A DNA stretch of 64,000 nucleotides. Origin: a virus (taxonomy: Duplodnaviria > Heunggongvirae > Uroviricota > Caudoviricetes). Position 1 is the first letter of the stretch. Every line of letters begins with the position of its first letter. The notes under the pieces are model-generated. The model had not been told where the DNA came from. It saw only the letters and a list, made by a program, of their open reading frames with translations, and did not search any database. The position numbers and the translations under genes are program-made. Shown here one piece after another: positions 1-64,000 of the stretch. Location of the stretch: positions 12,984-76,983 of IMG/VR virus record IMGVR_UViG_3300013285_000009. One strand, written 5' to 3'.

Positions 1-66
1 CATGCTATTCAATCTTCTTCAGAGGAAGAAGTAGTTCCTCGTCGTACTAACTCACTCGAACGGGTT

Positions 67-2073
67 ATGAATCGTAGTGTAACTCAAGTATTATTTACTG
101 GTCGCCGACAAGTAACGACCGCAGACTTGTACCTAAGCATTGCATCTGAAAGCAACTCACACGCTCACTATTTCATGTTGAAATTCGGTATTAACAAGAC
201 CGAGTTCATTCAGCACTGGCAGAAAACGTACAAGGGTAATGAGGCAGTAACTCGTATATCTGAAAGTCAAGCAGAAGAAATTCTGGAAGAGTACACTGTT
301 AATCTGACTGAATTGGCACGTTCAGGTAAGCTTGAGCCGATGATCGGTCGTAGCAAAGAAATGGACGATATCGTTAACGTTCTAGCTAAACGATTCAAGT
401 CTAACGTATTGATGGTAGGTGATCCTGGTGTGGGTAAGACTGCTATTGCAGAAGGCTTGGCTCAAGCAATCGTTGATAAGACTATCCCTGCTTTCTTGTA
501 TGGTCACGAACTATACTCATTAGAAATTGGCAGCTTGCTTGCAGGTTCTAAGTATCGCGGTGACTTTGAAGAAAAAGTTAAGTCAGTATTAGAAGCATTG
601 AACACCAAGAAAAAGTCTATCTTGTTCATTGACGAAGCACATACTATGCAAGGCGCAGGTGGCTCTTCTACTGGATCAGTTGACTTTGCAAACATGATTA
701 AGCCTGCTATCACTAAAGGAACATTGAAAGTCATCGCAAGTACTACTTGGGAAGAGTTCTATGAATCATTCGAAAAGGATCGTGCATTGATGCGTCGATT
801 CTATCGTGTTGCAGTTGATGAGCCTTCGAATGAAGCTACTATTCATATCCTCAACGGACTGAGTAATAGATTAAGTGACTTCCATGAAGTCGAAATCACA
901 GAAGATGCAGTTATTGCAGCAGTTGATTCAGCAGCCCGCTATATCCATGATCGTAAGAATCCTGATAAGTCTATCGACTTGTTGGATGCAGCTTGTGCTA
1001 AGCAACGAGTTGATGGTAACGCGGGTGCGGTCATCACAAAAGAAATGATTCATGATCAAGTGGAACGTATGACAGGTGTACCTGCTGATAAGCTTAACGG
1101 TGATAACTATGATAGAATTTCCACATTGGAAATGAATGTCAAGGGTAAACTATACGGTCAGGATGCAACAGTCGAAAAAGTGCTTGAGCGTATCTATGTC
1201 AGTTTTGCAGGTATTGGTAATGAAACAAAGCCGACTGCTAGTTTCATCTTCTTAGGCCCAACTGGTACCGGTAAAACTGAATTAGCCAAGTTGTTGTCTA
1301 AGAATCTTGATATGCCATTGCTAAAGTATGATATGTCAGAATACGGTGAAAAGCATAGTGTATCGAGTTTAATCGGACCTCCTCCTGGCTACATCGGCTT
1401 CGGCGATAGTCAAGTTGGTGGCGGACGGCTTATCAGCGACTTGTCTAAAAATCCTCACTCAATTTTATTGTTTGACGAAGTTGAAAAGGCTCACCCTGAT
1501 GTGTTCAACATTTTCTTGCAATTGCTTGATGAAGGTCGGGTAACTGGTTCTAACGGTAAATCTGTTAGCTGCAAAAACTGTATCATTATCTTGACAAGTA
1601 ACTTAGGTTCAGCAGATAGTGAACGTAGTAATATCGGTTTTGGTAGTCAAGAAAAGACTGGTGAAGATGAAAAGGCATTGAAAGAATTCTTCAAGCCTGA
1701 ATTCAGAAACCGTATTGACTTGATTTGCAAGTTCTCCAAATTGGATATGCTAGCTATTAAGAAAATTGTTATTAAGTTCGCCGAAGACTTGAAGAAGAGT
1801 CTGTTGGACAAGCACAATATTTCATTGAATCTATCTGAGCCGGTAGTAGAATTCTTAGCTGAACAGGGGTATGATCCTAAGATGGGCGCACGTCCTCTAG
1901 CACGTAAGATTGATGAATTGATTCGTGTCCCTCTCAGCAAAAAAGTTTTGTTTGAGCGTATCAAGAATGCAACAATTGGTGCGGTAATGGTAGACGGCGC
2001 GATTTCATTCAATATCGTGCAAAAAGCGGCTGCAAGAATCGGAGATGACGGTGTCATTACCCTTGAAAGTTGA
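67..2073 (+). CDS. ClpA/ClpB-family AAA+ chaperone ATPase with two nucleotide-binding modules
   Basis: 668 aa; Walker A GDPGVGKT (D1) and GPTGTGKT (D2); Walker B LFIDEAH and LLFDEVEKAH; Clp_N-like N-terminal repeats. Confidence 0.8.
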   Translation: MNRSVTQVLFTGRRQVTTADLYLSIASESNSHAHYFMLKFGINKTEFIQHWQKTYKGNEAVTRISESQAEEILEEYTVNLTELARSGKLEPMIGRSKEMDDIVNVLAKRFKSNVLMVGDPGVGKTAIAEGLAQAIVDKTIPAFLYGHELYSLEIGSLLAGSKYRGDFEEKVKSVLEALNTKKKSILFIDEAHTMQGAGGSSTGSVDFANMIKPAITKGTLKVIASTTWEEFYESFEKDRALMRRFYRVAVDEPSNEATIHILNGLSNRLSDFHEVEITEDAVIAAVDSAARYIHDRKNPDKSIDLLDAACAKQRVDGNAGAVITKEMIHDQVERMTGVPADKLNGDNYDRISTLEMNVKGKLYGQDATVEKVLERIYVSFAGIGNETKPTASFIFLGPTGTGKTELAKLLSKNLDMPLLKYDMSEYGEKHSVSSLIGPPPGYIGFGDSQVGGGRLISDLSKNPHSILLFDEVEKAHPDVFNIFLQLLDEGRVTGSNGKSVSCKNCIIILTSNLGSADSERSNIGFGSQEKTGEDEKALKEFFKPEFRNRIDLICKFSKLDMLAIKKIVIKFAEDLKKSLLDKHNISLNLSEPVVEFLAEQGYDPKMGARPLARKIDELIRVPLSKKVLFERIKNATIGAVMVDGAISFNIVQKAAARIGDDGVITLES

Positions 2074-2785
2074 GATAGATCCCAGGGGAGAATTGTACTA
2101 CAATAAGTACAAGTATCGGGTACGGTTCACTTTACGCGGGGTGAACCGTACCTATCATACACGAACCTTTACTAGTTTTCTTAAAAAACTAGATCAAATT
2201 TTGACGGCAACGGAATCAACTTCAGTATGGGATTCGTCCTATCAACGACAAAACAAGACTGATATTTTGTCATATGATATGGACAGTCTTGAGAGATTTT
2301 TTATATGGCAGACTGTCCGGTCACAAGACAAGGTTGATAAGAACTTTCGATTACGAATTGAGGGTAATACCTGCGGAGTATTTAGTAACGACTTGGCATT
2401 ATTACAGACAGTCGAAGCTATTGATCCTACTGCGGTAGTTACATATTCTCAGATTGATATATCGATTCCACTAGGTATAAAGTACTTCCTGAAAGAGCCG
2501 AAGAATAAGTACCGGGTGTACTTAAAGTCAAAGACTATTTCAGATATATTGCACCGGGATATAAAGGATTTTATAGATCGCTATTCTGCATCTACTTCTA
2601 CCACAGTGGTTGTCCCCTCCGGTTCTCTTGTAAATTGGTTAACCACACCGAGTACTTGGCGGCGCCGCTACTGCTATTCAACTTACTTTATTGACTATGA
2701 CGAAGAAACAACATTCACATTAATGTCGTTATTTTTTGGTGAGTTGATCAAGACAAAATTCAAGCTAGAAAAACGTCCCGCATAA
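2045..2785 (+). CDS. hypothetical protein
   Basis: 246 aa ORF on the coding strand; short overlap with upstream gene; no recognisable motif. Confidence 0.35.
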   Translation: MTVSLPLKVEIDPRGELYYNKYKYRVRFTLRGVNRTYHTRTFTSFLKKLDQILTATESTSVWDSSYQRQNKTDILSYDMDSLERFFIWQTVRSQDKVDKNFRLRIEGNTCGVFSNDLALLQTVEAIDPTAVVTYSQIDISIPLGIKYFLKEPKNKYRVYLKSKTISDILHRDIKDFIDRYSASTSTTVVVPSGSLVNWLTTPSTWRRRYCYSTYFIDYDEETTFTLMSLFFGELIKTKFKLEKRPA

Positions 2786-2824
2786 GATTGTAAATGATAA
2801 ATACTCTATAATGGAGCATTTATC

Positions 2825-2992
2825 ATGGCACAAATAGTAGAAGACGTAATCGTAATTAAATTCAGTAAGATCGTTAAGAACGGTGAAGCGGAAGACGCGG
2901 GTATTGCAAATAGCGATATCCTTGCCGCTTTGGAACAAGTAGCCCAGGAATTAGTCGGTGGTTCAGTTGTAGTTGAGGTGGAACGAGCATAA
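2825..2992 (+). CDS. small hypothetical protein (55 aa)
   Basis: ATG ORF filling the gap before the 2994 gene; below the ORF-track cutoff. Confidence 0.2.
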   Translation: MAQIVEDVIVIKFSKIVKNGEAEDAGIANSDILAALEQVAQELVGGSVVVEVERA

Positions 2993-2993
2993 C

Positions 2994-3362
2994 ATGTCAC
3001 AGTCTACTACCTTAATCTTATTGCCACAGACTGCATATGACGGTGGCGCAAACAGTGCAGTTTATACTGTTATCGGCAACTCACAACCAGCAGCCGGATA
3101 TTATATAGGTAATAGAGACTTGCAAACAGTCAACATTAAACTTTCTAACGTTACCGGTAACATCATCATTGAAGCAAGTCTTGCTACTACTCCGCAAGCT
3201 GCGGACTGGTTTAGTGTTTATGAATTGCAAGCAAATAACAATTCAAACGTAAATTCAAATGCTTCTATCTATACAAATGTTGTAGGTAATTTTGTTCACA
3301 TACGAGCAAAGATACAGGATTTTGATAATGGTATTGTTAACTTCGTAAAGTTATCTTACTAA
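2994..3362 (+). CDS. hypothetical protein
   Basis: in-frame ATG (MSQSTT..) 1 nt after the upstream stop; ORF track's 2973 start lies inside the upstream ORF. Confidence 0.4.
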   Translation: MSQSTTLILLPQTAYDGGANSAVYTVIGNSQPAAGYYIGNRDLQTVNIKLSNVTGNIIIEASLATTPQAADWFSVYELQANNNSNVNSNASIYTNVVGNFVHIRAKIQDFDNGIVNFVKLSY

Positions 3363-3363
3363 A

Positions 3364-4641
3364 ATGAAAACAATTGTAATAATGCCCGGTGGCTTTCACC
3401 CATTTCATGCAGGTCATGCTGCACTATATCAAAGTGCTGTAAAAGCATTTCCTGGTGCTGATGTATACGTGGCTGCAACTAACGATACGAAAACAAGACC
3501 CTTCCCCTTTGCTATTAAAGAAAAGTTAGCTAAGCTAGCAGGTGTGGCACCTGGTCACTTCATTCAAGTTAAGAGTCCCTTCAAGGCAGAAGAAATCACT
3601 AGTCATTACAATCCTGATGAAGATGTGTTGATCTTTGTTCGTAGTGAGAAAGATAGAACAGAACAGCCTAAACCAGGTGGAATAAAGAAAGACGGCACCC
3701 CGGCTTACTTTCAGCCATACACCGGTAAAGGTATGCAATCGTTTAATAAACATGCATACATGGCTTATCTACCTACTGTAGAGTTTGGTCCTGGCATTAA
3801 AAGCGCAACAGAGATTCGCAATGCTTGGCCCACACTAGATGAACGCCGCAAGACAGCATTAGTTATGAGTTTATATCCAGTAACACAGAAGAATCCTAAG
3901 CTAGCTGCTAACGTAGTTAAGATGTTAGACATGGGCATGGGCGACGGCGGCGATGTTGTGGCAGAAGGTGCAGAAGAAGCATTGCAGTATGCTACTCAAG
4001 CACATGCCGGACAAACTAGATCCGGTGGTGAACCATATATTACCCATCCAATGCGTGTTGCTGATTCTATTAAACAATATAAGCAGTCACATAACCTAGA
4101 TGCTATTATTAGTGCTGCATTATTGCACGATACAGTTGAAGACACTGATACCACACATGAAGCATTACATGATCTGTTTGGTGGATTAGTTGCGTCATTG
4201 GTACAAGAACTTACTAGCAATCCTGAAGAAATCAAACGAGTGGGCAAGGCGGCTTACCTAGCACACAAAATGGCTGCAATGAGTAGCTATGCACTTGTGA
4301 TTAAACTTGCTGATAGATTGGATAATGTACAAGATATTGCAACTGCTAAGACTCCGCAGTGGAGAGCTAAGTATGCAGCAGAAACTAATCAAATTTTAAA
4401 CTACATTGAAAAAACTCGCGCATTGACCGGAACACATAGCAAATTGATTAGTTTGATTCGCGCCAAGTTGGCAGAAATTGATCATCCGCAGCAGGATGTG
4501 GCCGAGAATCTTGGATTAAACTATCCGGGTACATATGAACAAGAGCATGGTTCTGCAAATAATAAATCTTCTCGACACATAGTAAATATGACTACCGAAA
4601 GCAATGTAACCGAAAGTACTGATTATCTGTCGGAAAAATAA
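3364..4641 (+). CDS. fusion protein: N-terminal NMNAT/cytidylyltransferase-like (HxGH) domain plus C-terminal RelA/SpoT-type HD (p)ppGpp-hydrolase domain
   Basis: N-terminus MPGGFHPFHAGH resembles the NadM/NatV motif FQPFHTAH at 53207-54226; C-terminus has HAGQTRSGGEPYITHP, AALLHDTVEDT and KLADRLDN, the SpoT/Mesh1 hydrolase signature. Confidence 0.7.
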   Translation: MKTIVIMPGGFHPFHAGHAALYQSAVKAFPGADVYVAATNDTKTRPFPFAIKEKLAKLAGVAPGHFIQVKSPFKAEEITSHYNPDEDVLIFVRSEKDRTEQPKPGGIKKDGTPAYFQPYTGKGMQSFNKHAYMAYLPTVEFGPGIKSATEIRNAWPTLDERRKTALVMSLYPVTQKNPKLAANVVKMLDMGMGDGGDVVAEGAEEALQYATQAHAGQTRSGGEPYITHPMRVADSIKQYKQSHNLDAIISAALLHDTVEDTDTTHEALHDLFGGLVASLVQELTSNPEEIKRVGKAAYLAHKMAAMSSYALVIKLADRLDNVQDIATAKTPQWRAKYAAETNQILNYIEKTRALTGTHSKLISLIRAKLAEIDHPQQDVAENLGLNYPGTYEQEHGSANNKSSRHIVNMTTESNVTESTDYLSEK

Positions 4642-4695
4642 TTTGACGAGCTCCTCGTGATGTAAATAATTATATCATTAACACACAAGGATAAC

Positions 4696-5592
4696 ATGAC
4701 AAAGAAAACTCAAGAACCTAAAACTGTCCCGGTTGAAAAGGTTATCGAAATCGCTGAACAAGCGGCTGCTGAATCACAAACTCCACAAGCACCCCCTGCC
4801 CCAGGTACTGTTCAAGTGAATGTTGATTTCTTAAAGACTACTCGCGTACACATTGCAATGCCATGTTACGGTGGTATGCTTACTGAATCAACATTCATGA
4901 GCTTTATCAAATGGGCTAATACAGCACGTCAATTAGGTATCGATTGGACATTAGAAACAATGGTCAACGAAAGTCTTATTTCCCGCGCACGTAATACATT
5001 AACAGCTAAGTTCTTAGATATGCCTGATGCAACGCATTTGTTTTTCGTTGACGCAGACATTGGTTGGGAGCCATGGCACTTGTTAGTATTGCTAAACCGT
5101 GACGTTGACGTTATCGGTGGATTGTACCCAATGAAGACTATGCCAATCAAGTGGGTCGTCAATGGATTTGAGGGCGCAGAAGAAGGCCCTGATCAATTGC
5201 AAGAAGTCTCCAAAGCAGGCACCGGTTTCTTATTGATGAAGAAACATGTATTTGAAAAGTTGAAATCTCACCCTGCAGTTAAGCAATACAAGAATGATAT
5301 CGGACTTGATCCTAAGTTCGACCAACACTTGAAAACATACTTTGACACAGCAGTTCGTCAAGGCCGTTACTACAGTGAAGATTGGACATTCTGCGAAAAC
5401 TGGCGCGATATCGGTGGTCGTATTTGGATGGACAAACGAGTTCTGTTACGTCATACCGGTACATATACATTCTGTATGGAAAATCAAGAACATTTGATGA
5501 ACACAATCGGACCTATGTACGTTGAGCAGCAAGCTGCATTGGCAGCTGCTTCGGCTCCAGGTGCCGAAGGTAATGTTACTTTGACAACCTAA
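4696..5592 (+). CDS. hypothetical protein; possible GT-A type glycosyltransferase
   Basis: 298 aa; DxD-like FFVDADIGW segment; Ala/Pro-rich N-terminus; weak similarity only. Confidence 0.3.
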   Translation: MTKKTQEPKTVPVEKVIEIAEQAAAESQTPQAPPAPGTVQVNVDFLKTTRVHIAMPCYGGMLTESTFMSFIKWANTARQLGIDWTLETMVNESLISRARNTLTAKFLDMPDATHLFFVDADIGWEPWHLLVLLNRDVDVIGGLYPMKTMPIKWVVNGFEGAEEGPDQLQEVSKAGTGFLLMKKHVFEKLKSHPAVKQYKNDIGLDPKFDQHLKTYFDTAVRQGRYYSEDWTFCENWRDIGGRIWMDKRVLLRHTGTYTFCMENQEHLMNTIGPMYVEQQAALAAASAPGAEGNVTLTT

Positions 5593-5606
5593 ATAGTACT
5601 ATATAT

Positions 5607-5633
5607 AAAAAGCTGCTTCGGCAGCTTTTTTGT
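5607..5633 (+). terminator. rho-independent terminator
   Basis: AAAAAGCTGC-TTCG-GCAGCTTTTTTGTT hairpin plus U-run directly after the 4696-5592 gene. Confidence 0.7.
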
Positions 5634-5672
5634 TGGGTTTTTATAACTACAGCATAACACGATAAATACACT

Positions 5673-6911
5673 ATGAACTCCAAAGAATTAAACTCGTTTA
5701 GACTATCAGATGCTGTGACTTTTCATGATGAATTAAACCCTAAACTATTTCGTGGACAGAATCTTCAACCTAATATTGATAAGCAACTAATTGAAATTGC
5801 CAATGACTTTTTAGAAGAATTGGGAATTGACGGATTGAAAGTAGAAGATATAACCATCTCCGGTAGTAACGCAGCTTACAGCTATACAGATCATAGTGAT
5901 TTGGATTTGCACATTCTAGTTGATATGTCCAAGCTACCAAACGATGAAGTATACTGTGAATTGTTTGATGCTAAGAAAACGATTTACAATGAAAATCATG
6001 ACATCTTTTTAAACAAAATCCCGGTAGAATTGTACATACAAGATACAAATGACCCGGTAACTAGTGTCGGTGAGTACAGTGTATTGCACAACAAATGGAT
6101 TAAAATTCCATCAAAACGTCGAGCAAATTTTGATCAGAATGCATCAAGTGCCAAGTACGAAAAGCTTGATAAACTAATTAAATTAGGTTTAAAATCAAAT
6201 GACTTGAAGAAAGTCATTACTCTGATAAAAACACTGCATCGTTATAGACAAGCAGGATTAGATAAAGGTGGTGAGTTTTCTCCTGAGAATTTAGTTTACA
6301 AAGCGTTACGAACTCACGGATTGATCACTAAGTTATATGATCTTAGGAACAAGTTACACAGCAAGCGATTGAGTATTGAGGGTCAATACTCGCAACTTAG
6401 TGAGACAAGGTCATCTCTTCCTGAAGTATTATACCATGTAACTCCGGCAAAAAATCTAAGAAGTATTATGCGTCAAGGACTTGTACCCGGCATAGGTGGA
6501 AGATCATCTCAAGTATACGGTGAACAATCCGGCATTTACTGTTTTCCTAGTAAAGAAGATGTTGAAAATGCGCTAATGAATTGGTTGGGCGATCAGTTTG
6601 ATGAAGACGAACAGTTAGCATTACTTGCCATTGATTCTACTGGTCTGAGTGGTGCTTATACTCCCGGTGCAGAATATGAAGTAGTAATCACCTCATCAAT
6701 TCCAGTAGGTAATATAAGAGTCGAATCAAAAGATATCGACACTATTTTTGAGTGTGCCAGCGGGTACATTCCAAGTAACGCAGAAAAGAACGATCCTAGA
6801 TTTGTTAAAGCGTTATCAATAGATGTTAATCCGTATACTATGCAGAAAAATGCCAAGAAATTCGGTTGGAAAATATCACGAGCCGGCATTCCGCCCCTAC
6901 TACGCTCATAG
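5673..6911 (+). CDS. Pol-beta-type nucleotidyltransferase fused to a C-terminal ART-fold (Tpt1/KptA- or DarT-like) domain
   Basis: N-terminus ISGSNAAYSYTDHSDLDLHILVD (GS..D.D NTase motif); C-terminus LYHVTPAKNLRSIMRQGLVPG..IYCFPS resembles the LYH[GF]T..L.SI...GL opening of Tpt1/KptA and DarT. Confidence 0.5.
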   Translation: MNSKELNSFRLSDAVTFHDELNPKLFRGQNLQPNIDKQLIEIANDFLEELGIDGLKVEDITISGSNAAYSYTDHSDLDLHILVDMSKLPNDEVYCELFDAKKTIYNENHDIFLNKIPVELYIQDTNDPVTSVGEYSVLHNKWIKIPSKRRANFDQNASSAKYEKLDKLIKLGLKSNDLKKVITLIKTLHRYRQAGLDKGGEFSPENLVYKALRTHGLITKLYDLRNKLHSKRLSIEGQYSQLSETRSSLPEVLYHVTPAKNLRSIMRQGLVPGIGGRSSQVYGEQSGIYCFPSKEDVENALMNWLGDQFDEDEQLALLAIDSTGLSGAYTPGAEYEVVITSSIPVGNIRVESKDIDTIFECASGYIPSNAEKNDPRFVKALSIDVNPYTMQKNAKKFGWKISRAGIPPLLRS

Positions 6912-6945
6912 TGATAAATAATATATCTAGACGGAATAACTCAAA

Positions 6946-8208
6946 ATGAAAATATCACAACTATTAGAAACAGATGCAGGGACCACATCATCAGGCTCAG
7001 TTGCCCCTGTATCGCAAGTACTATCCACTACGCAAAAAAGAACTAATCCAAGTATTTATAAAGGTGATAAAGTTGGAAGTTTGTTTAAAGGCAAGCAAAC
7101 AGATAAGCCATTTGCTAATAGTATCAGTGAAGGTATTGAGCAAGGTGTAGCGGAGGGCTCCAGTGAGATTAAGATTCCAACAGAAGATGGTATCACTATG
7201 CAGGATATTCGCTTGATGGCAGGCGAAGGTAAACTAACTAGAAAAACAGTACTACAAGCGATTGATATCATTCGCAAACAGCGTAAAGAGCAAGGTGTAG
7301 AAGAATCTACTGAGCAAGGCCAAAAGCCAACAACTTGGTACAAAGACAATAAGCCATTCTCGCTAACACGAGATGGCTCAAACTTTCATCTAGTGGACCA
7401 ATCAGGAAACATAGTCAGAAATTTAAGAATCCCCCCTCGTTATATTCCTATGAATTTGGAAGACGAGGGCTATAAAATGAGTAATACAGGTCGCGAGTAC
7501 TACAAGAATCCAAATTGGTTCAAACTTGACGAAACAAGTGAAGATGAATTAGATGAAAAGGCAGTAAGCAAGCAACAACAGAAATTCTTCGGTATGGCAC
7601 ATGCTATGCAACAGGGTAAGAAAATCAAGGGTGCTAGTCCGGAGCTAAAGAACGTTGCAAAGACAATGAGCAAGCAAGATGTTAAAGACTTTGCTTCAAC
7701 CAAGCAAAAAAGTCTACCTAAAACTGTCGAGGAATCAGAAATCAACGAAGAAGACGTGATCATGGTTCCGGGCAAAGGTCATAGATTAAATCCAGGGTTG
7801 CTACATAAGCCGGAAGTTTCTATCAACCCGACTGATACTGTTAAGGTAGATATTCCCCTTTTAATTAGACTATTGGAATACGCACGTGAAGATGCCACCG
7901 GCGATCTAGACTTGCATGACCTAGCAGAAAAACTAGTTGCACTGAGTGATCGAGGCCGCACTTTAACAATGCGTGACTATGAGCGTTTAGCTGACTCTAT
8001 GCCGAGCGCGACTGAAGTAGACGAGTCGGCAGGTGATACGGTTGCGAAGACATGGGATCAAATGACATCGAAAGAAAAGATTTCAGGCGTAAAGGGTCGT
8101 ACAGTGTGGAATGACAAGACTCGCAAGTACTATACCGTATTTGATATTCCGACTGGTGCTCAAGTTGAGAAATCCGATAGTGCTATCATGTCCGGTTTGA
8201 CTAAATAA
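6946..8208 (+). CDS. hypothetical Lys/Glu-rich protein
   Basis: 420 aa ORF; charged, low-complexity stretches. Confidence 0.4.
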   Translation: MKISQLLETDAGTTSSGSVAPVSQVLSTTQKRTNPSIYKGDKVGSLFKGKQTDKPFANSISEGIEQGVAEGSSEIKIPTEDGITMQDIRLMAGEGKLTRKTVLQAIDIIRKQRKEQGVEESTEQGQKPTTWYKDNKPFSLTRDGSNFHLVDQSGNIVRNLRIPPRYIPMNLEDEGYKMSNTGREYYKNPNWFKLDETSEDELDEKAVSKQQQKFFGMAHAMQQGKKIKGASPELKNVAKTMSKQDVKDFASTKQKSLPKTVEESEINEEDVIMVPGKGHRLNPGLLHKPEVSINPTDTVKVDIPLLIRLLEYAREDATGDLDLHDLAEKLVALSDRGRTLTMRDYERLADSMPSATEVDESAGDTVAKTWDQMTSKEKISGVKGRTVWNDKTRKYYTVFDIPTGAQVEKSDSAIMSGLTK

Positions 8209-8212
8209 TAAT

Positions 8213-8653
8213 ATGTTATCAGATAACTTAAAAATATTGCTTGCGACAACAAACGTATTGTCGATTAAAGCACAAAATTTTCACTGGAATGTTGAAGGAG
8301 ATAACTTTCCTCAGTACCACGCATTCTTTGATAGTTACTATACAGAAGTATATGCATCAGTTGACAGAGTTGCAGAGTATATACGCACTTTGGATTCCTA
8401 CGCACCAGGTAGCTTAACGCGATATGCAGAGTTAAGTGTGATTCAAGATCAAGTCAAGATACCTCGTGCTGAATTAATGTTTCAAGAATTATTTCAAGAC
8501 AATGCTACTATGATTGAATTACTAGATAGTGTATTTAAATCAGCAACTGAAGAAAACAAACAAGGTATTGCTAATTTCATTGCAGAGAGAATAGATGCTC
8601 ATAATAAGCACGCCTGGATGATAAGAAGTATACTTAAAAAAGAACGTGCATAG
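8213..8653 (+). CDS. dps: Dps-like ferritin (DNA protection during starvation family)
   Basis: KAQNFHWNVEGDNFPQYHAFFDSYY matches the Dps ferroxidase-site region (HWNV.G..F...H). Confidence 0.6.
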   Translation: MLSDNLKILLATTNVLSIKAQNFHWNVEGDNFPQYHAFFDSYYTEVYASVDRVAEYIRTLDSYAPGSLTRYAELSVIQDQVKIPRAELMFQELFQDNATMIELLDSVFKSATEENKQGIANFIAERIDAHNKHAWMIRSILKKERA

Positions 8654-8656
8654 TAT

Positions 8657-9079
8657 ATGAGCTATTGGCTAACTTATGTTAAACATAGCTATGAAGTTAT
8701 ATTGGAAGCCGAAGCAAAATTATGTATCAACTTGGAACATCATACCGAGGCATACATGGTGCATCTATTCGCACGATACTTAGATAAACCGTTATTGAAC
8801 TCAGAACCGATTTGTATTAGAATGATGCAAGGAATCAATCTACCAAAAAATCAAAAAAGAAATGCTCTGACTTCAATCGCAGAAGAATGTTTATTGATAA
8901 ATGGATTAGAGTTGGCAAAAAATAAGTGGCCTACCTCAACCTACTACTCAGAAATGGGAAGTATGGCGTTCGATCAAATCGCGTATGTTGATTCCCCGGT
9001 CGATAAATTTTATATCAGTTTAGCAAAAAACTTTAAGTTATTGAGCAAGGTGTTAAATACTTGTAGAGCACCACTATGA
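8657..9079 (+). CDS. hypothetical protein
   Basis: 140 aa ORF packed 3 nt after dps. Confidence 0.4.
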   Translation: MSYWLTYVKHSYEVILEAEAKLCINLEHHTEAYMVHLFARYLDKPLLNSEPICIRMMQGINLPKNQKRNALTSIAEECLLINGLELAKNKWPTSTYYSEMGSMAFDQIAYVDSPVDKFYISLAKNFKLLSKVLNTCRAPL

Positions 9080-9262
9080 AATCACGTAATAATGAATACC
9101 CGGTATATCCGGAAGAAGACGGGTATGACAGGTTTAAAAACCCATATAGCCCCGTATAAAAAGAACACACCTTAGGACCGTTTCATTACGGAATGTGTGG
9201 GCGGCTACTGCCCTGGACGGCCCAATTCGCTACTGGGAATCCAAAAGTGTAGCCCTTTTATA

Positions 9263-9310
9263 TAATAATTGATTGACATTAAATTCAATATTTGATATAA
9301 TCAATTATTA
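9263..9310 (+). promoter_or_regulatory. sigma70-like promoter (TTGACA 9273-9278, N17, TATAAT 9296-9301) embedded in an inverted repeat AATTGAT..ATCAATT
   Basis: family promoter copy; flanking dyad symmetry overlaps both hexamers. Confidence 0.55.
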
Positions 9311-9322
9311 ACAGGAATCAAA

Positions 9323-9610
9323 ATGACCACAGAAGATAATACTCTACCGGAAGAAGCAACTGATGAAGAAATGGAAGAGTTTGAGCATAGTATTGAACTT
9401 GCAAGCGCCTTCTTAGATCAATTAATTCTTCCCCTTTTGGATAAGTTCGAAGAATCAAATAGTGATCAGGATTATATCGAGGGCGCGGCGACACACGGGT
9501 TGTTTATCTCAATAATTCAGCGTATGTCTGAGATGGGATACACCGAAGAAGACCTAGTTAATGAAATCAAAACATATACTAATGCTTCGGCAGGTCAAGT
9601 TCTGCACTAG
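9323..9610 (+). CDS. hypothetical acidic protein
   Basis: 95 aa; Glu/Asp-rich; follows the promoter at 9273. Confidence 0.4.
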   Translation: MTTEDNTLPEEATDEEMEEFEHSIELASAFLDQLILPLLDKFEESNSDQDYIEGAATHGLFISIIQRMSEMGYTEEDLVNEIKTYTNASAGQVLH

Positions 9611-9633
9611 GAGCTATTATCAAAGTATGGTTC

Positions 9634-10068
9634 ATGTATCAAGGTGATGATTATGACTTATCACGAGAAATAATAATCACCAAGTTGTGTGAAGCCGCAT
9701 CTGATATAATCGAATTACCAGATGAACTAATAATACGTATTGCCTGGTTAGGTGAATCAGTATACGGTAATACTGCTGTTGAGTATAGATTCAAAAATAG
9801 AATTAGTATTAATAGTATCCTCTCACTAGCTGAAATCCCAATTGTGTTAATACACGAGTTAATACATGCCAGTCAAATACACACCGGTTTATTAAGCGTT
9901 TCTAGACGAGGCGCATATATTTGGAATAAGGTTCGATATAATGTACCCGAATCTTTGAATATGGAGCAGTACATGCAGCTTCCCTGGGAGGCAGATGTTG
10001 CAGAAAAACAACAAAAAATCTTGGAAGAAACTTTGGCCCACGCCATGAAAAGGCTTGACATTAAATGA
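9634..10068 (+). CDS. hypothetical protein with HExxH zinc-metallopeptidase motif
   Basis: IVLIHELIHASQIH; 144 aa. Confidence 0.4.
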   Translation: MYQGDDYDLSREIIITKLCEAASDIIELPDELIIRIAWLGESVYGNTAVEYRFKNRISINSILSLAEIPIVLIHELIHASQIHTGLLSVSRRGAYIWNKVRYNVPESLNMEQYMQLPWEADVAEKQQKILEETLAHAMKRLDIK

Positions 10069-10083
10069 TTTCGGGAGTATAAT
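10055..10083 (+). promoter_or_regulatory. family promoter (TTGACA-N17-TATAAT)
   Basis: GCTTGACATTAAATGATTTCGGGAGTATAAT; overlaps the stop of the upstream gene. Confidence 0.6.
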
Positions 10084-10115
10084 AGACTCTTAGACAGTAA
10101 AGAAAAGGATTAAAA

Positions 10116-10268
10116 ATGCAGTTCACGTTGATTACGGCTAAAGGTCAAGTCATGCAATTTTTTATCAAAGCAGTAGCAGATTTGTACTGCAATCTTTACG
10201 GTGGTGTTGTTGTCACGAACGATATCTTGAATGAAGTACGGGAAGTATCCGATCAAGTTAGTGCATAA
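10116..10268 (+). CDS. small protein (50 aa), paralog of minus-strand 57321-57467
   Basis: MQFTLITAKGQVMQFFIKAVADLYCNLYGGVVVTN versus MKYTLITSKGKVYTFFIKAVADTYQQAYGGVVITQ; starts about 30 nt after the promoter. Confidence 0.45.
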   Translation: MQFTLITAKGQVMQFFIKAVADLYCNLYGGVVVTNDILNEVREVSDQVSA

Positions 10269-10275
10269 ATACTGC

Positions 10276-10632
10276 ATGAACCCAAACGAAATACAACCTG
10301 ATGCTCATCGAGTAGCTGCCGCGCGAAAGCGCCGCACTGATAGAAATCATGCAATTTATGTTATCACCAATGTGCTAACAGAGGAGCAGTACGTGGGTTT
10401 AGCTGTGATTAGTTCCACAGTTAAAGCTGCGTTAAAACGTCGAATCCAAAAGCACGTGCAACGTGCAAGTGCTGAGGATAAAGACTGGGGATTGTGCAAC
10501 AATATACGTGAATACGGTGTTGAAGCATTCACTTATGGTTTGTTAGAAATAGTGCGAGGGAAAGGTCCTGCGCATCTTCGTGAGTTAGAATATATTAGGC
10601 AGTATCATCCTGCATTGAACACATTTAGATAA
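10276..10632 (+). CDS. GIY-YIG nuclease-domain protein (short)
   Basis: AIYVITNVLTEEQYVGLA..R..H..REYGVEAFTYGLLE..ELEYIRQY matches the GIY-YIG core; no DNA-binding extension. Confidence 0.55.
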   Translation: MNPNEIQPDAHRVAAARKRRTDRNHAIYVITNVLTEEQYVGLAVISSTVKAALKRRIQKHVQRASAEDKDWGLCNNIREYGVEAFTYGLLEIVRGKGPAHLRELEYIRQYHPALNTFR

Positions 10633-10816
10633 TTGGACACATTATGTGGGTAGCCTCAGGCTTTTGTAAAATGATAATTCGTGTTATACTCGTCATTGCA
10701 ATAGTGATACTGTTGCTATTTTGGTTGGAAGTGCCAGAAGATGATTTAGCCGATTCGATAAGTACAGAAACATTTGCACCGCAAGAGTCGGTTATTAAAC
10801 ACACGAAAGAAAATGA

Positions 10817-11107
10817 ATGAATGATATTTTAATTGGAATCGGCAATTGGATTAAAGAGGATTATAAAACACATCCTCTTCGATTCTGTGTCGAGATCCTA
10901 GCTTGGGCAATTAGTATTAGCTGTAGTATTACTATGGCTCTTACAGTTCCCAATCCTCCCCTTTTGTATATGTATCCAGTGTGGATTACTGGTTGCGCCT
11001 TATATGCCTGGGCAGCTTATACAAGAAAAAGCTTCGGTATGATTGCTAACTATGCACTGCTGGTTACGATTGATTGTATCGGTTTGGTCCGTATGTTAAC
11101 ACACTGA
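10817..11107 (+). CDS. small membrane protein
   Basis: 96 aa; two to three hydrophobic helices. Confidence 0.45.
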   Translation: MNDILIGIGNWIKEDYKTHPLRFCVEILAWAISISCSITMALTVPNPPLLYMYPVWITGCALYAWAAYTRKSFGMIANYALLVTIDCIGLVRMLTH

Positions 11108-11115
11108 GATTTAAA

Positions 11116-11583
11116 ATGAATACTTATACACTTGAAGTCCAAGAAGATACAGAAGGCGAATTGTTTCTAGAGTTTCCGGAAGACTTGCTTGCGCAAGTTG
11201 GATGGGAAACTGGCGACACGCTTGTTTGGACAGACCTCAAAGACGGTAGCTGGTCGCTGACTAAAGCGATTGAAAAACCGGAAACTCAATGGGTTCTCGT
11301 AGAAGCAGTATCGACGTTCCGCGAACGTTATATGGTTGAAGTACCAATCGGTACTGATGCATATGGTAAAGATAAAGCAACGTGGGCACTTGATACAGTC
11401 ACTATGAATGAGGCTGAACAGTTCAGTTCAGAACATTTAGGTGAACAAATTGTATCACACCGTGTAGTAACTAAAGAAGAAGCATTGGAGCTGTGTGACA
11501 ACGACAATGATTACACTAATTCTTGGGACGAAGAAACAAAAATGAAAAACTTTTTTACACCTTGGAAAGAACAAAATGCTTAA
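11116..11583 (+). CDS. hypothetical protein
   Basis: in-frame ATG; ORF track's 11074 start is TTG inside the upstream gene. Confidence 0.45.
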   Translation: MNTYTLEVQEDTEGELFLEFPEDLLAQVGWETGDTLVWTDLKDGSWSLTKAIEKPETQWVLVEAVSTFRERYMVEVPIGTDAYGKDKATWALDTVTMNEAEQFSSEHLGEQIVSHRVVTKEEALELCDNDNDYTNSWDEETKMKNFFTPWKEQNA

Positions 11584-11875
11584 TCCCACAGTAGACTGGT
11601 CTGACAAAGAATGGGCAGTAGCCGAGACATGGATTCGAGGGGTGTTGCATACTCATAAAGTAACCGTAACCTTCACTAAGAAAGACGGTGAGGAACGGGT
11701 GATGAATTGCACACTGAATCCTGAGTTTCTTCCTGTAGTTCCCGTTACAGAAGCAGTATCAGAAAAGCCTGAGCGTAAACAATCTACAACCAGTATTGTA
11801 GTGTATGACTTGGATCTCCAAGCATGGCGCAGCTTTACGACTAAGAATGTGACAAAAGTTTCGCTTGACTTTTAA
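11576..11875 (+). CDS. hypothetical protein
   Basis: 99 aa; ATGCTTAA overlap with upstream gene. Confidence 0.4.
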   Translation: MLNPTVDWSDKEWAVAETWIRGVLHTHKVTVTFTKKDGEERVMNCTLNPEFLPVVPVTEAVSEKPERKQSTTSIVVYDLDLQAWRSFTTKNVTKVSLDF

Positions 11876-11893
11876 TCATTTTGGTGTTATAAT
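11865..11893 (+). promoter_or_regulatory. family promoter (TTGACT-N17-TATAAT)
   Basis: CGCTTGACTTTTAATCATTTTGGTGTTATAAT. Confidence 0.55.
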
Positions 11894-11902
11894 ATACTCA
11901 TT

Positions 11903-12058
11903 ATGAAAAAACAAATTCTCTCATTCATTGTACAAGCACCCAAAACACGGGCACACTATGCACTGTTTGCAGAGAACACACCTTTTAAACCAAAGGTAGT
12001 TGCTCCTAAAAACAAGTATCAGCGCAAGCCTAAACATTGCAAAACTGACGATCAATGA
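11903..12058 (+). CDS. small basic protein (51 aa)
   Basis: ATG 10 nt after the -10 region; Lys-rich. Confidence 0.25.
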   Translation: MKKQILSFIVQAPKTRAHYALFAENTPFKPKVVAPKNKYQRKPKHCKTDDQ

Positions 12059-12076
12059 CAACTTGTTTGGGGTAAT

Positions 12077-12205
12077 ATGAAAGAATTTGTAGATTTCATC
12101 GAACCGTTCATATACGGATTTATAATAGGCTTCTTTTGGTATCCGGTATGGAAAATCTTAAAGAAGATTTGCTCTGAGGCTAAAAAAGCGCGTGAAGAAT
12201 GGTGA
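12077..12205 (+). CDS. small membrane protein (42 aa)
   Basis: single hydrophobic helix FIYGFIIGFFWYPVW. Confidence 0.25.
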   Translation: MKEFVDFIEPFIYGFIIGFFWYPVWKILKKICSEAKKAREEW

Positions 12206-12206
12206 C

Positions 12207-12235
12207 TTGACATTAAATGGATTTGGGTATATAAT
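12207..12235 (+). promoter_or_regulatory. family promoter (TTGACA-N17-TATAAT)
   Basis: CTTGACATTAAATGGATTTGGGTATATAAT. Confidence 0.6.
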
Positions 12236-12264
12236 ATAGACTTAAACAACACCGAAACTTGTAT

Positions 12265-13818
12265 ATGAAAAAGCTAACAGCAGTATCGTCACTTTTTCTA
12301 ATTATATTAGCCGCATGCGGTGGGGGCGACTTAGCGATATCAGGTACAACCGATCCACTCGCAAGTCACCCCGCTAATTTTTCAGGAAATATATACTCAC
12401 GTACTCATAGCACATTTTCCAACTCGATTGATGTATATTCAACCCCGTTGGCCGATGCTACTATTAGTTTGGGTACTCAAACTATAAATGCAGATGGCAT
12501 GGGTAATTTTGTCGGAACTGTTCCTACAGTGGTGCTAGCATCTGATACAGTCAACATCACCAAATCCGGATATATTCCGATCAACATTGCAAGATCATTG
12601 ATTGACTCGGCTTCTACTAATATAGGACTATACAGTACATCGAGTGTTAATAGTAGACCGGGATTTATCGGCGGAGTATTTACAATGGACGCCGGTGGCT
12701 ACTTGAATATGATATACAAGCGCAACCTTTTCAACTCTACTTACGATAGAATCAAAACTCAAACAGGAGCTAACTTAGTTGCATCATCTGACCCGGTATG
12801 GGTTGAATCATACGATGTGCAGGCCGGGACGGTAAGTATGAGTAGCACCTCGCAAATACCCATGATGACTAGACAGCAGTACACTACCTTAGTAGGATTG
12901 GCTCATAGTCAGAATATGCAATATATGATGCAGTTGGGGGTTTATCCTGCAGGAAGTCTTCAGATGCCATGGACTGTTCCCGCAAACAATACAGTATTTT
13001 GGACTGCTTGGTTTGCTGCATACAAAGAGATTGTTATTCAATATGCACAGATTGCAACAGACTTAAACATTGAATATATTTCACTTGGAATGAATCATGG
13101 GTTTATGAGTGCATTGCCAGTATCATACTGGAGTGACTTAGTTATCTCAGTCAGAAATACCGGGTATACCGGAAAAATTGTTTATCAAGCAATGATGAAG
13201 CCCGGAGTGTGGTCAGAGACTGACGGTTTCAATACGGCGGCAACTGGTAATCTCACTACTAGGCAGAAAAATTTACAATTTGTTAAACTTTTCGACTATA
13301 TAGTGCTAGACATATATAACATTGTAGGAAACGCTGATTCAAATACTAGTGCACCACGCAGTGATATGCGTAAATCATTTGCGACTATGTTACATAGTTT
13401 CACTGACTATCCGGTTCCACTCATGGTACAAATAGGAACACCGTCTATTCGCGGTGGCTCGGTAATTACTGATTACGTTGAACCGTGTATCGTATGTGTT
13501 TCAATCGCGCCGACTAAGACGATGGATTTGATGGAGCAAGCAGACGTATATCAAACTATAGGTGAAGTAATTAATGCAACACCAACCGGTAATGGTAATG
13601 TTATGGGGTTGATAAGCTGGGGCTATTGGTTTACTGATAATTTCAGAACAAATGTAACCCGCAAATCAACGGGTATAAATTCAGATGGTACACTTGTTGA
13701 TTCTACTGTCGCTATCGGGAATCAAAACTTAATATCAGCATACGACAAGTCAGCAAGTATTCGAGGGAAACCCGCTGAATCAGTATTTGGGTGGTGGATT
13801 AATAAATTCGCTCAGTAA
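12265..13818 (+). CDS. lipoprotein, function unknown
   Basis: signal peptide with lipobox ILAAC; 517 aa; Ser/Thr/Asn-rich. Confidence 0.5.
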   Translation: MKKLTAVSSLFLIILAACGGGDLAISGTTDPLASHPANFSGNIYSRTHSTFSNSIDVYSTPLADATISLGTQTINADGMGNFVGTVPTVVLASDTVNITKSGYIPINIARSLIDSASTNIGLYSTSSVNSRPGFIGGVFTMDAGGYLNMIYKRNLFNSTYDRIKTQTGANLVASSDPVWVESYDVQAGTVSMSSTSQIPMMTRQQYTTLVGLAHSQNMQYMMQLGVYPAGSLQMPWTVPANNTVFWTAWFAAYKEIVIQYAQIATDLNIEYISLGMNHGFMSALPVSYWSDLVISVRNTGYTGKIVYQAMMKPGVWSETDGFNTAATGNLTTRQKNLQFVKLFDYIVLDIYNIVGNADSNTSAPRSDMRKSFATMLHSFTDYPVPLMVQIGTPSIRGGSVITDYVEPCIVCVSIAPTKTMDLMEQADVYQTIGEVINATPTGNGNVMGLISWGYWFTDNFRTNVTRKSTGINSDGTLVDSTVAIGNQNLISAYDKSASIRGKPAESVFGWWINKFAQ

Positions 13819-13839
13819 TTCAATTTATAGCAAGGATTT

Positions 13840-13858
13840 GCCCCATATGGGGCTTTCC
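13840..13858 (+). terminator. hairpin GCCCCATATGGGGC followed by TTTCC; weak terminator and part of the repeated hairpin-TTCCTACGGTTGA unit
   Basis: seen directly; a decayed promoter remnant follows (TTGAG-TATATAAT with collapsed spacer). Confidence 0.4.
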
Positions 13859-13888
13859 TACGGTTGAGTATATAATGATAAATACATT

Positions 13889-14299
13889 ATGTCACTGATA
13901 GAAACTCCGGAACAAAAGATAATACGAGAAAACTCCACAGTCAGGTTCATGACTAATGTGGTGTTCGATGGACTTACTGATGTAACTGTCACTGATTCTA
14001 TCTTATCTAAACAGATTGATTTAGTGTTCGATGTGCCTACATATGAAAAATCATTTGAAATCGAAGATATATCAATCAATCCTAACTCAAGTGTCGTGGT
14101 TACTTACATAGGTAATCCCACAGCAGGTAATGATATAGATGAAGTAGAATTTGATAAATTCAATATAGTTGCAACACCGTATACAGTTACTTATCCGTAT
14201 GCAGTTGCAGTTCCTCACAACGGTGGTATGACTTTATATGTTGCTGCCGTTCCTGGCCCTGTATACGGGTCTTATAAATTTTCTTACACAATAACATAA
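13889..14299 (+). CDS. hypothetical protein adjacent to tail fibre
   Basis: 136 aa ORF immediately upstream of the collagen-like fibre gene. Confidence 0.4.
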
Positions 14300-14300
14300 T

Positions 14301-16253
14301 ATGGCAATCATCCGCGATCCAATCGACCCGACTAATATTCTTAACGTCAACGCAGACGGCTCCGTCAACGTGGAGATTAGTAATTGGCCACCATCTGTAC
14401 CCGGTCCCCAGGGCTCTACCGGTGAGCAAGGTTTGACCGGTGAGCAAGGTTTGACCGGTCCCCGGGGTCTTACTGGCCCTATAGGTTTGCAAGGCGCGAC
14501 AGGCCAAACTGGCATTCAAGGTCTAGTGGGTCCGGCCGGCACAGGTGCTACTGGTCTAACAGGAGCTGCTTCTACTGTAGTTGGGCCCACTGGCCCAACT
14601 GGCCCCATCGGTTTAACGGGGGCGACTGGCCTAACTGGTGCTGCATCTACTATTGCTGGACCAACAGGTGCAACAGGTGCTGCAGGATCGTTCGGCGGCG
14701 CAGCATTTGACTATATGTATAGTAGTTCAGTTACCGGAATAGCTGACCCGGGCAGCTATAGCTTTAACAATATGAATTTAACGTTAGCGACTATGATGTA
14801 TATCAACAACATAGACGAGAACGGAGTGTTAACAACTAACTTCTTAGAGACAATTGATAGCTCAACTTCGGCGATTAAGGGCCACTTTAGTGTATCAGAT
14901 GAAGCCAACACAGTTGCATTTACGCTATTTGCCATCATCGGCTCACACACATTGAGTAACAATGTTTATGCAATCCCGATTGCATGGTTGGCGGGAGTAA
15001 CATCAATTCCTGATGCAAATCATAGTATTATAACCTTTGCTAGAACGGGAGATAAAGGAGATACCGGAGTCACTGGTGCTAAAGGGACAACCGGTAATAC
15101 AGGTGCGACTGGCGCACAAGGCAACACCGGATTAACCGGATTAACCGGTGCTGCATCTACTATCTCCGGGCCCCCGGGAGCAACGGGATCTATTGGCGCG
15201 GCCGGCCCGATCGGTAACATTGGGCCGGCCGGCCCAATGGGGCCTAGCAGCGGAGGTACTTCAGTTACCACCTTCTATGACAGCACACAGTCAAACAATA
15301 TTAAATATTCTCATAGCAGCAACAATCAACTGATCTCCGGGGCAGCTATCACTACTGACTTGGCCGGCACATACCGTACTGAATTCAATGCAGAATATTA
15401 TTGCACTCCTTCTATAGTATCTGCACAGTGTGCTACTGATTTGTCTTTGTTGGTTTCGACGCTCAACTCACTACCATCAACCGGTGTCCACGCAGCAGCA
15501 TTCGGCGCGGGCGAAACACTGGCTCCCGGTGTATACACGGTAGCAGGTGCAAGCACACAGGGCGGCAACTTAGCGTTTGACGGCCAAAACAATCCAAACT
15601 CAGTTTGGGTCATTCGAGTTAATGCAGCATTTGCTACGGCAGCAGGCGCAACGATGTCGTTGATTAACGGAGCACGAGCTGCAAACATCTTCTGGATAAT
15701 TAACGGCGCACCGACGTTCGGTGCTCAAGGTGTATTTAAAGGTACATTGATTGCCATTGCAGCAGCAATAACAACCGGTGACACTATTGACTTAGAAGGA
15801 AGATTTTTTAGCACAACTGGTGCAATTGCTACTACTAATGCTACATTAAATGTACCATTTGGTCCATCTGTAATTAATTTAGGTTCATTACAAAACTTTG
15901 TACTGTTTACTGCACTCGGTGCAGTGGGCAACACTGGTTCTATTGCTTGCCTAGGCGATATTAGTACAGGCGGTGGCGCAATTGCCGGCTACACCGGTTC
16001 TGTCGGAAGTATCTATGTACCAACTGATACCGGTACTCGTGCAACGTTTGGCATATATGTCAACGGAAGTCTAATTGCAAACTCAACACGCCTAGGACAG
16101 AGTATCCCTAACACACCGGGATTTGGCAAAGCAGCCGTACTATCCGGAATTGTACCGACTACTGCGGGACAGACAATTGAAGTTCGAATCAAGGTTGATG
16201 TTGGTGTATTTAACATCACGTCAATGAATCTTTACACCGTCAAGATTGCATAA
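14301..16253 (+). CDS. tail fibre or receptor-binding protein with collagen-like G-x-T triplet repeats
   Basis: [37 protein letters not shown].. and a second Gly-X-Y block [28 protein letters not shown]; Ala/Gly/Thr-rich C-terminal domain. Confidence 0.65.
14421..14456 (+). repeat. 18-bp perfect tandem duplication GGTGAGCAAGGTTTGACC x2 within the collagen-like region
   Basis: seen directly; encodes GEQGLT x2. Confidence 0.8.
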
Positions 16254-16261
16254 AAAGTAAC

Positions 16262-16287
16262 GGAATGCCCCTTAACCGGGGCATTCC
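16262..16287 (+). terminator. hairpin GGAATGCCCC-TTAACC-GGGGCATTCC, 3' of the tail fibre gene, followed by TTCCTACGGTTGACATTAAAT
   Basis: 10-bp perfect stem; same hairpin-promoter unit as at 13840 and 57874. Confidence 0.5.
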
Positions 16288-16292
16288 TACGG

Positions 16293-16321
16293 TTGACATT
16301 AAATCATTTTGGGTGTATAAT
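16293..16321 (+). promoter_or_regulatory. family promoter (TTGACA-N17-TATAAT)
   Basis: GGTTGACATTAAATCATTTTGGGTGTATAAT followed by conserved leader AGACTCATAGACAGCAACAAACAGG. Confidence 0.65.
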
Positions 16322-16355
16322 AGACTCATAGACAGCAACAAACAGGCGATGAAAA

Positions 16356-16586
16356 ATGGAAAAAGTTCAGATCACGGTGTTCGGTAAGCAAGCGATGGTT
16401 GATCAAGATATGGTCAAAAAGATGCTTAAAAAGAGCGAATTGGTAGCCGGAGCTATGCGTTTACAAGCAGTCATGAACGCGGTTCCCCGCGAAGCTGAAC
16501 CCATTTTGCAAAAACAACTCCAGGAAATAGCAAGCAAGATCATCCGCTTGAATCGTACAATCCGCAAAAACGTTCAGTTCATCTAA
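16356..16586 (+). CDS. hypothetical small protein
   Basis: 76 aa following promoter plus leader. Confidence 0.4.
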   Translation: MEKVQITVFGKQAMVDQDMVKKMLKKSELVAGAMRLQAVMNAVPREAEPILQKQLQEIASKIIRLNRTIRKNVQFI

Positions 16587-16595
16587 AGAAAACGG

Positions 16596-16624
16596 TTGAC
16601 ATTAAATGAGTTTGGTGTTATAAT
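16596..16624 (+). promoter_or_regulatory. family promoter
   Basis: GGTTGACATTAAATGAGTTTGGTGTTATAAT. Confidence 0.6.
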
Positions 16625-16654
16625 AGTATCTTAAACAGTCAAAAGGAATACATC

Positions 16655-16828
16655 ATGGCAGGCAAAGCAAAATCGGTCTATCTCACAGTCATCCCAAAGG
16701 GAACACTGTCGAGCGTGTTTCGCAAGGTGTTCTTCGATGCCAAGGCATTCAGCGACTACGTGAAATCCGAAGAATTCATGACAAAGTACCCATCTGAGCA
16801 ATTTCAAATCCTCAAAGAAGTTTACTAA
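16655..16828 (+). CDS. small hypothetical protein (57 aa)
   Basis: ATG about 25 nt after the -10; RBS AAAGGAA. Confidence 0.35.
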   Translation: MAGKAKSVYLTVIPKGTLSSVFRKVFFDAKAFSDYVKSEEFMTKYPSEQFQILKEVY

Positions 16829-16832
16829 ACAG

Positions 16833-16861
16833 TTGACATTAAATAGTTTTGGGTGTATAAT
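16833..16861 (+). promoter_or_regulatory. family promoter
   Basis: AGTTGACATTAAATAGTTTTGGGTGTATAAT. Confidence 0.6.
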
Positions 16862-16894
16862 ACATACATAAACAGTTAATTAAAGGACTCGAAA

Positions 16895-17188
16895 ATGGCT
16901 TACATTCTTTTCAACGTTGACACTACTAAAATCGTTCGTATCATGCGCAACGGCTATTGGCAAGATGCTAGATTTTCAACTGAAAGTGCAGCAAAAGCAG
17001 GTGCAACACGTCTTGCTAAAGCTGGTAAGCTAGTTCTCGAAGACCACTCAATTATGGAATCAAGCGAGTTCAATCAGATTGAGAAGACCGAAACCGTGAT
17101 AAATCTTATGTCGGGCAAGTCGGTTGTGCAGTCAGTTAACACACCACGCTCATGTGATGTATCATCCGAACTGTACTGGAGCATGTAA
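16895..17188 (+). CDS. hypothetical protein
   Basis: 97 aa. Confidence 0.4.
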   Translation: MAYILFNVDTTKIVRIMRNGYWQDARFSTESAAKAGATRLAKAGKLVLEDHSIMESSEFNQIEKTETVINLMSGKSVVQSVNTPRSCDVSSELYWSM

Positions 17189-17325
17189 TGTCAGAGTTTC
17201 ATAAAATGGTACTACAGGCTCTAAGTAAACAAGAAGATTGGATTTCTACTCTCACTCCTTCCCAACAAGCGGAAACTCGGGTGCGGATGGCCCTAATTGA
17301 ACTGGCTATTATAGATCAGCAATAA
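17188..17325 (+). CDS. small hypothetical protein (45 aa)
   Basis: TAATG overlap with upstream stop. Confidence 0.25.
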   Translation: MSEFHKMVLQALSKQEDWISTLTPSQQAETRVRMALIELAIIDQQ

Positions 17326-17331
17326 TTTTGG

Positions 17332-17360
17332 TTGACGTTAAATGGTTTCGGGTGTATAAT
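17332..17360 (+). promoter_or_regulatory. family promoter (TTGACG variant)
   Basis: GGTTGACGTTAAATGGTTTCGGGTGTATAAT plus leader AGAATCTTAAACAGCAACAAGTAGGA. Confidence 0.6.
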
Positions 17361-17392
17361 AGAATCTTAAACAGCAACAAGTAGGACTTTAA

Positions 17393-17629
17393 ATGCAAGC
17401 AACACAAGTATCTGAAACAGTAGAAATCATCAGTTTCTCTACCGGCTCATTGGCAGTTTATGTGAGTAGCGAAGGTCACATGCTTCCGGCAGGCACTGAC
17501 GTTGATATCTATACGTATGCACAGGGTCGTGATTTGTTTGTGAAAGTTTGTGCATTAAGCATTGATGCAAAACCGGTATATTTGCCCTTCTACGATACAA
17601 ACGTAGAATGGTTGTTGGGTCAGGAGTAA
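17393..17629 (+). CDS. hypothetical protein
   Basis: 78 aa. Confidence 0.4.
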   Translation: MQATQVSETVEIISFSTGSLAVYVSSEGHMLPAGTDVDIYTYAQGRDLFVKVCALSIDAKPVYLPFYDTNVEWLLGQE

Positions 17630-17633
17630 TATC

Positions 17634-17762
17634 ATGAGAAACTTTTTAATTGGCACCGTATTCGGTATTGTAATTGCTACCGTGGGATTTAGTGGCATCG
17701 CAAAAATGCTTGACAACGGACTAGCTAAAACAAAAGAAATCGCAATTGAAGGAGCTAAGTAA
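17634..17762 (+). CDS. small membrane protein (42 aa)
   Basis: hydrophobic helix FLIGTVFGIVIATVGF. Confidence 0.3.
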   Translation: MRNFLIGTVFGIVIATVGFSGIAKMLDNGLAKTKEIAIEGAK

Positions 17763-18169
17763 TGGGACTTGACATGTACGCATACGTGGCTTTTAAAGCC
17801 GGACAACGTGATGAATATTATGATGGTGCAGAATGGGATGTAGAAGATAAGCAATTTGTTAATCCTAGGGTAAAGGCTCCCCGTGAAATTGCTTACTGGC
17901 GCAAGCATCCTGACTTGCATGGTTATATGCACAAGCTATGGGAGAGTAAGGGCAACGAAGGTAGCTTTAATGGGGATGAACTAGAACTCACATACGAAGA
18001 CCTGGAAGACTTGGAACGTGCTATCACGCATACACAACTTCCGCGTACCGAGGGATTCTTCTTTGGTGTAAGTAGTATAGACCGGCGTGATGGTGATCTG
18101 GCTTTTGTAGCTAGCGCAAAGGCAGAAATCTTTCTAGGCTTTAAAGTATTTTATAATTCAAGTTGGTAA
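17762..18169 (+). CDS. hypothetical protein
   Basis: 135 aa; TAATG overlap. Confidence 0.4.
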   Translation: MGLDMYAYVAFKAGQRDEYYDGAEWDVEDKQFVNPRVKAPREIAYWRKHPDLHGYMHKLWESKGNEGSFNGDELELTYEDLEDLERAITHTQLPRTEGFFFGVSSIDRRDGDLAFVASAKAEIFLGFKVFYNSSW

Positions 18170-18170
18170 T

Positions 18171-18551
18171 ATGACTACGCTAGACAAAATGATTGAGTTT
18201 GATACCAGTGATTTGGGTAACATGGGAATGGAAGTTCCTATGCATACTCAGGAAGCAATCACCGGATATTTGATTCGCGGTTGGAAGCCGGGTGGATTCT
18301 TGACTGCTATGCTTGCAGGTGATTTGTTTCGTGCAGTCGATTCGGCTGATACTGCAAACCGTCAAATGATGTGGGCTATCAGTAGATTCATTACGACCAG
18401 TCTGCCTGTGGGTAGTTGGGGAGACTATGAAAGTGTGCATAATTGGAGCACTGATAAGAACAACATTCGAACTGAATACGTCACTGACCTAGAAAAGAAT
18501 TATATCTGGCAAACCCTTAAGGGCGAAACCCAATACAAGGTAAACATGTAA
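18171..18551 (+). CDS. hypothetical protein
   Basis: 126 aa. Confidence 0.4.
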   Translation: MTTLDKMIEFDTSDLGNMGMEVPMHTQEAITGYLIRGWKPGGFLTAMLAGDLFRAVDSADTANRQMMWAISRFITTSLPVGSWGDYESVHNWSTDKNNIRTEYVTDLEKNYIWQTLKGETQYKVNM

Positions 18552-18847
18552 TGGCAAGCCTTGCAGAATATTTTAAAGCAAACAGGTACACCGGCAAATA
18601 CCAAATTGGTGATCGAGTGTTCGGCCATTGGAATAAAATCCCGTTCGTTGGTAGCGTTGGTAATGATAGCGTAGTCAGTGAACTAGAAGGCCCTCGAATC
18701 ACAATTCATTTAGACTTGCCCATTAAGTTTGCAGATGCGGTAAATCATGTTATAATCGTGAAACATAAAGATATTAAACGACTAGTAGATATCTTCCCTG
18801 AAGAAATTGTTAAAAAAACGAAAGCGACTAAAAATGATCACTATTAA
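18551..18847 (+). CDS. hypothetical protein
   Basis: 98 aa. Confidence 0.4.
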   Translation: MASLAEYFKANRYTGKYQIGDRVFGHWNKIPFVGSVGNDSVVSELEGPRITIHLDLPIKFADAVNHVIIVKHKDIKRLVDIFPEEIVKKTKATKNDHY

Positions 18848-19442
18848 AGATTTTATGGAAACCATTGATTACAAGATCACTGAGGGTTCTGATTACGGTT
18901 GGCGATGTTATGGGCCTGATGCTCATACGATGGATAGTTGGAACGGTATGCATGATGACACCGGCTACAGTATCAGTATGGTATTTGATACCAAAACCCA
19001 AGTGGTCTATCAAATGGAAGCATGGGACTACGGTACTGAACGTGAGTATCGTTGGATCAACCCTGACTTCATTGAAGCGCATATTGCAGAAAGCAAGCGC
19101 CGCGGATTTTCATTTACAGAATCACTTGATGATCGTAAATTCATTGATCTAGAAACGGAAGAAGATATGTTGGAAAAAGCCCGCGCTATTGTACTTGGCG
19201 AAGAGTATGATACCCGCATTCAAGTCCCGCTTGAAATGCCGGAGCATGAGATTTTTGCGCTGATGAAGTTGGCGCATGAACAGGACATTACTTTCAATCA
19301 ACTTATCATTAATGTGCTAACAGCCAAGATTGAAGAATTTGAACATGATATGCTTGTTGATGAGATTCAAGAACTAGCGGCCGCACTTAATGATATGGAA
19401 GATTATTTTTACGATCTCGACTTTGAAGACGAGGAAGAATGA
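18834..19442 (+). CDS. hypothetical acidic protein
   Basis: in-frame ATG (MITIKDF..); Glu/Asp-rich C-terminus. Confidence 0.4.
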   Translation: MITIKDFMETIDYKITEGSDYGWRCYGPDAHTMDSWNGMHDDTGYSISMVFDTKTQVVYQMEAWDYGTEREYRWINPDFIEAHIAESKRRGFSFTESLDDRKFIDLETEEDMLEKARAIVLGEEYDTRIQVPLEMPEHEIFALMKLAHEQDITFNQLIINVLTAKIEEFEHDMLVDEIQELAAALNDMEDYFYDLDFEDEEE

Positions 19443-19645
19443 TTATGCATAAATTCATACTACACAAGGACGACTTGGTCACTATCAAGCAGTTTGTTGA
19501 TAAGTACCCTGATGTGGAGTATGTTACCCTTTCAGTAGATTCTTCATCAGGTATCGGTTCTATGATTGATGCTAATATCAGTACAGTAATTAATGGTGAT
19601 TCGGTAACTATCACTAAGAACATTGTGGATGAATCATCGTGGTAA
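19439..19645 (+). CDS. hypothetical protein
   Basis: 68 aa. Confidence 0.35.
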   Translation: MIMHKFILHKDDLVTIKQFVDKYPDVEYVTLSVDSSSGIGSMIDANISTVINGDSVTITKNIVDESSW

Positions 19646-19872
19646 ATAGCGACACTTGCATTGTGAAAGCAGTTGCATCCGGTAAGTCATTGGATGCAGA
19701 AGTAATGGATTTTCACGATAAAAGAAACTTGACTGTTGCAGTAAATAAGTCAGTAAAATTGCTAATGTCTTGGAACGGTCGGTGCTATGAGGGTAGAGCA
19801 GCCGGGATGGACTTTGAAAGTGCCGGACCAAAGATGGTTGCAAAATATAATTCCCCTAGGGGTAGTTACTAG
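19639..19872 (+). CDS. hypothetical protein
   Basis: 77 aa. Confidence 0.35.
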   Translation: MVNSDTCIVKAVASGKSLDAEVMDFHDKRNLTVAVNKSVKLLMSWNGRCYEGRAAGMDFESAGPKMVAKYNSPRGSY

Positions 19873-19886
19873 TTCGGAGTTAAAGG

Positions 19887-20111
19887 ATGATTACTTTTGC
19901 ATTAGTCACATTAATGCTAACTACTACGATGGTGGATGGGGCAGAAACACAATCTGTAGTATGGAACCCCGTGCCACTAAGTGTACATGCTACATTTAAG
20001 GATTGTGAAAATGCATATAACGATATATCAGGCTTCCCTCGGCGACCGAACGATATAGGTTGGCCGCAGTATAACCCTATGTTAGGGTGTAAGAGAGTAA
20101 ATCAAAAATGA
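19887..20111 (+). CDS. small secreted protein
   Basis: N-terminal signal-like MITFALVTLMLTTTMVDGA. Confidence 0.35.
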   Translation: MITFALVTLMLTTTMVDGAETQSVVWNPVPLSVHATFKDCENAYNDISGFPRRPNDIGWPQYNPMLGCKRVNQK

Positions 20112-20347
20112 CAAAAGAAGCCACTCCTGAATTTGACAATTCAGTATATGATAACGAACGCCTTGTCTCAAACTTTGACAAGATAGTTCCTATTGCCGAA
20201 CAGGATCTAGTCTATCGTTTGCGTAAGCGGGCGGAGATCCGCAGACAAATTAGTTCACGCAAGAGTGTCCAAGAAGGCAAGAACGACCGGATTGCTGACC
20301 TGTTGGAAGAAGCAGCAAACGAAATTGACCGTTTAAAATTGCAATGA
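20108..20347 (+). CDS. hypothetical protein
   Basis: 79 aa. Confidence 0.35.
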   Translation: MTKEATPEFDNSVYDNERLVSNFDKIVPIAEQDLVYRLRKRAEIRRQISSRKSVQEGKNDRIADLLEEAANEIDRLKLQ

Positions 20348-20469
20348 AACGGGCACTGCAGGTACTGCATCAGTTTGCCTGGCAGTTTGGCTATGAGATT
20401 GGTCTACTGTTTGGCTACCTGATCAGACTGCTCAATTACATCATGTTCCCCTTCAATAAACCTTTTTAA
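20344..20469 (+). CDS. small hypothetical protein (41 aa)
   Basis: ATGA overlap with upstream stop. Confidence 0.25.
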   Translation: MKRALQVLHQFAWQFGYEIGLLFGYLIRLLNYIMFPFNKPF

Positions 20470-20474
20470 AACGG

Positions 20475-20503
20475 TTGATAGTAAATCATTTTGGTGTTAT
20501 AAT
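20475..20503 (+). promoter_or_regulatory. family promoter (TTGATA variant)
   Basis: GGTTGATAGTAAATCATTTTGGTGTTATAAT plus leader AGATACTTAAACAGCAACAAACAGGAG. Confidence 0.55.
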
Positions 20504-20536
20504 AGATACTTAAACAGCAACAAACAGGAGAACAAT

Positions 20537-20803
20537 ATGGAACGATATGAACAAGTTATTCGCATCCAGCGTTGCATCCTGGGCGATGTAGAGCACGAAG
20601 TAACTGTTCGCAATATCAACGGTAAGTATCACTGCCGTGTGTTGGTGAACGGTGAAGTCAATCAAGAGGCAGTTTGCGCAGGCAAGCGTGACATTGGTTA
20701 CACTTGCCGCAGTCTCCTGCGTTGGGAAGATAAGTGCGGTAACTGGAGCGACTTTGCAATAGCTGCACGTAAACGTTTGAACGAACAATGGAGCACTATA
20801 TGA
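20537..20803 (+). CDS. hypothetical protein
   Basis: 88 aa. Confidence 0.4.
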   Translation: MERYEQVIRIQRCILGDVEHEVTVRNINGKYHCRVLVNGEVNQEAVCAGKRDIGYTCRSLLRWEDKCGNWSDFAIAARKRLNEQWSTI

Positions 20804-21153
20804 TGACCTTGGATACTTTGATTACTTGCCAAAGTAACAAGTGTCATTACTGCAATTGTGAAATGAATCGTGAGAAGAAGTCACTGCAATTGGCAACTGT
20901 TGAACATATTGTGGATAAGTGGTCGAGTCCAAAACACAGAAAAATAGAAGTTGCTTCCAATTTAGTTGCGGCTTGTTTTCAATGTAATAACACTCGCGGT
21001 GCAAAACGAAATCGTATTGCCCGAAGTTATTATAAAGCACAGTCAACCAAGCGCGGCATCAAACTTGCTGTTGCTTCAACGTCAAGTAAAGTTTTATATT
21101 CAATGTTTGGTTCAGTTCCACAACATCTCTTTAACGTAAAGGAAATTTTATGA
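20788..21153 (+). CDS. HNH endonuclease
   Basis: CHYCNCEM ... EHIVDKWSSPKH ... NLVAACFQCNNTRG (Cx2C ... H ... N ... Cx2C HNH core). Confidence 0.7.
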   Translation: MEHYMMTLDTLITCQSNKCHYCNCEMNREKKSLQLATVEHIVDKWSSPKHRKIEVASNLVAACFQCNNTRGAKRNRIARSYYKAQSTKRGIKLAVASTSSKVLYSMFGSVPQHLFNVKEIL

Positions 21154-21458
21154 CTCGTAAAATGGCAACGATTAGAAAAATTGATTCACTGCGTCCTATC
21201 CCGGGTGCTGATGCAATTGAATGCGCTATCGTAGGTGGATGGACCTGCGTGGTGAAGAAGGGTGAATACACAGCCGGAGACCTCGCGGTGTATTGTGAGA
21301 TTGATAGTTTTATCCCCACAGCCATCGCACCGTTCCTTACCAAGCCCGGGCACTATGCAAAGACTTTTGACGGCGTAGAAGGAGAAAGATTGAGAACTGT
21401 TTCTCTCAGAAAAACAGTCTCCCAGGGCCTGCTTCTACCACTTAAAAAGGTTGAATAA
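21150..21458 (+). CDS. hypothetical protein
   Basis: 102 aa. Confidence 0.4.
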   Translation: MTRKMATIRKIDSLRPIPGADAIECAIVGGWTCVVKKGEYTAGDLAVYCEIDSFIPTAIAPFLTKPGHYAKTFDGVEGERLRTVSLRKTVSQGLLLPLKKVE

Positions 21459-21515
21459 ACGAGTATTGGCATAAATAATAGTGACTACGCACAGTCAGAC
21501 TACGGAGACACTATT

Positions 21516-22409
21516 ATGCAAATATATCAGATACTAAACAAGATTACTGGAAAATCATATGTTGGTAAATCTAAGGATTACCAAAACAGATTTTTGAATC
21601 ACAAAAAGGCAGCACGAAATAAATGTAATCGCCGGCTATACGATTCTATGAATCATCACGGAATTGAAAATTTTGAACTAATTTTGTTAGAAGATTTGGG
21701 CAATGTAACCAGACAGGAAGCAAGTGATAAAGAAACATTTTGGGTAGCAAAGTTAAACACAATGATACCAAATGGATACAATATGACTCCTGGCGGCGAT
21801 GGTGGAAATACTATTGAATTTTGGAGCGATGCTGATAAGAAGAAGTTATGGGAACAACAAGCAAAAACTAGGACTGGAGGCAAAAGGACTGAATTGGCAA
21901 AAAAGAAAATGTCAATAGCCGCCGGTATCAGAGAAGCGAACAAGACTGTTGACGAAAAAAGAATCATAGCCGAGAAGATTAGCAATACCAACAAAGAAAA
22001 AGGTATTAGTCCGCCCGAGCATACTAAATGGAAAAAAGGTCAGGCTGGTACCAGAACTGGAATTCTGCATAACCAAGCCACTAAAGAAAAACTTAGTAAG
22101 TTTCGATCTGGTAAAACATATGAAGAAATACTCGGAGTTGAACAAGCACAACTAGAAAAGGCAAAACGAAGCGACAAATGGAAAGGTGATAAAAATCCTA
22201 GATATGTCGAATTCCCTAAAGAACAAAAACAGCAAGTAATTGGTATCTTACAAACTAAAAAAATGAAGATGTATGAAATTGTTGCTCTATTAAAGTTGAG
22301 AAAATTTAGAGAATGGTTACGAGAAATAAATGTAACCAACTATCAAGTAATGTATAATACACTAACTGATGAACAGTGGTGTTTGTTTTGGAAGAATATA
22401 AAATTATGA
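21516..22409 (+). CDS. GIY-YIG homing endonuclease (I-TevI/Seg-like)
   Basis: MQIYQILNKITGKSYVGKSKDYQNRFLNHKK.. canonical GIY-YIG; long Lys-rich C-terminal DNA-binding region. Confidence 0.8.
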   Translation: MQIYQILNKITGKSYVGKSKDYQNRFLNHKKAARNKCNRRLYDSMNHHGIENFELILLEDLGNVTRQEASDKETFWVAKLNTMIPNGYNMTPGGDGGNTIEFWSDADKKKLWEQQAKTRTGGKRTELAKKKMSIAAGIREANKTVDEKRIIAEKISNTNKEKGISPPEHTKWKKGQAGTRTGILHNQATKEKLSKFRSGKTYEEILGVEQAQLEKAKRSDKWKGDKNPRYVEFPKEQKQQVIGILQTKKMKMYEIVALLKLRKFREWLREINVTNYQVMYNTLTDEQWCLFWKNIKL

Positions 22410-22663
22410 ACGAAGATTATCCATTTGTAGTGAACATTCCCCGTCCATATCCAGGAACTGATGAGAACGAACGCATTATCAAATATATCGAACCATTGCG
22501 GGAATCAAAGTTGGTATTAGTATCAGGGGCATACGGTTTTAATCTTGGACAGTATGAAAAGGGTGAAGAATGTAGTCTGAGTCCGGGATTTAAGTATATG
22601 TTTTGGTTCAGGACAGAACAGGAACTTGACGGATTCGCCAAACATTTTGGAGTTGACAAATAA
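22406..22663 (+). CDS. hypothetical protein
   Basis: ATGA start/stop overlap with the endonuclease gene. Confidence 0.4.
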   Translation: MNEDYPFVVNIPRPYPGTDENERIIKYIEPLRESKLVLVSGAYGFNLGQYEKGEECSLSPGFKYMFWFRTEQELDGFAKHFGVDK

Positions 22664-22681
22664 TCAGTTTGGTGTTATAAT
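22653..22681 (+). promoter_or_regulatory. family promoter
   Basis: AGTTGACAAATAATCAGTTTGGTGTTATAAT. Confidence 0.55.
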
Positions 22682-22711
22682 ATACACTAGACAAACAAAC
22701 GAGAAGATACG

Positions 22712-23458
22712 ATGAAATATGTATTAGCACTAGCAGATGGCACCGAAGTTGAAGTTGTAGAAGGACAAGATGTTAGCGACCTTCTGAATATTAAACGCTG
22801 GGTTGCTGAAATCCCTGCATCGCTTGCCGGCGAAGTCAAGGGTATGTTCCCGTCAATTATCCCAAAGACTGATCAAGAGCGTATTCAAAACTTGTCAGTT
22901 GAATTAGAAGAATGGAAGTCGCAGGGACTGACTTGGGAAATTACTGAAAAGTTAGATGGCTCTTCAATGACTGTTTACGTGATGGGCGGTGAGGTCGGAG
23001 TTTGCTCACGTAATCTTGACCTCAAGCATAACGTTGATAACTCATTGTGGCGTGCCGCATACAAGTATGAACTGCCTACTAAGTTAGCTAACATTGGGCG
23101 CAACATTGCTATCCAAGGTGAACTGATTGGCAACGGCATTCAAGGTAACATGTACAAGATGCGTGACCAAGACTTTTACGTATACGACATTTACGACATT
23201 GATGCAGGACGTTACTTTACCCCTGCGGAACGTAAAGCGTTTGTAACAGAGTACAAGTTGAATCACTGCCCTGTATTTAAGTCTGATTTTATGCTTACTA
23301 ATGAGTCCGTTGCTGACTTGCTAAAACGGGCAGAAGCAAAGTCTGTAATGGGTGATATCAACGGCCCGGAGCAAGAAGGTCTTGTATATAAGTGTAACGA
23401 GCGTGAAGTGTCCTTCAAGGCAATTTCTAATAAGTTTTTGCTCAAGGTCGGCGAATAA
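22712..23458 (+). CDS. ATP-dependent RNA ligase-like nucleotidyltransferase (Rnl1-type KxDGS motif)
   Basis: EKLDGSSMTVYV motif I lysine; 248 aa. Confidence 0.5.
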   Translation: MKYVLALADGTEVEVVEGQDVSDLLNIKRWVAEIPASLAGEVKGMFPSIIPKTDQERIQNLSVELEEWKSQGLTWEITEKLDGSSMTVYVMGGEVGVCSRNLDLKHNVDNSLWRAAYKYELPTKLANIGRNIAIQGELIGNGIQGNMYKMRDQDFYVYDIYDIDAGRYFTPAERKAFVTEYKLNHCPVFKSDFMLTNESVADLLKRAEAKSVMGDINGPEQEGLVYKCNEREVSFKAISNKFLLKVGE

Positions 23459-23488
23459 GTTTTGTGTTAGTTTTTATAAAGGAAATTT

Positions 23489-23740
23489 ATGTTTAAAGAT
23501 ATTAGAGTTCAAGCGGCAATCCAAACTTTGCTTATTATTGTTTTGGGCCTTATTGCGATGTTCAGCGTAGCATACATAATCCATATTGTACCGGGCGAGA
23601 TTCTTTGGTATGTATTCTTTGTGGGTTGGGCGGTGTTTATGACCAACCTCTTGTATGGTATGGTTAGGGACAATCTAGTGATTAAAGCAGCTATCAAGGC
23701 TAGTGAGGCGCATGACGATAGCCTTCGAGCCGGGCAGTGA
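23489..23740 (+). CDS. small membrane protein
   Basis: two hydrophobic helices. Confidence 0.4.
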   Translation: MFKDIRVQAAIQTLLIIVLGLIAMFSVAYIIHIVPGEILWYVFFVGWAVFMTNLLYGMVRDNLVIKAAIKASEAHDDSLRAGQ

Positions 23741-23855
23741 AATACTACATTGCCAATAAGGCTGGTACTGTATTCCTCCCGTACGAAGAAGGAATGATTG
23801 AATGGTTGCAAGAGAACTATCCGCACAGTGAATATAAAATTATTGAGGTTGAATC

Positions 23856-24125
23856 ATGAGTGCGAAAGAATGCAAACAACTGGCACCACGCGATGTTATT
23901 ATCTTGGCACATGAGTTATCAGGAGTCATCGTTGATGTGGAGCAAGGTCCGGGGTTTGATTCAATATGCCTGGATACTATCAAACGTGTCCAGGCATCCT
24001 TGTTTGATCTGGCAGAAGAGTTGCGCATGATTCGTGCTAGTGAACATGAAGGTTGGCGCTATAGTAACGAACTAGAACAAGAGCGAGTCCGGCTCAACGC
24101 AATCATAAATTCCGAAAGCAAATAA
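23856..24125 (+). CDS. hypothetical protein
   Basis: 89 aa. Confidence 0.4.
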   Translation: MSAKECKQLAPRDVIILAHELSGVIVDVEQGPGFDSICLDTIKRVQASLFDLAEELRMIRASEHEGWRYSNELEQERVRLNAIINSESK

Positions 24126-24128
24126 AAC

Positions 24129-24157
24129 TTGACGTTAAATGGTTTTGGGTGTATAAT
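24129..24157 (+). promoter_or_regulatory. family promoter (TTGACG variant)
   Basis: CTTGACGTTAAATGGTTTTGGGTGTATAAT. Confidence 0.6.
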
Positions 24158-24186
24158 AAATTCTTTACACACCCCGGAGATAGTTA

Positions 24187-24723
24187 ATGAGCAAAGTCCT
24201 ACTTGGCATAACCTGCACTGCATTGGTTGCGGTTCTAGGGGTTCAGCAATATCAACTAACTACTATCGCCGAAGATGTGGCGGAAATCAAGCAGGCGTTT
24301 GTCACACAAACTAATGAACAAATGTCGTATACTGTTACAGATGAAAAATGTTTAGCCAAAAATATCTATTACGAAGCGGGTATTGAAAGTGATAGGGGCA
24401 AGTATGCAGTCGCCCAAGTCACTATTAATCGATTGAAGTCTGGTAAGTGGGGCGATAGTATTTGCAGTGTAGTCCATGCTAAAAGTCAATTCTCTTGGAC
24501 TCTGAAAAAGAAACTAGAAACACCGAGTGGTAATGCATGGGCTGATAGTCAATGGATTGCCCATCGAGTGTTACAAGGTGATCGGGTCGCCCAACTTGAC
24601 AAAGCAATGTTCTACCATGCTGAATACGTCAGCCCAAAGTGGCGTGATCCTGTTGCAAAAATACAACAGATTGGTCAACATATTTTCTACACTAAAGCAA
24701 AGATGAAAGTAACTGACATTTGA
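24187..24723 (+). CDS. SleB/CwlJ-like cell-wall hydrolase (Hydrolase_2) with N-terminal membrane anchor
   Basis: NIYYEAGIESDRGKYAVAQVTINRLKSGKWGDSICSVVHAKSQFSW matches the SleB catalytic-domain pattern. Confidence 0.65.
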   Translation: MSKVLLGITCTALVAVLGVQQYQLTTIAEDVAEIKQAFVTQTNEQMSYTVTDEKCLAKNIYYEAGIESDRGKYAVAQVTINRLKSGKWGDSICSVVHAKSQFSWTLKKKLETPSGNAWADSQWIAHRVLQGDRVAQLDKAMFYHAEYVSPKWRDPVAKIQQIGQHIFYTKAKMKVTDI

Positions 24724-24748
24724 CATTAAATGGCTTTGGGTGTATAAT
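24720..24748 (+). promoter_or_regulatory. family promoter
   Basis: TTTGACATTAAATGGCTTTGGGTGTATAAT; -35 overlaps the stop of the wall hydrolase gene. Confidence 0.6.
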
Positions 24749-24780
24749 ACACACATAAACTGTTAAACAAAGGCTAAAAA

Positions 24781-24945
24781 GTGAAATTCTTAGAACAAGG
24801 TAAAATCCCCGCACATACAGTATGTCCGTTTCGTATTGCTTGCCCTGCCGCACTAAACAATCAGTGCTCACACAAAGGGGTAGAGCACCCGGTACCGTTT
24901 AGCTGCGGCCTCGCCCGCGCATTTGAACTATTTGGAGCTAACTAA
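24781..24945 (+). CDS. small Cys-rich protein (54 aa, GTG start)
   Basis: RBS AAAGG 7 nt upstream; 7 Cys. Confidence 0.3.
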   Translation: MKFLEQGKIPAHTVCPFRIACPAALNNQCSHKGVEHPVPFSCGLARAFELFGAN

Positions 24946-25112
24946 TGGACGCACCCGAATTGTATTTTTTCAAAGTATTTGCTGATGAAATGTTTCCGGG
25001 GTATGAGAATGATATTACTATCTTTGCAGAAGCGAAGGCCGCATGGACTAAATCAGATATACTAGCAAGTAAAGTAGAAATTATAATCGGGTGGGAAAAT
25101 GATACGATTTGA
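24945..25112 (+). CDS. small hypothetical protein (55 aa)
   Basis: TAATG overlap; overlaps 25099 gene by 14 nt. Confidence 0.25.
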   Translation: MDAPELYFFKVFADEMFPGYENDITIFAEAKAAWTKSDILASKVEIIIGWENDTI

Positions 25113-25431
25113 ACATATTGGTTGGCAGAGAAATGTAAAATCTAATACTGACAAAGTATGGGGAATTATTCTTTTGCGAAATGACGCAATGGATTTCGGC
25201 ACCGGCAACTATGGTTACGTAGATAACACGTACCTTTCATTCTGGGGTAGACGTGGTGCCAAGCTACAGACCAAAGTATTTAAAGATAGTGCCCGGGGCG
25301 CATCCCAAATGTTCAATAAGAAAACTAGCAGCGGCTACAAAGAAGTAGATAAAGATATGCTAGACGAGGTGTATCCAGATTTTCAGCAAGACTTGGAAAA
25401 GACTGCATTCTGGGCCACATTAAAACTTTAA
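25099..25431 (+). CDS. hypothetical protein
   Basis: 110 aa. Confidence 0.4.
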   Translation: MIRFEHIGWQRNVKSNTDKVWGIILLRNDAMDFGTGNYGYVDNTYLSFWGRRGAKLQTKVFKDSARGASQMFNKKTSSGYKEVDKDMLDEVYPDFQQDLEKTAFWATLKL

Positions 25432-25462
25432 TATATGAAACAAATTCAACAAGGATATAAAA

Positions 25463-25618
25463 ATGCGTAACCTAGTCATTGCACGAATCACTGAACTTTG
25501 GACGCCGGACAGCGAGGAAGAATTAGATTTGCACTTGCGCGAACTACCCGAACTGTCCAATAAAGAATTACTGCAAGTCTTGGAAGAAATGATTGAACTG
25601 ATTGGTCTGCATGACTAA
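25463..25618 (+). CDS. small acidic protein (51 aa)
   Basis: RBS AAGGAT; ATG 25463. Confidence 0.3.
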   Translation: MRNLVIARITELWTPDSEEELDLHLRELPELSNKELLQVLEEMIELIGLHD

Positions 25619-25856
25619 AGAAGTACCCGTCCATAAAGACATCCTGGATAGACCGGTCAACGTGGATGATGTGGTTGCCTTTTCGAATCATAACTCACTT
25701 GAGATTGGTAAGATTATTAAGATGACAAACAAACAAATTCGTGTTGTTCCTGTGCTAGGACGATATCGATCAGATACCGGTTACTTGAAATACAGTGCCC
25801 AGTGTGTGTTAGTGGGTGGCCCCGAGCTTACAATGTGGATGCTGAAAAAGACTTGA
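25611..25856 (+). CDS. hypothetical protein
   Basis: in-frame ATG (MTKEVPV..) with ATGACTAA overlap. Confidence 0.35.
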   Translation: MTKEVPVHKDILDRPVNVDDVVAFSNHNSLEIGKIIKMTNKQIRVVPVLGRYRSDTGYLKYSAQCVLVGGPELTMWMLKKT

Positions 25857-25881
25857 CATTAAATCGTTTTGGGTGTATAAT
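25853..25881 (+). promoter_or_regulatory. family promoter whose -10 abuts the next gene's start codons
   Basis: CTTGACATTAAATCGTTTTGGGTGTATAAT then ATGACTATGAAA; no conserved leader. Confidence 0.55.
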
Positions 25882-25887
25882 ATGACT

Positions 25888-26289
25888 ATGAAACAAACTA
25901 AGACCCAGAACATATTCTCTGCTGAGGCACCATACGCTAATTCGTTTCAGACAAGTGCAAAGCGTTTATTGTTTGTATGTTCAGTTGGTATGTTACGCAG
26001 TCCGACAGCCCAAATGGTTGCCTCACAAAATGGACACAATGCCCGCGCATGCGGATCTGATGTTGACATTGCATTGATTCCACTCAGTTGCAACCTAATC
26101 AATTGGGCCGACAAAATCGTCTTTATGAACCCGGACAATTTTGATCAGGCGAAGCAAGTATTTGACCCGGTAGGGTACAAAGAGGATATCGAAGCCAAAG
26201 CGATTGTATGGAACATCATTGATGATTACTCTTGGGGTGACAACGTCCTGTGGAACATCCTATACACTAAAATGAAGATGTTTGACTGA
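25888..26289 (+). CDS. low-molecular-weight protein-tyrosine-phosphatase/ArsC-like protein (CX5R-S P-loop)
   Basis: LLFVCSVGMLRSPTAQ resembles the LMW-PTP motif V-C-x-G-N-x-C-R-S; start uncertain (25882 or 25888; 25873 GTG lies inside the -10). Confidence 0.4.
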   Translation: MKQTKTQNIFSAEAPYANSFQTSAKRLLFVCSVGMLRSPTAQMVASQNGHNARACGSDVDIALIPLSCNLINWADKIVFMNPDNFDQAKQVFDPVGYKEDIEAKAIVWNIIDDYSWGDNVLWNILYTKMKMFD

Positions 26290-26299
26290 TACCCAGAGG

Positions 26300-26328
26300 T
26301 TGACGTTAAATCATTTTGGGTGTATAAT
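26300..26328 (+). promoter_or_regulatory. family promoter (TTGACG variant)
   Basis: GGTTGACGTTAAATCATTTTGGGTGTATAAT plus leader AGTTTCTTAGACAGCAACAATTAGGAG. Confidence 0.6.
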
Positions 26329-26362
26329 AGTTTCTTAGACAGCAACAATTAGGAGAGCTAAA

Positions 26363-26524
26363 ATGTTTGTAGTCAAAAGATGCGTAAACGATTTTGGTGA
26401 TGTGTGGAAATGGCCAGTACTCGAATTTGCTACAGAAGCAGAAGCTAACGAGTTTGCTGCACAAGAGACCCGCAGCAACCAAAATCAGTCCGACCCTGTT
26501 TGGTTTGAAGTAGACGAGGAGTAA
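26363..26524 (+). CDS. small hypothetical protein (53 aa)
   Basis: ATG 8 nt after AGGAG. Confidence 0.35.
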   Translation: MFVVKRCVNDFGDVWKWPVLEFATEAEANEFAAQETRSNQNQSDPVWFEVDEE

Positions 26525-26527
26525 TAT

Positions 26528-26728
26528 ATGATGGTTGTAGTAGCAAAAATGACAGACGGTAGAGTGGTTGAAGTCGTCCGTGTCGCTGAAACAGTTGGCT
26601 TCTCCACTGACAAAGATTGGGTGATGATCTGTTTTGACTTTGAAAAGATCAACCGCAAGCGTGAGCAATTTAAGTGGGTTCCCGCAACGACCCGGTTCGA
26701 CTGGGTCCGAGAATTCTCTTTCGGTTGA
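26528..26728 (+). CDS. hypothetical protein
   Basis: 66 aa. Confidence 0.35.
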   Translation: MMVVVAKMTDGRVVEVVRVAETVGFSTDKDWVMICFDFEKINRKREQFKWVPATTRFDWVREFSFG

Positions 26729-26753
26729 CATTAAATGGATGGTGTGTTATACT
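26725..26753 (+). promoter_or_regulatory. family promoter (TTGACA-N17-TATACT)
   Basis: GGTTGACATTAAATGGATGGTGTGTTATACT. Confidence 0.5.
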
Positions 26754-26783
26754 GTAAGTACAGTAAAAGAAAGAGCACAGATT

Positions 26784-27227
26784 ATGAAAAAAGGTCACAT
26801 GTTAGCTACGATGTTAGTCATTGCTACTAACGCCCATGATGGTCAATACGACAAAGGTGGCGCACCTTATATTCTGCATCCCTTGAAAGTCATGCACTAT
26901 CTAAAGTCCGATGATGAGGAACTACTGTGCATGGCTCTTGGTCATGATGTTATTGAAGACACCTCAGTTACTTACAAGGATCTGCGTGATGCAGGTATCT
27001 CTGAAAGAGTTATCAACGGTATCTGGAGACTTACAAAACAACCCGGTCAAACACTTGACGAATACAAAGCAGGTGTCTTTGAAAATGTTGATGCAATGAA
27101 AGTCAAAATGGCTGATTTGCGACACAACACCGATATTCGCCGGCTGAAAGGTGTGACTGAAAAAGACATTGCTAGGATGGCCAAATATCATCTTTTTTAC
27201 ATGGAAATCAAAGCAAGATTAGGTTGA
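26784..27227 (+). CDS. small alarmone hydrolase (SAH; stand-alone RelA/SpoT HD domain)
   Basis: NAHDGQYDKGGAPYILHP..ALGHDVIEDT..MADLRHN HD-hydrolase signature; 147 aa; RBS AAAGAAAGAG. Confidence 0.7.
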   Translation: MKKGHMLATMLVIATNAHDGQYDKGGAPYILHPLKVMHYLKSDDEELLCMALGHDVIEDTSVTYKDLRDAGISERVINGIWRLTKQPGQTLDEYKAGVFENVDAMKVKMADLRHNTDIRRLKGVTEKDIARMAKYHLFYMEIKARLG

Positions 27228-27252
27228 CATTAAATGCTTTTGGTGATATAAT
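27224..27252 (+). promoter_or_regulatory. family promoter
   Basis: GGTTGACATTAAATGCTTTTGGTGATATAAT. Confidence 0.6.
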
Positions 27253-27281
27253 AGACACATAGATTAACAAATAGGAATAAA

Positions 27282-29426
27282 ATGATTCTGAATTCTGCTC
27301 CCCAAGATCAAGCTGTTCTGTCTAATGTAGGACAGATCGGTGAGTTCCGCATTCGTAATAGTGCGAAGGCATTCTCTATTCTTTCTTCGGGTCTTTACGC
27401 AAATAAAGTTCGTGCTATCATTCGTGAACTTTCGTGCAATGCGATTGACTCGCATACCGCAGCCGGTAAAAGTTCTACCCCGTTCGATGTTCACCTGCCA
27501 AATTCACTTGAAGCATGGTTCTCTATTCGTGACTATGGTACTGGACTATCGCACGATCAGGTTACTAGCATCTACACCACGTACTTTGAAAGTACCAAAA
27601 CTAATTCGAACGAATTCATCGGTGCACTGGGTCTAGGTAGCAAGTCTCCCTTCTCTTACACTGACAACTTCACGGTTACTGCTATTCAAAATGGCCGTAA
27701 GGGTGTGTACACTGCATTCATTAATGAACACGGTGTACCCTCTATCGCCCAAATGATGGAAGAAGAAACCACTGACCCAAGCGGTGTTGAAGTTAAGTTC
27801 TCGGTTAACGACCGTTACGACTTTGATAAGTTTCGGCAAGAGGCTCGGCAAGTTTACACACACTTCAAACAGCGCCCTGTAGTGTCCGGGGCACATGATT
27901 TCAAATTCATTGATACTGATTACCTTGAAAGAGATATCATCCCCGGTGTCCATACTGTCAGTGATTCGCGTAGCAGCTATGCGGTCATGGGTAATATTGC
28001 ATATCCAATTGATGTGCCTAGGGCAGACTCCACGATCAACGAAGCAATGAAGGCAATGCTGCAATGCGGCCTGGTGATTGAATTCAGTATCGGTGATCTT
28101 GACTTTCAAGCATCACGTGAAGGTCTGTCTTATGTACCGATGACTATCGCAAGCATCAAACGCAAGTTGGAAGAACTAACTGCTCAATTGTCAATTCACA
28201 TTGCGGTTGAAGCTGACAAAATTGATAACTTGTGGGAACGTGCTGTTTATCTGGCAAAGCGTAAGGGTGAAGCATTGTGGTCACAGGCTGTCGTTAAGTA
28301 CGTAACCGACACTAAGTTTCCTTTGCTGGACGCGGTAAGTCCACGCTATCGTTATGATCAACTGAAAAAGTTCAAACTGACTGTCGCGGATCTAGCATCC
28401 AAGTATAACATTGTGTTGAAGGGCTTTAGTCGTAGTCGCGGTGTGCAAGTTGCTTACAACTTGAAAAGTAATAGTGAGTATGATCAGGCTACCAACAAGC
28501 ATGTTGCGTACTGGGGTATCACTGTTAGCACGGATGCATTCTTTGTGTTCAACGATACAAAGACCGGAGCACTGGAGCGTAGTAAGTTTCACTGGAAGAA
28601 TGCTACTATGAATAGTCACAGTGAAGTGATCTATGTCATTGAAGCAGCCGATAAGAGTAAGCCGGTGCAGAAGGATTTGTTCTTGAAGGACATCATGAAT
28701 CCTCCTGAAAGTAAGATTCTGAAGGCAAGTGATTTGCGGATGCGCGAACGTGCAGCTAACATGGGCAAGAATGTAACTATTCTGCAACTTACCTCACGCT
28801 CACGTGGATACAACTCTACAATGGTTTGGGCAGACGCGGGTAAAGCTGATACGTTTGACAAGTCTACAACTTTTTACTATCTTCCTCTGAGCGGCTTCTC
28901 TTCATTGGGTAAGGTCAATGACGTAAAAGTATTGCATGAAAATCTGAATAACAGCAACCTGTTCACCGGTACTATATACGGTGTTCGTAAGGCTGATATG
29001 GATTTTATTCTGACTCAAAAGAATTGGGTCAACATTGATACAATGATTACAGGGAAATTGACTAAGTTGGGTCAGGCCGATGTGATGGGAATGGTCAAAC
29101 AGGCTATTGACTTTAAAGAGTTTTTTCAGTATAATGTGTGTAAGCTGATCAAGAAAGATAGTCCATACAAGGTGTTGCATGAGACTTTCAAGGACGTGAA
29201 AGTTACAGATCCAAAGCAGCGACACAGTTTGGAATTTTTGTGCAATGCATACAACGTAACTACTCAGGCAAATATTGACCCAAGTAAGTTGATTGCTAAG
29301 TATAAAGATGACATTAATGCACTTAAAAAACGTTACCCGTTAATTAAGGTAGTGAGTAAGTACAGCGTAGAAGATGCCGATTTGGCCGAATATATTAATT
29401 TGATTGACAACAGTAAAGGTATTTAA
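27282..29426 (+). CDS. Hsp90/HtpG-like GHKL ATPase
   Basis: N-box IRELSCNAIDS (compare HtpG LRELISNASDA), G1 IRDYGTGLS, G2 IGALGLGSKSPF; 714 aa. Confidence 0.5.
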   Translation: MILNSAPQDQAVLSNVGQIGEFRIRNSAKAFSILSSGLYANKVRAIIRELSCNAIDSHTAAGKSSTPFDVHLPNSLEAWFSIRDYGTGLSHDQVTSIYTTYFESTKTNSNEFIGALGLGSKSPFSYTDNFTVTAIQNGRKGVYTAFINEHGVPSIAQMMEEETTDPSGVEVKFSVNDRYDFDKFRQEARQVYTHFKQRPVVSGAHDFKFIDTDYLERDIIPGVHTVSDSRSSYAVMGNIAYPIDVPRADSTINEAMKAMLQCGLVIEFSIGDLDFQASREGLSYVPMTIASIKRKLEELTAQLSIHIAVEADKIDNLWERAVYLAKRKGEALWSQAVVKYVTDTKFPLLDAVSPRYRYDQLKKFKLTVADLASKYNIVLKGFSRSRGVQVAYNLKSNSEYDQATNKHVAYWGITVSTDAFFVFNDTKTGALERSKFHWKNATMNSHSEVIYVIEAADKSKPVQKDLFLKDIMNPPESKILKASDLRMRERAANMGKNVTILQLTSRSRGYNSTMVWADAGKADTFDKSTTFYYLPLSGFSSLGKVNDVKVLHENLNNSNLFTGTIYGVRKADMDFILTQKNWVNIDTMITGKLTKLGQADVMGMVKQAIDFKEFFQYNVCKLIKKDSPYKVLHETFKDVKVTDPKQRHSLEFLCNAYNVTTQANIDPSKLIAKYKDDINALKKRYPLIKVVSKYSVEDADLAEYINLIDNSKGI

Positions 29427-29427
29427 A

Positions 29428-30438
29428 ATGAGCTATCCATATTTGATTCAAGGTGCTAACATCACCGTTGTGATTGGTAACGTCCCTCACACAATCAGCA
29501 AAACCCATCTGACCTACGAACAGGTTAAAGATGCTATTAAAGCCGGCGACTGGGAAACAGTCAAAGACATTATCGAACCTAAGAAAGTTATTCTGAATTA
29601 TGGTCGTGGTAATGTAAGTGTCCAAGGCGATCAATTGTTCTGGAAGGGCAAGGAATTTCACAGTGCATTGGCAAGTCGTATGATTGCAATGTTGCAAGAA
29701 GGCTTCACTATTGAGCCCATGGTTGAATTCATGGAAAACTTGATGACTAACCCTTCGCGTCAAGCTGTCAATGAACTGTACGGCTTCTTGGAAAAGAACA
29801 ACTTGCCCATCACCCCCGATGGTTGCTTCTTGGCTTACAAGAAAGTGCGTGACAACTATTTCGACGTGCATTCTGGCACGATGGATAATAGTCTCGGCAA
29901 TGTGGTTTCTATGGAACGTAACGAAGTTGATGACAATCGCAACAACACTTGTTCGGCTGGCCTGCACTTTTGCGCACAAAACTATTTGAAGTCATTCGGT
30001 GGTGAACGTGTCGTGATTGTTAAAATCAATCCTCGCGATGTAGTCTCTATTCCAACTGACTACAATGAAGCTAAGGGTCGTGCTTGTCAGTATGAAGTGA
30101 TCGGTGAAGTTGGTTCTTCGGAAGATGACACCAATGCTGCATTCAGCAAGCCTGTTCAATCGAATGCTAGCAACAATACTTTCGTTCGTGCAAATACTGA
30201 ACCAAAGTTGGGTTCATCTGACTTCTATCGTGGTTACTCTGATGGATTCTGTGGTAGTTCGTACAATCTTCAAGTAGCCAATGCACTGCATTATCGTGAA
30301 GGTTACGAAAAGGGTGAAGATGCTTCTCGGAATGATTCGGTCGAAGTGTATCGTTTTGTTGCATCCGTGACTAAAACAGCAGGTAATGCCCCGTCTTACT
30401 GGGACGGTGGTTCTTGGCCTCTTTCAGGTAAGTTCTAA
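29428..30438 (+). CDS. hypothetical protein
   Basis: in-frame ATG 1 nt after upstream stop; ORF-track start 29404 is TTG. Confidence 0.4.
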   Translation: MSYPYLIQGANITVVIGNVPHTISKTHLTYEQVKDAIKAGDWETVKDIIEPKKVILNYGRGNVSVQGDQLFWKGKEFHSALASRMIAMLQEGFTIEPMVEFMENLMTNPSRQAVNELYGFLEKNNLPITPDGCFLAYKKVRDNYFDVHSGTMDNSLGNVVSMERNEVDDNRNNTCSAGLHFCAQNYLKSFGGERVVIVKINPRDVVSIPTDYNEAKGRACQYEVIGEVGSSEDDTNAAFSKPVQSNASNNTFVRANTEPKLGSSDFYRGYSDGFCGSSYNLQVANALHYREGYEKGEDASRNDSVEVYRFVASVTKTAGNAPSYWDGGSWPLSGKF

Positions 30439-30445
30439 ATAGTGC

Positions 30446-30474
30446 TTGACTTTAATCTTGAATGGTGATATAAT
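30446..30474 (+). promoter_or_regulatory. family promoter, divergent variant
   Basis: GCTTGACTTTAATCTTGAATGGTGATATAAT. Confidence 0.5.
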
Positions 30475-30506
30475 ATGTTATCATTTAAGATAAAGTAGAG
30501 TACAAA

Positions 30507-30986
30507 ATGGCATTTATTCAAAATTGCGCAGCAAGCGACATTCAATCGGGGCTTTTCTATAAAGATCCGGGTACTAACAGTATGCTGATTAGTATCACTG
30601 ATCCTGCAGGATGGTCTCCCGAGGCAATGCCCAACTTCAGTGAACGTCATAACTTTGAGTTCCTTGACATTGAAAAAGATGATATCGTATTCGATGAAGA
30701 ATGCCGAGTAAGTGATGCACAGGCTGCTGAACTTGTTCGATTGCTTCAATACGCCATGTCTAATGACATGAACGTTATCGTGCATTGCACTGCCGGAATC
30801 TGTCGCAGTGGTGCAGTGACTGAGATTGGTGTTCAGTTGGGCTTTGCTGATACTAAAAGATATCGTCAACCCAATTTGCTTGTCAAACATAAGATGTCGA
30901 AGTGTCTGGGTTGGACCTACGACGAAGACGAAGTGTCCGCGCCAATTAATATGAGCGCACAATTTGATTGGGAAGGTGATATCTAA
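30507..30986 (+). CDS. dual-specificity/cysteine phosphatase (HCX5R-S)
   Basis: VIVHCTAGICRSGAVT P-loop; 159 aa. Confidence 0.65.
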   Translation: MAFIQNCAASDIQSGLFYKDPGTNSMLISITDPAGWSPEAMPNFSERHNFEFLDIEKDDIVFDEECRVSDAQAAELVRLLQYAMSNDMNVIVHCTAGICRSGAVTEIGVQLGFADTKRYRQPNLLVKHKMSKCLGWTYDEDEVSAPINMSAQFDWEGDI

Positions 30987-31447
30987 TGTCTAAGTGTTAT
31001 CAATTGGTTGGAGTACCTGCTGCAGGTAAGTCTACTTGGGTTAAGGACCAATCTTGGGCCAAAGATTATGTTCATGTATCAACCGACATGTGGGTTGACA
31101 TGGAAGCCGAACGTCAGGGTAAGACCTACAACGAAGTGTTCAAAGACTATATGCCTCATGCTGTAAAGCTAATGGCTATCCAAGTTGAAAATTCCCGTGA
31201 ATTAGGATTGGACATTATCTGGGACCAAACATCTACAACGGTGAACAGTCGTAAAAAGAAGTTCCTGATGTTACCTGACTATGAGCATATTGCGGTTGTG
31301 TTTGCAACCCCTGAACTTAAAGAATTGAATCGTCGGTTGAAGTCTCGTCCTGGAAAGGACATCCCTTCATACGTGATGGTTCAAATGATCAAGGGATTTC
31401 AAATGCCTACCCTTGACGAAGGCTTTTCTACAGTGATGAAAGTATAA
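30986..31447 (+). CDS. polynucleotide 5'-kinase (T4 Pnk kinase-domain-like P-loop kinase)
   Basis: LVGVPAAGKSTW (compare T4 Pnk IGCPGSGKSTW) and ELNRRLKSRPGKDIPSYVMVQMIKGF (compare T4 [25 protein letters not shown]). Confidence 0.7.
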   Translation: MSKCYQLVGVPAAGKSTWVKDQSWAKDYVHVSTDMWVDMEAERQGKTYNEVFKDYMPHAVKLMAIQVENSRELGLDIIWDQTSTTVNSRKKKFLMLPDYEHIAVVFATPELKELNRRLKSRPGKDIPSYVMVQMIKGFQMPTLDEGFSTVMKV

Positions 31448-31529
31448 TTATGTTATTCCTATCATCACTTACGGAGAGTACGGTGTTTTGTGTTATCGTA
31501 TGCGTGACTACTATCGTAAATCGTTTCGC

Positions 31530-31558
31530 TTGACACTAAACAAATATTATGTTATACT
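31530..31558 (+). promoter_or_regulatory. family promoter, divergent variant (TTGACA-N17-TATACT)
   Basis: GCTTGACACTAAACAAATATTATGTTATACT. Confidence 0.45.
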
Positions 31559-31583
31559 GAGTTTTTAATTTAAAGGAAATAAA

Positions 31584-32435
31584 ATGTTTTTGATTATGAT
31601 TGGTTTGGTTTTTGGTATCGCTATTGCAGTTGCTTGCAGTGTCGCACTCAAGCAGACATTCATTGGCATCGTAGCCGGCGCCGCATTCTTTGTTGCTGCA
31701 CTTGGGTTCTCTACCGTGACAGTAATTACTGCAGGCCATACAGGTGTGCAAGTTACATTGGGTGAAGTTAATCCTGTCCCGCTGACTGAAGGTGTTCACT
31801 TTGTGAATCCAATTAGTCATGTTACCGATGTTGATGTGCGCTTACAGAAGGCGGAGCTTAAAGCTGCCCAAGCAGGCACTAAAGACTTGCAGGTTGTGCA
31901 TACTGACATCGTAGTCAACTTCCGACTTGATCCACAAAAGGTCCCGCATATCTATAAAGAGTATGGTATCAACGTAGATGAAAAGGTTCTTGGCCCTGGT
32001 ATTAATGAAGCATTCAAATCTGTTACTGGTCATTATACTAGTGAAGAATTGGTTACTAAACGTGATCTAGTCAGCACTGAAATTTTACAGCACTTGATTG
32101 CCAAGATGGCGCCGTTCAATATCACTGTAAGCAACATCAGCTTGGTTAACTTTGGCTTCAGTCCGGCGTATCAAGCAGCAATCGAAGCAAAGGTTATTGC
32201 AACTCAACAAACTGCCAAAGCAGAACAAGACTTGGCTCGTATCAAGGTGGAAGCCGCAAGTCGTGTTGCACAGGCTAAGGGTGAGGCAGAGGCCATCAGC
32301 ATCCAAGCACAAGCTATCCAAAGTAACGGTGGACAGAATTATGTTCAACTGCAATGGATCGGCAAGTGGGATGGAAAGCTACCGACTACAGTACTCGGTG
32401 GTGATAGCAAGACATTGATGAACATCGGTAAGTAA
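31584..32435 (+). CDS. SPFH/band-7 (prohibitin/HflK-like) membrane protein
   Basis: N-terminal TM; GHTGVQVTLGEVNPVPLTEGVHFVNPISHV..QVVHTDIVVNFRLDP SPFH core; Ala/Gln-rich coiled-coil tail. Confidence 0.75.
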   Translation: MFLIMIGLVFGIAIAVACSVALKQTFIGIVAGAAFFVAALGFSTVTVITAGHTGVQVTLGEVNPVPLTEGVHFVNPISHVTDVDVRLQKAELKAAQAGTKDLQVVHTDIVVNFRLDPQKVPHIYKEYGINVDEKVLGPGINEAFKSVTGHYTSEELVTKRDLVSTEILQHLIAKMAPFNITVSNISLVNFGFSPAYQAAIEAKVIATQQTAKAEQDLARIKVEAASRVAQAKGEAEAISIQAQAIQSNGGQNYVQLQWIGKWDGKLPTTVLGGDSKTLMNIGK

Positions 32436-32443
32436 TATTACTC

Positions 32444-32482
32444 CAGAATTCGGTTGACATTAAATCCGAATTCTGCTATAAT
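32444..32482 (+). promoter_or_regulatory. family promoter with its -35 in the loop of a 10-bp hairpin (CAGAATTCGG ... CCGAATTCTG)
   Basis: seen directly: CCAGAATTCGGTTGACATTAAATCCGAATTCTGCTATAAT. Confidence 0.55.
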
Positions 32483-32614
32483 ACATACATAGACAGCAAC
32501 ACACTGGAGCACACAATGACAAGATTCATCCGCATTAGCCCAACTAGACTCCTAGTACGCCGTGTCCAAAACGGGTTCATTCGTCTTACAGTAATTCGCA
32601 ACTAAGGACACAAG

Positions 32615-32776
32615 ATGAAGCGCACTAGAGAACAGTTGGTCGAAGAGATCATACGCTTGGAGATCGAGTGTAGCAAGATCGTGGCTCAAGCGGGTGGCAC
32701 AATATACGGCAGCGACCTGTTCCCCAAGTACTTAAAAGTCAGTCGCAAGGTTCAGAAACTACAGGCTCAATTATGA
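32615..32776 (+). CDS. small hypothetical protein (53 aa)
   Basis: RBS AAGGACACAAG; ATGA overlap with next gene. Confidence 0.35.
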   Translation: MKRTREQLVEEIIRLEIECSKIVAQAGGTIYGSDLFPKYLKVSRKVQKLQAQL

Positions 32777-33006
32777 ACGAACGAATCAAAGCACTTTGTG
32801 CTCAAGTCAAAGCTGACATTTTTAAAGACATGGACGCACCAGAGACGACCGAGTTTGGAAGTAAAAGTGCAAATGACTGGGCTGAATTGTATAATACAAG
32901 ATTCGCCGAGATGATCGTCAATGCAACCTGTAACATTATCCTACACTATGACAATGTTGATGAAGGTGTTGCAGTGGCTAAGAAACATTTTGGGATTGAA
33001 GAATGA
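32773..33006 (+). CDS. MNERIK small-protein family member a
   Basis: MNERIKALCAQ..FAEMIV..HFGIEE; paralog of 33003, 49206 and 52190. Confidence 0.5.
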   Translation: MNERIKALCAQVKADIFKDMDAPETTEFGSKSANDWAELYNTRFAEMIVNATCNIILHYDNVDEGVAVAKKHFGIEE

Positions 33007-33233
33007 ACAAAGAACTAATCCAAAAATTGTTTAGTAAGTCCTGCTGGGACGAGCAAGCAGAAGTAGACATTGAAGATTTTATCAGTGTCAAAAAGTTCGC
33101 CGAGTTGATTGTTAAGGAATGTGCCGATATCTGTATGGAACTTGCTGCAAAGTGTGCAGGGTTACCGAATGAAGGTGCATTAGCAGTAGATTGTGCTAAT
33201 TTAATTAAACAAGATTTCGGAGTTGACGAATGA
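33003..33233 (+). CDS. MNERIK small-protein family member b
   Basis: MNKELIQKLFSK..FAELIV..DFGVDE. Confidence 0.5.
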   Translation: MNKELIQKLFSKSCWDEQAEVDIEDFISVKKFAELIVKECADICMELAAKCAGLPNEGALAVDCANLIKQDFGVDE

Positions 33234-33427
33234 CCGAAGATGAAGATGCACGTGTAGAAAAGATTTTTGAACTACAGCAAGAGATAATTAGGTTGCGTGG
33301 TCAGATAACATATCTTCAGGAAGAACTTTCTAGCGTAGAAGACGAGATGGATAAAAAAACTGATCGGTATGAAAGACAAGTTGCCGATCTTGAACAACAA
33401 TTGGGCGATGCCCTATACAGGAGTTAA
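33230..33427 (+). CDS. small coiled-coil protein
   Basis: 65 aa; heptad-like LQQEIIRLRGQITYLQEEL. Confidence 0.4.
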   Translation: MTEDEDARVEKIFELQQEIIRLRGQITYLQEELSSVEDEMDKKTDRYERQVADLEQQLGDALYRS

Positions 33428-33429
33428 AA

Positions 33430-33762
33430 ATGTTTGATTGGTTTAAGCGCCCAAAGTTCGTAGAGCAAACTACAGCAACAGATGATATGATGCTAGGTGA
33501 TCATGAATCATCGGCACTGCCGTTATCAAACGTAATGCCGTTTATGCCAAAAGTAGTTGCCCCAAGAGATACTACAAACGACGATGCAATGTACACCATT
33601 GGTCGCAATGATGCAGGGAGAATTCAACTGCGTATGAACGGTGGAGGTTACGGTTATAGTTCCCTTACATTAACAATGAATGAATCCGCAGTGCGGTCTC
33701 TGATTCGCCAGCTTGAAGCAGCATTGCCTGAAGAGGAGGAGGAAGAAGATGATCTATCTTAG
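33430..33762 (+). CDS. hypothetical protein
   Basis: 110 aa; acidic tail EEEEEDD. Confidence 0.4.
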   Translation: MFDWFKRPKFVEQTTATDDMMLGDHESSALPLSNVMPFMPKVVAPRDTTNDDAMYTIGRNDAGRIQLRMNGGGYGYSSLTLTMNESAVRSLIRQLEAALPEEEEEEDDLS

Positions 33763-34045
33763 TTTTAGTATTAGTAACCCCTTCAAAAAACGATTTGAAA
33801 ACGTGTATTCCAAATCAGGGCAGATCACTGAATACAAGTGTTATGAATTTGAAGTGACACGCAATAGTGAAATTATCAGTGGCCACATTAGTCTGACAGC
33901 CCGGCAAAGCCATGCAGGTTTGGACATTTCAGTTAGTCTATTCAGCTGGGAAGTTTCATTTAATATATGTGATTCTAGGCATTGGGACCATTCTAAGAAT
34001 GCATGGGAAGTATACGATCCTAGGACATACGACCCCAGAGACTGA
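33749..34045 (+). CDS. hypothetical protein
   Basis: ATG preceded by strong SD GAGGAGGAGGAAG. Confidence 0.4.
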   Translation: MIYLSFSISNPFKKRFENVYSKSGQITEYKCYEFEVTRNSEIISGHISLTARQSHAGLDISVSLFSWEVSFNICDSRHWDHSKNAWEVYDPRTYDPRD

Positions 34046-34059
34046 CATTGAAATAACGG

Positions 34060-34088
34060 TTGACATTAAATCATTTTGGTGCTATAAT
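34060..34088 (+). promoter_or_regulatory. family promoter
   Basis: GGTTGACATTAAATCATTTTGGTGCTATAAT plus leader AGATTCTTAAACAGCAACAAACAGGAAG. Confidence 0.6.
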
Positions 34089-34122
34089 AGATTCTTAAAC
34101 AGCAACAAACAGGAAGAACGAA

Positions 34123-34497
34123 ATGGCACGTAAGACTAAAGCAGAAATGGCTCTTGAATTGGCAAATCAAAATGCCTATCTTGAAGCAACGGCAGCAGCA
34201 ACGTACCTTAGTCGTTTGATGGCGGCGCTGGAGGAAGCGACACGCAATAGCAACTATGAACTCACCGTTCATGATAGCATGTTTGTATTGTATGACCGTA
34301 CTGAAAGCGAATTTTTTGCTGACTTGAATCCGGAATACAACAAAATGACTGACGCATCTTTGGATCAGTTGGAAAACGAACTTCGTTGGAAAGCAACCCA
34401 ACGTGCCGAAGCAAGTGCAAAAGCACTTGCCCGGAGCACTGCGCTTGCAAAGTTGACCAAGGAAGAGCGCGAATTGTTGGCATTGCCCAACTATTAA
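34123..34497 (+). CDS. hypothetical protein
   Basis: 124 aa. Confidence 0.45.
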   Translation: MARKTKAEMALELANQNAYLEATAAATYLSRLMAALEEATRNSNYELTVHDSMFVLYDRTESEFFADLNPEYNKMTDASLDQLENELRWKATQRAEASAKALARSTALAKLTKEERELLALPNY

Positions 34498-34501
34498 ACG
34501 G

Positions 34502-34530
34502 TTGACATTAAATGGTTTCGGGTGTATAAT
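34502..34530 (+). promoter_or_regulatory. family promoter
   Basis: GGTTGACATTAAATGGTTTCGGGTGTATAAT plus leader AGAATCTTAAACAGCAACAAATAGGAA. Confidence 0.65.
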
Positions 34531-34562
34531 AGAATCTTAAACAGCAACAAATAGGAATCAAT

Positions 34563-34835
34563 ATGACTTTGCAAGAACTCAATCTCGCTATTCTCTCTGG
34601 TACTTTCTCTAACGAAGACCTGAATTCGATCACTGATGCAGTCAAGTTTGTCCGCGCCCAGCTTGCAAGTAAGGCTAAATGTACCCTGACTGTCGGCTCC
34701 AATGTGAAATTTACGAATACCCGGACTGGTAGCCTGGTTATCGGGACAGTCAACAAGGTCAATCGTAAATTCATCATCGTCAAGTCAGGACTGACTAACT
34801 GGCGCGTCCCGGCAAACATGTTGGTTGCTGCTTAA
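34563..34835 (+). CDS. hypothetical protein
   Basis: 90 aa. Confidence 0.45.
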   Translation: MTLQELNLAILSGTFSNEDLNSITDAVKFVRAQLASKAKCTLTVGSNVKFTNTRTGSLVIGTVNKVNRKFIIVKSGLTNWRVPANMLVAA

Positions 34836-34858
34836 TTTTTAAACTCTAAGGAAAAATC

Positions 34859-35071
34859 ATGGAAAAAGCTATCGTTGTTTTGGGTACTATCGTTGTTGGC
34901 TTTGTTGGCCTTCTGTTCATTGGCTTTCTGCTCTCATGGCCTGTCTATATGCTATGGAATGGTTGCTTGGTTGGTGCAGTCGATGGCGTCAAGGAAATCA
35001 CTTGGATGCAAGCTTGGGGCATCAACGTTCTTTGTTCAATTTTATTCAAAACAACAGTGTCAAAAAGCTAA
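34859..35071 (+). CDS. small membrane protein
   Basis: two hydrophobic helices; RBS AAGGAAA. Confidence 0.4.
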   Translation: MEKAIVVLGTIVVGFVGLLFIGFLLSWPVYMLWNGCLVGAVDGVKEITWMQAWGINVLCSILFKTTVSKS

Positions 35072-35078
35072 AAAAAGG

Positions 35079-35107
35079 TTGACATTAAATGGTTTTGGTG
35101 ATATAAT
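35079..35107 (+). promoter_or_regulatory. family promoter
   Basis: GGTTGACATTAAATGGTTTTGGTGATATAAT plus leader AGATACTTAGACAGCAACAAATAGGAA. Confidence 0.65.
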
Positions 35108-35140
35108 AGATACTTAGACAGCAACAAATAGGAACACAAA

Positions 35141-35551
35141 ATGGCTTACATGAATCAAGAACGCAAAGCAGAACGTGCCCCCGCTATCAAAGCTATTCTG
35201 AAAAAGTACAATGTCAAGGGCTCACTTGCAGTGCGTAATCACATGACTTTGGTTCTTAACATCAAGTCCGGTTCTATCGATTTTGTTGACAACTTCAACA
35301 AAACAGTTGCTGCCGATCATTATCTATCTGCTCGTGGCTTTACTCCAGCAGAAAAATCTATCCAAGTAAATCCGTATCACTATGAAAACCATTTCAGCGG
35401 TGATGCAAAGTCATTCATGCAAGAAGTTTTTGCAGTGCTGAACGGCGGCAATCATAACAACTCGGATATTCAATCTGACTATTTTGATGTGGGCTGGTAC
35501 ACTGACGTTAACATCGGTGCTTGGGACAAACCTTATACAGTGAGTATCTAA
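35141..35551 (+). CDS. hypothetical protein
   Basis: 136 aa. Confidence 0.45.
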   Translation: MAYMNQERKAERAPAIKAILKKYNVKGSLAVRNHMTLVLNIKSGSIDFVDNFNKTVAADHYLSARGFTPAEKSIQVNPYHYENHFSGDAKSFMQEVFAVLNGGNHNNSDIQSDYFDVGWYTDVNIGAWDKPYTVSI

Positions 35552-35555
35552 TACT

Positions 35556-35780
35556 ATGAACAAAATTACACTTACCAATCTAACACAATATCAAGTAGAA
35601 ATGCTGGACATGATGTGGAGTCTGGATTCATTTGAAGAATTCACTGAATGGCAAGATAGTCTGGATGCTGAGGATAAACAACTCTCACAATCCCTAGCTG
35701 ATGCAGTGCGCCAGTCTGCAATGGATGAAATTATCGACTGTACCGAGGCTAATCAGGTCCTTGCTCAGTTTCGTCTGTAA
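35556..35780 (+). CDS. hypothetical acidic protein
   Basis: 74 aa. Confidence 0.4.
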   Translation: MNKITLTNLTQYQVEMLDMMWSLDSFEEFTEWQDSLDAEDKQLSQSLADAVRQSAMDEIIDCTEANQVLAQFRL

Positions 35781-35813
35781 TCAAATTTAACCAAATTCTT
35801 ATGATAGAAATGC

Positions 35814-35842
35814 TTGACAATAGTGTCCGTTTCTGTTATAAT
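35814..35842 (+). promoter_or_regulatory. family promoter, divergent variant
   Basis: GCTTGACAATAGTGTCCGTTTCTGTTATAAT. Confidence 0.5.
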
Positions 35843-35898
35843 AATAACTGTGCTGAATAATCAGCATTTATCTAACTTAGCTAATCAAAGGAAACATC

Positions 35899-36297
35899 AT
35901 GGCTAATCTTACACAAGTCTTCAAAGTCGCTGGCATCACTACTCACGGTGATTCCACTAAAGTTCGTTTTACTGATGACCTCGTTCGTCGTATTAAACAG
36001 TTCTCTAAAGGTGGGGCATCACGCATTGATCTTATGGAGTTGCCTACAGCAATGACTAAGATTGAGGCACTCAAGTATATGCAAGCTCATGCAGACTTTC
36101 AAAGTCCAAGTGACCAAGCGACTATTGCTGATTCTTTGGAAGATCGTACTAAGGAATCCAAGAAAGGCGAAGTTAAAGTATCTAAGTCAACTGCCCCTAC
36201 CCTCGACGCTATCAAGGCCCGCGGCAAGGTAGCCCGTAAAGATGTCACTGCTGCTGACATCCTCGCGGCTACAATGCACAACGTAGATCCTGCATAA
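35899..36297 (+). CDS. hypothetical protein
   Basis: 132 aa; RBS AAAGGAAA. Confidence 0.45.
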   Translation: MANLTQVFKVAGITTHGDSTKVRFTDDLVRRIKQFSKGGASRIDLMELPTAMTKIEALKYMQAHADFQSPSDQATIADSLEDRTKESKKGEVKVSKSTAPTLDAIKARGKVARKDVTAADILAATMHNVDPA

Positions 36298-36336
36298 AAG
36301 AAGATACACATCTCTTAATCCTATAGGAAATAAAAT

Positions 36337-36549
36337 ATGACCACACCTTATCTGCTGTCATCGTACAAGCAAACTCAGCGTAAATTTAATCCTGCTGACA
36401 AGCAAGACTTGCTGGAACTGAAGTTTTTCAAAGATAATAACAAGTGGAAAAATAAATGTCCATTCACGTTGACGTTTCCTTATATTGAGGTGCCTATCAT
36501 GTGCAATGCTCTGTACACGGATCATATGCTATCAAAGATTAAAGTGTGA
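36337..36549 (+). CDS. hypothetical protein
   Basis: 70 aa; RBS TAGGAAA. Confidence 0.4.
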   Translation: MTTPYLLSSYKQTQRKFNPADKQDLLELKFFKDNNKWKNKCPFTLTFPYIEVPIMCNALYTDHMLSKIKV

Positions 36550-36564
36550 TGCGCCACGTCGTGG

Positions 36565-36592
36565 AAAAGCCCCTAAATTAGGGGCTTTTTTA
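36565..36592. terminator. bidirectional rho-independent terminator at the convergence point of plus- and minus-strand blocks
   Basis: AAAAGCCCCT-AAATT-AGGGGCTTTTTT with A-run and T-run on either side. Confidence 0.75.
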
Positions 36593-36606
36593 ATGGCTAA
36601 AATTTG

Positions 36607-37050
36607 TTAAATGTTTGCAGTCAGTGACATGTAATAAGTCACACCGCGTATTACGATTGGTATTTTGAATGCAATAACATTGTCAATTGCAGCGACCGGT
36701 GAACTACCTGTGATTGTGATATTAGCCGGAAGAATCACGCTGCTTGAGATTGATACGTTTTGCAATACACCGGTTGATGTAATGTTTGGCTGGGCGCCGG
36801 CGGTCACAGTTCCTGCAACTATTGCCACCTGAGCAGTATCTGAAGATACTGCATGAACGGCATTTGCTGCTGAACTAAATAGTGAGCCACCCGCACCTGA
36901 CAGAATCATGTTACCGATAACTTGTAAATTTGCACTTACTGTAGTCGGCACACCTGTCATAGTAACTACCGGTACTAGGGTGTTGTATGATATTCCTGCC
37001 TGCGTACTTTGCACGAGGTTGGTTATTTTAATACTGGTACTTGTCGTCAT
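36607..37050 (-). CDS. tail-fibre-associated protein (Gly/Ser/Thr/Val-rich)
   Basis: 147 aa; composition like the adjacent fibre protein. Confidence 0.4.
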   Translation of the reverse strand: MTTSTSIKITNLVQSTQAGISYNTLVPVVTMTGVPTTVSANLQVIGNMILSGAGGSLFSSAANAVHAVSSDTAQVAIVAGTVTAGAQPNITSTGVLQNVSISSSVILPANITITGSSPVAAIDNVIAFKIPIVIRGVTYYMSLTANI

Positions 37051-37065
37051 TTAAATTTCTTTCTA

Positions 37066-38190
37066 TTAAGCAAACACTGCCCCGTTGTTTCCAACGCAGA
37101 ACCATTTGCTACTCATGTATTGTAATGTACAGCCTGCACCTATTGTGCCGAATGTCATGGTGCCGGCACCGGACGCTTTCCAGCCTGCGTTAGTAACGGT
37201 GATAACCATGTTACCAGCGGAGATACTATTAGCCATGAACGTTTTAATTTGGCCCGACACACCTGCTGCTAGTGTTGCAGTTTCTGCTGCTGCTGTTGTG
37301 AAGTAACTCGCGGTCGTTGCTAAACTGACTGCTGCCAAGTTTGCAAGGTCTTCGCCGCCGTTGAAGGACACGCGGCCCGTAGTTAGTAAATTACCACCGG
37401 TGATGTTGCCTGCGATTACCAAGTCATTTGGCAAATCAACTGTGATTGTACCTGACGATGATATTGGACTACCTGTGATTACCAATGAAGTGCTGCTTGT
37501 CACCGCAACACTGGTGACACCTGATAGTTGAGTCGCATTGATAGTTACGTTGCCGTTGCCACCGCTAACTGATATACCTGTACCTGCATTGATACGAGTC
37601 ACACCGGTGTTGATTATGTTGATGTTACCGGATGACGTGACCGGGCTACCCGTAACTTGAATACCGGCACCGGGTGTTACACCAACATAAGTTACAGTGC
37701 CGGCTGATGCAGCACTAGCGATATTTGCTACTCTACCGTATGAGTCTACCGTCAATGTGGGGTAAGTGTATGTACCCGGTATTAAATTGGGGATAGTAGC
37801 TAGATCGATACTAATGTTACCGCTTGTAACTAGCGGTGAGCCGGTTACTACCAATCGATTTGCACCGGGTAATAACCCGACGCTTGTAATACCCGCGCCG
37901 TTGCCGCTACCAGTAGATGATATCGTAACATTACCGTTTGAACTATCAATTACGATGTTGTCACCGGCAATGATATTTACCACGCCCGTGTTTGTTATGT
38001 CTAGTGTGCCGGCTGATGCATTATTTGCAACTGAAATACCGGTGTTGCCAGTGAATGTATTGTACGGACTAGCGTTTGAGAATAATATAGTAAAATTGGT
38101 GTTTGCCTTAGTGAATGCAGAGAATAGTGAGTCACTTCCTACTGATTCATTTGGTAACCCGATGTTTATTACCTGAATGCCTGATATCAT
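37066..38190 (-). CDS. tail fibre or receptor-binding protein with internal sequence repeats
   Basis: repeats VTGSPLVTSGNISIDL / VTGSPVTSSGNINII / ITGSPISSSGTITVDL; Gly/Ser/Thr/Asn-rich. Confidence 0.55.
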   Translation of the reverse strand: MISGIQVINIGLPNESVGSDSLFSAFTKANTNFTILFSNASPYNTFTGNTGISVANNASAGTLDITNTGVVNIIAGDNIVIDSSNGNVTISSTGSGNGAGITSVGLLPGANRLVVTGSPLVTSGNISIDLATIPNLIPGTYTYPTLTVDSYGRVANIASAASAGTVTYVGVTPGAGIQVTGSPVTSSGNINIINTGVTRINAGTGISVSGGNGNVTINATQLSGVTSVAVTSSTSLVITGSPISSSGTITVDLPNDLVIAGNITGGNLLTTGRVSFNGGEDLANLAAVSLATTASYFTTAAAETATLAAGVSGQIKTFMANSISAGNMVITVTNAGWKASGAGTMTFGTIGAGCTLQYMSSKWFCVGNNGAVFA

Positions 38191-38214
38191 GATTTAATCC
38201 TTATATAGTATTTA

Positions 38215-38544
38215 TCAAAATGGATTAAATGAACTCCCGCATCCGCAAGTAGTTTGGGCCTGTGGATTGCTAATCTTAAAGCTTGCACCCATCAAGTTTT
38301 CTACGTAATCTACACTCGCATTCAGTAAGTATTGAGCACTCAGACTATCAACTAGTATGACGGTATCACCTGAGGACACTTCAAAATCATCTTCATTTTT
38401 CTCATCATCCATAGCAAAGCCGTAGCTCATTCCACTACAGCCCCCACCTTGCACATACATACGCAAACGTACTGCGGGATTATTTTCTTCTAATAAAAGT
38501 TCTGCTATTTTATCGGTAGCGTTTTGTGTAATAGTAATGTTCAT
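38215..38544 (-). CDS. erpA: A-type iron-sulfur cluster carrier ErpA/IscA (HesB family)
   Basis: near-collinear with E. coli ErpA: RLRMYVQGGGCSGMSYGF ... VDYVENLMGASFKISNPQAQTTCGCGSSF (three conserved Cys). Confidence 0.9.
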   Translation of the reverse strand: MNITITQNATDKIAELLLEENNPAVRLRMYVQGGGCSGMSYGFAMDDEKNEDDFEVSSGDTVILVDSLSAQYLLNASVDYVENLMGASFKISNPQAQTTCGCGSSFNPF

Positions 38545-38556
38545 GTCTATATTTAG

Positions 38557-39318
38557 CTATGACAGGTCTTGTGTAATTCTTTTATGCAGGATTTCAGCGA
38601 GGCCCTTGCTAGATTCTATACCTTGATGATATAAGTCTCTTGAGAAGTCTATCTTCTTAAATTCAATTTCAGTATCACTTCCGATAGTATCATCAATTAC
38701 GATATTATATACAGGACAAGTAAGTACTGTCTTTAGGAGCTTTGTGGCAAGGAATCGACGTGTTTGAAACAATTGCACGTCATCACCTGCCATGATTAAA
38801 TCATGTATGGGTCTAAACTCTGACCAAATACCAGAGATTGCTAGGTCGCGGACTGGACGCATCTTGTGTAGGCCTCTAGTTGTGTAATTCGTGACAAATC
38901 GATTATAGTCGGGCCAGTGTATTATGACAGCTTTTGGTTTCTTTTGGGCAACCGACATCCAGTTGACGATATTGTACATGAGTACGTCAACACCCGAGCC
39001 ACTAACACCTAGATTATAATAATCACATCCCACCAATTTACTTGTCATTGCAGCATATGATAAATCTAGTTCAAGTCCGGCGCCAAAGGATGCACTTGCG
39101 CCGGCAAATAATATGTAATTGTCAAAGTCAATATCACTTATTTCCTTACTGCGGTGACCATGAGAATTCAATGAGTATTTAACCTCATGGTTACGATAAT
39201 ACCAATCTTGGGGTTGTGTTAGTAGACTTGCTGCAAATAACTTATCAGTATCAATTGCTATGTGATCTAGTACAATTGATGAGGCATCATCCCCTATAAA
39301 ATTATCATAGAAATTCAT
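38557..39318 (-). CDS. hypothetical protein, tandem paralog 1 (possible SGNH-type hydrolase)
   Basis: MNFYDNFIG.. N-terminus and NLGVSGSGVDVLMYNIVNW shared with 39305-39826. Confidence 0.4.
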   Translation of the reverse strand: MNFYDNFIGDDASSIVLDHIAIDTDKLFAASLLTQPQDWYYRNHEVKYSLNSHGHRSKEISDIDFDNYILFAGASASFGAGLELDLSYAAMTSKLVGCDYYNLGVSGSGVDVLMYNIVNWMSVAQKKPKAVIIHWPDYNRFVTNYTTRGLHKMRPVRDLAISGIWSEFRPIHDLIMAGDDVQLFQTRRFLATKLLKTVLTCPVYNIVIDDTIGSDTEIEFKKIDFSRDLYHQGIESSKGLAEILHKRITQDLS

Positions 39319-39826
39319 TTAATACTCCGGTAATATTATCAGTGACGTAATGCACGGGACAGTCACACACGCTTGCTATTAATTTCTTAGCAAGTAATTC
39401 TCGGCATTCAAAGTACTGGGTAATTTCGCCGGCAGTGATAACATCACTAATTACGGAATCTCTCTTATCCACTGGACCGAATGATACTATATCACATTTT
39501 TCTTTAATCTTGGCCCGCTTGGTATCAGTTGATGCAAAGATATTGGGATTGGGTAACCGAATTATTAATGCTTTGGGAGGTCGAGTAACAGTATAGAACC
39601 ATGCAATTACGTTGTGTAGTACAATATCAACACCCGATCCATCAACTGATAAGTTATAGTGCGGGGTCTCACTGAGTGCATCTGAAAACTCTCTTGAGTC
39701 GCCACCTACATATAAAATGTAGTCAGACTGTACAACAGTTTCAATTTCTTCACATAAGTGACCATTGGAGTTGAATCCACGTAGATTGCTTTCGTTGCTA
39801 CCTATAAAATTATTGTAGAACTTCAT
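39305..39826 (-). CDS. hypothetical protein, tandem paralog 2
   Basis: MKFYNNFIG..; VGGDSREF (GDS-like); NLSVDGSGVDIVLHNVIAWF. Confidence 0.4.
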   Translation of the reverse strand: MKFYNNFIGSNESNLRGFNSNGHLCEEIETVVQSDYILYVGGDSREFSDALSETPHYNLSVDGSGVDIVLHNVIAWFYTVTRPPKALIIRLPNPNIFASTDTKRAKIKEKCDIVSFGPVDKRDSVISDVITAGEITQYFECRELLAKKLIASVCDCPVHYVTDNITGVLNEFL

Positions 39827-40041
39827 TATCGTCTCCTCGTGATCCGGCCTTTAGTAAGATCATACGGTGAGAATTCTACTTCTACCGTATCACCTAGTAA
39901 TATTTTAATTGCATGTTGTCGCATCTTACCGGAGATGTGACCTACTATTTTTGCCCCGGATTCTAATGTAATACGGAATGTGGCATTCGATAACACATCA
40001 GTTACCTTGCCGTCCATTTTAATGCCTTCTTCTTTTGCCAT
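39826..40041 (-). CDS. infA: translation initiation factor IF-1
   Basis: [71 protein letters not shown], about 60% identical to E. coli IF1 along the full length. Confidence 0.9.
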
Positions 40042-40058
40042 TTAGTTTAGTATTTCCC

Positions 40059-40382
40059 TTAATTAACTTCTCGGGCTTGCAACTTTGCCCACATGAATTC
40101 TTTCATTTCTGCCTCATCGTTAGTAACATATCCGTAACGACCAAACTCGGTGCGATCTTTAATGATCTTAACACCACCCTTAGGTCCTTGACACCAAATT
40201 TTATTACTGAGTTCACCGTATCCGCGCACAAGTCGCTGACCTCGCAGAAGGTTAATTCGGTATACGCAAGCCGGGATTCCCGCGAAGTCTCGTTCAATGA
40301 CACAATAATAAGTACCTGTTTTATCCACGGCGCATCCTGGCAATATCAATTGCATCCTGATCACAGAACACCGGCACTGCAT
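40059..40382 (-). CDS. hypothetical protein
   Basis: 107 aa; overlaps 40321-40716 by 62 nt in another frame. Confidence 0.3.
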   Translation of the reverse strand: MQCRCSVIRMQLILPGCAVDKTGTYYCVIERDFAGIPACVYRINLLRGQRLVRGYGELSNKIWCQGPKGGVKIIKDRTEFGRYGYVTNDEAEMKEFMWAKLQAREVN

Positions 40383-40716
40383 TGCTCTTGTGCAGTTGGC
40401 TGATGCCTAGCATTTTTGTGCCAGTGTATTGTGGTGAGGGTTTGTGAGTCACAGCACCCGCTTCTCCTGTATTACGAGAAGGGATATGTTTAGTAGAGCG
40501 TCCTTCAGGCACAGTCAATGAATATTGAAGCGTTTCCGCCCGACTTGCGCACCTGCGTTTATTTTCTTCCTGCTCAACGCCCCACTTATTCTGCAATTCT
40601 TTCCAAGAGGCGGCAAGCTCTCGCGCTCTTTGTGCCTCTGCTGAACTCTTGAATTTCTGCTTACCCTTTAACTTGCCGGACGTGGTTAATGCCGGATGTG
40701 ATAGGTGCATTGTCAT
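40321..40716 (-). CDS. hypothetical basic protein
   Basis: 131 aa; Lys/Arg-rich. Confidence 0.35.
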   Translation of the reverse strand: MTMHLSHPALTTSGKLKGKQKFKSSAEAQRARELAASWKELQNKWGVEQEENKRRCASRAETLQYSLTVPEGRSTKHIPSRNTGEAGAVTHKPSPQYTGTKMLGISQLHKSNAVPVFCDQDAIDIARMRRG

Positions 40717-40780
40717 ATGGTAATATTGTACATTGTTGAACAGATTATAGTATACTATATTTATGCTTGCAAGTCAATCA

Positions 40781-41218
40781 TTATCTTTTCAAAATTGCCC
40801 AAACTTTCTCTTTTTCAATGATCTCTTTTTCTAGTTCTAGGTAGGCTTCGCGCAATCCCCGTAGATTTTCCCATTTTTCTTCTAGCTCTGGGTTTGGATG
40901 AAGGATAGCTAGCCGTTTCTCAATATTTTCTAAAACCTCTGACAACTTCTTGCCCTTAATAGTAATCTCACCGGAGAATGAAGCATTGCCTTGCACATCT
41001 AAAGTCGTGGGGTTATGATGCGTGGAGGCCGACACAGTACCCACCGTACCAAGCATTGAACTACCTGATATATTAACAGTAGGCCAAGCACCGGCATTTG
41101 ATCCGGCTAGGGATCCCGATGCTAATGTAGTTATTGTATTCGAGCCGCCGGCGATACCGATACCCTGCATGGTAGTATATATACTTTCTTTTATGGTAGG
41201 ATCAAGATATAGTGACAT
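40781..41218 (-). CDS. hypothetical Gly/Ser-rich protein with C-terminal coiled coil (structural or fibre-associated?)
   Basis: 145 aa. Confidence 0.3.
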   Translation of the reverse strand: MSLYLDPTIKESIYTTMQGIGIAGGSNTITTLASGSLAGSNAGAWPTVNISGSSMLGTVGTVSASTHHNPTTLDVQGNASFSGEITIKGKKLSEVLENIEKRLAILHPNPELEEKWENLRGLREAYLELEKEIIEKEKVWAILKR

Positions 41219-41408
41219 TGTTGTCCTTCTTATCGAGGATGTAGCGGCCCTGAGTATCTACCCCGAAGTCAATAGTATCTCCCTCTTTCCATCCTAGGAT
41301 TTCTAATAGGATAGGAGGGATTGGTAGTAAGATGTCACCTGTCTCCGGATCTTCTTGGGTGATTACTTCATATCGTTTGTTTTCTAATGCAGGATTTGGT
41401 TTAGTCAT
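41202..41408 (-). CDS. hypothetical protein
   Basis: 68 aa. Confidence 0.35.
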   Translation of the reverse strand: MTKPNPALENKRYEVITQEDPETGDILLPIPPILLEILGWKEGDTIDFGVDTQGRYILDKKDNNVTIS

Positions 41409-41409
41409 T

Positions 41410-41970
41410 TTAACTTTCTTGTCTAGCGTCGATATACGGGCGATAGATTTTTTCTAATTCTTGGATAGTGTGCTCTGTTGTACTATCATCGTGTTTTACT
41501 GCGATACCACCGTGGGCTGACCATGCATCCAAATACTTACCGAAGTCATCAACTAGCACGTTGGGTTGACCACCTTCAGTTGCATACTTATATTTGGCAG
41601 AAGTGAAAATAGCATCAGAACTGGTGCCCGGATTATGTGCATCTAACCATTCACGTTTGCCCTGTTTACTAGCCTCTCCCTGAATTCGAAGAGGTGCACT
41701 TAGTACAGTGTAAGGTATGTTATTATCACTCAGCCACTTGATTATAACTACTCCACCAGGAAGCGGGTTCAAGTCACGAAAGAAAGCATGTACATTTTCT
41801 GCACCAGTTGTGGCTAATTTGACAATTGATGCTTCATGGTCAGTGATATGCTTATAGTGATGCACGTTTTCAAACTCGGCCCAAGCTTGAAAAAAGTCAG
41901 CTTGAACTCCGTCCATGTCCAGGTACAAATGGGGAATTTTGTTGGGATATGTGATTTCAGTTGGTTTCAT
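41410..41970 (-). CDS. 5'(3')-deoxyribonucleotidase (HAD superfamily, NT5C-like)
   Basis: LYLDMDGVQADF DxDGV motif at the N-terminus; 186 aa. Confidence 0.7.
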   Translation of the reverse strand: MKPTEITYPNKIPHLYLDMDGVQADFFQAWAEFENVHHYKHITDHEASIVKLATTGAENVHAFFRDLNPLPGGVVIIKWLSDNNIPYTVLSAPLRIQGEASKQGKREWLDAHNPGTSSDAIFTSAKYKYATEGGQPNVLVDDFGKYLDAWSAHGGIAVKHDDSTTEHTIQELEKIYRPYIDARQES

Positions 41971-42088
41971 AATGTAATGATATAATTGTTGATGTAGCTC
42001 ACTTAAATATTATTATACACGTATTTAATTCGCAAGTCAATAGAGTGTGGGCAATAATACCAAGAGTAGTTTAAACTACCGAACCAAT

Positions 42089-42388
42089 ATGAAAAATGCA
42101 AAGCAGACTCCTATCCAACCATCACACCGGGTTAAACCCGGTTGGCCTCTGCACCGATGTATCTGCGTGATTGTGTTGGCGTTATCCAACACCTCTTTTG
42201 CATGGGATCAATATCCTCTCCCAATGGCCAATTACCAACACTGGACGAAGCTTGCAGAAATATGCGAAACACGAAGTCCCGTCAATGGAAAACCGGTAAC
42301 ATACGGTGCGAATGAGTTCGTAAAGAGTAGGAACGGTACTACTTTTGTAATTTGTAGGTGGGCGTATGTTCCGCTTAATAGCAAATGA
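42089..42388 (+). CDS. small secreted or lipoprotein
   Basis: in-frame ATG; hydrophobic LHRCICVIVLALSNTSFA signal-like segment. Confidence 0.35.
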   Translation: MKNAKQTPIQPSHRVKPGWPLHRCICVIVLALSNTSFAWDQYPLPMANYQHWTKLAEICETRSPVNGKPVTYGANEFVKSRNGTTFVICRWAYVPLNSK

Positions 42389-42867
42389 TTGATCCATTCA
42401 CAGCCTTTGCTATGGCCCAGGGGGCCGTAAGGGGCATTAAAGCAGCTATGCAAATGGGCAAGGATGTTACCAGCTTGTATAGAGAATTCGGCACATTTTT
42501 TCAATCGGCTGATGCAGTGCATACGGCCAGTAGTAAAATGCGAATGGAAACTATCGGCAAAAGTGATGCTCAAATCAGTAATGATGCACTACAAGTTGCC
42601 ATGGCATCTAAAGCATTGCGCGATAGCGAACGCGAACTTAAAGACCTTCTCTACTGGACCGGCAATGCTACAGTATGGGAAGACATGATGAAAGAACGAG
42701 TCCGGATGATGAAGGCGCGAAACGCTGCTGAAGCAGCAGTTGCTAAATTGAAGCAACAGAAAAAAGAAGACATTGCGAACGGTATCCTTAACGGCATGAT
42801 ATTTTTAGGAGCATTCGGGGTAGTGATTCCTCTACTGACATTTACGTTTAAGATAATTGTTCGATGA
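42385..42867 (+). CDS. hypothetical protein with C-terminal transmembrane anchor
   Basis: 160 aa; C-terminus GMIFLGAFGVVIPLLTFTF. Confidence 0.4.
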   Translation: MIDPFTAFAMAQGAVRGIKAAMQMGKDVTSLYREFGTFFQSADAVHTASSKMRMETIGKSDAQISNDALQVAMASKALRDSERELKDLLYWTGNATVWEDMMKERVRMMKARNAAEAAVAKLKQQKKEDIANGILNGMIFLGAFGVVIPLLTFTFKIIVR

Positions 42868-43037
42868 TGTATACCCAATCACTTCAGCATATGTATCAAG
42901 CTTGGCAACAAGGTAATCCGGATTATATACAAGATTGGTATAGGTTTGTGCAGCTAGCTACTAAATGGCTTGGCGTCAATGAAGATGAGATTATGCAGAC
43001 ACTAAGTAAGTGCAGGTGGTTTCATCGCCGTTCATAA
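42864..43037 (+). CDS. small hypothetical protein (57 aa)
   Basis: ATGATG overlap with upstream stop. Confidence 0.3.
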   Translation: MMYTQSLQHMYQAWQQGNPDYIQDWYRFVQLATKWLGVNEDEIMQTLSKCRWFHRRS

Positions 43038-43799
43038 CCAAGTCAGTTTTTCCTTAAGGAATTTAGTTCTATTGTTCACGTATATGCGATAATTGTCTAT
43101 GATTGATTGGGTCGGGACTCTATTTGCAAACGCAGCTATCTTAGTCAGACCCACATAATGCTCCTGATTAGGTGTATATAATTCTGAATAAGGTAGCGCA
43201 AGTACTTGATACTGCATTGAAGCAGGAACAATCGGGGTTGCGAAATAATCTGAGGATGATTCACGTAACTGTCGTTGTAACTTTGCTGTTAGATATAGCC
43301 ACAGTCCGTGAATGTCATCCTTCGATAATGAACCCGTATACGGTTTACCAAATGCTTTTTGATAGTGTTTCAAAAAGTATTGATATGACATGGGTGTCAT
43401 ATCAATACCTGAAATCTGTGCCTCTACTGCTGCAATATGATTCTTGTATAGCGTGTTCGCTGCAATTTCAGGTAAATCGTCATTCGTGAACGTAATGATG
43501 ATAACTTTCACATCCGGCAGGTTGATTGCAATATGATCGTATCTAGGATAACGGTGACTGAATAAAACGCCCGGGCAAGTATTATCGATGAATCTGAATG
43601 TTTCATATATATCAGGAGCATGTATATCACCGTCTTTTATATACCCCCAGTTTTTTGAAAAATCAGTTCGACTATGCGATGAATTATATGTTGAGTACGT
43701 TACTTCCGTATTAGATTCAGTAAGCATATCCCATAGAACTCCTGACACGAATCTGCCCGATGCTCCACCAATAAAACTTACAATAAATTGTTCTTTCAC
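43032..43799 (-). CDS. hypothetical protein
   Basis: 255 aa; N-terminal SFIGGASGRF glycine-rich loop. Confidence 0.4.
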   Translation of the reverse strand: MKEQFIVSFIGGASGRFVSGVLWDMLTESNTEVTYSTYNSSHSRTDFSKNWGYIKDGDIHAPDIYETFRFIDNTCPGVLFSHRYPRYDHIAINLPDVKVIIITFTNDDLPEIAANTLYKNHIAAVEAQISGIDMTPMSYQYFLKHYQKAFGKPYTGSLSKDDIHGLWLYLTAKLQRQLRESSSDYFATPIVPASMQYQVLALPYSELYTPNQEHYVGLTKIAAFANRVPTQSIIDNYRIYVNNRTKFLKEKLTWL

Positions 43800-44548
43800 T
43801 AGTATGACTTTGCAATGTGGGTAGCTTCGGGAATGCGGGTACGTGTGTTCTTACTGCCCAACAATACTACGGTTCTAATCCCATTTATAGTATGGACCAT
43901 CATCACTATGCATCCGCCGCTTTTGTTGATGAACCCGGTCTTACTAACAATAAAGTCATATCCATGGCCTACTAAAGGATTTGTATTATGCAGTACGATC
44001 CATTTATTTTTCTTAATCGGAAGCTTGATGGCAGATATGTTACTTGCTGCAATTAATGCAGGGTATTTACTCGCGGCCCGCACCAACTTTAATAAGTCAG
44101 TGGGTGTACTAACATTTTCACTACGTAAGCCAGTTGGATCTAATAACCGAGTATCAAACATTTCCAATTCTTGTACCTTGCGATTCATCATGTGCAAGCA
44201 TTCATAGTATCCACCAGTGTACTGTTCACATAAAATCCTAGCAGCATTATTATCTGATTTTACGATAGCCATATCAATCAGCATCTGCCGCGTCAGTGGA
44301 GTACGGTAAAGTTTAGTAGGCATAATTTCATTAAGTGGTTGGTTACCATCGATCACAGTCATAACTGTGATTAACTTGGTAATGCTGGCTATAGAGCGAA
44401 CATCACTTGTATTCACTCCTTCTAGTACTCTACCATTTTCATCTGCTACCAACCATGCATGGGCCGTAATACGAGGCTCTGCTGCATGGAGGATAGATGA
44501 TAGTAACAGCAGCATTACTATAATAAATTTTCTAATCATTGTTTCCAT
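43799..44548 (-). CDS. D-alanyl-D-alanine carboxypeptidase/endopeptidase (peptidase S11, PBP5/PBP7-like) with signal peptide
   Basis: SxxK SIASITK, SxN SDNN, KTG VSKTGFINKSG; signal peptide MLLLLSSILHAAEP. Confidence 0.85.
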   Translation of the reverse strand: METMIRKFIIVMLLLLSSILHAAEPRITAHAWLVADENGRVLEGVNTSDVRSIASITKLITVMTVIDGNQPLNEIMPTKLYRTPLTRQMLIDMAIVKSDNNAARILCEQYTGGYYECLHMMNRKVQELEMFDTRLLDPTGLRSENVSTPTDLLKLVRAASKYPALIAASNISAIKLPIKKNKWIVLHNTNPLVGHGYDFIVSKTGFINKSGGCIVMMVHTINGIRTVVLLGSKNTRTRIPEATHIAKSY

Positions 44549-44742
44549 AACATAAAGTTTATGTAATCATATTCGGCCGTAAAGTGAAATTCGTATTTTC
44601 CGGGGCGTGACCCGGCGCTATCAATAACACAATAATCCCAGTGTTCAACACTATTTGCGTGGCACCAATTGATAACAGCAGTCAGATCACCAAACGCTAG
44701 TTCAATTATCGCAGTATAATTATACAGCGCACTTGTGGACAT
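44536..44742 (-). CDS. hypothetical protein
   Basis: 68 aa. Confidence 0.35.
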   Translation of the reverse strand: MSTSALYNYTAIIELAFGDLTAVINWCHANSVEHWDYCVIDSAGSRPGKYEFHFTAEYDYINFMLWKQ

Positions 44743-45238
44743 TCACACCACTCTTCTCTAAAAACTGTATCCCCGAAGTATCACGATAAGCATTGCGATA
44801 ATATACACTATTGATGCCGCTTTGATATATGAGTTTTGCACAATCGATACACGGAGCATGAGTAATAAAAATAGTAGCACCGTTACCAGACTCGGAACTA
44901 CGAGCAAGTTTAGAAATTGCGTTAGATTCTGCATGGAGTACCTCTGATTTAGTTTTTAGTCGATAGCGACCATGCATTAGATTACCATCTGCGTCTGTAT
45001 ACGTTCCTTCATATGGCCAGCCCTCTTCAATTTCTTCAGGACCCAACCATCCGCCAGCGCTGCACCACTGCACATCCTCACAATTGTTATCCCAACCTGC
45101 AGGCATCCCATTATAACCGATACTAATGATTCGGTCATCTTTAACAACGATGGCACCCACGTGTAATCTACGAGCATAGCTAAGTTCTGCGAAAGTCTCC
45201 GCAGTTTTCATGTATGCATCAATGAATTTTTGTTTCAC
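44720..45238 (-). CDS. dCMP deaminase
   Basis: HAESNAI ... PCIDCAKLI zinc-binding CDA motifs. Confidence 0.85.
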   Translation of the reverse strand: MKQKFIDAYMKTAETFAELSYARRLHVGAIVVKDDRIISIGYNGMPAGWDNNCEDVQWCSAGGWLGPEEIEEGWPYEGTYTDADGNLMHGRYRLKTKSEVLHAESNAISKLARSSESGNGATIFITHAPCIDCAKLIYQSGINSVYYRNAYRDTSGIQFLEKSGVNVHKCAV

Positions 45239-45441
45239 TTTTTACCCCAGGTGATGCTATTCCAAATTCTTTCATGAAGAAAATATAATATAGTATTCGC
45301 AGTTAATTGGATCGTTGCTATTGTGCCGGACACAAGTAAATTTCCTAATATAAAATATGATATGGCGAATGTGGACGCTGTGCCTATTATTCGCCAACTA
45401 ATAGTTTTTACTAAAGAACGATAACTCGAATCACGTGTCAT
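45235..45441 (-). CDS. small membrane protein
   Basis: 68 aa; two hydrophobic helices. Confidence 0.4.
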
Positions 45442-45761
45442 TCTTCTAACAAGTCAATCTTGTTGGGTTTGTTGTTCCACTCTTCGGCATCAGGCAGGGC
45501 AGCTTTCTGTTTAGTAATCAGCGGCCACTTATTAGACAGGCGCGTATTAAGATCAAACCAGAATGCTATATCGACTCCGGCTTCTTTATCTGACACAATT
45601 GCATTCACCGGACACTCGGGCACACATACGCCGCAATCGATACATTCATCAGGGTCGATAGATAAGAAGTTGGGTCCTTCGTGAAAGCAATCCACAGGAC
45701 AGACTGTAACGCAGTCAGTATGCTTACATTTAATACAGTTCTCGGTAACTAAAAATGTCAT
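45438..45761 (-). CDS. fdxA: 7Fe ferredoxin (FdxA type; 3Fe-4S plus 4Fe-4S)
   Basis: [43 protein letters not shown], near-identical spacing to Azotobacter FdI. Confidence 0.9.
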
Positions 45762-46000
45762 TTTATATAACCTATAGTGTTAATATGTTTCTTTGCGCTA
45801 TCAACTGATACTAGCACTGCTAGTACAAAATCAGTGATGGCGAATCGTTCGCAAAACGCAGCGCCGAATGACTCGTTACATAATTGAGCAAAGATATACT
45901 CTTTGCAAAATTGTTCATAGTCATGTTTAGATACATATTTCATGCCAGATCGTGAGGTCATTGTACTTAATTGGCTGGCTAGTTGTGCGAACGAATTCAT
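45758..46000 (-). CDS. hypothetical protein
   Basis: 80 aa. Confidence 0.35.
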
Positions 46001-46006
46001 CGTGAC

Positions 46007-46345
46007 TTATTTATTGATTGTAATACCGGACCATCGTTTAAGTTTGTCAAACTTATTTTGCTTGGCTTGTTCGATACCTTCTACTGTCGCACCGATATTC
46101 AAATCAGTAAGTAGTTCAACCATGGCAAAGAGATCGCCGATCTCTTCTTCCAACATATTCATATTAGTACAGGCCTTGCCCGGCTTGATCTGGTCTGGCC
46201 CAAAGCGCATACACTTACTAACTGCTTGGACAACCTCTGCACATTCTTCTTGCAGGATCAGTAAAATTTCTCTGGTTTCGTCGTTCATTGTAGTTGTTAT
46301 ATGTTTCAAAACATGCCGGGCTTTATTGTTCGGGTGCCCGGCCAA
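46007..46345 (-). CDS. MazG-like nucleoside-triphosphate pyrophosphohydrolase
   Basis: EECAEVVQAV and EEEIGDLFAMV (ExxE...ExxD metal-binding helices). Confidence 0.6.
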   Translation of the reverse strand: MAGHPNNKARHVLKHITTTMNDETREILLILQEECAEVVQAVSKCMRFGPDQIKPGKACTNMNMLEEEIGDLFAMVELLTDLNIGATVEGIEQAKQNKFDKLKRWSGITINK

Positions 46346-46379
46346 CCTATATAGTCTCGGAATGAGACTAGCGTACTAA

Positions 46380-46727
46380 TTAAATACCAGCGGCAATTGC
46401 ACGGTAGCCAGCAGCGACAACAGCGCGGCTTGGACGACCCAAACGATAACGAGTTTCAGTTTCGTTAACACGCTTATTAGCGTAAACAGCGTAGCCGCTA
46501 TTCAAACGCAATGCACTGATAGTAGCAGTTGGATTAGCAATGCTAAATCGTGCAGTGATTTGGGCAGCAGTCAATTGCTCACCGGTTGCGAGTGCTTCGA
46601 TCAAGAGTTCTTGTTTAGTCATTTTAGTAGTTGAAGTCATTTTAGTTTCCTTTAAGTTATTTCGCATAGAGAGAATCTCGCAGCGTGATACTATTATATC
46701 TGAATTAGTTTCTAGATGCAATAGCAT
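46380..46727 (-). CDS. hypothetical protein (start uncertain)
   Basis: 115 aa ORF; several internal Met candidates. Confidence 0.35.
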   Translation of the reverse strand: MLLHLETNSDIIVSRCEILSMRNNLKETKMTSTTKMTKQELLIEALATGEQLTAAQITARFSIANPTATISALRLNSGYAVYANKRVNETETRYRLGRPSRAVVAAGYRAIAAGI

Positions 46728-46752
46728 TCGGGAGTGAATTAACCCGAATGCT
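46700..46752. repeat. long imperfect inverted repeat (about 19-bp stem, 11-nt loop) between two minus-strand genes
   Basis: TCTAGATGCAATAGCATTCGGG-AGTGAATTAA-CCCGAATGCTATTGCTAGA; no U-tract. Confidence 0.6.
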
Positions 46753-46756
46753 ATTG

Positions 46757-47596
46757 CTAGATATCCAAAAACTTCAATTCAAACACATCAGCTTGTTCGT
46801 CGTGGCCTGCATAACCACGGGGGTTGCAAACCACGCGGGTCTCACCAACCATGTAGTCGAACGGATCATGGGTGTGACCATGCGTCCATAGTTTGATCTG
46901 AGGGCGATCCATAATGAATTCGCTCAAGTCACTACGATAGCCACCGTTCATCAAATACTGGTCTGCATACCGTTCATGGGTACTACCATATGTAGGACAG
47001 TGATGCCCAACGATAACACACTTCTGGTCTTTACGATCGGCTAGCACAATATCAAAGTATTGAACCGTTTTACGATGACGGCTCATGATGTGAGCAGGCC
47101 GTAACTTAGTAAACCCCAGATCATCATTGCGGATGATACGGAAGTCATTCATCATATCAGTCAATGCATGAAGTGTCAGTGGATCACCTTTGTTACAGTC
47201 AGTCCATAGTGTGGCACCGATGAAGGTAAAGTCATTGATGACCTTAAGGTCATTTTCAAGATAATACACGTTAGGGAACTTGGCACATTCGTCACGCAGG
47301 TGTTGAATGCTTGCGGTCCATCGCCCGTGGTAGAATTCGTGATTACCGGCGACATACACTACGTGCGGAAACTGAAAGCTACACCGTTTCAGAAAGTCAC
47401 GAAATTTCTGCGCACGAGCTTGTCCGTGCTGCAGGGCTTTGATTTCCAAATGACTGTAGTTTGTTTCAGGGTGAGAGTGCAAATCTTCGGCGATAAAGAT
47501 ATCACCGGATAGAATCAATACTTCGGCGCCTTCAGTATTTTGAAGGTTAATATCTTGAAATTCAAGATGGAGATCCGACGCTAGCGCAACTTTCAT
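46757..47596 (-). CDS. calcineurin-like metallophosphoesterase
   Basis: DLHLEF, ILSGDIF, VAGNHEF, GHHCP, THGHTH motifs. Confidence 0.7.
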   Translation of the reverse strand: MKVALASDLHLEFQDINLQNTEGAEVLILSGDIFIAEDLHSHPETNYSHLEIKALQHGQARAQKFRDFLKRCSFQFPHVVYVAGNHEFYHGRWTASIQHLRDECAKFPNVYYLENDLKVINDFTFIGATLWTDCNKGDPLTLHALTDMMNDFRIIRNDDLGFTKLRPAHIMSRHRKTVQYFDIVLADRKDQKCVIVGHHCPTYGSTHERYADQYLMNGGYRSDLSEFIMDRPQIKLWTHGHTHDPFDYMVGETRVVCNPRGYAGHDEQADVFELKFLDI

Positions 47597-47928
47597 GTTA
47601 TTTTTAAACTCACTAAATGTTTACATACACCTCGAAAACTATAGCCCGGGCACGTGCATGTTTTTTCTTCTGCATTAATAGAATAGACGGCGCCTTTGCT
47701 GCCCGCCACTTTAATAATTGTACTATCTTGTTTGCTCTGCTTGAATGGATTTACTTTCAGTGCGACAAACTTACGACCGCGTTTTTCAATTGTGATTGGA
47801 TTCTTGAAGTAGAAAGGGACAGTATCACCTTTCTTAATGAAAGCAATCATTTTGCTGCCATCTAGCAGATAGCTATGATTTGGTTGAATAGAACCAGACC
47901 ATTCAGTTGTTTCGATGACAGCTTCCAT
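47593..47928 (-). CDS. hypothetical protein
   Basis: 111 aa. Confidence 0.4.
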   Translation of the reverse strand: MEAVIETTEWSGSIQPNHSYLLDGSKMIAFIKKGDTVPFYFKNPITIEKRGRKFVALKVNPFKQSKQDSTIIKVAGSKGAVYSINAEEKTCTCPGYSFRGVCKHLVSLKIT

Positions 47929-48353
47929 TATGTAGCTTCCATTTCTTTGGTGAGAGCTTCACTCAATAGAGTCCATTCAGCGCCCTCAGACACGAACCAT
48001 ACACCGTCTTTCATCACGTAGAAATATTCAGCGTCAATGCCTTGAAACAATTCTTGGTCGTTGAAGAATGTGCTAAACTCGATACCAGTCTCGCCGCGAT
48101 CACGACCATAGAAACGACATTGAGTAGCGATGTTGTCACCTTCGTACACCATCCGGTCATCGAAATTGATTTTCTCGCCGATTTCTTTACCCAAGGCGCT
48201 CATGTCACCCATAGCTACTAAATGATTAGCCTTAGCTGAATCATAGTTAGCAAGCAGGACCTTGCCATTGTAGCTCAAGTAGCCGTCAGAATGACAGTAA
48301 ATTGCTTTACACACATCACCGTGCATCACACCAATTGCTGAACGAGTAGACAT
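47928..48353 (-). CDS. hypothetical protein
   Basis: 141 aa; preceded on the minus strand by the family promoter at 48383-48411. Confidence 0.45.
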   Translation of the reverse strand: MSTRSAIGVMHGDVCKAIYCHSDGYLSYNGKVLLANYDSAKANHLVAMGDMSALGKEIGEKINFDDRMVYEGDNIATQCRFYGRDRGETGIEFSTFFNDQELFQGIDAEYFYVMKDGVWFVSEGAEWTLLSEALTKEMEAT

Positions 48354-48382
48354 TTTGATTTCCTTGTTGCTGTTTAAGTATC

Positions 48383-48411
48383 TATTATATCACCAAAACG
48401 ATTAATTGTCA
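48383..48411 (-). promoter_or_regulatory. family promoter, minus orientation
   Basis: reverse complement GGTTGACAATTAATCGTTTTGGTGATATAAT plus leader AGATACTTAAACAGCAACAAGGAA. Confidence 0.6.
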
Positions 48412-48660
48412 ACCTTTTTCAACCAAAACATACCGACACTGAAAGGAAAATGAGTCTTTTTCATAGGTTGTGTCGTTTCCGTACTGCCCGTACCGAACAG
48501 CAACTTGTCCAAGTTCAGTTGGCCCGTACGGTTCTAGCTCTCGAATGACAACCGCCCGATCAGTTCCGTCAGCTTGCGCCCATTCTTGACCTACTTTAAG
48601 TTCTGATGCGGGAAAAATACCACAAAGCACTCGGCGGCCATTTAACATTTCGGTTCTCAT
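48409..48660 (-). CDS. hypothetical protein
   Basis: 83 aa. Confidence 0.35.
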   Translation of the reverse strand: MRTEMLNGRRVLCGIFPASELKVGQEWAQADGTDRAVVIRELEPYGPTELGQVAVRYGQYGNDTTYEKDSFSFQCRYVLVEKG

Positions 48661-48670
48661 ATCATTCTCC

Positions 48671-49036
48671 CTACAAACTGTAAAATTCTAATTCGTACCC
48701 TTGTGCTAATACAGCCGCGATCCACTCATCAACCTGTGTACATTCTTCTTTGCCAACGTTGATGGTCTTGTATCCAATTGGATCGTCACCGTAGATGTCA
48801 GATTCGTGATAGATGGCTTCCTGCTCATCCTCTGAAATGCTCATGATGTAAGCCTTGTACGCTTCAACTGGCAACGTAGCAGCCGGCGGCCTTGGCGCGG
48901 TCGGAGTTTGCCAAGGCTGATAGTCGCATTGCTGCGTTTCTACAACACCGGTCTTGTTCACAGTAATATCGCGTTTACCGCTGATGTAAAAATTCATGCT
49001 CATTTTGAAATCTTTCTTAAACTTGCTTCGTGCCAT
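48671..49036 (-). CDS. hypothetical protein
   Basis: 121 aa; start may be an internal Met. Confidence 0.35.
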   Translation of the reverse strand: MARSKFKKDFKMSMNFYISGKRDITVNKTGVVETQQCDYQPWQTPTAPRPPAATLPVEAYKAYIMSISEDEQEAIYHESDIYGDDPIGYKTINVGKEECTQVDEWIAAVLAQGYELEFYSL

Positions 49037-49203
49037 TCACGCAGATAAGCATTTTGGCTAGTAACATTGTCTTCGTAGAACTCGCGTTCACATGCCACAC
49101 GAACCATACGATACAGTTCTGTAATACGTTCGTAATGATCAAACCCTTGAATCACTTCCTTGCGGATGATACGCTTCATAATCCATTGTTCAATTCTAGT
49201 CAT
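49000..49203 (-). CDS. hypothetical protein
   Basis: 67 aa. Confidence 0.35.
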   Translation of the reverse strand: MTRIEQWIMKRIIRKEVIQGFDHYERITELYRMVRVACEREFYEDNVTSQNAYLREWHEASLRKISK

Positions 49204-49205
49204 TC

Positions 49206-49427
49206 TTATACTTTAAAGTGGTCTTTAATCGCTTCTTGATATATTTCTTCATCACCAAATGCTCTATCACTAGTATACGGGACTAATCTCAGTGTCTCGA
49301 TACATTCTCTCATGATCAACTCTGCGAATTCTTCTAATGTGGCCTTTTGCACTGGTCCAATATTAACCCAATCATTGAGGCGTTCAAAAACCGGTTGGGC
49401 TAAGATGTCTTTAATTCGGTCATTCAT
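49206..49427 (-). CDS. MNERIK small-protein family member d
   Basis: internal start MNDRIKDILAQ..FAELIM..DHFKV; upstream part of the ORF-track ORF is not conserved in paralogs. Confidence 0.45.
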   Translation of the reverse strand: MNDRIKDILAQPVFERLNDWVNIGPVQKATLEEFAELIMRECIETLRLVPYTSDRAFGDEEIYQEAIKDHFKV

Positions 49428-49538
49428 TGTCCGGCTCCTAGTAGGAAGTCCAATAGGTCTATATCCAGTTGCCAGCGACTGTCGTAGACTTGCGCCTCGA
49501 TCCAAAAAAGAAATTCATTACTCAATGTTTCATTCATA

Positions 49539-49769
49539 TTAATATTCTTTTTTGTCGCCGGCTTCTTCGTTGTAGTCATAACCTTCGTGATACAGTTCAA
49601 TTTCGTCCGGGCTCATAAGACTGATACCAATGTACGGACCGCTATCACCACCGACTCCGCCTAAGTGTGGATTGCGCGCCCGGCCATAGTAGCTGTCAGC
49701 AGATCCTCGATCAAATGCATTACCATGTTCGACTTTGAAAGTGCGACCGTTGTGTGTTGCTGTATACAT
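49539..49769 (-). CDS. hypothetical Gly/Tyr-rich protein
   Basis: 76 aa; directly downstream of the minus-strand family promoter 49803-49831. Confidence 0.45.
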   Translation of the reverse strand: MYTATHNGRTFKVEHGNAFDRGSADSYYGRARNPHLGGVGGDSGPYIGISLMSPDEIELYHEGYDYNEEAGDKKEY

Positions 49770-49802
49770 AATCTAACCCTACTTGTTGCTGTTTAAGATT
49801 CT

Positions 49803-49831
49803 ATTATACACCCAAAACCATTTAATGTCAA
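49803..49831 (-). promoter_or_regulatory. family promoter, minus orientation
   Basis: reverse complement GCTTGACATTAAATGGTTTTGGGTGTATAAT plus leader AGAATCTTAAACAGCAACAAGTAGGG. Confidence 0.65.
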
Positions 49832-50073
49832 GCAATATTCAGTTGAACTTGCAGACCTTCCCAGGTGCCACCGAGTCCGCTAGTACATTGATCGGCTGCG
49901 CCGATACCAGAGCGGATGCCTTCAAGTGCATCCAAAGCCTTTTGGGTAGCAGCATTGCACTTCATAAAGTCGCCGACGCCATTGCGAATCTGTTTTACAG
50001 TAGCATAGAAACATGCTTGACCAACGATAACACGGAATTTTTGAGTCTGTTTGAAACGCTTGATAACTAACAT
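49828..50073 (-). CDS. hypothetical protein (81 aa)
   Basis: start reset to the Met after promoter 50104-50132; ORF-track N-terminal extension reads through the promoter. Confidence 0.45.
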   Translation of the reverse strand: MLVIKRFKQTQKFRVIVGQACFYATVKQIRNGVGDFMKCNAATQKALDALEGIRSGIGAADQCTSGLGGTWEGLQVQLNIA

Positions 50074-50103
50074 GTTGCTGTCCTTTTTGCTGTTTAAGAG
50101 TCT

Positions 50104-50132
50104 ATTATACACCCAAAACCAATTAATGTCAA
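50104..50132 (-). promoter_or_regulatory. family promoter, minus orientation
   Basis: reverse complement GCTTGACATTAATTGGTTTTGGGTGTATAAT. Confidence 0.65.
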
Positions 50133-50428
50133 GCGATTTCTGCGAGGATCCGATTGTAAACATCAGCCTTAGCCATGTAATATTCGTAATCACGTTCGCC
50201 AGGACGAAAGTTTTTCCACTGATTCTGACCTGCATATGACAGGATATCTTGCTCCAAAGTACCATCAGAATAGGTGGAGATGAAACCGTATATGTCATAG
50301 TGTGCAATGAAGCCGTTGCACAGATACAAAAAGTTGTAACCAGTCTTGCTTAGGTTGTCAATGTTTTTGACTGCCTTAACCACGTTATTGACAATGAGAG
50401 TTTTCTGACGTTCAGTGAGTGCTTGCAT
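50129..50428 (-). CDS. hypothetical protein
   Basis: 99 aa. Confidence 0.45.
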   Translation of the reverse strand: MQALTERQKTLIVNNVVKAVKNIDNLSKTGYNFLYLCNGFIAHYDIYGFISTYSDGTLEQDILSYAGQNQWKNFRPGERDYEYYMAKADVYNRILAEIA

Positions 50429-50460
50429 TTTAAGTCCTAGTTGTTGCTGCCTATGAGTCT

Positions 50461-50489
50461 ATTATACACCCAAAACGATTTAATGTCAA
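50461..50489 (-). promoter_or_regulatory. family promoter, minus orientation
   Basis: reverse complement GGTTGACATTAAATCGTTTTGGGTGTATAAT plus leader AGACTCATAGGCAGCAACAACTAGGA. Confidence 0.65.
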
Positions 50490-50491
50490 CC

Positions 50492-50722
50492 TTAGGACCA
50501 GCGCAGTGCAAACACCATGGCATCTTTATGCTTGTTAAATTTGAAGTTAACATCTTGGTAACCCAACCGATGCGTCCATCCTGCCTTGGCATTCTTATTA
50601 CACCACACTTTCATAGCGTATATATCGTCATCCCATCCCCAAATAGTGCCGGTTGTCGGCCTCTTCAATTCAATTGAATGCGGGTGATTTCTCTCAGCTT
50701 GTCGCCGTTGCTTGCTGTTCAT
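50492..50722 (-). CDS. hypothetical protein
   Basis: 76 aa. Confidence 0.4.
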   Translation of the reverse strand: MNSKQRRQAERNHPHSIELKRPTTGTIWGWDDDIYAMKVWCNKNAKAGWTHRLGYQDVNFKFNKHKDAMVFALRWS

Positions 50723-51141
50723 ACAAGTTCCGATGGATAAAACATTGTTACAACTTTGTCTCTCTTCACTGCATAATCATGCGTGTACCATGTACCGCCC
50801 CTTGGTTGCCAAGTCATTTGTAGCGGTACTACAAGCAGGGAATCAGTACTATCCACGATAGCCCTATCACGTTGCAAGTAACCGGCTGGCTCACGTACCT
50901 CGTCGCCACCAAAGAAACCTTGTTGCTCAGTTGACTTAGGAGGATGACATACAATAATGTAACCTATTTCCTTAGCAATAGCAGCAGCCTCAACATCAAC
51001 ACCCCTGCAGTCACCGTGATGCAATTCCGGAGTGATGTTGTCTAACTGACACATGATCATTATACCGTTCAGAACGGCCTGAACTTCATTAGCTTGGTAA
51101 GGAGTCATGCCTTCACGTGTACCAGTGACACCGATCTTCAT
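50719..51141 (-). CDS. DUF2493/SLOG-family protein (YspA-like nucleotide-binding Rossmannoid)
   Basis: KIGVTGTRE..HHGDCRGVDVEAAAIAKEIGY..QRDRAIV..GGTWYT matches the GTGxR / GGxxGxD / RN / GGT pattern. Confidence 0.5.
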   Translation of the reverse strand: MKIGVTGTREGMTPYQANEVQAVLNGIMIMCQLDNITPELHHGDCRGVDVEAAAIAKEIGYIIVCHPPKSTEQQGFFGGDEVREPAGYLQRDRAIVDSTDSLLVVPLQMTWQPRGGTWYTHDYAVKRDKVVTMFYPSELV

Positions 51142-51719
51142 GCAAATTCTACCAAGGTAACTGAGCCACCCTTTTTACTAACATCTTCGGCAAAGAACTC
51201 AATCATTTGAATGATGGTATCCTTATGTCCACCGGCGAGTCCCATACCAATGTAGGGAAAACCGATTCGTTTGTCACCGTGTACAAACAATAACTTTTCC
51301 AAAATTAATTGAAATGCAGTGTACTCAAATACATCAGTGCCCTGACTCATATTGTATTGAGTGTATGCGTTGATGATGACAAATTTGCCGGTGAATTCGG
51401 TCCAATTGCCTAATTTCATATGGTCGCCGCGTTCGGTAAGTCTATCGATTTCTTGACACATGGGATAGCGTTCGGCAATTTCCCGTGCAATACCGCCTCC
51501 CATGGCACAGAAGCAATTACATCCCTGTACCACGATGTCGAACTCGCCAGCTTCTGCTAAGTCGAGCAAATTACCTTTGGTGTGTTTTAGCATAGAAGTA
51601 TTCATAGGAAAGTCAACGGGGTTATCTGTGTTTGTATAATGCGGCAGAACAACGCCGGCCTCCGCTGCCATTCGTAGTTTATCTGCTACTGTTACAAGTG
51701 TGTCGTTAGCCATTTGCAT
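51138..51719 (-). CDS. macro-domain protein (ADP-ribose binding or processing)
   Basis: FDIVVQGCNCFCAMGGGIAREI and IGFPYIGMGLAGG resemble macro motifs (a)IVNAAN..GGGVxxAI and (a)FPAIStGvyG. Confidence 0.6.
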   Translation of the reverse strand: MQMANDTLVTVADKLRMAAEAGVVLPHYTNTDNPVDFPMNTSMLKHTKGNLLDLAEAGEFDIVVQGCNCFCAMGGGIAREIAERYPMCQEIDRLTERGDHMKLGNWTEFTGKFVIINAYTQYNMSQGTDVFEYTAFQLILEKLLFVHGDKRIGFPYIGMGLAGGHKDTIIQMIEFFAEDVSKKGGSVTLVEFA

Positions 51720-51945
51720 AATCTTTCTTTAAAAGGTTTACTGTATGTTGATGACATTGGTTGATATAGAATTGTGCGACTCTCATCATAGCCTCTGCGT
51801 GTTCGTAGCTAGATGGAAGAACTACACACTCACCTCGGTGCAGTTCGTCTAGTTTAAGTCGGCATTCGTGGTCGGTGTATGGAATCATTTTTCTTTCTCC
51901 ATTTCTGTCACGATATCTTCGGCTTCTTTCAAGCCGCGTTCCCAT
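51706..51945 (-). CDS. hypothetical protein
   Basis: 79 aa. Confidence 0.35.
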   Translation of the reverse strand: MGTRLERSRRYRDRNGERKMIPYTDHECRLKLDELHRGECVVLPSSYEHAEAMMRVAQFYINQCHQHTVNLLKKDYANG

Positions 51946-52067
51946 CGTGCCATCATAGCACGGAACGCCGCAATATTAGCACGATTGTGAAACAAGTCAC
52001 CACTCCATACTGCGGCATCAATCTCGTCCATTGGACCGTCTTCTAAACGTTTGTAATGTTCGTTCAT
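51885..52067 (-). CDS. hypothetical protein (distant MNE-type small protein?)
   Basis: 60 aa; begins MNEHYKRLEDG. Confidence 0.3.
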   Translation of the reverse strand: MNEHYKRLEDGPMDEIDAAVWSGDLFHNRANIAAFRAMMARWERGLKEAEDIVTEMEKEK

Positions 52068-52189
52068 TCTTCAACTCCAAAACAACTTTTTAACAAAACC
52101 GAAAACGATCATAAAAATTGTAAAGTAAGCAGTCGCGCCTATCATCAATAGATATACAACCGCCCACCAACCTGCTCGATCCACTTCAC

Positions 52190-52411
52190 TCATTCTTCAA
52201 CTCCGAAATGTAATATACCATCAGTGGCGTTATCAAAGTGTTGTTCAATCCGCTGTGCATAATGATCACCTTCTTTGGTGCCATCCATAACAGCCTTAAC
52301 ACATTCAAATTTGATCAACTCGGCGAACTTTTCTTTGTCAAACATCTCTATGTCAGTATAGGTGTTGATGTAATAACACTGGTCGGCAAGTTGTTTAATT
52401 CGTTCATTCAT
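52190..52411 (-). CDS. MNERIK small-protein family member c
   Basis: MNERIKQLADQ..FAELIKFECV..HFGVEE. Confidence 0.5.
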   Translation of the reverse strand: MNERIKQLADQCYYINTYTDIEMFDKEKFAELIKFECVKAVMDGTKEGDHYAQRIEQHFDNATDGILHFGVEE

Positions 52412-52448
52412 TTTACGCTCCTAGAAAGTGTTTGTTTCTGTTGTATAC

Positions 52449-52477
52449 ATTATAGCATAGAAACCATTTTGTGTCAA
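52449..52477 (-). promoter_or_regulatory. family promoter, minus orientation, divergent
   Basis: reverse complement GCATTGACACAAAATGGTTTCTATGCTATAAT. Confidence 0.5.
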
Positions 52478-52523
52478 TGCTACAAATGTTGTATAATTTC
52501 GTAGTGATTAGATAAATAAATGT

Positions 52524-53210
52524 ATGAACTACCCTATTACTCAACTTCACCGGGATAACTTTAAGCCCACTTATCTGTATATCAAGCAGCATACAGAAAC
52601 GGGCAAACTCTATTTTGGAAAAACTACCAAAAAGAATGTTGAGAGGTATACTGGTTCTGGAATACATTGGGGCCGTCATATCAGTGCTCACGGGAAAGAC
52701 AAAGTAGTTACACTTTGGTATTGTTTATACACAGAGATCGAAATTTTAGTTGAAACTGCTTTGGCAATGTCGGCAATAATGGATATAACTGAATCAACTG
52801 ATTGGTTAAACTTTAAGCCAGAATCTGGATTAGATGGCGGCTCGTTTGTTGGGTTCAATGGATGGGCTGGTAAGAAACATTCTCCAGAGCACATCGAAAA
52901 ATTAAGAAAACTCGGAAGAGAACGCCCTGTTACTGAAAATATGCGGAATAGTTTTTTAAAGCGTGATTTTAATGGCGCTAAAAATGGCATGGCATTACAC
53001 ATAGATATTTTCGATGACACTGGATTGCTAAGATTTAAATGCCATGGAAATTTCGAGAAATTATGCATTGAAAATAATCTACCTATGGGACCGCTTAAGA
53101 TTTCGTATGCCAGAGGAGGAAAACCAATTTTTACATCAAAATCCACAGGTAGATTGAAAGATTTATCCATGTTAAAATATAAAAATTGGTTTGCTAAAAT
53201 AGCAGTTTAA
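52524..53210 (+). CDS. GIY-YIG-type homing endonuclease (Seg-like), plus-strand insertion
   Basis: YLYIKQHTETGKLYFGKTTKKNVERYTGSG variant GIY-YIG core; only plus-strand gene in this part of the minus block. Confidence 0.55.
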   Translation: MNYPITQLHRDNFKPTYLYIKQHTETGKLYFGKTTKKNVERYTGSGIHWGRHISAHGKDKVVTLWYCLYTEIEILVETALAMSAIMDITESTDWLNFKPESGLDGGSFVGFNGWAGKKHSPEHIEKLRKLGRERPVTENMRNSFLKRDFNGAKNGMALHIDIFDDTGLLRFKCHGNFEKLCIENNLPMGPLKISYARGGKPIFTSKSTGRLKDLSMLKYKNWFAKIAV

Positions 53211-54226
53211 TTACCAAGGAAGTGGGTCAGGATCTCATAATGATCTTCAAAGCATTCTTCACTACGAACTTCTGCGATAGGAACCCACCGTGCTTTTTCG
53301 GCATCGTCACTGCCTTTTACTTTTGGCAGTTCACCATCGGGCAACTGAATATAAAATGCATGTGTGATGATACGACCACGCGGGCTCCGATCCACAGCAT
53401 CAAATACCTTGCTTCGTACAATAGATCCACGCAACACAGGACCGGGTACTTTGATCAATGTTTCTTCACGCAATTCACGGATAGCAGCATCTTCCACATT
53501 CTTGTCAGTCTGTGCATTTACATAGCCACCGGGCAATGCCCACAATCCCTTACCTGGTTCAGCGCGGCGCTTAATCATCAGCACATGCCCACTTTGGATA
53601 ACAACTGCGTCAGCAGTAACAAAGATTGGAGGATACTTCAAACTAGCGTACTGCTTTGCATTTTCAATCAAGAATTCACGTTCACGGATAATTTGTTCGT
53701 ACTCAGGGGTCTCTTTAAATTGATCCAAGAAGTCAAACGTAGTCTTTGGAACAACGTTCTTAATGAAGTTCATATTTACATCACGTTTGAAATACAAGTT
53801 ACGAATGTCAGTCGCATCCAGTGGCTCCAGCAGTTCAACTTCTTCAAAGCCCCATTGCGGAAACGTATCAAGATAGAAACTTGACGGGTCTTTCTTGTGA
53901 CCAATAATGCCAATCTTTTCGCCAGGGACAGTATGCTTGGCAACTAGTGCTTGCACACGAACAGCCCAGGCTTGGTCATTGTAGATAGTATCGGGATTTG
54001 CTTCCACGTGAATAGACAAGTCAAGTCCGCCAGTGGCATACTTGATCATTTTGTAACGTTCATCAAACGTGAACGGGTTCTTGTAAGTGCGAGGCTGATT
54101 AGCTGACCCGCAAATAAAGATTAGTTTTTTGCAATTTGCAGTGGCACGATGCGCCAAGAGTAAGTGAGCAGTGTGGAACGGTTGAAAACGTCCGATTAGG
54201 ACAAGTGTATCGTATTTTTTAGACAT
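53207..54226 (-). CDS. natV: bifunctional NMN adenylyltransferase / Nudix ADP-ribose pyrophosphatase (NatV/NadM-Nudix)
   Basis: N-terminus LIGRFQPFHTAHLLL (HxGH NMNAT); C-terminal Nudix box GGYVNAQTDKNVEDAAIRELREETL. Confidence 0.85.
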   Translation of the reverse strand: MSKKYDTLVLIGRFQPFHTAHLLLAHRATANCKKLIFICGSANQPRTYKNPFTFDERYKMIKYATGGLDLSIHVEANPDTIYNDQAWAVRVQALVAKHTVPGEKIGIIGHKKDPSSFYLDTFPQWGFEEVELLEPLDATDIRNLYFKRDVNMNFIKNVVPKTTFDFLDQFKETPEYEQIIREREFLIENAKQYASLKYPPIFVTADAVVIQSGHVLMIKRRAEPGKGLWALPGGYVNAQTDKNVEDAAIRELREETLIKVPGPVLRGSIVRSKVFDAVDRSPRGRIITHAFYIQLPDGELPKVKGSDDAEKARWVPIAEVRSEECFEDHYEILTHFLGN

Positions 54227-54227
54227 A

Positions 54228-54554
54228 TTAATAACCTCGAATCAATTTGAATGCAGTGAGAGTAGAAGCAATGTCCAATCCATGTTCGTCACAATGGCAG
54301 ATCATTTTCTGTGCTTTTTTCAAATACTCACTGTGGGCGTGACTTGTCCAGTCGTCTTTTTTGTTTTTGACTTCATAATGCCAACCGCAACCATCTGTGT
54401 GGTTGTGAGTGCAGAGCATACCGTGCAACTCTTTGGCAAGTTGATGATCTGGTGATTCGAGTTTAGCCGCAATCAGTTGGGCTTGCAAGTCTTTGAGACC
54501 TTGCTCATGTTGTTTGATTTGTTCTTCGATAGCGAAGAGAGTTAATTTTGACAT
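54228..54554 (-). CDS. small Cys/His-rich protein
   Basis: 108 aa; CTHNHTDGCGWH..HAHSE..CHCDEHG. Confidence 0.4.
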   Translation of the reverse strand: MSKLTLFAIEEQIKQHEQGLKDLQAQLIAAKLESPDHQLAKELHGMLCTHNHTDGCGWHYEVKNKKDDWTSHAHSEYLKKAQKMICHCDEHGLDIASTLTAFKLIRGY

Positions 54555-54613
54555 TGAAAAATCCTTTCAATTAATGTCAGTAGAAAGTCTATCTCTCTAC
54601 AGTTTATAATTAC

Positions 54614-54642
54614 ATTATAGCATGACCTGTATTAAAAGTCAA
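54614..54642 (-). promoter_or_regulatory. family promoter, minus orientation, divergent
   Basis: reverse complement GCTTGACTTTTAATACAGGTCATGCTATAAT. Confidence 0.5.
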
Positions 54643-54657
54643 GCTATAATTTTTGCA

Positions 54658-55710
54658 TTAAAATGCATCGTAGTTGAAGGTATGTTGCTTGATTCTAGTC
54701 AAAGTCAAGCGTGTACCATTGTCTTCAAACACGAACTTACCGTCCACAGCGCTGATAGAAACCAGTGCCTCAGTGCTGAAAGTCTGACTCTTCCATTCAC
54801 CGTCGTCATTTTCGGGTTCTGGATCAAATCCGACTGAAATGCCCTTTTGTTGCAGAGGATTGCCGTCAAACACACTAGGGTTCACGCCTTCTACATCAAC
54901 ACCATTGAACACAACCTTCACATCGTACTTTGTGCCGCCGTCAAATTCTGGCTTAGCATTAAGCATACGCAATGATTCCTGCGGGCTTTCATTGTAGCGA
55001 TTCATTTCTTCAACCAATGCCTTAAGCATATCAAAGTTGAATTCGGCGAACAAGCTAGCGATAGAGCAAATCTTTTCAATGTGATGCTTTGCATCCAAAT
55101 TGTCATTGCAGTATTCAGTAATGAATTCGGCACCAAGTCCCTTGAAGTCAATCATGTAGTAGATACGACCTGGACGATTGCGCATATGTTGGTCAACACG
55201 CCACTTGTCATTACAAGTCAATGCATACAGTTTCTTAGAACCAAATACACCGTCAAGCAAAGTCAAGATAGATTCTTGTTCGTCACGGTCATACACCTTC
55301 TCGAATTCGTCAAACAGAACCATGCACGGCTGTTCAATGTCTTGCAACAGTTTGTTGAAGTTGTCGCCATGCCATGGGCTATTGATAACGATAGTAGGTA
55401 CACCTTGCTCAGCCAACTCAATAGCGATATTCTTAGCAAGCAATGTTTTACCAGAACCCTTTTCACCGTTCAGCATGATACCGGTTGAAACGGTACGCTC
55501 TGTGAAAGTGCGGATAATACGGTCAGTGTTCTTGAAAGTATCACCGTACAGCTTTGATGGCTTCACAAAACTTTCAATTTGTTCCAGATATAGATTACCA
55601 AACGGATCAGCCTTGATGATGTAATTACCGGCGGGTAATTTTTCATGCAAGTCGAGGGAGTCCTTTGTGGACACTTTGAAGCTAGAACCAGATTTCAGAA
55701 AGTAAGTCAT
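54658..55710 (-). CDS. AAA+ ATPase of unknown function
   Basis: Walker A LNGEKGSGKTLLAKN; Walker B CMVLFDEFEK; about 130-aa N-terminal domain and about 100-aa C-terminal domain. Confidence 0.55.
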   Translation of the reverse strand: MTYFLKSGSSFKVSTKDSLDLHEKLPAGNYIIKADPFGNLYLEQIESFVKPSKLYGDTFKNTDRIIRTFTERTVSTGIMLNGEKGSGKTLLAKNIAIELAEQGVPTIVINSPWHGDNFNKLLQDIEQPCMVLFDEFEKVYDRDEQESILTLLDGVFGSKKLYALTCNDKWRVDQHMRNRPGRIYYMIDFKGLGAEFITEYCNDNLDAKHHIEKICSIASLFAEFNFDMLKALVEEMNRYNESPQESLRMLNAKPEFDGGTKYDVKVVFNGVDVEGVNPSVFDGNPLQQKGISVGFDPEPENDDGEWKSQTFSTEALVSISAVDGKFVFEDNGTRLTLTRIKQHTFNYDAF

Positions 55711-55783
55711 ATTTTATCGCGTTGTTTTAATGTATGATTATTATATCAGGGATGCGACCCAATGTCAACATCCCTGATACTTT

Positions 55784-57220
55784 TTATTTACGAGCGTTTG
55801 CCCGAACTTCTTCAAAGGTGATTTCTTTTACAAGCACTCCATCACGAAATACTTCATTCAGCACATTAGTCCAACCACCGGTGCCTTTGTCAGTCCATCC
55901 CATTGGCTGAGTTACTGCTGACTGATATTCACCACCTGATTCCCAAAGAGTAACACGACCACGCTTGCTACGCTTACCACTATCAGTGATAGGGTCTTTG
56001 TAAACATCGCGCCACACCAAACTTTTGAAAGGACCGTGATCACGTTCAGTAGAATATTCACGAACACCAATCGCGCTACACTTCATTGCCCACTGCATTG
56101 TGTCACGATCCACACGTTGCAGCAATGCACCACCTTGACCAAACGCCACGTTGTCTGCACTGAATCCTGCAATTTCCATACAGAACAAGATGCTGTGGAT
56201 GCTTGCTTGATCAATACCATCACCTTGGATGATACGCACTGCTGGGTTTAGAACACGATAGCCTTTAGCGTTGACAGTTGAACCAAAGTGTTTTTCAAGA
56301 ATGTACAAACACTTTACAACCACGTCAGAGGGGTTGCCCGAGTCCGGGCGGACGACCAAAGTTGCGCCACTGTCAAGGACGTCTTGTTTAAGGACTGTGC
56401 CCCAGAGTTCACAGGCTTTGTAAATGTCGTAGCTGTCCGAGACGCAAGCGAAGATGCCCCCTGCTTTTGCGTTTTGCTTGACCATGTTGCGGTACGAGTC
56501 AACTTCATTTTCTTTACCCCAAGATGTTACAGTAGAGTGTTCCATAGCTGGAATACTGAACCCAGCAATGCCAGCGTTATAATACTCCCGAGCGTAAAGA
56601 ATGCCCGAAACAGTATCCGACCCCATAAAGTTGACGAGATGGGCAGCGCCGCCAATTGCAGCAGATTCGAGACTAGATACACCACGAGCACCAAAGTCAT
56701 GAAGTTTGAAATCGATAGTAGATGGGTCACCAGTTTTTTCCAATGCAGCAAGAATGATTTTTTTAGATTCGTAGCTGTTAGTTGCTACTGTAGTAGGATA
56801 CCAAATTGCGCGGAGCAATGCAGTTTCTAGGAACGAGGTGAGCCAGAAGCAGTTGGGATCCGTGTTCTCAATAGTTGCCAATACATTTTTAATAGGGACA
56901 AGTGTGCCTTCAGGAACAGCTTTGATAACGACAGGAAGTTTACCTCCGTGTACCCGTAGAATGTATTCCCATCCTTCTCTGTTGAAAGGTTCTCCGTGAG
57001 CAGTGATGATCGCATCAGCAAGATCAATGTCGGCTTGAACGATTGGCTCAATTAGATACTCCTTAATAAATGCTTGTAATCCGAAGAAAACAGTATCATT
57101 CCATTTACCACCGCGTGATTCAATGTATGAATAAACGTATTCAGTACCAGGGGGATACTGATTAAATTGACTGAATTTGTAACTATCCGAATTGAGAATG
57201 ATGTTTTTAAAACTTGACAT
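55784..57220 (-). CDS. nadV: nicotinamide phosphoribosyltransferase (NadV/NAMPT)
   Basis: collinear NAMPT hallmarks: NSDSYKFSQ, IKAVPEGTLVP, TDPNCFWLTSFLET, KLHDFGARGVSS, GGAAHLVNFMGSDT, RPDSGNP, IQGDGID, SGKRSKRGR. Confidence 0.95.
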   Translation of the reverse strand: MSSFKNIILNSDSYKFSQFNQYPPGTEYVYSYIESRGGKWNDTVFFGLQAFIKEYLIEPIVQADIDLADAIITAHGEPFNREGWEYILRVHGGKLPVVIKAVPEGTLVPIKNVLATIENTDPNCFWLTSFLETALLRAIWYPTTVATNSYESKKIILAALEKTGDPSTIDFKLHDFGARGVSSLESAAIGGAAHLVNFMGSDTVSGILYAREYYNAGIAGFSIPAMEHSTVTSWGKENEVDSYRNMVKQNAKAGGIFACVSDSYDIYKACELWGTVLKQDVLDSGATLVVRPDSGNPSDVVVKCLYILEKHFGSTVNAKGYRVLNPAVRIIQGDGIDQASIHSILFCMEIAGFSADNVAFGQGGALLQRVDRDTMQWAMKCSAIGVREYSTERDHGPFKSLVWRDVYKDPITDSGKRSKRGRVTLWESGGEYQSAVTQPMGWTDKGTGGWTNVLNEVFRDGVLVKEITFEEVRANARK

Positions 57221-57279
57221 ATAAAAATCCTTTATATAAAATGTCTATAAGAGTCTATCTCTTACTTTCTATTTAGTCT

Positions 57280-57307
57280 ATTATAACAGATTATTTATAT
57301 TTTTCAA
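57280..57307 (-). promoter_or_regulatory. sigma70-like promoter for nadV (TTGAAA-N16-TATAAT), relative of the family
   Basis: reverse complement TTGAAAAATATAAATAATCTGTTATAATAGACT; leader ATAGACTCTTATAGAC resembles the family leader. Confidence 0.45.
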
Positions 57308-57320
57308 CTAAATTGGGTAA

Positions 57321-57467
57321 TTAAGCGGTGACTGTCTCGACCGTTTGGGTTTCGAGAATTTGTTGTGTAATAACAACACCACCGTATGCTTGCTGATAGG
57401 TGTCAGCGACTGCCTTGATGAAGAATGTGTAAACTTTACCCTTTGATGTAATCAATGTGTACTTCAT
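57321..57467 (-). CDS. small protein (48 aa), paralog of plus-strand 10116-10268
   Basis: MKYTLITSKGKVYTFFIKAVADTYQQAYGGVVITQQILETQTVETVTA; about 30 nt after the promoter. Confidence 0.45.
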   Translation of the reverse strand: MKYTLITSKGKVYTFFIKAVADTYQQAYGGVVITQQILETQTVETVTA

Positions 57468-57496
57468 TCTGAATCCCTTTGTCTGTTTAAGTATCT

Positions 57497-57525
57497 ATTA
57501 TAACACCAAACCCATTTAATGTCAA
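57497..57525 (-). promoter_or_regulatory. family promoter, minus orientation
   Basis: reverse complement GGTTGACATTAAATGGGTTTGGTGTTATAAT plus leader AGATACTTAAACAGACAAAGGGA. Confidence 0.6.
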
Positions 57526-57806
57526 CCGACTTGTTTGTCGATGATACGAACCAGATCCTCTACGAATACATCGGATACTTTGGTATCAACTTTGACTTCT
57601 AGATTACGGATACGGAAGAATTCGATATCGTACAGATCAGTTCCTTCATTGTAAATGATGTTGACTTGACCCTTCCAACGAGTCATTCCACTAGATTTGA
57701 ACTGCAATCCCTTGCCTGTGTTGACAAGGTCCTTAGCACCCCAGGCAAACATCGCTCTTGGGTCAAGATTCTTGATTTGGGAGAGAATTACTTGTGCTGT
57801 GTTCAT
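57522..57806 (-). CDS. hypothetical protein
   Basis: 94 aa. Confidence 0.45.
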   Translation of the reverse strand: MNTAQVILSQIKNLDPRAMFAWGAKDLVNTGKGLQFKSSGMTRWKGQVNIIYNEGTDLYDIEFFRIRNLEVKVDTKVSDVFVEDLVRIIDKQVG

Positions 57807-57838
57807 TTGTAGTCCTATTTGTTGCTGTCTATGAGTCT

Positions 57839-57867
57839 ATTATACACCCAAAATGATTTAATGTCAA
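57839..57867 (-). promoter_or_regulatory. family promoter, minus orientation
   Basis: reverse complement GGTTGACATTAAATCATTTTGGGTGTATAAT plus leader AGACTCATAGACAGCAACAAATAGGA. Confidence 0.65.
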
Positions 57868-57873
57868 CCGTAG

Positions 57874-57897
57874 GAAAGCCCCTTTCGGGGCTTTCTT
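57874..57897 (-). terminator. terminator hairpin GAAAGCCCC-TTTC-GGGGCTTTC, immediately 5' (minus sense) of the promoter; third copy of the hairpin-TTCCTACGGTTGACATTAAAT unit
   Basis: seen directly; follows the stop of 57914-58171. Confidence 0.6.
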
Positions 57898-57913
57898 TGA
57901 CTGTCAAATATTG

Positions 57914-58171
57914 TTACTTTTTGGGTGTGCCTGCGTTAACAAACGCATACATACGCTCGGCGGCTTCGAGAATTGCATCCAATCCCGGGACTGAAGGCAT
58001 TCCGACTGTAGTAATAATCTGTCCGTTTGACTGACGGTTGCTAATTTCCCAGCCTGCGAACTTATGAGCATATTCAGACATGGTGGCATCTTTGGCCAAT
58101 GCTAGAATATCTGATCGGATCTCGTAACCGTTTTTGTTGAACTTAACTTCAGGTGCTTTAAAATTTGTCAT
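57914..58171 (-). CDS. hypothetical protein
   Basis: 85 aa. Confidence 0.4.
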   Translation of the reverse strand: MTNFKAPEVKFNKNGYEIRSDILALAKDATMSEYAHKFAGWEISNRQSNGQIITTVGMPSVPGLDAILEAAERMYAFVNAGTPKK

Positions 58172-58249
58172 AATGTTTCCTTTTTATTAATGTGTATGTC
58201 TCTGTGTACCTATGTTCAGTACAGTTTATTATATCTATTTTTAGAATTT

Positions 58250-58816
58250 CTAGCTAGTGAGTTTGGTCACGAATGTCCACGGCAATACTGCACGTTTACC
58301 CATATAGTCTAAAATTGCTAGGCTGCTATCAGTGGCTTCTTGCATGTATGTGCTAGGCCCCGGTTGTTCAAGTTCAACATTAGCTGATGTTTCACCGTGC
58401 TCTGTTGTAAAGTGAATACCGTTCTTTGTGCATAAATGTCTAATTGCTTTGTTGTGACTTAAACATACCATACAACCTTTAAAAATGCCATGAGTACGAC
58501 ACCACTGGATACAACGATTCATAAGTGCATCACCCATGCCACGCCCTTGATGTTCTTTTAAAACAGAGAATGCTAGTTCCATGCCCGGTGAATTTGCGAT
58601 ATGTCCTATTGCAATAAAGTCTAGCTTATCATCTTCGATACAAAACAAAATATGATGCTCTGGGTCTTTTTCGAATCCATCGCAAATATTGTTTATCATA
58701 TAATCGCTCATGGTGATACCGAATCTAAGTGATCGACTTTCATCATCTAGTGCTAGCAAGTGAGTGCGATACTTGACCAACTCAGACGGTAGAACCTTGC
58801 GTACTATGTGTGACAT
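58250..58816 (-). CDS. GNAT-family N-acetyltransferase
   Basis: HQGRGMGDALMNRCIQW (motif A Q/R-x-x-G-x-G/A). Confidence 0.5.
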   Translation of the reverse strand: MSHIVRKVLPSELVKYRTHLLALDDESRSLRFGITMSDYMINNICDGFEKDPEHHILFCIEDDKLDFIAIGHIANSPGMELAFSVLKEHQGRGMGDALMNRCIQWCRTHGIFKGCMVCLSHNKAIRHLCTKNGIHFTTEHGETSANVELEQPGPSTYMQEATDSSLAILDYMGKRAVLPWTFVTKLTS

Positions 58817-58938
58817 GATTTACTTTGCTGCTAGAATTGCTTTCGCTGAGGCATGATCGCCCATTCTTGCAAAATGTGTTGCGGCACGAATTCGACCGAA
58901 ATCTTCAAGTAATTGGTAGAGTGTATTCATTATAGATT

Positions 58939-59127
58939 TCATAGTGCCCATCCTGCAGTTGATCGTTTAGCTTGCAATCGGTCGAATTGACGTGTGTAGT
59001 GGTCAATATCGCAAGAGCTAGTGGGGTTGTGAGAAACAATATATGCTTCCAATGCAGAGCCGTAAGTCTGTGGAGTTTGGTATGATTTGAATAGGCTTTT
59101 AACCCATTCGGTAATTGATTTTAACAT
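58939..59127 (-). CDS. hypothetical protein
   Basis: 62 aa. Confidence 0.3.
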   Translation of the reverse strand: MLKSITEWVKSLFKSYQTPQTYGSALEAYIVSHNPTSSCDIDHYTRQFDRLQAKRSTAGWAL

Positions 59128-59186
59128 TAAATTTTCCTGTGTATGTGTGTTCGGGTTTTTAACAGTCCCCGAAACTGTACTATTAT

Positions 59187-59321
59187 TTATGCAAGGCCAT
59201 GTACTTCATAATACTTTTCCATAGCCTTTAATCTAGCAATCAATAGTCTGTATTTGACATAATCCGATATACCTTCTTCGTCATCTTCTATTAGCGTAGG
59301 CCGACGATATACCGTATGCAT
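59187..59321 (-). CDS. small hypothetical protein (44 aa, internal Met of the 59187-59465 ORF)
   Basis: the longer ORF overlaps the better-supported 59371-59595 gene by 95 nt. Confidence 0.2.
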   Translation of the reverse strand: MHTVYRRPTLIEDDEEGISDYVKYRLLIARLKAMEKYYEVHGLA

Positions 59322-59370
59322 GTCAAGTTCATCTGGCCCTGACGGACCATCTTGACTGTTGATACCAAAT

Positions 59371-59595
59371 TTATTTAGCTGATGAAGCAGACGCTGCTGG
59401 GACTTTGACAGCAGGCGTTGCGCTTTTTGCAGGCGTTGCCTTCTTAACGACCTTCTTAGGGGCAAGCTTAATTACCGAAGTTGCTACAGGTGCAGTTGCG
59501 ACAACTGGTGCCTTTGTGGGTGCCTTAGCAACTTCGGTTGCGAACACTGATGATACTGCCAAAACAGATGCCAAGATTACGATTGCTGATTTCAT
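59371..59595 (-). CDS. secreted Ala/Pro/Lys-rich small protein
   Basis: signal peptide MKSAIVILASVLAVSSVFA; repetitive APTKAPVVATAPVAT; RBS AAAGGAAA. Confidence 0.5.
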   Translation of the reverse strand: MKSAIVILASVLAVSSVFATEVAKAPTKAPVVATAPVATSVIKLAPKKVVKKATPAKSATPAVKVPAASASSAK

Positions 59596-59679
59596 TTTAG
59601 TTTCCTTTAAGTTAATGAAGTGATGAGATTTTTTTTATCTCTATATATATAACGCGATAGACCGCATTCCGGTTGACAT

Positions 59680-60132
59680 TTATTTGTGTTGTTTACCCAA
59701 ACTAGCCACCGGGATAGAGTCTAGGTATTCTCTGATGTTTCCGTACAGTCCTATTAGTAATGCAACTTTGCTATCATACACTCTAATGAACGGATCGTTC
59801 TTTGTTCCGGGTACTTTGGTAACACCCAGATAATATGGGCACTTTATTTTCTTACTGACTTCTGCTACAAAACTATAATAGCTACCGTCTGTTATCGTAC
59901 CCATTGGGCAACTGAAAAATTCGATAGATGCAGTTCTGAATGCAAGATCACCTGCGTCAGTTAAGCGCATACCTGCTTGTCTATTAGTCATCCACCACTT
60001 AGATATAACTTGATCAATTGGGGTATCTTGCTCCATAGCAAGGCTCTCCGGCATCTGCGCAAGTACTATTTCAGTGGTGATTTGCTTTTGAGATTTTCGT
60101 TCAGACATCCGGATATACTTGCCGGCCATCAT
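59680..60132 (-). CDS. hypothetical protein
   Basis: 150 aa. Confidence 0.4.
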   Translation of the reverse strand: MMAGKYIRMSERKSQKQITTEIVLAQMPESLAMEQDTPIDQVISKWWMTNRQAGMRLTDAGDLAFRTASIEFFSCPMGTITDGSYYSFVAEVSKKIKCPYYLGVTKVPGTKNDPFIRVYDSKVALLIGLYGNIREYLDSIPVASLGKQHK

Positions 60133-60394
60133 GCAAGAATATAACAGTGAATTTATCTGTCTTAAATTGAATATTCAATTTCTTGCAAAGATTTCTTGCA
60201 TGGCCGGGGTTTGAAAAACTAGTCTTTTTATATTTAGGTACTGCTTCACTATCTAAGTAGTGCTGAGATTTTAGGTTGATAGGCTGGGAGTCAAAGTACA
60301 CTGCCCATATGCCGGCGGCTGCTATAATTTGATCACAGTTGTATGTCACTTTGTTTACAAGTTCCATTAATACAGTTGGTCGTGTCCGGCTCAT
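60101..60394 (-). CDS. hypothetical protein
   Basis: 97 aa. Confidence 0.35.
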   Translation of the reverse strand: MSRTRPTVLMELVNKVTYNCDQIIAAAGIWAVYFDSQPINLKSQHYLDSEAVPKYKKTSFSNPGHARNLCKKLNIQFKTDKFTVIFLHDGRQVYPDV

Positions 60395-60600
60395 TAAAAT
60401 TTACTACCTGTTATTTCTACTTGAATTATCGATTCACTCTGAACCGGCACTTTCGTAGACATTAATTCATAATTGTGAGCTAATAGCTTACTCAATTCGT
60501 CACGAAGGCCCCTTGCGTCCGTGATAGGCATAACCACATCTTTACCATTACGTCCTTCTACTTGTGAAATCCGGTCGATAAATCTCTTGATATGAATCAT
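60394..60600 (-). CDS. hypothetical protein
   Basis: 68 aa. Confidence 0.35.
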   Translation of the reverse strand: MIHIKRFIDRISQVEGRNGKDVVMPITDARGLRDELSKLLAHNYELMSTKVPVQSESIIQVEITGSKF

Positions 60601-60616
60601 TGTTATCTATTTATCA

Positions 60617-61066
60617 TTAAATAACGGTATCAGCTTCAGTTTTCGTCTTAAAAGGACCACTATACGGATATCTTTGAATAAAGATATACTTGGGACAGAA
60701 CACAGATACGAATTCATTCCCTTGTTTAACAGAGAACCAGCCGGCTGCATGATAGCACTTACTCTTCTCCGCAGTGGTGAACAAATGCAAGCCACGCTTA
60801 ATATCTAAGATTGAATTGTAAACAGTACCTTCTGTTGGATAGACCGCAAATGGTAATTGCTTTTTAATAGTACTAGGTCTAATCTTTTGAAATTCAATGT
60901 GGGCAAGTTTCTGAATAGATTTGGTAGTCTTGAAGTTAGTCTTCTCACCATTCAACTTTACTTCGTATTCAGATCCTGTGGCGATGATGTTGCCGACTTT
61001 TTCTTTACCATCAGTGACAATCCAAAACTCTTTAGTGACTGGTTTCGCAATTAATGAGTTAATCAT
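60617..61066 (-). CDS. hypothetical protein
   Basis: 149 aa. Confidence 0.4.
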   Translation of the reverse strand: MINSLIAKPVTKEFWIVTDGKEKVGNIIATGSEYEVKLNGEKTNFKTTKSIQKLAHIEFQKIRPSTIKKQLPFAVYPTEGTVYNSILDIKRGLHLFTTAEKSKCYHAAGWFSVKQGNEFVSVFCPKYIFIQRYPYSGPFKTKTEADTVI

Positions 61067-61461
61067 TTGGTTTCCACTCCGGCTTCATAATGATCAGTCA
61101 TGTCTTCTACCTCAGGATTACCCATTCGGTCTAACCACATTCCCCATGTGTACATAGCATCACCATTGAATCCAGGATGACCTACTAGTTCATACACTCG
61201 GCCCGAACGTGTAACACCACGCATAGTACTAGGATCATATGTCTGTACCGGACTACAAACTCGACCCTCATATCCTGCGTAGCCGACAAAGTGAATGGTG
61301 TCAGCACCGTCAATATCACCCTTTACTTTTAGTACTCGCCATTGAGTCAAGTGGGTTTCTGGTTCTTGTGTCACAGAAGCTGGGCGCCAGATACTAGCCG
61401 CAATCGCTATTTCGGCAAGCTTTGATAAATCAGATAAATCGTTAATTTTAATTGGTGTCAT
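61063..61461 (-). CDS. hypothetical protein
   Basis: 132 aa. Confidence 0.4.
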   Translation of the reverse strand: MTPIKINDLSDLSKLAEIAIAASIWRPASVTQEPETHLTQWRVLKVKGDIDGADTIHFVGYAGYEGRVCSPVQTYDPSTMRGVTRSGRVYELVGHPGFNGDAMYTWGMWLDRMGNPEVEDMTDHYEAGVETK

Positions 61462-61909
61462 TATTTTCTTTCGTTAATTGGTATACTAGCATGAAATGCT
61501 CATACGCTTTTTTTACTGCAGGTACTGACAGCATTTTGTCTGCTTCTTCCTGCATTGCTACTACTGCTGCATCAGCCGCATCTTGTGCTGCGGGCCAGGT
61601 CAGTTGATAAATTTCATCACCAAACTCCATGGCCAATTTATGCCATGCATCACGCTGACCTTGAGTAAGTGGCGTACTACTTGGGCGCATACTGAGCGAG
61701 CCGCGTATAGAGGTAATAACGGCATCCTTGCCGTAACGCCCTGCTGCAATCATAGGTGCAAATGCAGGCTCAACTTTCTGACGGCTTGATCCATTCTCGT
61801 AAATGGATAGCAAGTGATCACCGTAACCTAGACTTGATGAAAAATCATTATCGTATTCAGATACAGGCAAGTACTTGCGGCCAACTTTTTCGTAGAAGAT
61901 TTTCTTCAT
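61448..61909 (-). CDS. hypothetical protein
   Basis: 153 aa. Confidence 0.4.
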   Translation of the reverse strand: MKKIFYEKVGRKYLPVSEYDNDFSSSLGYGDHLLSIYENGSSRQKVEPAFAPMIAAGRYGKDAVITSIRGSLSMRPSSTPLTQGQRDAWHKLAMEFGDEIYQLTWPAAQDAADAAVVAMQEEADKMLSVPAVKKAYEHFMLVYQLTKENNDTN

Positions 61910-61994
61910 ATTTGTTCCTATTTAATATAGCTAATCATCATCAGATAAATGTATGAATCTATTTATTACACAAATACCGAGCGACACTAAGTAT

Positions 61995-62840
61995 TCAAGT
62001 CCATAAGCTATCCCTCGCACGTACCAGTCTGATCATCATAGCTTCATCTTCATCGGCATATGCTTTTTCGATTTTGCTAGATAATGCTAATGCTTTCTTG
62101 GTTTCCTTCTTCTCAGCCGGAGTACGGTCATTCCACATGAAGCCATCTTCTTTGTGAGTTTCGCGGCGTGATTCGCAAATGGCACTCCATCCACTCACAT
62201 CATATGCATCAGGACGATTAGGATATACTTGTGTCCACCAGATGTAAAGTTCTTTAAGTTCTTTAGCACGAAGGGCTTGTCCGGTAGGTTTACCGAAGTT
62301 TTTGTCATCTTTGCTGATACCAAAGTCTTCGCCCATTGTCAATGTCATTGCCCAATCAAGATGATCTAATCCTGCTTGTGCGCTACGCCATGATCGCCAG
62401 CGGAACCAACCTGTTGCCCAGAACGGAGCTTCATATTTTGCACGATCTTCCTTGTTGCCCCATGCAATATGACTCCACGCTGATTCAACTTCGATGAAAT
62501 CTACGAGTTCATTAAATAAGCAAGGTAAAAACCGATTACCAACATCACACCACTTACCGGGTGTAATATCACGATGGTGAGCAGTAAGAGAATGAGTGCG
62601 AGTAACGTAGCGATTATTAATATAATACTTGAGGTCATGGATTTTCCTAATGGGATATGTCACAAAGTCTTGAACATTACCGAGCCCCTCTTCAACAATC
62701 CAATAACGAATGGGATTCGATGCTACAGCAGCTTTTTCCCATTCGTACCATTCCTTGCTTGTGCCGGCGCCTAATTTACTTGTGCCGCGCAGCCAATCTG
62801 CAAACTTAGAGCAAGACCAGTAGTGTGTATGTTGTGCCAT
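61995..62840 (-). CDS. hypothetical protein
   Basis: 281 aa; Trp-rich. Confidence 0.4.
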   Translation of the reverse strand: MAQHTHYWSCSKFADWLRGTSKLGAGTSKEWYEWEKAAVASNPIRYWIVEEGLGNVQDFVTYPIRKIHDLKYYINNRYVTRTHSLTAHHRDITPGKWCDVGNRFLPCLFNELVDFIEVESAWSHIAWGNKEDRAKYEAPFWATGWFRWRSWRSAQAGLDHLDWAMTLTMGEDFGISKDDKNFGKPTGQALRAKELKELYIWWTQVYPNRPDAYDVSGWSAICESRRETHKEDGFMWNDRTPAEKKETKKALALSSKIEKAYADEDEAMMIRLVRARDSLWT

Positions 62841-62906
62841 TGTTATCCTTTAATATACGTATATTATACTATTATTGTTCCAATAGTGCAAGTGAAATGG
62901 GTAAGA

Positions 62907-63476
62907 TTATTTTTCGGATGCTTCTTTGCAAACCGGGCATCTAGTGCTAACCCAACCATCGGCACTACTAGTTTCAGCAGATGCACCGCATTCCTCGCAC
63001 GTGCAACCTGACATTGATTCTGCCATGCGAACCATACCACTAATCTCATCATCACCACCGCTGTAGTAGAAGCGTAGTGTACCAAACTTTTCTTTTACTT
63101 GATTAATCGTAACTTGCGGGCATTCATCAGGAACTTTACGTAGAGGTTCAATAAGCATTTCCTCACATCGTTTTTTAACATAATCTGCGCTAAGATTCTT
63201 GTCACCAAATTCTTCAGCACATAAATCTGCGAACAACTTGGCATTGCCAGTCTTGCCGGCTTCTGCTATTTTGTTGTACTTCGTAGCAGACTCCACTTGA
63301 CGCTCTCGCCAATCAATGTGATGCTGGATATTGGAACACAGTTGATTGATGATGTTATACCAACCATCACCATGTGAGAATCCCCAACACATACAAGTTT
63401 GACTCATTGGAGCATTACGATCCACAAACAGCTTTGGATAAGTGCTGCAAAGATATTCGTCTAGTTCTTGTCTCAT
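62907..63476 (-). CDS. hypothetical protein with C-terminal Cys cluster
   Basis: CTCEECG..CPVCKE putative zinc-ribbon. Confidence 0.4.
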   Translation of the reverse strand: MRQELDEYLCSTYPKLFVDRNAPMSQTCMCWGFSHGDGWYNIINQLCSNIQHHIDWRERQVESATKYNKIAEAGKTGNAKLFADLCAEEFGDKNLSADYVKKRCEEMLIEPLRKVPDECPQVTINQVKEKFGTLRFYYSGGDDEISGMVRMAESMSGCTCEECGASAETSSADGWVSTRCPVCKEASEK

Positions 63477-64000
63477 TATGATTCCTCTGTATTACGTAGC
63501 ACACCAGTGTAAGGTATGTTTAACCATCGGCTGTACATATCTGCTTGTTCGCCGATCTTAGTTAATTCAAACTTACCTGCAAATTTCATCAAATGCAATC
63601 CGACGCTTGGTACTGTAGTAGTGCGGACACCTGCACGAATATGACCATCAGTGCCTTCTTTAACATCATCGGGCTGAGCAGTCAAGTCAATGAGAATACG
63701 ATTACGTTCATAGTCATCACGTACACGATGTTCAACATCATTGTGATCCATCCAACGTTGCAGCATGAGATTATTCCACGAAAATCCTTGCTTTTCTCTG
63801 TCAGCATATGCCTCAGTCAATCCCACTTTATTCTTACTACCTTTAAGGCGCACTCCGGGAAAAGCAGAAAATACATTATCAGTACCATCACCCCGCATGC
63901 ACTTCTCAAAAAGTACAAATTGCGGATCGCCAAGCAACTTAGCTTCACTTACTTTAGTCTTCTTATCAATTACTTTTACTGCTTTGCCCTTGTCATCAAA
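63476..64000 (-). CDS. hypothetical protein, 5'-truncated by the window edge
   Basis: reading frame stays open to position 64000; ORF-track start at 63937 is a TTG. Confidence 0.4.
   Translation of the reverse strand, partial: FDDKGKAVKVIDKKTKVSEAKLLGDPQFVLFEKCMRGDGTDNVFSAFPGVRLKGSKNKVGLTEAYADREKQGFSWNNLMLQRWMDHNDVEHRVRDDYERNRILIDLTAQPDDVKEGTDGHIRAGVRTTTVPSVGLHLMKFAGKFELTKIGEQADMYSRWLNIPYTGVLRNTEES

Follow-up and report, generated by a model that had tools for sequence, protein, structure and literature searches.

A large uncultivated phage carries, side by side in its NAD+/ADP-ribose region, a macrodomain gene and a SLOG-fold gene that do not form a conserved module. The two are loosely linked among related phages, and the usual companion of the macro gene is NatV, a gene of NAD+ salvage, rather than SLOG. 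From the ORFs, folds, family relationships, synteny statistics and precise indel observed here, the overall explanation that we favour, at somewhat better than even odds, is that of two separate accessory genes placed in one early unit, with no obligate two-gene system. The locus is one more case of a viral theme known from earlier work and not a new system, macro-SLOG pairing in viruses having been predicted computationally in 2021-2022. Iyer et al. (Viruses 2021, PMC7824862; 2022, PMC9503650) described viral Macro/NADAR-SLOG associations, including fusions and neighbourhoods in the 2022 paper, and predicted a processing or sensing of ADPr derivatives. To this theme the locus adds a distinct macro clade syntenic with NARP2.

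Organisation of the macro/SLOG unit

The window, that is the whole stretch of 64,000 nucleotides analysed, comes from a 131.9-kb metagenome contig. The phage is without close relatives in culture, and a megablast search with 3.5 kb around the macro/SLOG locus against 50,697 phage records returned no match. Features of the region are collected in Table 1. Both ORFs lie where the initial annotation had placed them, on the minus strand, which it did not give. The NAD+ salvage genes that it mentioned are real as well, and are found about 1.5-6 kb from macro and SLOG. The ART-like domain that it had placed at 5673-6911 yielded only a sub-threshold Tpt1/KptA match (E 0.017, 15.6 bits for a threshold of 26; E 0.12 in the PDB).

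Table 1. Features of the macro/SLOG locus and of the neighbouring NAD+ salvage genes, in window coordinates.
Feature	Position	Strand	Remarks
Nicotinamide phosphoribosyltransferase (NadV/NAMPT)	55784..57220	-	NARP2 component; PF18127, PF04095
AAA ATPase	54658..55710	-	between NAMPT and NatV; phrog_2376, E 1.2e-92
NatV-type bifunctional NMN adenylyltransferase-Nudix	53207..54226	-	NARP2 component
228-aa ORF	52524..53210	+	between NatV and the macro unit; weak homing-endonuclease-like match, phrog_314, E 0.002
Sigma-70 promoter-like site	52449..52477	-	perfect consensus TTGACA-17-TATAAT, 12/12 matches, TG extension
Small ORF, 60 aa	51885..52067	-	upstream within the macro/SLOG unit
Small ORF, 79 aa as longest ORF	51706..51945	-	overlaps the macro start
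Macrodomain protein, 193 aa	51138..51719	-	Tk.4/AdfM/Adpp family
SLOG-fold protein, 140 aa	50719..51141	-
76-aa ORF (orf76)	50492..50722	-	final gene of the unit; ATGA overlap with SLOG
Sigma-70 promoter-like site of the following unit	50461..50489	-	perfect consensus

The macro/SLOG unit is bracketed by two perfect consensus promoter-like sites. The upstream one is probably the start of an early-type unit containing macro and SLOG, and the downstream one belongs to an element of 43-72 nt that is repeated. The unit would be expressed early. The 228-aa ORF of opposite orientation is probably an inserted mobile gene. GC contents of SLOG (0.459), macro (0.436) and orf76 (0.455) are similar, and thus show no sign of a recent foreign origin.

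The plus strand reads TCAT at 51138-51141, i.e. ATGA on the coding strand, so that the 4-nt overlap between macro and SLOG is real. Its use as a sign of a special partnership does not hold. The SLOG/orf76 junction (50719-50722) is also ATGA, and among the 95 same-strand neighbour pairs of the window 13 have a 4-nt overlap and 38 an overlap of some length. Such junctions are generic in the window, and the overlap is therefore no evidence that macro and SLOG are special partners.

A Tk.4-family macrodomain with a clade-specific glutamine

The macro ORF contains FDIVVQGCNCFCAMGGGIA and RIGFPYIGMGLAGG, the motifs from which a macrodomain had been proposed; neither these motifs nor those of the SLOG ORF are due to chance. 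The protein has a macro fold (three-layer alpha/beta/alpha) with two glycine-rich ADP-ribose-binding loops, and it matches phrog_335, the Tk.4/AdfM/Adpp family, with a profile E of 3.7e-38. The proposal was thus correct, and the protein is a macrodomain of the TARG1/DarG/Poa1p-like branch. The Pfam Macro model PF01661, which had been named as the check, aligned over nearly its full length (116 of 118 positions, E 0.012), but at 16 bits it stayed below its cut-off of 22; Pfam, NCBIfam and PADLOC searches with the macro and SLOG proteins gave only sub-threshold matches. The true start is probably Met3 (51713). The macro core spans residues 43-193 approximately, and a HYTNTxNPxDFP motif is conserved in the extension that precedes it at the N-terminus.

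Yeast Poa1p was the best PDB sequence match. T4 Tk.4 is 31% identical to the macro protein over 148 aa (E 2e-17), and the Adpp-type protein of Vibrio phage Athena 30% identical (E 5e-18). Adpp itself, the phosphatase of NARP1-AP, is from Vibrio phage Gary, and was compared through its ortholog in the Adps-macro-Namat operon of Athena, a phage of the same genus used as proxy. Positions invariant across the window clade, T4 and Athena include CNCF, MGxG, KLG, NxYxQ (YTQ in both the window protein and Tk.4) and PxIGxG. Gln65 is invariant in the 37 members of the window clade, whereas a His is found at the equivalent position in Poa1p (H23), T4 Tk.4 and Athena; Ala72 aligns with Poa1p S30, the roles of H23 and S30 being deduced solely from the existence of mutant PDB entries. 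Given these two substitutions, the predicted chemistry may differ from that of both characterised relatives, and the Gln in place of a His kept by all characterised members is a concrete lead on substrate specificity.

It was shown only very recently that Tk.4-family macrodomains act as counter-defence enzymes in phages. T4 Tk.4, or AdfM (anti-DarT factor Macrodomain), is needed against DarTG2 (bioRxiv 10.1101/2025.11.20.689424), a role that rests on genetic evidence in T4 only, and the phage Adpp macrodomain (Thalassavirus type) dephosphorylates ADPR-1''P and counters RES-type NAD+ cleavage (bioRxiv 10.64898/2026.01.28.702374). By analogy with these two homologues, the anti-defence role in ADP-ribose processing that had been suggested for the locus gains experimental backing. 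Like the window protein, Tk.4 is a small standalone macrodomain of an early region, with a Gln at the position of the DarG catalytic Lys. It differs by its lack of the 42-aa N-terminal extension, and its gene lies beside vs and tk, with neither NAD+ salvage genes nor SLOG adjoining. Adpp resembles the window protein as a Poa1p-like macrodomain amid phage NAD+ reconstitution genes; however, it belongs to a NARP1 operon, while the window gene travels with NadV and NatV of NARP2, which does not use ADPR as substrate.

A DarG-type macrodomain, as the initial annotation had considered, is contradicted by the active site. In a profile alignment to 5m3i, the PTK of DarG (K80) faces YTQ(121), and this Gln121, invariant in the clade, replaces the catalytic Lys of both DarG and TARG1 (K84). 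The window macro gene has neither a DarT partner nor the DarG C-terminal domain, and the ORFs flanking on either side gave no match to PADLOC models, DarT included. The NCBIfam DarG model scored 17 bits for a cut-off of 250, and the PADLOC DarG model (E 4e-4) matched over its N-terminal 76 positions only.

A SLOG-fold protein between DUF2493 and DprA

The SLOG ORF contains MKIGVTGTREG, HHGDCRGVD, RDRAIV and PRGGTWYTHDY; the motifs quoted initially as HHGDCRGVD, RDRAIV and GGT are thus present, while the one quoted as GTGTR actually reads GVTGTR. The protein has the Rossmannoid fold of SLOG domains, in which a Gly-rich loop follows strand 1 and strands 2-4 are followed by conserved motifs; its AF2 model has a pLDDT of 95. 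Residues conserved in the family are Q16, H41, H42, G43, C45, G47, D49, H66, P67, P68, R91, G116, T117 and W118, and the protein is one SLOG Rossmannoid domain, whose His/His/Cys/Asp/His/Arg pocket is conserved. Its structural neighbours in BFVD are named DprA-like, YspA/cpYpsA-related SLOG or DUF2493.

The initial assignment to SLOG/DUF2493 stands for the SLOG superfamily. Membership of DUF2493 in the strict sense is less certain: the window protein had no match to PF10686 (DUF2493/YAcAr; curated cut-off 28.2 bits) at E up to 1. This model was matched by 25 of 34 close relatives (best E 1.1e-5) and by 19 of 112 diverse ones (best E 6.4e-7), and 19 of the same 112 matched the DprA model PF02481. 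The family comprises 7101 representative clusters, in the main standalone proteins of 130-160 aa. It is placed between YAcAr/DUF2493-YpsA on one side and DprA on the other, and is among the largest phage protein families still without an experimental function. The window protein resembles the viral YpsA-like/YAcAr SLOGs of Iyer et al. in being a standalone SLOG of a large phage, beside a macrodomain and near NAD+ salvage genes, with a relative fused to NADAR. It differs from them by falling short of PF10686, and its family is equally close to DprA by sequence.

Several other identities were considered for the SLOG protein and set aside. Aminotransferase/acetylornithine-transaminase matches were short, weak and inconsistent with the fold, and metallo-beta-lactamase matches of the family profile (E 0.07-0.3) were weak and probably spurious. 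The protein does not correspond to a Thoeris ThsA-type sensor, in which a SLOG fused to a SIR2 or TM effector binds gcADPR, nor to a DprA/ShosA family member, as it has no Pfam match and is a 140-aa single domain as opposed to the multidomain DprA architecture. A pattern-limited scan of 185,579 bacterial and archaeal species genomes found only 3 distant SLOG loci, and no cellular operon context.

The macro gene is linked to NatV, and SLOG is facultative

Linkage was scored in the 80 closest macro loci and in 80 SLOG loci, which come from related, non-independent metagenomic phages and in which ORFs were called by a simple greedy heuristic. NatV was found about 3.3 kb or less upstream of macro, in the same orientation, in 61 of the 80 macro loci (1.5 kb in the window); one further locus had only a distant NatV homologue, about 4 kb downstream of macro. 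SLOG was within 5 kb downstream of macro in 7 of the 80, always on the same strand, and was missing from the other 73; it followed macro directly in 3 of 74 loci. Conversely, macro was within about 6 kb of SLOG in 13 of the 80 SLOG loci retrieved, and missing from 67; of the 72 SLOG loci whose upstream sequence reached 600 bp or more, 4 had macro as the immediately preceding gene. Elsewhere, the neighbours of SLOG (74 loci) were most often metallophosphoesterase-like (18), Rnl1-type RNA ligase (16) and AAA_33 kinase (9) genes, followed by macro (8), NAMPT (7) and HD (6). Compared to the fusions and neighbourhoods reported by Iyer et al., macro and SLOG are separate genes in the window and their adjacency is often absent. 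The module that the initial annotation had inferred from this pair is thus largely not co-conserved, and is lacking in the nearest relative as well.

In this relative (L084), the macro protein is 83% identical to that of the window, and its gene is joined directly to the 76-aa gene at an identical ATGA junction: L084 reads GTAGAATTTGC-ATGA-ACAGCAAGCAACG, and the window has the same two flanks with the SLOG ORF between them. Since macro runs straight into the orf76 homologue at the same ATGA, SLOG is precisely absent from L084. It is a cassette the size of one gene, present or absent exactly at the macro/orf76 ATGA junction, and such a clean polymorphism at one junction lends itself to natural isogenic comparisons. 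A macro-SLOG junction with overlapping stop and start nevertheless recurs, as ATGA in L089 and L090, and as TAATG in L052, L060 and L163. The junction is homologous between lineages whose macro proteins share no more than 54-63% identity. The adjacency must therefore be old, and the two genes may cooperate facultatively.

Possible roles of the two genes

We infer that the macro protein most likely removes by hydrolysis a group carried by C-1'' of ADP-ribose. A candidate reaction, which is that of Adpp, would be the removal of the phosphate from the ADPR-1''-phosphate that RES-type NADases produce, and the ADP-ribose freed could then be split by the Nudix domain of NatV. Another candidate is cleavage of the bond to thymine in DNA modified by DarT2, the reaction proposed for AdfM. 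The macro sequence does not discriminate between the two. NARP2 by itself already cancels aRES defence (bioRxiv 10.64898/2026.01.28.702374), and an ADPR-1''P phosphatase beside it is consequently not obviously required. In the phage clade of the window, macro is co-inherited with NadV and NatV, the NAD+ reconstitution genes of NARP2. The most likely ligand of the SLOG protein is a nucleotide or an ADP-ribose-derived small molecule, which the protein may also cleave; it would thereby provide a second, independent counter-defence or nucleotide-processing function.

Two-gene cooperation is the view of the initial annotation, and we hold it to be unlikely. Macro and SLOG would then be a two-enzyme module destroying Thoeris-type signals or toxic ADPr metabolites, a "division of labour" in the terms of Iyer et al., with SLOG either sensing an immune ADP-ribose-derived signal (cADPR isomers, His-ADPR, N7-cADPR) or cleaving the adenine-ribose N-glycosidic bond, and the macrodomain removing the 1''-linked group. 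The direct adjacency of the two genes, stop codon overlapping start codon, in three or more lineages, the constant strand of the 7 downstream SLOG genes, one NADAR-SLOG fusion (P0305) and the Macro/NADAR-SLOG fusions and above-chance co-occurrence in DNA viruses reported in the literature all argue for it. They are to be weighed against the many loci with one gene of the pair only, the exact absence of SLOG from the closest relative, the lack of any macro-SLOG fusion among the best 150 SLOG family representatives, and the fact that ThsA-type SLOG is a distant structural match relative to YpsA and DprA. A link to NAD+ salvage instead of a strict pair can also be imagined, though we regard it as quite improbable as a whole: the Gln65 macro clade would be a dedicated accessory of NARP2 ("NARP2-AP"), recycling host immune NAD+ breakdown products with an optional SLOG and the NatV Nudix domain. 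SLOG would be a metal- or Cys/His-dependent enzyme cleaving the N-glycosidic bond in ADPR, cADPR-type signals or AMP, the three activities would turn ADPR-1''P and cADPR isomers into ribose-5-phosphate and AMP, and these products would refuel PRPP-dependent NAD+ rebuilding while immune signals are destroyed. If true, this would give a first biochemical function to a very large viral SLOG family (>7000 clusters).

The other two readings detach SLOG from macro. It might be a minimal DprA/ShosA-like ssDNA-binding protein unrelated to ADP-ribose, either a recombination mediator or an orphan antitoxin acting against Shosta (ShosTA) via ssDNA/RecA, which we consider rather unlikely. The family profile does match DprA (E 0.02) and ShosA (E 0.04) in the PDB, within a range of E 0.02-0.05 and over the C-terminal 55 residues, the PADLOC ShosA model matches the window protein at E 0.004, mycobacteriophage homologues are annotated as DprA-like, and the GTR motif after strand 1 is common to ShosA (VGTR). 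ShosA neutralises ShosT through ssDNA and RecA binding (PMC12961424), and phages offer a precedent for orphan antitoxins (PMC11825919). However, every DprA sequence match is sub-threshold, ShosA (308-331 aa) and DprA have extra domains and form dimers on ssDNA whereas the window protein has a single Rossmannoid core, and the distinct His/His/Cys/Asp/His cluster conserved in the latter is not a DprA feature. SLOG could finally be a LOG-like nucleotide N-glycosidase (phosphoribohydrolase) of nucleotide or RNA-end metabolism, releasing ribose-5-phosphate for the PRPP used by NARP2 or working alongside RNA-repair enzymes, a proposal to which we give little credence. Its conserved RDR/RNR and GGTWYTxD motifs would be arranged like those of LOG, and the commonest SLOG neighbours listed above, with NAMPT and the HD hydrolase, would suit such a role. 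SLOG neighbourhoods lie in hyperplastic early regions, though, which makes adjacency weak evidence, and the LOG family model PF03641 was never matched by the SLOG family in Pfam searches of relatives. Most viral SLOG domains, besides, are assigned by Iyer et al. (PMC9503650) to a YpsA-like and not a LOG-like clade.

Small ORFs of the unit

Two small ORFs precede macro in the unit. The one overlapping the macro start was called on the source contig as a 60-aa ORF (51706-51888). The 60-aa ORF further upstream has homologues adjoining macro in several relatives, with 75-78% identity in L084, L098 and L163.

Organisation of the macro and SLOG genes

The window comes from a metagenome contig of 131,875 bp (ENA ERZ27247438 k141_226922). 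The motifs that the initial annotation quoted for a macrodomain and a SLOG protein were found exactly as quoted in two minus-strand ORFs, and the overlap it described was confirmed, the stop codon of the macro ORF and the start codon of the SLOG ORF sharing ATGA. The macro ORF also overlaps its upstream neighbour. Because of the overlaps with flanking ORFs on both sides, the two genes belong to a string of seven closely packed small genes, which is bracketed by perfect sigma-70 consensus sites (TTGACA-17-TATAAT). Judged from its sequence, the string resembles the early-type transcription units typical of large lytic phages. Overlaps between neighbouring genes are common in the window: a simple greedy ORF call gave 4-nt overlaps in 13 of the 95 same-strand neighbour pairs, and overlaps of any length in 38.

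Features discussed in the text (window positions)
Feature	Position	Strand	Remarks
425-aa fusion	3364-4641	+	cytidylyltransferase-like (HIGH) nucleotidyltransferase and HD_4 (RelA/SpoT-type) hydrolase domain
ORF annotated as ART-like	5673-6911	+	residues 15-234 match phrog_36119, E 1.5e-40
Metallophosphoesterase gene	46757-47596	-	phrog_1649, E 1.2e-52; ~3 kb downstream of SLOG
Intergenic repeat, six copies	49789-49831, 50090-50132, 50447-50489, 54600-54642, 57483-57525, 57825-57867
Repeat, 72-nt extension	49768-49839, 50069-50140, 50426-50497, 57804-57875
Sigma-70 sites	52477-52449, 50489-50461	-	bracket the seven-gene string
orf76	50492-50722	-	76 aa; ATGA common to its start and the SLOG stop
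SLOG ORF	50719-51141	-	140 aa
Macro ORF	51138-51719	-	193 aa
Macro Gln121	51357-51359	-
Macro Gln65	51525-51527	-
Macro residues 1-42	51593-51719	-	N-terminal extension
Homing-endonuclease-like ORF	52524-53210	+	228 aa; phrog_314, E 0.002 (weak); between NatV and macro unit
NatV	53207-54226	-	NMNAT-Nudix
108-aa ORF	54228-54554	-	phrog_12218; between NAMPT and NatV
AAA ATPase	54658-55710	-	phrog_2376, E 1.2e-92; between NAMPT and NatV
NAMPT	55784-57220	-	first in minus-strand order

An intergenic repeat of 43-72 nt is present in six copies; compared to a reference copy, four are 86-95% identical and one 60%. Each copy holds a sigma-70-type promoter on the minus strand, with a perfect TTGACA-17-TATAAT in 3 of the 4 copies within the scanned region. 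The repeats look like conserved early promoters of one family in which conservation extends into the flanks, and they give rise to recurring spurious plus-strand 'LLYTQN.LMSS' ORFs.

A NARP2-linked macrodomain of the Tk.4/Adpp family

Assignment of the two proteins to the macro and SLOG domains was correct at the superfamily level. The macro protein matched Pfam Macro end to end below threshold (16 bits, for a cut-off of 22), and PHROG 335 ('phosphatase') with an E value of 3.7e-38; its best PDB sequence match was yeast Poa1p. Homologues were detected by tblastn in 2,420 phage records, among them the tk.4 genes of T4-like phages. T4 Tk.4, now AdfM, is the sole T4 gene required for DarTG2 resistance (bioRxiv 10.1101/2025.11.20.689424), and Adpp of Vibrio phage Gary, a Poa1p-like macrodomain that NARP1 operons encode between Adps and Namat, removes the phosphate from ADPR-1''-phosphate, which aRES NADases produce (bioRxiv 10.64898/2026.01.28.702374). 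The window protein was compared with Tk.4 and with the macro protein of the equivalent Adps-macro-Namat operon of Vibrio phage Athena, which is congeneric with Gary. Identities were 31% and 30% respectively, and 35% between Tk.4 and the Athena protein; CNCF, MGxG, KLG, NxYxQ and PxIGxG are common to all three.

Two glutamines are invariant in the clade of the window macro. Gln121 lies opposite the catalytic lysine K80 of DarG. DarG and TARG1 have a catalytic Lys at this site, whereas Gln is found in T4, Athena and the window clade, that is, in all phage Tk.4-family proteins examined. Strictly speaking, then, none of them is a DarG-type enzyme. At the site of Gln65, in contrast, Poa1p (H23), T4 Tk.4 and the Athena Adpp-type protein have His. 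In the window protein an N-terminal extension, over which AlphaFold confidence is low, bears the conserved motif HYTNT(D/N)NP(I/V)DFP, missing in Tk.4, Athena Adpp and Poa1p; in some relatives a further acidic insert of 20-30 aa (…EEYENLGK) lies behind the motif.

Among the 80 closest IMG/VR macro loci (macro identity 54% to 83%), 61 have, in the same orientation, a NatV-type NMNAT-Nudix gene no more than ~3.3 kb upstream, and one more has only a distant NatV homologue, ~4 kb downstream. NadV and NatV form the NARP2 NAD+ reconstitution pathway (bioRxiv 10.64898/2026.01.28.702374). In the literature on NARP pathways we found the macrodomain described in NARP1 operons and none described in NARP2, so that the NARP2-linked clade is a modest new observation. 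On the best reading, the macro gene encodes a NARP2-linked Tk.4/Adpp-family macrodomain that would act on a 1''-substituted ADP-ribose.

The AAA ATPase and the 108-aa protein may be additional conserved components of the NARP2-type cluster; a similar ATPase adjoins NAMPT in one related locus (L052). The homing-endonuclease-like ORF is probably a mobile endonuclease gene, and in 8 related loci ORFs of a similar family (cluster C8) are found close to SLOG.

Evidence against an obligate macro-SLOG unit

A macro homologue was present within ~6 kb in 13 of 80 fetched IMG/VR SLOG loci; of the 72 loci whose upstream sequence spans 600 bp or more, 4 have it directly adjoining SLOG. Among the closest SLOG relatives with 5.6 kb or more of upstream sequence, the first five (63-67% identity) lack a macro gene in that stretch, and the sixth, L011, has one no nearer than ~5.9 kb upstream. 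Starting from the 80 closest macro loci, SLOG was found within 5 kb in 7, and as the adjoining gene in 3 of the 74 loci that extend far enough downstream. Wherever SLOG was near macro, it lay downstream and in the same orientation.

In the closest relative, L084 (identity 83% for macro, 86% for NatV, 63% for orf76 and 96% for orf99), the orf76 homologue directly follows the macro gene. The junction reads GTAGAATTTGC-ATGA-ACAGCAAGCAACG in L084 and GTAGAATTTGC-ATGA-[SLOG ORF]-ATGA-ACAGCAAGCAACG in the window, meaning that SLOG is an indel of exactly one gene, with the start/stop overlap as its boundary. The ATGA overlaps at both boundaries (compared with L084 5550-5600) suggest that the gene was gained or lost through recombination at the overlapping stop and start codons, or under selection for them. 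The composition of the SLOG gene is unremarkable. The macro-SLOG junction recurs in L089 and L090 (ATGA) and in L052, L060 and L163 (TAATG), lineages in which macro shares only 54-64% identity with the window protein, so that the adjacency is old and was lost many times.

The indel and the low adjacency counts speak against an obligate macro-SLOG unit, the recurring junction and the constant order for some linkage. The ADP-ribose or NAD anti-defence role put forward in the initial annotation is plausible for the macro protein, backed by the experiments on its homologues AdfM and Adpp; the coupled module failed the co-conservation in relatives that the same annotation had named as its test. The SLOG gene would be an optional, independently inherited cassette with a putative nucleotide- or ADPr-related ligand, both genes presumably belonging to a region of early anti-defence and NAD+ genes.

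The SLOG family and its possible ligands

Sequence searches of Pfam, NCBIfam and PDB gave no significant match to the SLOG protein; PHROG 289 ('GTP-binding domain') was matched with E 8e-5 and PADLOC ShosA with E 0.004. The family is nevertheless large, with 942 close homologues in a clustered metagenome database and 7,101 representative clusters at E ≤ 1e-3 in a 50%-identity library; almost all of these are standalone and 130-160 aa long. Only 18 cultured-phage-collection records matched (mycobacteriophages annotated 'DprA-like', and Acinetobacter phage ME3), and a pattern-limited scan of 185,579 species genomes yielded only 3 distant loci. The fold is clear: the AlphaFold model has very high confidence (pLDDT 95, pTM 0.89), and its viral structural neighbours are named DprA-like, YspA/cpYpsA-related SLOG or DUF2493. 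PF10686 (YAcAr) was touched by 25 and cpYpsA by 22 of 34 close relatives; among 112 diverse representatives, YAcAr and the DprA model were touched by 19 each and LDcluster4 by 8. At the sequence level the family falls between clades. With matches split in this way, SLOG superfamily membership is firm and the DUF2493 membership proposed initially is not established.

Q16, G43, C45, G47, D49, P67, R91 and G116 are invariant in the 112 sequences, and H41, H42, H66, P68, T117, W118 and T120 nearly so. Predicted secondary structure would place the conserved residues at the C-terminal strand ends, which form the ligand-binding edge of Rossmannoid folds. The His/His/Cys/Asp/His set suggests, speculatively, catalysis or metal binding.

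Is the SLOG protein likely to handle ADP-ribose? NADAR enzymes undo DarT1 guanine ADP-ribosylation, and in P0305, a 299-aa protein of the representative library, a NADAR domain (PF08719, E 5.5e-24) is fused N-terminally to a SLOG-family member, which links the family to ADP-ribose processing. No macro-SLOG fusion occurred among the top 150 SLOG representatives. Across 74 loci, SLOG neighbours were metallophosphoesterase-like (18), Rnl1-type RNA ligase (16), AAA_33 kinase (9), macro (8), NAMPT (7) and HD hydrolase (6) genes. According to a 2022 survey, viral SLOG domains belong chiefly to a YpsA-like clade, co-occur with Macro, NADAR and Nudix domains above chance, with fusions and neighbourhoods involving Macro and NADAR, and have as their predicted role the sensing or cleavage of cADPR-like signals, and the survey calls them experimentally uncharacterised (Iyer et al. 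2022, PMC9503650); our search of the later literature found no experimental work on a phage SLOG protein. For YpsA, binding of NAD or ADPR is only inferred. ShosA, a DprA-like SLOG protein, acts via ssDNA and RecA (PMC12961424), which keeps alive a possible role of the SLOG protein outside ADPr metabolism. What remains of interest is the Gln65 macro clade and the biochemistry of this very large viral SLOG family.

The ORF annotated as ART-like shows, in its C-terminal part (LYHVTPAKNLRSIMRQGLVPG…), only sub-threshold similarity to Tpt1/KptA RNA 2'-phosphotransferases (Pfam E 0.017; PDB E 0.12); an ART fold is possible. Metallophosphoesterase-like genes, possibly unrelated to the one in the window, are the commonest immediate SLOG neighbours in other phages, and HD_4 proteins (cluster C13) are recurrent neighbours there as well.
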